A stretch of DNA of 36,169 nt from Catajapyx aquilonaris (lineage: Eukaryota). The position numbers and the translations under genes were made by a program. How positions within the stretch are numbered: the first letter of the stretch is position 1; the number at the start of each line of letters is the position of its first letter. The notes below the pieces were generated by a model. It made no database searches. It saw nothing but the letters and a program-made list of their open reading frames with translations, and was not told where the DNA came from. The stretch covers positions 1-36,169 of the forward strand of contig JYFJ02003944.1 in assembly GCA_000934665.2 (NCBI GenBank). Reading direction: 5' to 3'. This document shows, piece after piece, positions 1 to 36,169 of the stretch.

Positions 1-3000
1 CCCCCCCCCCCCCCCATAATATTGCTGAATGGATAAAGTGAAAGCTATGGTAACTACTATACCTAGGAGACGAGGGTGGATAATTGCAGCTACCCTGATC
101 CTAGTGCAATTATTAGCTCGAGTGTAACTTTATTATTGGCAGTAGTTTTCTTTCTCATAAAGTTTTATGTGCTTTTTCCCCCTGCATGTCCCTTCAACGG
201 TCTTCTTCTTTTTTCCCCCCCTTTCCAAGTTCCAAAGAGATTTATTTCCAAACCCCTCCCTAGGGGCAGACTGGGTCAAGTCCAGAAAAATAGTCTGAAT
301 AGTTTTCCAAGAGGAGGGAGGGACGAAAAAAAGAGAGAAAAGAGCGTCTNCCCCTCTTCCTTTTTCTCCTCCCCACCCCAACTTTCTTTGCACCTGGTCC
401 TTTTCCCCCCCCTGCCATTAACCAAAAAGAAAGAAAGAAAGAAAAAGGTGGTGCCACCTGGGCATGGCATCATGAAGCCAGACATACCCTGGGGCGCTCA
501 AGACTCCCCAAGAAAATGCTTAGAAAAAGTTCCCAACAATATCAAGACAAAATAAACCCAATATGAACAATCAGCACCTTTTTTGGGGGGGTAAATACAG
601 AAAAAAATCAAATAAAGTCCACACTTATTTTTTCCATTACCTGAAATACGACAACATAATGTAACCGCAGTATCACTTTTATTGTCCACTGCAATTATTA
701 CAGATACAGATGCCTTTCATGGGCATCATCAATATATAATGAAGCAATAAACAAATGAGGCGATTTCCTTATCTTCACTTTAGACCTTGGGGAGGGTTTC
801 ACCATCATTGCTACAGCAATAAGATACTGCTGTACAACAGGGGAAGGGCTGGAACAGTTTGAAACCTGAGGTGTTATGTCTGGGGCAAGAAGGTCAGGTC
901 AACATTTTTAACCGTCTTGCTCACTTCCTTGTGGGGCTTGGCCAGCCCTGGAAATAACCAGTCTAGACTGGTCATGCAATAGTAATTTCCTTAATAATAT
1001 CAAAGAACCAAGTACGCAACATATAAGCACCAGATTTTAAAATGTAGGCCCCCTGCTTAAAAAAAAAATTAAGCACAATTCTTCCAAATGGTTCGGTATG
1101 ACCTACACGAGAATTATTGACTTTTCTTGTACCGCCATCTCTCAGGAGCTAATTGCCTAAAAGCGTACATGCAAAATTTTGCAAAAAAATAATAATAACA
1201 ATCCGAGTTCCTAGGAGCTAGGTTCACAAAAAAAAAAATTGTTGCAGATAAGTCTTTGTTCAGGTTTAAACAGATATTGGTTTTTTTAAAAAAATTGCTA
1301 TCCTTAATTTGCGAACACAGTCCTCAGCACTCACAATAGTCTCATAGTCACAACTAGACCGAATAATTAGCAAACAATTTTGGATCGCATTTTACACAAA
1401 TGGAAGTTCACGTAAAATTTACAGTACGGTTTAGTTAGCAGCTAGGCCAATCACATTGTACGAAAGTCCAATAAATCACGACTGCGATGCGATGCGTAAA
1501 TGATATTCGTAAAAATAAGGGGTCATTTACATGTTAATGAAGAAACTGACGCCATTCTGGACCAGGTCCAGATTCAATGCTAGTCAATTTTAAAAAAAAA
1601 ACCTGCAGTACCAACATGATTTATAAAATTATGTGATCCGCAATCTGCGTTTGCATTTCACATAATTTTAATAAATCATGTCGGTACTGCAGTTTTTTTT
1701 TTGTGCCAACAGAATTAATAAATGGTTCGGAGTAAACCAATATGCAACTGCAAACTTTGCCATGCAAGTAAATAACCCCTGTGTACAGTTCATTACATGT
1801 ACAGTGGTCTAGTTGTTTAAAAAAATCGCACCACCACCGGTATTCACACAATTTTTCAAAGTTAGAAAAAGTGAAAAAGTGGCTGCGCAGCGGGGGAGAA
1901 ATTGAAGGAAAAGCTGCAATATTTTTCACCCAAACAATTTCTACGTAATTGTTAAAAACAGAAAATTTACTTTCGATCACCTATATTTTCCATGAAAGCT
2001 CGTTATACTCATTGTAAAGTATCATCAATGCAACTAGAATTACTGATCATTGTTGCCCATTACTACAATGTCACCACCTCTATGAACTGTTCAAAGAGCT
2101 TGGGATAATTATGATGCCATGTAAAAAAAAAAAAAGTGACGCCACATCTGCAACAATCAGTACTAACAGCAATTAAACCACAGCAAATATCAGAACTAAA
2201 AGAAAATGAAAGGAATGCAAGATGAAACAATGGGAAAGAAAGAAAGAAAGAAAAAAACCTTTTTCTTTTTCTGATCGGAAATGGCGGGAAGCTCAACGAC
2301 CCCCAAATGGTATATTCCTCCATCTTGGATGGCCTCTGTCTCTCTCTCTCTCTTTGGTGGTCGTTTTGTTGGTTATTCGAAGAAGCCATCGTTGGATGAG
2401 TGTGGGTCTAGTCATGACCTGCAATGTTGTGTAAGCATGCCCTAGACTCACACCCACCCGACGACGACTTCCCAATGGACCACTGTTTGGTGGTGGTTGA
2501 TGGCGTCCGTCCGTTGTCCTTGGCTGTGTGGCTTTGGCTTGGGCTTCTTCTTCTTCTTCTTCTTCTTGTCCCCCCCCTCCTCTTCAACAAGAAGAAAAAG
2601 GTTGCGCGCGCGCGAATGGGGAGGGCTGTTGAGGGCAAAAAAGGGCGGGAAAGAGAAGGGGAGGGCATCAGCTCAACAGTGGTGGTGGTGGTGGTTGAGA
2701 GGATCTCTCTCTGTGTGGGGATGGGGGAGCATAGCCATGGGGAGGAGGAGGAGGGCAAGAGCCAACAGACAAGGCGATGACCCTCCCAAAGGCACCCCCC
2801 TCCTCCTCTTCTCCCCAGTCCCCCCCACCCAACTCTCCCAACCATTTCAAGGACAATTCTCTAGGGTTCATGCCACAGGCCAGCCAACCCCTGCCAACAT
2901 ACATGGGAATGCTCTCTGTCTGTCTCTCATCCTCCTCCTCCACCACCCACCCACCCACCACCAGAAAATAAAAGACAATGAAACAGGATGGCCGGAAATG

Positions 3001-3890
3001 TTGGAATGCAATCAATGGTAACAACACTCGCAGAACCTGGGAGGGAATGTTAATCACCTGCAAAGTCATTACGGTCCAACCATCACCCAATAAAATAAAT
3101 GGATAAGACAGATAAATAAGCAAAAGATTGTCCATGGCAGTGGGGTTACTAGTGCCATGGCAACAGGTCGCCATGGCATTTTTAAAAAATGTATTACTAC
3201 CATCAGCTACCATGGCGGAAACAAGGCCGTATGAATAACTGGTACCGCTGCTGTAGTACGTAAATAAATAAATCTTACACAAGAACAAGTTTGTTTGTCC
3301 ATGGCAGTGGGGTTACTAATGCCATGGCAACAGGTCGCCATGGGATTTTAAAAAAACTATGTGCTACCATGGAAACAAGCGCCGTGTGAATAACTGGTGC
3401 CGCTGCTAGTACGTAAATAAATAAATCTTACAATACATAAGAACAAGTTTGCTTGTCCATGGCAGTGGGGTTACTAATGCCATGGCAACAGGTCGCCATG
3501 GCATTTTAAAAAACAATGTATTACTACCATGGAAACAAGGCCGTGTGAATAACTGGTACCGCTGCTAGTACGTAAATAAATAAATCTTACATAAGAACAA
3601 GTTTGTCCATGCCAGTGACGTTCCTGGTGCCATGCCAACAGGTTGCCATGGCATTTTTTAAAAACAATGTTGTGGATTACTACCATGGAAACCGGGGCCA
3701 TATGTAAAGAACTGGTACAGCTGCTAGTATGTAAATAAATAAATCTTACACAAGAACAAGTTTGTTTGTCCATGCCAGTGACGTTCCTGGTGCCATGCCA
3801 ACAGGTTGCCATGGCATTTAAAAAAAAACAATGTTGTGGATTACTACCATGGAAACCGGGCCATATGTAAAGAACTGGTACAGCTGCTAA

Positions 3891-4046
3891 CTTGCATGTG
3901 AGGGATTTGAGCGATATCATCGCCGGGCGATGAATCCAATTGTTTGGGGGGGGGGGGCGAAAGCCGATTGTTACCATGATTTGTTGCTTTCGCCCCAAAC
4001 GATTGGATTCATCGCTCGGCCAAATCGGTCACATGTAAGCGCACCA
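3891..4046. mobile_element. Palindromic MITE (GGTGC..TTACATGTGA..GATTTG TIR family), left end clipped
   Basis: cttgcatgtgagggatttg ... caaatcggtcacatgtaagcgcacc, with inner arms gcgatgaatccaattgtttgggg / ccccaaacgattggattcatcgc; followed by TTA; ends resemble those of 10715-11216. Confidence 0.75.
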
Positions 4047-4049
4047 TTA

Positions 4050-4337
4050 GGGCCAGTTTCGCCGAGCTCGGTATGACTTTTAGAACCTCGGTTATAACCA
4101 GAATATTGTGGCGCAGCAACCATTGTTGTCAACAATGAAAAACTGAGGATGTTTTTTTTTTTTTCGAAATGAAACTTGGATTTAGGGCCTGTTTCGCAAA
4201 CCTCACTATATTACATATCAGAGTTTCTTCTCAAAAAAAATCCTCAGTTTTCATTGTTGACAACAATGGTTGCTATGCCACAATTCTGGTTATAACCGAG
4301 GTTCTAAGTCATACCGAGCTCTCGGTGAAACTGGACC
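4050..4337. mobile_element. PIF/Harbinger-like (Tourist-type) MITE with ~100-bp inverted arms and TTA target-site duplication
   Basis: tta|gggccagtttcgccgag...aactgaggat pairs with atcctcagtt...ctcggtgaaactggacc|tta; TTA at 4047-4049 and 4338-4340. Confidence 0.88.
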
Positions 4338-6688
4338 TTAGTAAATAAATAAATAAACAAGCAAACAAACTAGCAAATCTTAAATAAGGAAAAGTTTGTA
4401 TGTCCGTGGCAGTGGGGGGGTTACCGGTACCATGGCAACAGGTTGCCACGGCATTTAAAAAAACCCATGGTTGTTGTTTACATAGCCATGGAAACAGGTC
4501 ACGTGGAGATTGGGCTCCCCTGCCAGTAAATAAGTAGATAAATACAGTCTATAAATTTAATGAACATATAAAAACATCTCCGTGTACGGCAGAGTACGTC
4601 TCATTTCACGGATTAGCATGGCAACGGCTAAACCAAGCAGATTGGCAGTTCAAAGAACAGGTTCAGCAGCTAGTAAATGCATAAATAAATAATACATTCA
4701 CCACATTTGCCCTGTAATGGAGAGCGACGGAGGAAGTAGTATTGGCGTTGCTTCGGTGAGCAACCATGATCAATGAAATGCACGCTTCTCGATAACAGCT
4801 TTACTCTCACTGGGCTGACAGACTGTACATCAAGCGTAGAGAATAAATTTCTCTGCCTCGCGTAAATAAATACATGTGTTACATTTTTTACAATAGAAGA
4901 TTTTTTTTTTTTTGTCATGGAAAGCGTAGTTACACTGTGGACACTTAAGGTCCACCGTGCGGTGTAGCGGGATTGCCTATGAAGCATTCACTCGCCGTAA
5001 ACCTAAAATGTCCGCGAGAGTAGGAATAGTGCACCATAAAATAGTGCACTTGTCAATGGAATGTGTAGGTTTAAGCCATGCTCACATGGTTTCTGTCTGC
5101 CGAGTTTAGCGATTGTAAGAGACCCACAATAGCACACCTTGGCAAATAAAGCATTGCACTATTTCAGCTTATCCGAGGTAATGCACTTTTCAGGATCAGC
5201 ACCAATAATAATATTGGCTACTATTATTGCAGCATGCCTCATTCCAAGCTTACAACAGTGATGCAACTAATTACAAAGGCCGCATGAAGATAGCGCTACA
5301 TACATGGAGGTAAGTCAGTTTTACAGTGACAATTAGCAGTGAAATTAGGTGGCATCCTAAGTGAGATCTTCACGTGCTTATTTTCATCCGAGAACAGGGA
5401 CGCACATCTTTCATAATGGAAAAGCGAACAGCAAGTTGCAGAAAAATATATTGGCGCAGCTCTTCGATCAGGCCACGCCAAAACACGAAACCCTGCATTT
5501 CAGGAATTGTTATAACCCAATGAATTTCAAGTGAAATATAACCACTTATCACCATGCTGCAGATCACCCTCTATGCATATTCTCACAATCTTTGTGCATC
5601 ACTGAAAGCAAGAATTAAGATCTGCTAAGGTTGGACCCTCGTTCTCAGTTTGGAAATGGCAAACACACTATCCCTTTCCCTTTTTTTTAAATTACGCAAA
5701 AGCCAAGGTGTGGTCTCACAAGTTTCGTTGTGCAATCATACTGTACGTAGGTCTCACCACGAGAGAAATTGGGTGAGCACTTGCCTGCCTAGACCTTATC
5801 ATGAGTTGATATGCAAGGCAATCCAATGGTTGCATACAGTGACCAGTAGCAAAGGTACATTGCAGGGAGGACTACCAAGTTCGTTGTTTCATGAAGCTAC
5901 TTGTACATATTCAATAAAATATGATATTATAACCTCATAAAGGCTCACTCACATACATGACCAAACAAAACAAAATCCGCAACTGCAATGTGCGATTAGG
6001 CCTAGTCTTTATTGTCCGGCTGTAGTCAAATTGTGCCAGGCAAGTAACACTCCGTCACACATTGCCGTAATGGATTTTTTTCGGGATCTAAAGTCAGCGA
6101 ATTGCTCACTAGTGCGAGTTTGTTTTTGTTTGACCTTTAATTTCCATAGGTAAGCTTAGGTGGCAAGGATAATTCGTATTTTCATGTACACTACACAATT
6201 ACTTTAATCATCTCCAATCGCTTGGACAAAAAAAATACCTTCTCTCAATTGAAACAAATTATAACAATGAGGTTCAATTTTCCTGAATGAAGTTCAAATA
6301 ATACTTGTTTGAGTAAATCAACCCTGGCCATTTATGTGTTTGAATCATCATATTTGTTAGAAAAACAGAGTTTCATAAGAAATAATTTAAGTGGCCTGAA
6401 TAAAGGCAACAGCACAAACATAAATTAACAGCTGCAGCTCTCAGTGTCTGAACTGGCAAATGACATCAACAGAAATCAACTTCAGGTAATCTGAGCATCA
6501 ATAAGCAAAAAAAAAAATGGGAGTGAAATGAACGAGCTAATTTCAGTGAGATTTAAACTCCACTTCCTAAAAGCAGTCGTATCAGCGGAAAACCCCACAG
6601 CATAAAATGGCATTTCGGTTAACACCACATGTGCTTGGGTCCTCTCTAAGTAGCTTTATGAACCAAAGAAAATGGCCATCCCACTTCC

Positions 6689-8774
6689 TCAGTAGCCATC
6701 AGTGACTCTAGCGTCTTCATCAGTCACTGTGCTTGCGACCCCCACGGCCCCTTCGCTACTTGCCACTTCGATCCCCTCATCTCTTCCCTCCTCCTCTTCC
6801 TCCTCGACCTCCTCCAAGAGTGGTGGAGGAGGCAACACACCTGCTGCCACGGCCTCTCTCTCAAGCTCCACCAGCTGCCGCCTAAGCCGTCCCACCCTCC
6901 TCCGCAGCTCCTGGTCCTTCTCTTTGGCTCTTGAAATGCTCCTCCAGGCCTGCTTCTGTGGTGATGGATCGACAACCCAGCGTAAAAAGAAGCCAGTCCA
7001 GAGGCCCAGGCTCATTGGAGCCACGGAGGGCCAAAGAGGGCGACTGTTTGGCTCATACAGGGGGTTCAGATGGGCCTGGAGAACCTCAGGGCGGTTCAGG
7101 TACGACCATAGACTCACCTGGAAATATGTCAACAATATGTTATGTCATCGGCTGACATGAACAAAAAAGGAGCATGTATAGCCTGTTAAACGGGTAATTT
7201 TAAAAAAAACATTCCTTACTGTTTGCTTAGGCAGTTTGAGCTTGACTAGTCTCTTCTCCTCAGAGTCACCGAGGAAAGTCCCGAACTGGGAACAGTAGGA
7301 ATGCGCAACCAGCAAAAGCAGGAAGGACTCCCCGAACTCGAAGCTGCAGGGGAACTGTTGTGAGATCTGCCACACGCAATCTAGGAACAACAGGAAGGTC
7401 GGTGCGTTGTGTCTGGTCCTGAATGAGGTCGACGAGAAGCAGGAGTGCTGCTGCCGGCTCCAAAACGGGTGGCCTGCCTGCAGCCACTCGCGCTCTATCA
7501 ACGCTTCAAATCCTCTCACAGTGCGGCAGTCTGGATTTAGTATCACCTGCGCAATAAGGTCAAATTTTAGCAGTGTGGATAGAAAGTACAGGGCATATTA
7601 TCATTGACACAGTTTCCCACATTGCGATTAATTTTTGTGTCCACAATCGGCATTACGAAAGTGCTGACCTGTGCCAGAGAGGTGACCTGCAGTGTTGCAT
7701 CTACTCCTTCTGACCCGTGGACTAGGACAGAGGCTCCTTCTTGGTCCAAGCACTGGGCTACTAAACAGGCACAATTCAGGGTTTCTTTAACATGCGTCAG
7801 CCAGTTTGAACTCTCCAGTCGTGACAGCCATTTGTCGACTGATGCTGTAGTGTCCTGGCAGGCATCCACCAGCTTGGTCAGCGAGTCCAGAGTCGCATGG
7901 TGGACTGGCTTGTGCAGGCGCCTCCATTGAGGATAGTGCTGCTCTAGTTCATATCCTCCACCTGGAAAACAATGACCTATTATTGTAGGAAAGCACCTTT
8001 AGCAATTTTAAGCAAAGCATGTTAACCTTTTGACCTGGCTCCTTGTGCGGCTGCTTGTGTCCGTGTGTCCACAATGTAGCCTCTCTTCCCTGGTCCTAGC
8101 ACAGAGTTCACCAGCCTCTCGTCTTCCCTGCATCTCCTCCCTGCTGGTCCTACCAATGGCTGGCCTGCCCTTAGCATAATACCTCCACCTTCATGCCTGT
8201 AGCTGAGAACTGGAAAGCGTCCGCCTTGTCTAAAGGAAGAAGCTGCTGCCAGCTCTTCATCGTCTATTGCCTTCGGGACAACCATAGCCGCCGGGTAGGT
8301 TGGACACAGCTGATAGTCCCGGTTGGCATGTGACACCCGCCAATCATCCGTCGCCATCACAAGTGACGCAAACTCCGATTGCGGCTGGAATGCCGTCCAG
8401 CCATCTTCAAGTACCGTGTACATTGGGCGGTAGAAAAAAGGGTACTGCAGCGATGGATCATCAATGCTGCTAAGGCTCTCCAGTGACTGGGACACATTCG
8501 CAAGCTCATCCCCATTGGCAACGTCGATCTGTACAACCAACAAGTCTTTGCAGCGCAGTATAAGGCTCCCACCGTCACTTCCACCCCACGGACGCCTCTC
8601 AACGCTATCAATGTTGCGGTGAAGAAGCCACAGCTCCTCCTGCGAGTCCTTACGTGACGAGAGAATCAAGTGATGACTAGTAATGCAGAGGGTGACTTCC
8701 GTCGGGTCGTGGAAAGGCTGCTTCAGAATCACCCGGTTCAGTTTGGGCGTCTTAATCAAGTGTGAAAACTCCAT
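6689..8774 (-). CDS. MTMR9: Myotubularin-related protein 9 (catalytically inactive myotubularin), 4 coding exons, ~598 aa
   Basis: Exons 8774-8027, 7961-7669, 7546-7220, 7117-6689; all introns GT-AG with consistent phases (1,0,0). N-terminal PH-GRAM-like MEFSHLIKTPK...LCITSHHLILSS; myotubularin motifs CPTYP, FRQGGRFPVLSY, LIEREWLQAGHPF, FLLFLDCVWQI..QFPCSFEF; the CX5R active site is replaced by VLVHGSEGVDAT, as in MTMR9; C-terminal coiled coil. A splice acceptor at 8783 implies an upstream non-coding exon. Confidence 0.93.
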
Positions 8775-9004
8775 GATTCAGACTGAAAGAATAAAACTTG
8801 AATAGAACACCATTTCGAACAAAACCAATGTGTCAAAAAAAATGTATTTCCAGCCAACCTGTGTTCCAGCTGATCTTTTCCAGGCTCTCCAGCTGATCTA
8901 TATTTTCCAGGCTTTGGTCCAGTCGAATTGACTCCAGCTCTGCCGAAGAAGAAAAAAAAAAGTCAGCCTTTCCAGTAGAATGAACAGTGTTCGTCATACA
9001 CAGT

Positions 9005-9017
9005 CGGCGCCATCTTG
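9005..9017 (-). promoter_or_regulatory. YY1-like CAAGATGGCG motif, probably near the MTMR9 transcription start
   Basis: The minus strand reads caagatggcgccg ~230 bp upstream of the MTMR9 ATG exon; a similar aaagatggcggc overlaps the proposed TRMT44 start. Confidence 0.4.
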
Positions 9018-9712
9018 CTCCCACCCCTAATCAGCTCCAATCAGGCACCTTTCTATCCATAAATAATTAGCAAAAAATTTTGATAATTAATATTGAATTT
9101 TAAATAAATTTCAAGCACGTTCCTAATTAACATGGAATATTCGCTAGTGCACTAAGCTGCTAGTGTACTAAGCTGCTTATTTGCAATAAGCTACATCTTG
9201 ATCTACCAATCCGGTTGAAGTATGACCGGTCGTAAATTTTATGGTAAATCAGTTAACGACATATTTTATGTTAAATCAGTTAACGACATGCCCATATTTA
9301 AACCAAAAAAAGGTTATGCTAAAATTCGAACTTAAATTTGACAATTAAATTCGAACTGCTATTAGTAGCTGCTACTAGCACAGTTTACATATGCAAACCC
9401 AAGTTTTCTAGCCAATCGCAGCACAGCACGCATGCGCACTTGTTGATTGTCACATGTAAACTGCTTCAACGCCATCTGTCCGCACAACTTCCAACTAAAC
9501 GTGGTTATGACCTTCCTCAAAAAAAAACCCGACCAAAAAAAAACGACCCGGCATTGCTCATACACCTGACCCGGACAAGAGACGTAAGTACCATTTACAC
9601 AATACGGAGGTGCCCTTTTTTAATTAAGGGTGTGTGCAGGTGTGTATGGCTACCAAAAAATGCGAGGGGGGGTTGGCTCATTACAGAATCAGGGGGGCCA
9701 ACTGTGTTCGAA

Positions 9713-9763
9713 AAATCGATTTAATATGTTCTATATCGATATTTTTACGGCACAGTATCGATA
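9713..9763. promoter_or_regulatory. Cluster of DRE motifs (TATCGATA x2 plus one variant) in the divergent MTMR9/ZMYND8 intergenic region
   Basis: TATCGATA at 9734-9741 and 9756-9763, aaatcgattt at 9713-9722. DRE is an established housekeeping core-promoter motif in Drosophila; function here is inferred. Confidence 0.55.
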
Positions 9764-10440
9764 TTTATCCTAGAAGTGTTCCTTTTTTTTTCTTTTTTTT
9801 TTAACTGTTCCATGTTCCCTTCTCTCCCGTTTCGAGGTCCTTTTTTTCTCTCTCTCTAGCTCTCCCTTCCTCCCGGCAAGCCTCCCCTCCCGTAGCCTCC
9901 CCTTTTTTTCCCGACCTGCTTCCCCCCTCAGGCCCTCGTGCGCACATTCACCCCAACCACTGGTTAAGTGGGACGCTGAAGAAAGGAACAGAGAGGGAGG
10001 GAAGGAAGGGAGGGGTTGAACTGCAGTAAGTGGAAAAGGAACGAAGGCTTTTTGGTGGTGGCTGGTGGTGGGGGGACCAACAAGATAGATATTCAGAGAG
10101 TGGAAGGAAAAGGGGGGGGAAAGGTAACCGGGCCGTAGGGTAGGAGAGAGAGAAGAAGAAGAAGAAAAAAAAGAACAAGGAGAGAGGATTTTCCCTCAAG
10201 GACTTGGGCCGGGTGATGCACCGATGCAGCTTAGCTTTTGTCTGGACGGAAGGAATCGACTGACAGGTAACTATGGCCCAGATGCTGTTGTGCCGGGGGG
10301 GGGGGGGTATTAACAAGGCCGGTTTGTTGCAGGTGCAGTCATCGACAATTAGAACGTAGCGAGTCGCTGTTCTGTACACACACGGCATTTCCGCAGCGAA
10401 CAGTAGCGCGTTGACAGAAAAACACAAAATGCATGATCTA

Positions 10441-10592
10441 GGCCGGGTTGCACCGGCAAATATGTCTGGCCAAAGAAGAGCCCGGTTAGTTTGTTATTCA
10501 TTGTTGTCAACATTTCTGTCAACAATGAACAACAAACTAACCTGGCTCTTCTTCGGCCAGACAAATTTTCCTGGAGCCGGTGCAACCCGGCC
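10441..10592. mobile_element. PIF/Harbinger-like palindromic MITE, 3-bp direct repeat CTA
   Basis: cta|ggccgggttgcaccggc ... gccggtgcaacccggcc|cta (perfect 17-bp TIR) plus long imperfect internal arms. Confidence 0.85.
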
Positions 10593-10714
10593 CTAGTCCT
10601 TTAATTAATCGGGAATGCACAGAGTGTAGTGTGATCATTGATTTTTGTAGTGTTTGGGCCTATAATAATTGAATGTTTGGGTGGTGCTGACCTCCTGCCA
10701 TGAACGAACATTTA

Positions 10715-11216
10715 AGAGGCATTTATATGTGAGCGATTTGACAAGCGACGTCATTACCAAGTGAAGTCGTCGCCTAGCAAAGTCGTCGCCTAGCGAAGTC
10801 GTCGCCGAGCGAAGTAACCAATATTGTTTGAGGTGAAAGTAACAATTGATTTGCGCCTCCAACAATACCGGTTGCTCGGAATACTAGGGGTTGTTATTGC
10901 TCGGCGACAAGGAGTTAGCAACTCCCCCAAAAAAGAGTGACACCAGATCCTGGAACCAGGAGGTTACGTCCGGTTCCAAGCCGGTTCCTTGGCCAGTTTG
11001 TACACCGGTTCCAGGGAGTTGCTAACCCCTTGCTCAGCGATGACTACGCTCACATGTAAACACAGCTTTACATGTGAGCGATTTGGTGAGCGAAGCGGAG
11101 CAAAATCTTTGCCTAGGCTAAGTAACCCAAGTAACCAATTGCGGCGAAAGTCGGTTGTTAATTTCAGCCTCGGCGGAAGATTTCGCTCGTCAAATCGCTC
11201 GCATGTAAATGCACCT
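10715..11216. mobile_element. MITE/compound non-autonomous DNA element with ~33-bp TIRs
   Basis: gcatttatatgtgagcgatttgacaagcga pairs with tcgctcgtcaaatcgctcgcatgtaaatgc; flanks tta/gta; internal head-to-head TIR copies at ~11047-11090 and three 16-bp repeats aagtcgtcgcctagc at ~10764-10812. Confidence 0.7.
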
Positions 11217-11271
11217 GTAGGTTTGTACTGCTGCAGGAAAGCTTTAGTGGGACACATGTGTTCATTCAACA

Positions 11272-11392
11272 AGTACTTTGCTCAACTCAGCCACTGCGGG
11301 AGCGAAACAAAAGCGTAACAATAAAATAACAATAGCTTATCGTTACTCTTTTGTTTCGCTGCGGCAGCGGCTGAGTTTAGCGACGTACTGTA
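11272..11392. repeat. Imperfect ~55-bp-arm palindrome, probable small MITE
   Basis: gtactttgctcaactcagccactgcgggagcgaaacaaaagcgtaac pairs with gttactcttttgtttcgctgcggcagcggctgagtttagcgacgtac; the right end reads ...gtactg-TA. Confidence 0.7.
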
Positions 11393-11482
11393 CAACACAC
11401 ATGTTTAGTGAACGTTGTTCTGTTAACCGTTACATAATAATGTGCCTAATTTACGCTAATTTATGGGTGTTCAGTAACTTTG

Positions 11483-11579
11483 GGTGGAATTTTCATCCCA
11501 CTGCTAACTTAGCAGTAGCAATGCAGTGCAGTAGTACTGCTAAGTTAGCAGTAACTAGCAGTGGGACGAAAATTCCACC
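11483..11579. repeat. Short palindromic MITE-like element
   Basis: ggtggaattttcatcccactgcta ... tagcagtgggacgaaaattccacc (24-bp TIR, 1 mismatch) with internal actgctaacttagcagt palindromes. Confidence 0.72.
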
Positions 11580-14087
11580 TTTTATTGCTAAATTCCGCTG
11601 CTTACGAGGGTACGAAGCTATTTAAGTGCACGACTGTGAGCTTAATTTTGATACTTGTATGTGCCTGTAGTGATTATCACTTAATGTGTTTGATGCGCAG
11701 GACTGCATCTTCCTGAATGTTCAACTGTTGATTTTTGTACAGTCGATTCATGTAAAATTACTGTAACGCAGGGGTAAATTTATGCGATTGTTTGAAAAAT
11801 CTGGCAGAATGCACTTGCTAGCGATAGAAGCAGGAGAGCCCCTTTGGAATAATGTTTTTAACGCATGGGAGTGGCCATACTGGGCAGCGTGGCGAGTCAT
11901 GGATATGTAGATTTCAGCCAGTGTGTGCTGGCAATTGAACAATCCGCTGTGCAGATAACCTCACTGACTTTCAGATTAATAATTTCAATAAATTTTTTTC
12001 CCCCCCCCCCTATAGCGCTTGATTAGATCATTACAAAAATCGGTGACACAAGATGTTTCAGAATTTGTGATTTTGTCCAGGAGTGATGCCACGAAAGTTG
12101 AATCTTTAAATAATGCTGTAACTGGATTTATTAGCTCAATAGTACGGTGCCAGCTAATTAATTTTAATCGCTTTTAAAAGTTTGAACGTGCAGGTCCAAA
12201 TTGTAGGAAACCTCATGCAGCCTTATAATGTAAAATCAATTCACAGTTGGCACAAGTCACCACCGGGCCTAACAGTGTCTGCTGGAACTTCAAACAAGCA
12301 GCGTCACAGGGAAGCAGTATTGATTCAGACCTGCACAGTAAATATTCAGTTGTTGGCCTGTTATGGGGGTTGAGCTCAACTTTGTTTGGTCGCATTATTA
12401 TGCAGGCCTGTCTCTCCCAAACCTCGTTATACATTGTTGCCACGGGTGATTTTTCGGGGGGTAGAGCGGTACGCATCTGTTTGGTGGTGTCCATGGAGAC
12501 GTTTCCAGAGACATGCGAAGAATGTACCATTAGAACAGTGGCATGAATAGGATTGTTCTGATTACACTCTGCGCTGTCTTAAAGAGTATGTGACGTGACT
12601 AGTGATTGTTGAATTCAGCTCTGATAAGGTTTGTGATTCGTCAGGCTTTATGCATTCGCATAGTTCCGGCAGCGTGTTGTGCCAGGATTGTTCTGTGTAA
12701 AGTAGGCATTGTTGGAGTGACATTTTTGAACGTGGGTAAATAGGAGAAAGTTGCGACTGAATCACCAAGCACATGTTGTTGTAACTACTCAAAATCATTC
12801 TCTATGAGGCTTTTTTTTTTGCTAATTGCTCAAGTTTGAACTTGGGGATGGCTTTTAAACAAGTGATAATTTACTTGAATTGTAATGTTTTTCCCGTGAG
12901 CGTTAACCAAAATGAAGTTATGGGCTCACAGCCAGGGTCGTCATCCTTGCAGCCGTGATTCATGAAGGATTTCATTCTTTCCGACAGTGGGATATTCAAA
13001 TGTGAAAGTTGGTTTTTCTTTCACAGTGCGATGCTTCCCAAGTGCAATGTGTGTAACTTGCACAATGCCCCAAATTCGTTGTGAACCAATTGAATCAAGC
13101 TGTTGAACTTACGTCATAGTTTTGAGCACATGCATGAAAGTTGCGACATAGTAATTTGTTTAAAGGTGTAAAAGTTAATATCGATGCTAAAGCAAGGCTG
13201 TAAGTCATCGTATCATTTCATTCTTAGGTTCATGTTTAGGGATGAAGCCATTCGCTTGTGGTAGGGTTATTAATAAACGGCCTCCTTTAGTGGCACAGTG
13301 TGATTAATATATTTATTTTCAGATAGGGATGCGCCAACAAAGTGTGCCACGTTACATATGTGTTTTGAAGGGCCCTTTATTGTCGTAGTCTCTGCAGTTG
13401 TAACGTCTTGGAACTTTCACTTGAAAAAGATGCTTAGTAATGATGCTGATTGGCCACATCAACATTTTGTATTCGTGTGAATGCCTTCCAATCTTATTAC
13501 ATGGAGACTGCTGCTAGGCCCGAGTAGTCCTTTGCTCAAAAATATTCTCTAACTCCCATATGCTTCAGGAATAGTCACGCCCACTCTGTGGAAATGACAA
13601 TGGCAGGAGGAGGGAAGTGGGTGTGGCTCCTTTTGGAACCGGAAAGATTTGTGGGGCGTAGAATGAGAGAGAGAAAATGATGGAACTCTCCTGCTTTGAT
13701 GACAGTACATTCTTCACATGATTAATGTTATATACGAAGCTGTCCTCTTGAAGTCACCCAAGTCCTGTTCTTCCTCTTGACGAATAATTATGCATTGCTG
13801 TTATTGAATTGCTTGCTGTAAATACCATTTACCAAATAGAACTGCAGAATTTTGGTCTGATGTTCGCTAAATGTGATGTCCATTTGAAGCGTCAAGCAAG
13901 TTTACATTTCCGAGAAATACAAAATGACGGGGCTATTTTTTTTCCTTTTTAGTTGGGTCCATCGCACTTGCGAGAGCAGGAAAAGAATTTTATGTGCACT
14001 TCTGGTGTGGTGTAAACTCTTGGGGTGTTATCAGAGGGCAAGAATGTAGTCGGCACCTCATTATACTGCTTTTTCATTGCTTTCAGA

Positions 14088-17000
14088 ATGTCTGAGGAGG
14101 AAAGTGGAGAAAGTGGGAACCCGCAGCCAGATGAGTACGTAACTGACCCACCCGACCCACCTCCCAAATCGCCGCTGAAGACTCAGGAACCAGACTCGCC
14201 GTCGAGCCCACTGACCAACGGCGACACGGAGGAGGAGGATGTGTGTGTGAAGCGAGAGCTTCAGGACTATTCAGACGAGGATCAGGCGGCGCCAAAAACG
14301 GCGCGGATCAGGTCGACTCGGTCGCAGAACCCGGAGTTTGCAGCCAGGCAGAGGTCATTCATGCAGAAGGTGGCGCAGGCAACTAACGGAACGACGGAAG
14401 AGGACACGGATTTTCAGCCGTCTCCGGTGACGAAACCAGTGGGAAGTGCGGGGAGGAGGAGATCAGCAGGTCACGGAGGTTCGCCAGGGCCCAAAAGGAG
14501 GAGAAGCTTGAGAGCCAGTGGTGCTGACGGAGTAGCCGGGAGCAATCATAACAATGTGAGTGTGAAATATCTAATACCGATGGTGATCAGTGGAGCAAAT
14601 TTTATGAGCATCGAGTGTTGCTTCGATGCCAGTGACTTGAAATGAGTGCAGTATGTTGAGAAGATTCAATCTGTAAATTCGGGTTTTAAAATGTATGGTC
14701 CAGGTCAATTTTTTGAACGGAAGGTGTGCTGGACGACAGCTGCAATATCAATAGACAGCAGTACTTAGATTCAAGGACTTATTACTCGTCCTCGCCTTGC
14801 TTGGGAGGAACAGACTCCATTTTGACAGACGTTACTTACATTATGCCAACTGGGTGATGAAGCATGTTACATCACGACTACTGAGTCCAGTTCGCTTATC
14901 CTGTAATAGCAACAAGCAACAGTGTTCATAATATGCGATTGCTACTACTGCCATGAAATTTTAGAGCAAAGACCCTCGTGATTCTTTGACTTGCTGCAGC
15001 CAACTGTTGACTTAACAATGTTGTAGGATGACTTGGACCATAACCTGATTGCCTTCATGGCTCAGCAAAACTTGACGTTAGCCCGACCCTTGTCTCCCGA
15101 CGTACCTTCCTGTTCCTCAAATGACTTCCTGGGTTGCGTGGATCACCCGCATGCTCCTGAATCCAGACTCCCTGTAAGTTTTGTGCTACGTTTTGATTTT
15201 TTTTTAAATTGGTGTGTGTTTAACGTGGTACGATGGATTTAAAATGGTGCGGAACTTTTCCCCAATACAATGGATCTCCTGTTGCAAAAAAAAACTTCAT
15301 TTGTTGTGGCATAGCTCAAATCTTTTCGACTACGTGGGCACTAGTGAGTTAGTCCAACCAGCAAGTTTAGCGTCATCCTCTGTTAGTCACTTGAGGAGAG
15401 GACATCAGGATGGCTTCTTGGCTTGTTTTGTTTAGTTTATGTTGTTGTTGTTGAAGCTGACTTGTTGGAAAGAGAGCCAGAAGGGCTGAAACTTTAGCTG
15501 ACCATGCTGCAGGGAAGCCAGCCTTGGAATTATGTGAGGGGGGAGAGTGGGGAGATGAGTGGGTGGGGGGGAACATGACTGTGATTCTATCAGCAGTGAC
15601 TTTTTTGCGACCTTGGATGTGCAGTCACTTTCTAGTTGGCAGAACAGAAATGACGTCATGACTCATGAAACTAACTGTTAAAGCGCTTCCATGCCTTCAC
15701 CGGTGGGGAGGAGGAGGCCAACGATAGTCATGCACTGGGGACGGCTGGATTTATGTCATGAAGTAGTTGGTTCATGCCGTAGCGAGAGTGACTATGCACA
15801 CTTGCGACTTGTTCAGGCAATGCATTCACTATATTGTCTGCCATGGATAAGTCGAACCTCGTCATGACAGGTTATAACTCTTGTTGTCTTTCGACAGGAA
15901 TCGCCCCCTTCGAGCAGCGGCGGCAACAATGGCGTCCCTGCCACGAACAATGGCAACGGGTCCGTCACTCCGACTCCGCCTGCGGTGCACAACGACAGCT
16001 ACTGCTGGGTGTGCCACAAGGAAGGGAACGTCATATGCTGCGAGACCTGCCCCAGGGTCTTCCACCTCAAATGCACCCAGCTGGACACGACCCCTCCGGA
16101 CGACTGGGTTTGCTCGGAGTGCGTCCGGATCACCAACGCGGAGAATCTTGACACCAGGTGGGGGATGAAAGAGTGTCGCTGCGAGGCCTAGCGTTCAATC
16201 AATCTGCAGGAGCGGTGGTTAAACTAGCCGTTCAAGCAGCCTAACGATAATCTTGTAACAAAAATGCCCATGCAATAATTTTAGAGAGGCACATTTTGTG
16301 TCCAGTACATTGACGCAATTGTGAATTGGAAGTGGCGTAATGGACAAGTTTCCAAGGCTTGGTGCCAGGAAGTAAAATAAATTATTTTTTTTGATAATTC
16401 CAGGGCGCACATGTGCCACATTAACCTGATCAAGATGTGTCTCTCCCTCCCTCTCCCCCTTTTTATGTTGATTAGGCTTTGATTGTTGCCACATGTTGTG
16501 TGCAAAGTGAGTCCAAAGTTTCAAGGCTTTGTTTATACATGGCGCTGTGCACTACTTGTTTAATGTAATATTTGAGGTGCCATAGATGCAGCTAGAGGTT
16601 CATGTGATGCGGTTATTGAATGTGTGGGGCTTGCATTGTTACTTGTTAATTTGAAGAAAAGGTGGCTAGGTTCGATTACTTTTTAAAAGTGTGTCTGTGT
16701 GGTTAATTATTCCGAGTGGCATTATGCCCGGTTTTTTATTTTCGTGTTGGTTGGGTTTGTGTGGGCTAGCTTCGTGAATATGCCAGTTGATTAACCAGGA
16801 TTTGGGTGCTACGAGCTACAGCGGTTGTTCAGTGGAGCCATTTATTTGCCGGTTTGAACAATGCGCATTTTACAAGCTCGTGTTCAGCTGTACTTTTTGC
16901 AGTGCGCTGTATGTACTGTAGAGAGAGGGTGGCAGGATGTGAGAGCAAAAGTTCAGCCCGAGAGATATCCAGGGCTCCACTCCCACCACCTCCTCCTCCT

Positions 17001-17274
17001 TGGTGTTCCTCCTCCTCCTCCTCCTTCATTCCTCCCCAGGCAAAGCTAGTTTGCAGCTGCTGGAGCCCAAACTATTGATCCTTGGCTCCCTGCCAGTTGT
17101 GGGACTAAGGGAGGGAGGGTGGGAGAGTGGGTGGGAGGAGAGAGAGAGGAACAGGGTTGAAAAGGATGGGGAGGAATGGGTGAGGTTGGGCAGGGAGGGG
17201 GGAGTGCAGCAGCATACATGGCCTCCCTCCCACAACCACCCACACAGGCATGCCAACCCCACCACAATTAGGTG

Positions 17275-17305
<31 letters not shown>

Positions 17306-20300
17306 AGGGAAAGAGAGAGAGAGATCTCTCCTCCCATCAGCTTGGCTCATGCGGATCAAGGGAAGGAAGCAAGTAGTGCAGAATAAAAAAAAATGCTGGG
17401 CAGAGCAAGGAAGGGACATGCCAATTTTTGCTTGACGCGCACTACTGTTTGCCAGAATTGCAGATTTTAATAAAAAGCAATGGCAAAATGCGGGATTTCA
17501 TAACGATGGTTTTTAGATTTTAATCCCAGTTTACCAACAGGGCAGTGGGCAGTATTTTAAATATGATGTTGCCCCCCCCCCAAAAGAACACTGCTTTTAT
17601 TAGCAGATTAATAAGGCTCTGCGCTGAAATCCTGTGCTAGAAAGTACGTGTGTTCAGCCTCCACGTCAAAATAGGCGACGATTACTTTCAGTCACATAAA
17701 TGCTTAAATTTTTCAGGCCCTTTCAGTGGAACTATTGAGGCGTTGACATGGGAAAGGGCGTAAGTCACAAAAATATATTTTTACCGGGGCTCGGGAGAAA
17801 AACCCGTTTTTAGCACACTTATGACCGGTTTCACCAAGCCCGGTTTCCATAAAAACCCCGGTTCTTTCAGAAAATCCCTATTCTATTTGCAGGGATTTTC
17901 TGAAAGAACCGGGGTTTTTATGAAAACCGGGCTTGGTGAAACCGGCCATTACACAATCTTTCATATTGTTAGATTTTGTTACAAAATGTCGCGAAAAGTA
18001 AACGAAAGTCAGTTTGTGTGTTTTAACATTTAAATATAGGCGACTTTTGTTTTCTTTTGGAGGCTTTATTTCTCTTTGCGACTTGCGCCCTTTCCCTTGT
18101 CAATGCCTGAGTGTGTTGAGATAATTATGTTCTGTTGATTGCACATATGCTTTCCGTGTACAGGTCGAATGCCATGAGACAGCTGACGGTGGAGCAGCTG
18201 TGTCACCTGCTCAAGTTTGCTTGCAACAGGATGAAAACAGTTGCAGGGGTGAGTGTCCTCTTGATCCAACTGGAATCTACAACTACATTTTCAGTAACTT
18301 TGGTATTGTGTGGAGCAGTTTCGCTTGCCTAACACCTTCACCGCATTTCATTGGGGTTTTTTCCCCTGCCTTTAGGCCGAGCCGTTCTGCCGCCCTGTGA
18401 ATGCTCTGGAGTTCCCCCGGTACCGTGAGTTTGTGACTCTTCCCATGGACGTGACCCAGCTGGAGCGCAACATCAAGCGTCGCCAGTACGGCAGCACGGA
18501 GGCGTTCCTCGCTGATGCCAAGTGGATCCTGCACAACTGCATAATATTCAACACGTTCCAGTCCAAGCTGACGGCCATCGCCAAGAGCCTGCTCAAGGTC
18601 TGCAGGCACGAGATGGCCGAGATCGAGACCTGTCCCGACTGCTACCTGCACGCCCATGTCAAGAAAGACTCCTGGTTTTTAGAGCCGTGTGTGAGTATGC
18701 AAAAAGTGTGACAACGATTTATCAAAAGTATGCCGCACATGAATGATTTCTGGTAATGCTTCACGTTGTGGTTGAAAACATGTTGCAGCTTAAAAGCTGG
18801 TCATGTATGCAGTTCATATGATGTGAAGTGCTGTTCGCACTGCAGTGAGTCGAGGAAGGTTCAACTTCCTGCGTACCAGGAAGATGTACAGTATTTTGGA
18901 TTAGATTTCGTGAAAATCACACAGTTTTACATATTACTTCACAACTGCTTTGAAATGTGATTTTATCTGGCGAAATAGTGACAATTATTTTACTCTCAGG
19001 TTGCGAGTGTAAGATGATTCAGTAGGTGTTGTCAACATACTGCAACATGTAATATTAACTATTTGTCCCCCCCTGAAGGCACTGTTTTAATGCGAAAATT
19101 TTTGCACAGGCATAATATGGAGGTTGAGGGATGAGTTTTGCAGGTAGAAAGTTTTCTCAAGCAGTGAACCAACCCTATAGCGTGTGCTTTCCGAGAGGCA
19201 GGAAGGAAATTCACAGAAGTTAAAATTGCGTGACGAAAGTACAGGTTGTGTTGAACAATAGTTTCAGGTTGAGCAGTCACCCAACTTCCTGATGCTGCGG
19301 ATAGTGACTCTATTGTTCCTTCTTCGCATTGTTGTTGTTGTTGTCTTTTACGACGATGATGAAGACACCACTGCATTAATCTGAGGCTGCAGAGCTGGTC
19401 ATATTCTTAAAATTATTAATCCACTTATCAGATCAAACGTGAATCAAGTGACTAATCACAACTTTTAATATTCCTGTGTGACCTACTTTGTAAAGTGTCG
19501 ACTATTTAAATGTCGGATGACTTGAAAAACCGTGATTGGTGTTAGCTAGTTTTATATTCACTTGGTTGTGGCCTCGACTTGTTGGATTCGCTCAGGCGTT
19601 GACTCATCCGACATGTGGAAGAGAAAGGGGCATTGCCAAGTTGAGCAAGTCGCAAGGAGAAAGTGACCCATTTCTCGAGGCTAATAGACAGATGATCATA
19701 TTTGTATTATCATATGGATATATGATCGCCATTTATAATTTCGATGTGGATGAAACTTTAATTATGTAACCTTAGGGCGTTCTTTTTGTGACGAGTTGTG
19801 CGTAAATATATGCTGGTATTTTATTGCTGGATGTTGATGTTAATTTTTTTGTAAACTCCACTTTTGCAGAGACGACCTCACATGCTGGTTTGGGCCAAGC
19901 TGAAGGGCTTCCCGTTCTGGCCCGCGAAGGCTATGAAGACCAACAGGGAGGCGTCCGCAGTTGACGTGCGATTCTTTGGAGCCCACGACAGGCCAGTACC
20001 AATTCATATGCAGTAATTATCAGTCCAATATGTTGTTGGTAAACTCAACATTTTCTTGCCCCTTGCACTTCCACCTTTGTTCAATATATTCTCAATATTT
20101 TTCATTTATTTATTTATTTGGAATCAGTTTGCCAGTTGGACTGTGTAGAAAGGGAGCTCTGGGCTGTAATTTTTGTGGTGTTTTCGCTTTTTGTTTTTTT
20201 GATAACTGCACAAGTTGTACAAGTTGCTCTTAAACTTACGTAGGAACATTGTTGCACTGTTTCGCCTGCATGAAATTTAATAACTCTTAACCCATGGTGA

Positions 20301-23300
20301 CACACGCGGACGCTAATAATCTGAAAATGATTCAACATTACTGCTGTCGGATTCCTTAGATGCCGAGAGCCAGCCTGTTTTCAAAATGGTTTACAGAAAT
20401 GTACGGAAACATCAGAATCCTTGAATTACTGTGCCTTTTGAAATATTTACTGCAGACTTATTGCGCCAGTGCTGACCACTGTTATGCAAATTTTTTTGTG
20501 TGTGTAAGTTTAACGACAGGCACATGACTTTTTGTTAGAACGGGGATGTTGATTAGGGAAAATTGTTCAATTCTGCAGGGCTTGGGTGCCGGTGAAAGAC
20601 TGCTTCCTGTACAGCCTGGAGATCCCAGTCCAGGTGAAGAACAAGAAGAAGGGGAACCTCGAGGGCTGCATCCAGGAGGTGGAGTCCCACATCCGCAAGC
20701 TGCAGGATCGGTTTGGACGCTTCCAGCACGCCACATTCCGCGTCCAGTTTGATCCGGCCAGGGAAGAGGAGCAACTCAGGGAACTGCTTCCCAACGTAAG
20801 TCTTTCGTGTGTATAGTGCCGAATGTCCCAATTTCAATTGTGTCAATAGTGCAGGCATATCAGTCAGATGTGTGACCAAACCCAGTAAAAAATAATGTAA
20901 ATCTGAAAATTGGAGGAAGTGTTCTGTGGTGAACAACATACTAAAAGTCCTATGCCGGCGTCATGTTTTTTTCTGCGCAAGAAGTACATTTCCCAAAATT
21001 ACAACGTTTTGGCGCTCCCAAAATTTGGGCGGGGAAAGAGATCAGCCCTTTTTCGGCGTATCATTTCAGTGTGTGGCCCACGTCCAAACCCATCAAACAT
21101 GTACATCAAAAGAAAGAGGAAGACGGGGAGAATGCAACTATGGAAGTGGTTTCCCCCACCTATGCAACCTTACATAGGTCAAATTTCCCAGAATTTGGAC
21201 CTCCAGAAATTAGTGATGTAATTGCTCCACATACTTCATGTTTGGCGACACGAATATAGACTCACACACGTTGCGATCTGTCAAGTTTGAAGCTTGAGTT
21301 ATGTATAGTTCGTGAGGGGGGAAAAAAGCAACTTTGGGTTTTCGGTCAATTTTGCGACCTTTGACCCCTGCTTTCGCTTTGTGGCACTGGAAGAATCTGA
21401 CCGGAATTAATATTACTGGAATCCTCGTTTCATGCACAAAGGATATTTGTGTTCACTCTCATTCAGGGGGAAATCCAAGGCAGTTGCTCAAACTTTGGAG
21501 ACCCATGATTACTTACACTTAAAATGATAGCCTAGAACCCCTCTAGCAGTCACGCTCAGTTTCCGCACCTTCTGTACAGGTAGGCCTACACAGTAGGGTG
21601 GAGCGGGAAAAAAAACGGGGGGTCAAAAGTTGTGTATGGACAAGTATAACACTGGTGATTTTTTTTATTGGAATTGTCGTACTTCATCTTCATTTGTCGC
21701 AAGAGCCTTCAAGTTTCGCAATTTTTGTCAGAAAAACACATATTACATTATGCTTTATGCAACACGATTTTTGTCCATGGACGTTCATAGCTCTTTCCAT
21801 GTTACTTACTTCTCCTCTGCACAGGTTGAAAAGATACACCTAGGGCACTGTACACGATGCTTTGCGCACTAGTAACTGGACTTGTCTGATGGTTACAATC
21901 CTCTGACTACGGATTTGTCATCATGAAATAAAAAATACCAGTCGAATCCCTCTATAACGATAATCCGCTTATAACGAAAGAAAATTTGTGACTGTCAGAG
22001 GCCCCCATATAAACCCATGTTAAAAACATCCGCTTTTAAGGAATAGGATTTTCGGTTTCGGTTCGCATATAACGAAAAAAAAATTCGCAAGGGCAGAAGT
22101 TGGGCCATAAGTCACCATCTGTGATTCAGGGATTCAACCTTTTTTTTCACACATTACGTCCAAAAGTCGATAATTTGGGGGGGTCCTAATGGAAGGGAAA
22201 GGATTCTCTGGGAGGGATGTCGCCCAGTTACTCAGAGCTGCCCCCACTGGATTTATTTCTAGCACCTGGCCCCCCCTCAGGGAAGGCCAGGCAGGTGGTT
22301 AATTAAAACCTGGGAATATTCATGGGAAAATTAGAGCAGCAAAACAAATCACATCTGGAAGGTGGGGTGAGGGCAGGTGAGGGAGCCAGAGGGCAAGGAG
22401 AAAGGCTTTGGCCTGCATCTGGTGCAGGTGTTTGTTCAGCCGCAGCAGTCAGTGTACACTTCACTCCAAGAAGCAGTTTTAGGCATGGCACCAAAGAGGA
22501 AGAGTCTCAGCGTGGAAGAAAAACGTCGCATTTTGAAAGAAGTGGATTCGAAGCAGAAGAAAGTAGACATCGCGAAACAGTACAACATTGCGCCAAGTTC
22601 TTTAAAAATAATCATCAAGGACCGCAAAAAATTCGAGGAAGCAGCAGACCCCTCAGCCAAAAGACTACGTACAAGCAGGCATCCTGAGGTTGATGAAGCT
22701 GTTTTACTGTGGTTCACGGACCAGCGTACACGAAATGTGCCGGTGGATGGCCTTGGTCTTCGTGCGAAGGCATCGGCTTTAGCTGCCACCCTGGGTCACC
22801 GCGATTTCAAGGCTTCTTCTGGGTGGTTGAGCAGATTCCAGAAACGGCATGGGTTCGCTAACAAGACGACGTCGGGGGAGGGCAAGTCCGTTGACGATGA
22901 TACAGTGCAAGAGCGGCTCAAGAGTACCGAAGAGAAGGCACCAAAGAGGAGGAGTCTCAGCGTGGAAGAAAAACGTCGCATTTTGAAAAAAGTGGATTCG
23001 AAGCAGAAGAAATTAGACATCGCGAAAGAGCACAACATTACGCCAAGAAGTTTATCAACAATCATCAAGGACCGCAAAAAAATCGAGGAAGCAGCAGACC
23101 CCTCAGCCAACAGACTATGTGCACCCAGGCATCCTGAGGTTGATGAAGCGGTTTTACTGTGGTTCACAGACCAGCGTACACGAAATGTGCCAGTGGATGA
23201 CCTTCATCTTCGTGCGAAGGCATCGGCTTTAGCTGCCATCCTGGGTCTCCGCGATTTCAAGGCTTCTTCTTGGTGGTTGAAAAGATTCAAGAAACGGCAT

Positions 23301-26300
23301 GGGTTCGCTAACAAGACGACTTCGGGGGAGGGTAAGTCTGTTGACGACGATACAGTGCAAGAGCGGCTGTCGAGTACCAAAGAGTAGAGTAGTTGAGAGT
23401 AGCTCAAGAGTACCGAAAATCAGAGGGCCCAGTGCAGTCCGCGTGACACCTACAACGCAGATGAAACGGAGCTGACACCTCACAATACTTTGGCTTTCAA
23501 AGGCGAAAAAATGGTATGGCGGAAAGCATAGTAAGGCAAGTCATTTAATTCTCTCTCTCTCTCTCCTGTTGGAGGCACGCGGGATTGTGCCTGGCCCCCT
23601 GCAGATGATTCCGATGAAGATGATGATTTGGACACCAGTGACATTAACCTGGGTATTAGTTACACTTTGGAAGACGAAGATGTGGCGATGGCGGGAGTTG
23701 ATTTTGACGACGCATTATTAACAATTTGGTTCCCTTCAATTTCCGTTATATACATTCGACCGTATGTTGTTCAGCACGCTTAACAGAACATTTCCTCCCA
23801 TTTTCATATTTACGTTATTTTTTACCGGGTCAAACCATAAAATGCCTGGGCCATATGGTTTTTTTGTCGTAATTTCCACATTATGTGACTCTTGGTGACT
23901 TGTGCAACTCTTGGGATCACTGCCAAAATGTAGTTATTCATTGTTGTTTTTTTTCCCAATTGCAGTACAATCCCCCTGATATGGGCACGTCCAATCCCAA
24001 AAAATCGTCTTCCGTAAGCGTAAAAGCCAAGGAGAAGAAACGGAAGAGGAAGAGCGAAAGTCGAGAGGAGAGAACGGAGGAAAGGGCGGAGGAGAAAGCG
24101 GATGAGAAGGTGAAGGAGAAAGCGGAGGAACGGAGGGAAGAGAGAGAGGAGGAGGAGGCGGCGCAGGCACCCCCAGCTGCTGCGGTAGTGGCGCCAGCAC
24201 CATCAGAAGTGACTGAAAGAACGAGTAATGAGGACGAGGAGGAGAAGGAGGAGAAGGAAGAAGAAGTGTTGAGTCCACTGAAGGCAGACGAGATCAAGAA
24301 GGAGGTGGAGGAGGAGGAAGGAGACGCAGCGGATCCGGTGATGCCGGACGGGACTGAGCTAAAGTCTGTGAAAGTGGTAGTGGAGCGTTTGGCGGTGGAC
24401 AGGGAAGAGGAGAAGGGAGACGCCTCGGGAGAAGCGGAAGAAGAAGACGGGGAGGAAGGAGAAAGGGATGAGACTGAGAAGGACCTGCGGGAAGAAGAGA
24501 AGAAGGCAGTGGAGGGAGGTGCGGAAGAGGAAGAAGAAGAAAAGGAGGAGGAGAAGATGGACACTAGTGAAAGTTCAAAGGAGGATGAAGCGGAACAATC
24601 AAAGTGCGAAGGGGCGGAGGAAAACAAGGAGGAGAAGCAGGCATCGGTCGAAGGGGAAAAGGAAGTCCCGAAGGAAGGGAAGGGAGAGGAGGAGGAGAAG
24701 AGTGCGGCGAAGGAAGCGGCGCCGGCGGCGGCAGGAGAGGAGGAGAAGGAGAAGGAGGAGGAGCTGCTCTCGGGGCTGCAGCTCGACCCAAGCATCACAG
24801 TCACGCTAGTTAAAGGTGGGTTGCACGGGATTACGTTTGAAAGTTGACGCCAATGTGGCTCATCTTGTAATAGCCGGTTTCATGGCGGTTGTGTGTGTCT
24901 GCCATTTCAGGTGGTGCCGCAGGAGTCACCACACCTTCCAGTAGAACTGCTGCTTCATCGCCATCGTCGTCCTCATCATCGACGTCCTCAACGTCGTCGT
25001 CGTCTTCGTCGACCACATCATCATCATCAGCCTCTCCGTCCGTTACGCAGCAACGCCCGGTCCCGGTGGTTGCGCCCAAGACGCTCCAACTCAGTTCCGA
25101 CATCACGCTCACACTAGTGGAAGGCGGCACCGTGGGTCGTGCGTCAATCAAGCGCCGGAGAACGTCACCACCTGACCCTGCTCCCACCCCGACCCCGACC
25201 CAAGTACCCAGTGCAACCCCGAACCCGGGGACTCCCCCGCCTATACCAAAGGAACAGACTATGGTGGTGAGCCTGGATCCGCAGGACATTATCGCCGGTG
25301 CTCTCGACACAGACGAGGACGAGTCGCCCGGGGGGCCGACCCAAGGCCCGGTTCTTCCGAGAGCGAGGAAGAGCTTGCCGAGGGCTCCCCAGCCGCCCGT
25401 TCCAGGAACCAAGCCGATGGTGGTCATCCCTGCCTACACGGCCCTTCCTCTGAGGCCACCGCAGCAGCAGGTCAGGGCACCAGTGAGGCCGCCCATGCCA
25501 GGCCAAGGACCAGCCCAGGGCCCACCTCGCTTACCCCAGCTGCAGCCACGGCCCCCTCCTTTAGGCCTGGCCCACGCTGGACGACCCCCGGCGCCATCCG
25601 AGGCTGGGCCAGCTTCCGCACAGCTCAACAAGTACTCCCAGAAGGTACTTTCCCGCAAACGTTCCTTTAGGCCGAGATGTAACGTGTCCATTTCAGTTGG
25701 CCGACTTCATGCGATCTTCCCTGGAGGAGATGTTCCGGGAGCTGTCCGCTTCTGGTAGCCCCGAGGCGACTGCCAAGGCCCTTCAGCTGGAGCTGGAGCG
25801 CATGCAGTGGCGCCACCACCAGGAGATGGCGGAGCTGAAGCACAACGCGGACCTGGTCCTGATGGAGCTGCGGGGCAGCATGGAGGCGGAGAAGCAGAGG
25901 GCCATGCAGGAGCTGCGGAGGCAGTGCGAGGCGGAGAAGCAGAGGGCGGTCCAGGAGGCCAAGAGGAAGCAGTGGTGCGCCCACTGCGGAAACGAGGCCC
26001 TCTTCTACTGCTGCTGGAACACCTCCTACTGCGACTACCCTTGCCAGGTGGGTTCAGGTTCGCTTCGAGTAATCGCAGGCTTGTAATACCGGATCACCAT
26101 TGCAGCAAGCGCACTGGCCCCAGCATATGTCTTCGTGTGCGCAGCAGGCAGGGCCGGAGGACGCGGACAAGGACGGAGGGGCAGGCGGCGGGAAGGGCGG
26201 GAGAGGGGGAGGAGACGCCGCGGGAGGTCCCCAGGCGAAGAGGGGCACCCCGCCCATCGGCCAGCCCGGCGTCCCCATGCAGATGCTGCCAGGACAGGTA

Positions 26301-27696
26301 CCCAGACACGCCCTTCATTATCACAACCGCCCCTCTGCTGCCCAGGGTCACCAAAACCACCACCCGCCACCCCCTACTAATTTCCACCACCTACAGCACC
26401 ACCCAGGCGCCGTAAGGAGGTTGACCCCTCGGTGATCACTTATTATACGGAGAAACATTTTAAACCGGAAACCCAAGTAATTTATATGCGCCTTCATTCA
26501 CTCACTATTCCCGCCTTCCTTTTTTTATTATAGTTTCCATCATGTTAATCAAGGTGGCCCTCCCCTCTCTTTTTGTCCTTTTTTTTATACCTCCATTCGA
26601 TTTTTTTAACAAAAATAGTTAATAATTATTACTCTTATTTTGTACTGTGGGCCAACCAAATAAAAGTTATTTGTAGCTTTTTTTTACTTTCGTACCATCT
26701 TTTTTTTACGCCTCATTTTTATTTTTTGTTACCTTTTTTTTTGGGGTTCGCGCTTGAAATGGATTGCGACTAGCCGAATAACCAATTGAACTGTCGCAAG
26801 AATAATAATGGGTCAGATGTTCGCAATCCGTTTCAAAGCCTATAGATATCAGTTTGGCTGCAAATGTCTGTGTCCGTTAACGTTGATACAGGGTGTGCTT
26901 TCACTTTGTAGAACTTGTTCAGCTTCGAGTGTCAATCAGCCACTGTGGGAGACATTTGAATTGGCCGGAAGAAATAATTTGATTGACCCACTTGGGGCAT
27001 GCGGTTTAATTTTTTTTTTCTCTCTCCCAAGTTTCTGGGGGAAATGTTAGTGACAAACCTGTCCCCTTTTGTGATAATGTCGTAGTAGTTTTGATGTTAA
27101 CAATAATCGTAGACCAGTTTGGTTGAATGCTGAACTCCCCAAGTAACACATGTTGTCCTCACGGTAACAAGTGGCTTCAGGTGGTCTCTCTAACCCGGTC
27201 ACTTGGGGTCGTATCGCATTATCCTGTGACGAAAACCCGCAGATCATCATATGATGTCCGTAGGCCTCAAGCCAGGATATTTTTAAGCCTCGAATTTGAG
27301 AGACACTTGAAGCCAATTTTTTTGGATAAGGGTGGCAAAGAGCCGTAGGCCGTCCCCTTACCGCTCTCCCCCAACACCAAATTGGTCCGTCCATAGAACC
27401 CGGGCGGCCGAAGCAACACGGGAGCAGCCAACAGCACCTCGGCCATGGACGCGCTGTCCCGCCTGGCAGCCTCCATGCCGTCCCTGGCCAGCCCGCAGCA
27501 ACAGCCGCAGCAGCAGCCCAGGATGGCGATGGTGGCCACCCAGCAGCAACAGCAGCACATGCACCGCTCCATGCAGCAGCAACAGCAGAGGATGAGGACG
27601 CCAGGGCCCATGATGCATTTCGTGCCCAGAGGGATGCAGCCGCCTCCGCCACACTTTTTCATCAGGCCGTGCGCACCCTTCGACGGTATGGGCTAA
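14088..27696 (+). CDS. ZMYND8: ZMYND8/PRKCBP1/RACK7-like chromatin reader (PHD, bromodomain, PWWP, acidic and Pro-rich linker, coiled coil, MYND finger), ~1335 aa
   Basis: Exons 14088-14555, 15898-16157 ([25 protein letters not shown]), 18164-18248, 18376-18690 (bromodomain, [22 protein letters not shown]), 19870-19991 ([19 protein letters not shown]), 20579-20795, 23966-24815, 24911-25644, 25697-26047 ([29 protein letters not shown]), 26106-26411 ([11 protein letters not shown]), 27397-27696. All phases join in frame; intron 19992-20578 is GC-AG. Terminal exon boundaries are less certain than the domain exons. Confidence 0.92.
15027..15173 (+). CDS. Candidate in-frame cassette exon of the ZMYND8-like gene (49 aa, [10 protein letters not shown]...PESRLP)
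   Basis: Acceptor gttgtag| at 15026 and strong donor |gtaagt at 15174; 147 nt with no stop; phase 0-0, matching the flanking exons 14555 and 15898. No homology support that I can recognise. Confidence 0.45.
17275..17325. repeat. (GA)n microsatellite within a purine-rich tract
   Basis: gagagagaga runs seen directly. Confidence 0.85.
17822..17948. mobile_element. PIF/Harbinger-like palindromic MITE with TTA target-site duplication, in a ZMYND8 intron
   Basis: tta|tgaccggtttcaccaagcccggtttccataaaaaccccggttctttcagaaaatccct ... agggattttctgaaagaaccggggtttttatgaaaaccgggcttggtgaaaccggcca|tta; near-perfect ~58-bp arms. Confidence 0.9.
22485..23387 (+). CDS. Tigger/CENP-B-derived DNA-binding-only ORF: two tandem copies of (CENP-B N/psq-type HTH + CENP-B/Tc5-type HTH), 300 aa
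   Basis: [21 protein letters not shown]...[11 protein letters not shown] and [12 protein letters not shown]...[33 protein letters not shown] are typical of Tigger/TIGD/CENP-B N-termini. The frame is open from 22377, with the ATG at 22485. Expression is not demonstrated. Confidence 0.75.
   Translation: MAPKRKSLSVEEKRRILKEVDSKQKKVDIAKQYNIAPSSLKIIIKDRKKFEEAADPSAKRLRTSRHPEVDEAVLLWFTDQRTRNVPVDGLGLRAKASALAATLGHRDFKASSGWLSRFQKRHGFANKTTSGEGKSVDDDTVQERLKSTEEKAPKRRSLSVEEKRRILKKVDSKQKKLDIAKEHNITPRSLSTIIKDRKKIEEAADPSANRLCAPRHPEVDEAVLLWFTDQRTRNVPVDDLHLRAKASALAAILGLRDFKASSWWLKRFKKRHGFANKTTSGEGKSVDDDTVQERLSSTKE
22488..23387 (+). repeat. Tandem 450-bp in-frame duplication (22488-22937, 22938-23387)
   Basis: Both copies start gcaccaaagagga and align without indels for 143 codons. 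Confidence 0.95.
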
Positions 27697-28678
27697 CGTC
27701 GCAGCATCGCAATCGGACTAATCAGACTGGAACGATCCTGCCAAATACGATCGGGTACGTAACGGTACCGATCATAACCGTCGTAATTGGCAGGATTGCA
27801 ACAATGCCAAGGGACATTTTGCAATTGAGACTTTATGCCTCGCAAATTTTAGTGCAATGTTTTTTTTTTTAGAGTAGCCAATGGTTGTACCCCTGTGGGA
27901 CCAACAATGTTCTTTTTTTTTTGGGTGCTCTTTTTTGCGGATAAAAATGTGTTCGATTTGTCGTTGGTCGTGGCGGTAAAAAAACAGTATTCGAACATTC
28001 GTGTCCCCAGAGGATTGTTGTCTTAACGACGCTAGTATGTAGGTGACTACTATATATAAAAAATGGATTTTCTAGGCTTCCTATTGAAATTTTTGAGGGA
28101 CTGTCTTTGATGTGATTGTTCGTAAGTGTAGATAAATTTTTTTAAATAATCGATGATTGCTACGTACCTGGATTTCTACCTTTTTTTTCGTTGTAACGTT
28201 TCATTTTAAAGTCAATCCGTAGCCGTTAACTGTTTCCCCCCCGTCTTTTTCTAATTTATTGAGTGTGTCACTGTCGTGTGTGATTGTTGTGACACCTTCT
28301 TTTTGTTTTTTCATCATCCAATGAGCATAATATTAGAGTACTTGTCCACGTTGTCACTAGCTTGGTGTCGAGTTGTTTTTTTTTTTTTTATAAACTCGGT
28401 GTGACGTGCGACCCCTTTGCCCTCTCGTGATCCTCCGCAATTTCTTCCAGTTAAAAACCGGCCATTTTTAGACGTGGTGTGTTAACATGTTATTCAATCC
28501 CCCATTTTGAAGGATTTAACTCTGCTCAAATAACAATGGTTGGACTTCCAATTTCGGGAACGGATAAGCAAACTTTTTTTTTTTGAAATGAAAGCGTCTT
28601 TTTTTTTGTAAAGTAGCTCAGTGCTAACATGTGTACTTGTGTCGTCTGTTTTTTTTTTCTACCAATTTTTCTGTTGCT

Positions 28679-28684
28679 AATAAA
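28679..28684 (+). terminator. Candidate polyadenylation signal (AATAAA) of the ZMYND8-like gene
   Basis: AATAAA at the end of a ~1-kb U-rich region downstream of the stop at 27696. Confidence 0.5.
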
Positions 28685-28812
28685 TGCTGATTTCCACTTT
28701 TGCCAAGTGCCGAGTATTTTATAGTTAGTGTTGCGCTGTACTAATTGCAGCTGGATTGCTAGGAATTATTACGTTGGGCATATGCCAAAATGAATGTATG
28801 AAGCATCATGAT

Positions 28813-30684
28813 TTATTGGTCATGCGAGTAGTTACACTCATCGCTTGAGATCGGGCAGCCTTGCGGATGCGACGTGTGGAACCAGCAGGGCTTCTTGTAC
28901 CCGGCGACCCCTTTCCTGACCTTCCTCTTCTTCCGCTTTGATTCGTTGACGTCTCCGGGGACTCTGAAGCGGACAAGGCCGCCTTCGACCACAAACACGT
29001 GGTGCTGGTTCCGCAGGACGGTCTGTACGCCTCCGCACTCGCTCCTCATCTCCTGAAGCCAGTCGGACGGAATCTTCAAAGCCACTTGGCTCAACGGAAC
29101 TTGTCCGCCGCAGTTCCAGCCAGTTTCAGGTCCAAGTTCCAGCAATAATTGCGTGGTAATCTGGATTATTCCGGACACGATATCCGGATTCAGGTTGGCC
29201 AGATTACGCGGACGCGGGACTTGATCAGATCGGACTTGAAATCCGGATACGGTTGACAGTATCTGGTTAACGGCTTGGTGGTCCGGGATTAACTCGAGGC
29301 CCACTATGCATGTCCGCTTCGTGCTTGGAATCCTCATGCGGTCCCGCTCGGTGCGGACAAACCCGATTTGACGGCTGAGTTCCTCCAGGTAGTCCAGGAA
29401 ATCCGTGTAGCAGCTCATTTGGCCCGACTTTCTGCGTGAAAACCGTCCGGATAAGCCCCACGGACAGCATGGAATTATTAGGAATTTGGACCCTTCGCTG
29501 GCGGCGGCTAGAGGTATCCACGGAGTCAGCTCGTCCGGATGGTTCCCAATGAGCCAGTCGAATCCGGACAACGAACCGAATCCCTTCGCCGGACACCAAG
29601 TGAACACCTTCAAATCGACGCCTGGAAACGCATCCCAGATTCTACGTGCTCTCACGTCGAACCCGCGTCCAACATGTCCTTCAGACGACAGCAAGTAGAC
29701 GAGTAAGCCGTTGCCGCATCCAATGTCCACAAATGTTTGCGGACTGTCCCCGCATTCTTGTTCCCATAGTACTAGAATGTACGCGGCTATTGCGATATCC
29801 TCGTGTATGAACTTGTCTGGATCTGTAGTTTCGGTCCACATGTCCCTGATTCTTGCAAAGTGCTTGGCCTTCAGTCGCGCGTATGTCCGGACGTACTTTT
29901 CAGTGTCAACCAGCTTCTGCGAGCTGTCTGTCCCGGATTCGTCGACAGTGTTGGCCCAACGGGCTATCCTTGGCAGTAGTGTCCTCCTGAGCCAGTCGGA
30001 CGCACCAGTCAGGAACCGCATGCGAACCAAACCGGGAGTGTACTGAACCGAGTAAGACACATTCGGAAGAGTACCGGACACGTCCCGATCGGCAAACGGA
30101 AGGAAGGTAACTTGCGCTTTGCACACGTCCCAGATCTCAACCTGAAACAAGTCGGCCGCGTCCAACAGCAGCTGTCCTTTGGGCAGCAGGCGTCGCATGA
30201 GCGCATGCGAGGTGTCCGGATGGCCGTCCCATTGGGGCTGTCCGTCCAGTGCTTCCTGGGCATCCTGGACAAGGGTGGTTCCAAGCATGGCCTGGACCAG
30301 TGCGTCCGGGTCAGTCGCTGCCGCCTGTGCAACGGGAGCTGATGCGCCGGACAGCCGCTTGTTGATCAGCTGTGGGCGTCCGCTCCAGATGCCCATGGCC
30401 CTCCAGAACTGGCCAATGCTGCCCACGCACTCCACACTGATGGTCATGAAGGAGAAGCAATTAGCGTGCAATAATTACACTGTAATTACACATGGAATTA
30501 ACTGAAACTGAGCCAAACCCACTCCTTCAGCTGGAGCTGCTCTGAGACTACCCCAGTGCAGTGCACACACCACCAGGCTAAACACTTCTTTAATTATTAA
30601 ATTTGTTAAAACATGATCAAACCTGTAATTGTCGCACATCTTCCCGCAATTAGCTGGATTAATGAGGCACGTGGACGCCGCCAT
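28813..30684 (-). CDS. TRMT44: tRNA (uracil-2'-O)-methyltransferase Trm44, probably 2 exons, ~561 aa
   Basis: Motifs WTETTDPDKFIHEDIAIAAY, FVDIGCGNGLLVYLL, WLIGNHPDELTPW, IIPCC, MRIPSTKR and a C-terminal CCCH finger (CWFHTSHPQGCPISSDECNYSH). Model: exon 30684-30623 (aagATGGCGGCG start, AG|GT donor, phase 2) spliced to 30436-28813 (ctaat branch site, pyrimidine tract, cag, phase 2). The alternative is an unspliced start at ATG 30447. Confidence 0.9.
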
Positions 30685-30937
30685 CTTTGATCTAGTACCG
30701 GTGCAGTTACTGCAGTTGACAAGGTTCCCACCAGATGGCTCGTGTGTTCGGCGGGATGTTCGAAAAAAAAAAGATTGAATATTATTATTAAATATTGAAT
30801 ATTAGGCAGCATAATCATGCAAATGGAAACTGGCTGTGGGAGGTAGGGTCTTTGTGTCTCATTTTGCCCAAGTTTTTGTTAATCATTGTAATTCGGTGTT
30901 TGCTATATATACGGTTTGCGCCCTTATTAGGCCTATA

Positions 30938-31498
30938 CAGGGTGTTTATTGTAACTCCGCAAAGACTTTCAGGGGCAATAGAGGGGACCAATACAAGTAT
31001 TTTTGACATAGGAACCCGTGTCCGGAAACGCCATCTAGAGGGGGTTCATAGACGAGGAACGGGTGCGCTCAGACGCGTCACGCGGGAGGCGCTAGGTGAG
31101 CGGACTGTTTGTTGATAGATGGCGCTCGGATATTAAACACCAATGCGATGTGCCATAACCTGGCAACAACAGAGCCATCTAGCAACTAAAGTCCGCCTAC
31201 TAGGAGACGCGCGGATAGTCAACAGCGGTTCTGTTGTTGCCAGGTTATGGCGTATCGCGTTGTTGTTTACTTACAACGACGCGATACGCCATAACCTGGC
31301 AACACCTGCGCACCATCTATCAACAAAACAGTCCGCTCTCCTAGCGCCTCCCGCATGAAGAGTCTGAGCGCACCCGTTCCTTGTCTATGAACCCCCTCTA
31401 GATGGCGTTTCCGGACACGGGTTCCTATGTCAAAAATACTTGTATTGGTCCCCTCTATTGCCCCTGAAAGTCTTTGCAGAGTTACAATAAACACCCTG
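30938..31498. mobile_element. Tc1/mariner-type foldback MITE, 561 bp, TA target-site duplication
   Basis: ta|cagggtgtttattgtaact... and ...agttacaataaacaccctg|ta; inverted arms near-identical for ~115 bp and alignable for ~190 bp; three internal gccataacctggcaaca subrepeats in both orientations. Confidence 0.92.
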
Positions 31499-31662
31499 TA
31501 TAATAATACTTTCAATTAGCGTAATTTTCTGTAAAGTTATCCTCCATACGTCCAAAAAGAAGTAAAATTTTGTGCCTCAAATATTTGTTCTAAAAAAATG
31601 AACTTTCAGACCGTGATGACATTACCCGTGTGGTGTAAGTTGAGCCAATAAAAATACCTGTG

Positions 31663-31845
31663 ATTATTATTATTATTATTATTATACTTACTATTATTTT
31701 TATTAGTTATTATTATTTAATTATTAGTTGGTTATTTAGCTATTAGTTATTTTAGTGGTTATTAGTTATTTTAGTAGTTATTAGTTATTTAGTAGTTATT
31801 TAGTAGTTATTTTCGTTATTTAGTTATTATTGGTTATTATTTACT
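31663..31845. repeat. Low-complexity (TTA)n/(TTAG)-type simple repeat
   Basis: Run of ttattatta and ttagttatt variants. Confidence 0.9.
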
Positions 31846-32027
31846 TACCCGATCTTTCAGCTGTTCTAGTAGTAGCCTACAGCCCAGATAATTTTTATTT
31901 AATATAGAACAAGTAGGCCTATATTTTCTTGCCAATCACTATACATTAGCCCGTCTTTGCAGTGTGATTGCGCTTCTTTTTTTTTTTACCATAAGTACAT
32001 GTGTGAAAGAGCAGGAGTATATGGAAG

Positions 32028-32100
32028 TAGCGCGGTGGTGTAGTGGTTAAGACGCTCTCTTCGTAACCTGAAGTTTGAAGGATCGAATCCGGAAAAAGAC
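32028..32100 (+). pseudogene. Degenerate tRNA-like sequence (SINE head or tRNA pseudogene)
   Basis: A-box-like tggtgtagtggtta and B-box-like gatcgaatcc at tRNA spacing; stems do not pair properly. Confidence 0.55.
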
Positions 32101-32234
32101 AGACATTTGTTTCATTTTTATCGCTGTAACTCTCTCGCTGCCTTACCTTACTTCGCATTTCTACATTTATTTCTCTCTGAAGTCCATCTGGTAAATAGGC
32201 TAGACCCTTTCCAACAGACACAATTTCGTTACAC

Positions 32235-32306
32235 CAGAGCGTGGCTTTGTGGTAGCGCATCGGACTCTCGATCGAAGGGTCCTGGGATCTAATCCCGGGG
32301 CTTCTT
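32235..32306 (+). pseudogene. Degenerate tRNA-like sequence (SINE head or tRNA pseudogene)
   Basis: gtggctttgtggtagcgcat (A-box-like) and ctgggatctaatcccgg (T-arm/B-box-like hairpin). Confidence 0.5.
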
Positions 32307-33383
32307 CGGTTGTGGTCTGAGAAGAAAGAAAGAAAGAAGAAGAAAAAAAATTTGCAGCCGTCATCTCTGGCCAAGATGGCGACTGTTCCTTCGCAGTTTC
32401 CCCAGGGTTTCCCCAACACTTCTTCATCAGAAGGTGTCGGAGGAGCAGCGAAGAGAGGGGGAGGAAAAGGGGGAGGGGAGAATTTTTTTTTTGGAAATTT
32501 TTAAGACACCTGCTTAATGGGAGGAGGAGGTCACTTTTTTTCGAAGAAAGAAGTCAAAAAAAATAAAAAGTCTATAACATGATCAAGTGGCTTCGCTTGT
32601 TGTTGTCCATCCCGACAGCCCCCACCCTACGCACCCCATAGTCCCTACATTTGTCTTATACCTGGGAGTTCCATTCTCAAACCTATCACCCCTCCAAATA
32701 TTTAACCCTACTATTTAAACTATAGGTCCCATCAAATCACCAGCACATGCAAATTAATCGGCACACTTTTTAGGGCATTTCCAATGGTTTGTTGCAGGCT
32801 GACCTTTGACCTGAAAGGCCCTAATATTAGGTTTTTGATGCAACCACAGGAATCGTATGTGGGTTGCCCCCTGTCGGATTCCCTGTAATGAATCTGGCAT
32901 GGAGATAGCTCCCTTTCCGATATAAAGAGGCCGAGTGGATGGGCGATAAGGAGTGGACAGCAGTAGGCGAGTTGATTGAGGAGTCGTCACTGGCCAGAAG
33001 GACAGGCCTTCCAGACCTCATCGGGTACATCATATCCCCCCCCCCGTCTATTAATTAAAGTAAATATCAGGCTTCCACTGAATGTGAGATGCACAGTTGG
33101 TGTCCAGTTGAATGTCGCGGTCTTTTTAAAAAGGTAAGTGGGGATGCGCAGAACCTCGACGCGATTTTCGATATGCGAATTTTTCGTGTAGAGGCTTGGA
33201 ATCTCATGTCCTTCATCATGGCGTCGAATCCATCTGTATCACAAGTCTGGTTGTCAGAAGAAGGTCTGGATCATGGCTGTAGAAGACTGGTCTGGATGGA
33301 CGACATTTGTGCTTCCGGAACATATGCAACTTCTATCTCACTTATTTTACAACTTTTTTTTTAAAAATGAAGGAAAAAAAAGT

Positions 33384-33455
33384 CGCGCCTGTCTGGACTC
33401 GAACGTGGGTCCTTCCGATTAGGAGGAGGCGACGCTAACCATTCGCCTACCAGCT
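33384..33455 (-). pseudogene. Degenerate tRNA-like sequence (SINE head or tRNA pseudogene)
   Basis: The minus strand reads gtaggcgaatggttagcg ... ggacccacgttcgagtcc followed by a T run; A/B boxes are present but the cloverleaf is broken. Confidence 0.55.
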
Positions 33456-35441
33456 GGCTGTAGATGCCCACCTCTCGGAAGTTGTATTTCCACTACAGGA
33501 TTATCAGGCATGTGGCTATAGCCCTTCTGGTACTACTACCTACGACTAGGGTAGTAATTCATTTCAACTAAAGTAGATTTTTAGACGCCATTCCCAAATC
33601 TCCAAAATAGTTGCTACAGTTAAGTACAACACATACAGTATATTTTATGAATGTCTTTTTTACTTCACAATATAATACACAAATTACCAAATTATTGTAC
33701 TAAACACACTATAATGACTAATATTGACTATTTGCAATTTTATGCACATGCAATATATATAGGACATGGTGCCAGGCACTGATGAAAAACCACGCAAAAA
33801 TAATTAATTTCACATTTCCTGACAATGCATACAACTTTTTGAATCACATATTGCTTACTAAATATTAATAAAATAAAGGCTGGTTTTGTGTGCGGAATCA
33901 TTCTTACGCACATTTTTAATTGCCATTAAGATTATTGTTCGTGAATGTGATTTAAAAGAATTGGCCGTCATCTACCGTTCGTCAGAATAATTTTTAATTT
34001 TTCTCTTGCCTGATATGATGGACATTATTAAAAATGCAAATAATAAAATTTAAAAATGCAAATGTTCCGACTCTTCAATCCCAGATTCTCTATGCTCATG
34101 GGACAGGACATTTAAAAATGAGTTATTTCGCTTTTCATCTATTTATGAAAAAATGCTTAGATAATTATTATGGGAATCATATTTCTCTCATTTTGTGACC
34201 AATTTTTTGGAAGAGTCAAAAAAGGGCACTAGAGCAATGTTGATTCTCTTCAAAATGACCCCACCGCAATGGTGAATGTAACGAACATGACCAATAGCAT
34301 TGCCGAAGAATAGCGCAGCAACATGTGGCCCAGAATTTAAAGAAAAAGCGCAAGTTGCTCTCCTACGATGGTCTCTGCATTGCAAAAATTTGGGTTTGCA
34401 AAGCCAACAATTGAAACTCTGCACCTATTTGCCATGACCCTAGAGAGTAAAAATAATATCTGGTGCAAAAATTTCCTCGTACAGTTCCAACTTTGGCAAG
34501 TGGAACACTGCAAATCTCTCTAGTTGCACATTGTTTGCTAAAAGTGACATTGAATCAATGCTACTAGCATTATACATTATGCAGTCGTTAAGGGCATAGG
34601 GACAGATGCATGTCAATTATTTCCTCATGGCAGTGGGTGTGTCACAAGCACCATTGTTGGCAAGTCATTGTTGCCCTCCTCCTCACAGCCGCATTGGTGA
34701 CTTCTGGAACTGCGGCTGTGGGGGATACGGACACTCCCCCCCAAAAAATAAAGGTTGAGGGTGGACGGCAGCTCATGTCAACAAAACGACTCGACACAAT
34801 AGGTAATCATGATTTAAGTTTTTATTGACAGTCCTTCCAATTTAACTCAATCCCATTTTTTTTCTTCCATATAACAAAAATGAAGACACTACTCGTAAGT
34901 GTTAGTATCAAAAGAAAAAATGTGCCCAAAACTTAAAAACAAAAAAAGAGGACAAGTCCTGCCCAACAATGAATCTTCTGGTCAATGGCACACGTGGCAC
35001 AATAAAATTGATGACGCACATGTGGGGGGGGAGGGAGGGATGGGGGCAAATGACATTTACAGATCATGGAAAACTGGAAACAAAGCTTGCGATAATTAGC
35101 ACAACATGCCAATTAACACCTACACATGTCATTACTCGGGGGAATGTGCCCGGATCCAACGTAATGGGGCGGCAGGCAGGGCTGGTGACCCCCCCCAACA
35201 AAATGCATCACATGAAGGCAACTAAACAAGTTCAAACTACGCATGAAAAAGGGATTAACTTACAATGAAAAGGTTTTTAAAAAGCAGGCAAGATGGACGG
35301 GGATCACTTTAAAAATTTAAAAAAACGAAGCAAAAGTAAAATAAATGGCTCAATACACTTTCCTTTAAAATGAGCCAAATAAAAACGGAACGGACAAAAC
35401 CACCAATCCCCTCCACTTGCCTACGACAGCAGCAAATGCGA

Positions 35442-36169
35442 CTACAGGAAGAAGAGCGTGTCGGACATATTGGAGTGTACATCGGTGTGTATGTACTCCC
35501 CAACGAGGTAGGCCAGCTTATGGGCGTACTGGCAGGGGGCAGGCACGCGGACGGTGCCACTCCAGTTGAAGTACAGGTGGCACATTTTGTGGGTAAGCCG
35601 CTGCACCTTGTCCGGCTCCAGATTTAGCGTATCGAAGATGATGGAGTAGCTGGTGGGCGAGACCGTCCCCTGCCGCACCGTCTGGGAGATCAGGTAGAAG
35701 TCGTACCTCTCCGGAAGAGTGATGATATCGTCCACAATGGTTCCAGGGCTGGGGTTCCCCTGCTGGGCGGTCATGATGCGGGTGTTCAGCCGCTTGTTCA
35801 CGATGATGAACGCAAATTTGTAGGCGTTTGGGCTGTAGATCTTGGCCAGGGATTCCTGGATCTGTGACAACTCGTGATCCTTCACGTAGCCTACCTGCAA
35901 AGGCAAAGGACACGCTTTTAAACACAGGCCGGCAATTGGAAACTATAACTGCCCATATGACGCTACCAGGAACAACTTCCAATGAAAACACAACAATCAC
36001 GGAAGACATTGTCTACTTCAAGGTCAGCACTTGCAGCGAGAAAAGTGGCAGGTCCCCTCCCATAATTACTGCGAAAAACCACTGGCTCACCTGGCCCTCA
36101 CCAACTCCATCACGGTACAGAATGATATGCGACGGAAGCTTGCCATTCGTCTCCTTGTACTTGTGCAAG
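35442..36169 (-). CDS. PIWI-clade Argonaute (Piwi/Aubergine-like), last two coding exons; gene continues beyond the window
   Basis: Exon 36169-36091 encodes LHKYKETNGKLPSHIILYRDGVGEGQ; GT-AG intron 36090-35895 (phase 0); exon 35894-35442 encodes NPSPGTIVDD..TLPERYDFYLISQTVRQGTVSPTSY...HLYFNWSGTVRVPAPCQYAHKLA...LFFL-stop, which are PIWI-subfamily signatures. The paralogue cannot be assigned from this fragment. Confidence 0.93.

Follow-up and report, generated by a model that had tools for sequence, protein, structure and literature searches.

The window analyzed here spans 36,169 nucleotides of a Catajapyx aquilonaris contig (JYFJ02003944.1) and carries a ZMYND8-like gene on the + strand, with a bromodomain encoded at 18376-18708 and the ZMYND8_CC and MYND domains at 25565-26083. 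A contig of run X5 connects positions 20795 and 23966 across 3170 skipped nt bounded by GT..AG, and therefore identifies the element lying in between as intronic, which, together with the exons encoding these domains, agrees with the ZMYND8 intron proposed in the first-pass annotation of this DNA. The element (approximately 21938-23762) is an internally deleted pogo/Tigger transposon with imperfect terminal inverted repeats (TIRs) and TA flanks, inserted in sense orientation relative to the host gene. The features of the region are as follows:

20796..23965, + strand: intron of the ZMYND8-like gene holding the element (GT..AG; spliced contig)
21936..21964, + strand: TA flank (21936-21937) and 5′ TIR, from local alignment and sequence reading
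21938..22484, + strand: 5′ end and untranslated region of the element; by rough contig depth this is the high-copy section of the family, with MITE-like relatives
22485..22934, + strand: unit 1, with the ATG, CENP-B_N (residues 3-50) and HTH_Tnp_Tc5 (residues 67-127)
22935..23384, + strand: unit 2, duplicating unit 1 in frame, with AAG in place of the ATG and both domains present
23385..23402, + strand: 18-nt filler of reiterated AGAGTA-like pieces at the end of unit 2
23403..23535, + strand: final 15 nt of the native unit, present here for the third time (23403-23417), then the native transposase continuation
23550..23565, no strand: (TC)n run, site of the large internal deletion that took the DDE domain
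23601..23711, + strand: acid-rich open stretch within the frame 23535-23783
23739..23764, + strand: 3′ TIR (23739-23762) and TA flank (23763-23764), from alignment and sequence reading

The local alignment of the 5′ TIR (21939-21964) with the reverse complement of 23739-23762 showed mismatches and two small gaps, and an inverted copy of the terminus was detected in subterminal position (22121-22147) by inverted-repeat search and alignment. Summed contig depth, a rough measure that does not equal copy number, reached 350-1230 over 21938-22484 and 350-1600 over the element termini, versus about 20-40 over the exons, suggesting that these termini are part of a high-copy family. The TIRs flanked by a TA target-site duplication, as well as the bipartite DNA-binding domain (a CENP-B_N/psq-type HTH followed by HTH_Tnp_Tc5), which is present twice, correspond to the hallmarks of pogo/Tigger elements.

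Within the element, the ORF listing contains a stop-to-stop frame at 22371-23387 (+, 338 aa), in which an ATG at 22485 opens 300 codons closed by a TAG at 23385-23387. TRF resolved this ORF into a tandem repeat (22487-23384; period 450, 2.0 copies, 91% matches, 0% indels, score 1530), and self-BLAST aligned both units with 91.35% identity over 451 nt (E=0), so the repeat is not attributable to chance. By direct count, the units differ at 39 of 450 nucleotides and 24 of 150 residues and are free of indels (84% identity and 16% divergence in protein), the nucleotide differences being spread 16/12/11 over the codon positions. The uninterrupted 300-codon frame built on a 150-codon tandem duplication was thus correctly recognized at first sight; the earlier hand count of 29 differing codons in 143 was right in order but inexact, since 33 codons differ, 24 non-synonymously and 9 synonymously. 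Pfam detected two stretches each of HTH_Tnp_Tc5 (E 4.9e-34) and CENP-B_N (E 1.1e-10), exactly as had been predicted, which substantiates four HTH domains in two modules. Taken singly, unit 1 scored 59.9 bits for Tc5 and 27.0 for CENP-B_N and unit 2 scored 59.7 and 24.1, both modules exceeding the Pfam cut-offs, and unit 1 aligned with residues 1-130 of the human CENP-B DNA-binding domain (1HLV_A) at E 1.2e-18. The predicted protein would therefore contain a pair of CENP-B-like DNA-binding modules but lack a catalytic domain.

Reading in one frame, the array passes from the two units through the stop-bearing filler and the 15-nt piece into the native sequence downstream. The filler holds three stops in the ORF frame (TAG, TGA and TAG), the first of which ends the ORF, and the native continuation corresponds to about residues 146-196 of a 497-aa relative, where the DDE region begins. 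In tblastn, residues 2-188 of protein P0020 aligned to 22938-23510 in a single frame through the filler, and residues 185-196 aligned weakly (E 1.1) to 23500-23535 in another frame, consistent with a frame change near 23500-23510. Transposase coverage in the element comprises only residues 1 to about 196 of the 497-aa relative; residues ~200-497 of three full-length relatives had no match in the element at E<0.01 (tblastn), and DDE_1 was absent from the ORF in the Pfam scan. The element is therefore a deletion derivative and not an autonomous transposon, which bears out two earlier claims, namely that the ORF product is devoid of a catalytic domain and that the host element is dead, with mismatched TIRs and a deleted DDE region. 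The acid-rich stretch, which had no significant match to the relatives in tblastn, is possibly a remnant of the C-terminal tail of the transposase.

Before interpreting the duplication, its support in the reads has to be considered, bearing in mind that the runs containing this stretch (X1-X3) represent one sample, perhaps the source data of the assembly itself, and do not constitute independent support. None of the listed contig pieces crosses the junction of units 1 and 2 near 22935, and therefore it is the assembly that places the units in tandem; it could have juxtaposed a pair of diverged copies or haplotypes of a single unit. A low-depth contig joint from 22915 to 23402, which would skip unit 2, points the same way (depth 9.2 in X2 and 6.8 in X3, with a short side of 26 letters, and absent from X1). 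Against such an artefact, which we regard as very improbable, the unit-specific contigs of X1 (22533-22786 with 0 other letters and 22983-23236 with 1) lie near single-copy depth (39.1 and 21.8 vs 30-32 over exons), other contigs connect unit 1 with the 5′ region (22184-22511) and unit 2 with both filler and downstream remnant (23291-23684), and all three runs of that one sample have coverage in the junction bin 22916-23066. The same duplicated structure in many dispersed copies, named earlier as an outcome that would speak against a host function, was not observed: by this rough measure, the summed depth of unit 2 equals that of single-copy exons, so that the doubled form is apparently not a family variant present in many copies, and its open frame cannot be attributed to recent copying.

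The divergence of the units enabled several tests of selection. The Nei-Gojobori estimate of omega (dN/dS), which here compares paralogous units and not orthologues, was 1.14 (pS 0.079, pN 0.089), based on 8 changes at 101.5 synonymous sites and 31 at 348.5 non-synonymous sites (binomial p=0.85 vs the neutral share). From 39 random substitutions, 27.1 +/- 2.7 residue differences would be expected, close to the 24 observed (P=0.17), and the chance of meeting no stop is 0.19-0.22. In a conservation set of 195 related modules, taken from 155 proteins, the 24 differing positions had a column entropy of 2.47 and the 126 identical positions one of 2.50 (Mann-Whitney p=0.50), and 7 of the 24 differences fell inside the 36 conserved family columns, where 5.76 were expected. 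Unit 1 keeps 32 and unit 2 keeps 29 of these 36 columns; for the ten most conserved (>=85%), unit 1 retains all and unit 2 seven, having undergone K59N, G89D and G113W, each at a position 85-89% conserved in the 195 modules. Unit 2 also lacks R62 and S38, and only 18 of the 195 other modules score as low on the ten most conserved columns. Selection on the ORF is thus not supported by these tests, and omega is indistinguishable from neutral. The central proposal of the first-pass annotation, a domesticated protein under selection, consequently finds no backing, given this omega, the unspared conserved columns, the loss of K59, G89 and G113, and the persistence of TIRs and TA.

Several observations count against an unconstrained relic, namely the very good preservation of unit 1, the uneven placement of synonymous and non-synonymous changes described below, the doubled form not looking multi-copy, and the 0 indels in 900 nt beside 39 substitutions. 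A paralogous 681-nt contig differed from 22661-22881 by 26 letters with 0 gaps. A further 18 repeat pairs in the window exhibit 86 gap openings per 396 mismatches (ratio 0.22), from which 8.6 indels would be expected and P(0) = 0.0002, although these comparators are AT-rich satellites and palindromes, prone to indels, which makes the test unfair to an unknown degree. In pseudogene studies, the indel/substitution ratio is 0.035-0.1, at which P(0) becomes 0.26-0.02.

A host-domesticated gene, encoding a new transcription factor from within the ZMYND8-like intron, would be compatible with the open frame bearing four HTH domains and with the low- or single-copy depth over unit 2 (a rough measure); predicted proteins elsewhere with two to eight modules and no DDE domain suggest that the architecture is viable. 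We nevertheless consider there to be only a slight chance of such a gene, given that no sign of constraint was detected and that the stop sits in repair filler, with dead transposase sequence next in frame. The units are 84% identical, as against mostly 28-78% in the multi-module proteins (93% in one), and hence no long retention needs explaining. The TIRs and TA flanks are also intact, contrary to the first of six criteria for domestication (PMC4231638, section 4). Moreover, no protein more than 51% identical was found among 1.84 billion representative proteins, where the best relative is 48-51% identical, nor was a close relative found in metagenome contigs.

A further explanation, which we deem unlikely, is that the ORF is expressed from the 5′ region of the element as a two-module truncated transposase that would bind the family termini and MITE-like relatives and inhibit transposition by competition or repression; element- or host-level selection would keep the frame open, at least temporarily. 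Repressors such as KP of the P element, a truncated transposase, are known. The frame with its native start codon, both modules above the Pfam cut-offs, the lack of indels and the 10 of 10 most conserved residues of unit 1 would all suit such a protein, as would the many terminus copies available to bind (rough depth). Codons 1-65 contain 19 non-synonymous and 0 synonymous changes versus 12 and 8 in codons 66-150 (Fisher p=0.003, with a boundary chosen post hoc). Seven of the residue differences in codons 1-65 lie in the first HTH and could reflect a shift in specificity. Set against this are the overall omega, the unspared conserved columns, with unit 2 missing two glycines conserved at about 89% and one lysine at 85%, and the dependence of the non-synonymous excess on that post hoc boundary, since Pfam domain boundaries yield 10:0 versus 7:3 (p=0.21). 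None of the runs on record as RNA contains the stretch, and the sole RNA-like run gives only the spliced form of the host gene. We leave a still-acting DNA-binding-only protein no more than an outside chance.

Rather improbable, too, is that the ORF is open because it is functional as a two-module, four-HTH, catalysis-free protein in which the first HTH has diversified since the duplication arose. Were this so, the residue differences at 27, 32, 33, 36, 38, 41 and 42, all in the helix-turn-helix of the first HTH (helix 2, turn and recognition helix), would let each module recognize its own target, such as the ends of the abundant MITE-like relatives; the role would be that of a transposition repressor or early-stage host regulator, and the protein would be a young example of the multi-module DNA-binding arrays predicted in other animals.

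Together, these observations favor, with a probability of about 0.74, a rearranged, non-autonomous and internally deleted Tigger relic that is decaying in a ZMYND8-like intron and is not a new host gene. Aberrant break or gap repair is an accepted route to deletion derivatives of cut-and-paste elements, and here the 18-nt filler and the re-copied 15-nt piece look like a repair scar, pointing to an origin by aberrant gap repair. Deletion, duplication and filler would all be scars of aberrant double-strand-break or gap repair, in which synthesis may have been interrupted, templates switched or strands slipped at short repeats, and after the duplication each unit probably drifted by ~4-5% without constraint. 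In such a relic, the open 300-codon frame would owe its survival to three circumstances: a duplicated length that by chance was divisible by three, substitutions too few to make a stop likely, and the absence so far of any indel.

On this reading, the locus represents one more rearranged dead cut-and-paste transposon, which in itself matters little and is chiefly useful as an illustration: that a frame has stayed intact in a transposon relic says little about function unless constraint, orthology or expression can also be demonstrated. Were a functional protein, the minority reading, to prove correct, we would be observing the very early birth of a DNA-binding-only regulator from a transposase whose ends have not yet eroded.

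Compared with known systems, each unit matches the CENP-B DNA-binding domain (1HLV) and the N-termini of pogo/Tigger transposases, except that here two modules stand in series without a DDE-derived central domain or C-terminal region. In CENP-B, TIGD and JRK-type proteins, the DNA-binding domain is followed by a DDE-derived central domain, to which CENP-B adds a C-terminal dimerisation domain, an architecture unlike the present one, which consists of the DNA-binding domain only, twice. By analogy, the predicted product may be likened to KP, as a DNA-binding-only transposase derivative, or to Pipsqueak, which has four tandem psq HTH repeats, as a tandem array of the same HTH type.

The ORF shares with domesticated pogo-derived genes (CENP-B, Drosophila CAG, TIGD, JRK) a transposase-derived DNA-binding domain and an intact frame, but differs in its persisting transposon hallmarks and an omega of about 1. 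Section 4 of PMC4231638 gives the six criteria of Feschotte and Pritham for a domesticated transposase gene, the first being the absence of transposon hallmarks (TIRs) around it and others being an intact coding capacity under functional constraint, retention at the syntenic position in other species, and expression with a phenotype upon loss, and reports for CAG a dN/dS of 0.083, conserved synteny and expression. Here both TIRs and TA flanks are present, and the frame is intact but not visibly constrained, as judged between paralogous units.

As an observation in its own right, which may be worth more than the relic itself, public protein sets contain many unnamed proteins in which two to eight Tigger DNA-binding modules stand in tandem without a catalytic domain; among the 31 multi-stretch protein hits, DDE_1 was missing from 27. 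Examples are P0008 (3 modules in 417 aa, with relatives in ticks), P0012 (2 in 329 aa) and P0010 (3 in 774 aa); these proteins are unnamed or labeled 'hypothetical', two are fused to unrelated enzymes, and a full-text literature search found no paper on them. They resemble the present ORF in having at least two complete CENP-B_N and Tc5 modules in one frame without DDE_1. They differ in the lower identity of most of their modules, which implies that most are far older or independently assembled, and none is closer than ~40% to the units of the window. They form no defined family and may be either real genes or gene models spanning transposon debris. The two units of the window are only 16% diverged, and unit 2 is losing conserved residues.

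A close parallel is provided by Tc1/mariner deletion derivatives, exemplified by the Ozma derivatives in Aedes, which are ascribed to abortive gap repair involving switches of template and microhomology, with 'scar' nucleotides inserted where the ends were joined (PMC3814204). The element described here shares with them the retained TIRs and TA flanks, the missing catalytic region, the apparently high-copy MITE-like relatives with common termini, and the short repeated motifs and inserted nucleotides at junctions. It differs in also bearing a 450-nt in-frame coding tandem duplication that produced a 300-codon open frame, whereas the relevant passages of PMC3814204 describe deletion and inversion and not tandem duplication of the DNA-binding region.

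The + strand of the window contains a stop-to-stop frame at 22371-23387, in which 300 codons run from the ATG at 22485 to the TAG at 23385-23387. Tandem Repeats Finder detected one array in this frame (22487-23384; score 1530, with 91% matches and 0% indels over 2.0 copies of period 450), and self-BLAST aligned its two units (unit 1, 22485-22934; unit 2, 22935-23384) with 91.35% identity over 451 nt. HTH_Tnp_Tc5 (E 4.9e-34) and CENP-B_N (E 1.1e-10) were each found twice in the ORF by Pfam, and scanning each unit alone produced nearly equal scores for units 1 and 2 (59.9 and 59.7 bits for HTH_Tnp_Tc5; 27.0 and 24.1 bits for CENP-B_N). The doubled open 300-codon frame proposed in the first-pass annotation was thus confirmed by frame reading, by both repeat analyses and by the twofold presence of the domains. 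The fold question is answered by the sequence of unit 1, which matches human CENP-B over its DNA-binding domain (1HLV, residues 1-130; E 1.2e-18). By direct count, the units differ at 39 of 450 nt and in 33 of 150 codons, the residue being changed in 24 of 150 and unchanged in nine codons; the 29 of 143 codons counted earlier by hand was a fair estimate.

The ORF is carried by an element at ~21938-23762, whose imperfect inverted-repeat ends (21939-21964 and 23739-23762) are each flanked by TA. Its host is a ZMYND8-like gene on the + strand (bromodomain, 18376-18708; ZMYND8_CC and MYND, 25565-26083). A spliced contig of X5, an RNA-like sequencing run, joins 20795 directly to 23966 (GT..AG, 3170 nt skipped), which places the element in a spliced intron in sense orientation. 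Using three full-length relatives (497-513 aa) as tblastn queries for transposase remnants, we found only their first ~190 residues represented. For P0020, a protein-search match, residues 1-145 aligned with unit 1, residues 2-188 with 22938-23510 in a single frame, and residues 185-196 weakly with 23500-23535 in a different frame. The catalytic region of the three relatives produced no match at E<0.01; the element is therefore dead and without a catalytic domain, as had been claimed at first. The site of the deletion and the neighboring genes are marked by the following features:

23550-23565: (TC)n run at the site of the deletion
7148-8777, minus strand: exons of a myotubularin-related phosphatase, neighboring gene
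28816-30474, minus strand: 553-codon stop-to-stop open frame with an AdoMet_MTase domain, neighboring gene
35445-35942, minus strand: Piwi-domain exon, neighboring gene

The 28816-30474 frame looks like the tRNA methyltransferase TRM44, its best matches (36-45% identical) coming from insects, a copepod and fishes. Within the ZMYND8-like gene, the exon at 23966-24813 is very glutamate-rich and of low complexity; a 95-nt GT..AG intron (24814-24908), removed in the X5 contig, separates it from the sequence from 24909 onward. At 3093-3889, 4049-4338, 10441-10592 and 30934-31502, the window carries several long imperfect palindromes and a satellite-like tandem array whose offsets are ~165-170 nt or multiples of this.

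Repeats also surround the element. The region is bracketed by an inverted repeat (81%, 62-69 nt; 20880-20941 and 23762-23830) whose right arm directly abuts the Tigger 3' TA; contig depth is high at both arms, and the Tigger is therefore flanked or hosted by another repeat family. An 'opposite strands' joint between 20948 and 23764 in the sequencing run X2 was rejected as a real joint, its depth being the same as that of the contig ending at 20916, and is most simply the end of that contig also fitting this inverted repeat. The intron upstream of the Tigger (20802-21858) consists of high-copy repeats as well, with summed contig depth up to ~2400 and many family-wide letter differences. An inverted copy of the terminus closes the first ~200 nt of the element (21932-21958 vs 22121-22147, 70% complementary), and 21938-22147, where the contig depth of the element is highest, looks like a MITE-sized unit that has Tigger's ends in common.

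Selection on the frame, which the first-pass annotation had claimed, was not borne out by the comparison of the units. The 39 nucleotide differences are distributed 16/12/11 over codon positions 1/2/3, and the Nei-Gojobori method gave eight changes over 101.5 synonymous sites and 31 over 348.5 non-synonymous sites (pS 0.079, pN 0.089, omega 1.14; compared with the neutral share, binomial p=0.85). When 39 random substitutions were simulated on the doubled unit, 19-22% of the trials showed no stop, and the 24 residue differences observed compare with 27.1 +/- 2.7 expected (P=0.17). Conserved columns were not spared: in an alignment of the two units with 195 related modules (each pairing CENP-B_N with HTH_Tnp_Tc5) from 155 proteins, column entropy was 2.47 at the 24 differing positions vs 2.50 at the remaining 126 (p=0.50, Mann-Whitney), and seven of the 24 differences fell among the 36 columns with at least 60% conservation, vs 5.76 expected. 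Substitutions of unit 2 in conserved columns comprise S38R, K59N, R62C, G89D and G113W. Of the ten columns with at least 85% conservation, unit 1 keeps all and unit 2 only seven, a score equally low in 18 of the 195 other modules; since unit 2 keeps 29 of the 36 conserved columns, an ordinary value (63rd percentile), neither unit is badly eroded yet. Together, the differences between the units look like unconstrained drift.

Some observations point the other way. No indel separates the units in 900 nt, whereas the 18 other repeat pairs of the window exhibit 86 gap openings vs 396 mismatches, a ratio of 0.22 at which 8.6 indels would be expected (P(0)=0.0002), the comparators being AT-rich satellites and palindromes that are surely more indel-prone than this ORF, which makes the comparison an unfair one. 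At indel/substitution ratios of 0.035-0.1, as reported in pseudogene studies, P(0) is 0.26-0.02. A paralogous contig aligned to unit 1 with 26 different letters and no gaps over 221 nt. Non-synonymous to synonymous changes were 19:0 in codons 1-65 and 12:8 in codons 66-150 (Fisher p=0.003, with the boundary picked post hoc); the same split made at Pfam domain boundaries gave 10:0 vs 7:3 (p=0.21). Host domestication of the ORF could draw on the open, indel-free frame, and beside the drift-like differences it appears highly improbable. No sequencing run recorded as RNA was found to include 21700-24000, and the X5 contigs have no cover over 21859-23821, which counts neither for nor against expression of the ORF.

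Among 1.84 billion representatives, no protein was >51% identical to a unit, and a word-indexed protein search returned six matches at 48% identity or less, each over one unit only. Metagenome contigs gave 596 pattern matches, none of them confirmed, and the ESM Atlas returned no clusters other than single-module ones named 'tigger transposable element-derived'. The TRM44-like ORF also had no protein match >45% in the collection, from which the doubled ORF itself is absent too; the proteins of the source genome are therefore missing from these sets, and the absence of the doubled ORF carries no meaning. The top-scoring matches were several-module proteins: 31 of the best 150 had two to eight matched stretches, 27 of these 31 without DDE_1, and at least two full modules were present in 24 of 155 proteins. 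Outside the window, the matches P0008-P0145 include many predicted proteins with two to eight tandem modules of CENP-B_N plus HTH_Tnp_Tc5 and no DDE domain. P0008, found only in Logan assemblies and related to tick proteins, bears three back-to-back modules in 417 aa; the source names printed for its relatives and for another match, P0073, are 'hypothetical' or 'HTH CENPB-type domain-containing', and full-text literature searching listed no paper on such multi-module arrays. These predicted proteins show an architecture able to persist. Given the apparent lack of constraint, we consider a still-acting DNA-binding-only product of the ORF, such as a putative repressor acting on the numerous short relatives of the family, unlikely. 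Modules within the multi-module proteins are mostly 28-78% identical (93% in one), vs 84% between the ORF units, and these proteins are not close kin of the ORF.

Both units close with the same three letters, which direct reading showed to be foreign to the native sequence. This shared end led us to reject an origin of the units from two different source elements, and indicates that one 450-nt segment was duplicated in place. An 18-nt filler of reiterated AGAGTA-like pieces lies 3' of unit 2 (23385-23402) and carries three stops in the ORF frame, the first being the ORF end. At 23403-23417 the native unit's final 15 nt occur for a third time and lead, without a change of frame, into the native transposase sequence downstream. 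Filler, short reiterated motifs and a re-copied stretch make the rearrangement resemble the outcome of error-prone break repair.

A low-depth contig joint from 22915 to 23402 in runs X2 and X3 was dropped as a candidate undoubled paralogue, its reported offset being 486 vs the 496 expected from a shared 16-mer (22906-22921 and 23402-23417). An assembly artefact is a very unlikely explanation of the tandem arrangement. Summed contig depth in X1-X3, which is not a copy number and comes from one sample, was 18-45 over unit 2, 12-42 over exons, 35-99 over unit 1 and 350-1600 over the element termini. As unit 2 has the depth of exons, the doubled form does not seem to be widespread in the family, a further point against the drift reading, and the many dispersed copies of the duplicated structure that had been named as speaking against domestication were not encountered by this rough measure.

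We favor, at a probability of roughly three in four, a rearranged non-autonomous Tigger/pogo relic in which faulty repair produced an in-frame duplication of the DNA-binding segment, the frame presumably being still open through youth and luck. The duplication would have arisen in faulty gap or break repair, as for the Tc1/mariner deletion derivatives that PMC3814204, where it treats them, ascribes to abortive gap repair after excision, with template switching in synthesis, microhomology and inserted scar nucleotides. Section 4 of PMC4231638 lists six criteria for domestication, namely no TIRs, transposase similarity, an intact constrained frame, conserved synteny, expression and phenotype, and for CAG the same source gives a dN/dS of 0.083. 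Compared with that section, the ORF shares the similarity to transposases and half of the frame criterion, being intact but not constrained, and differs in that TIRs are present at its element.
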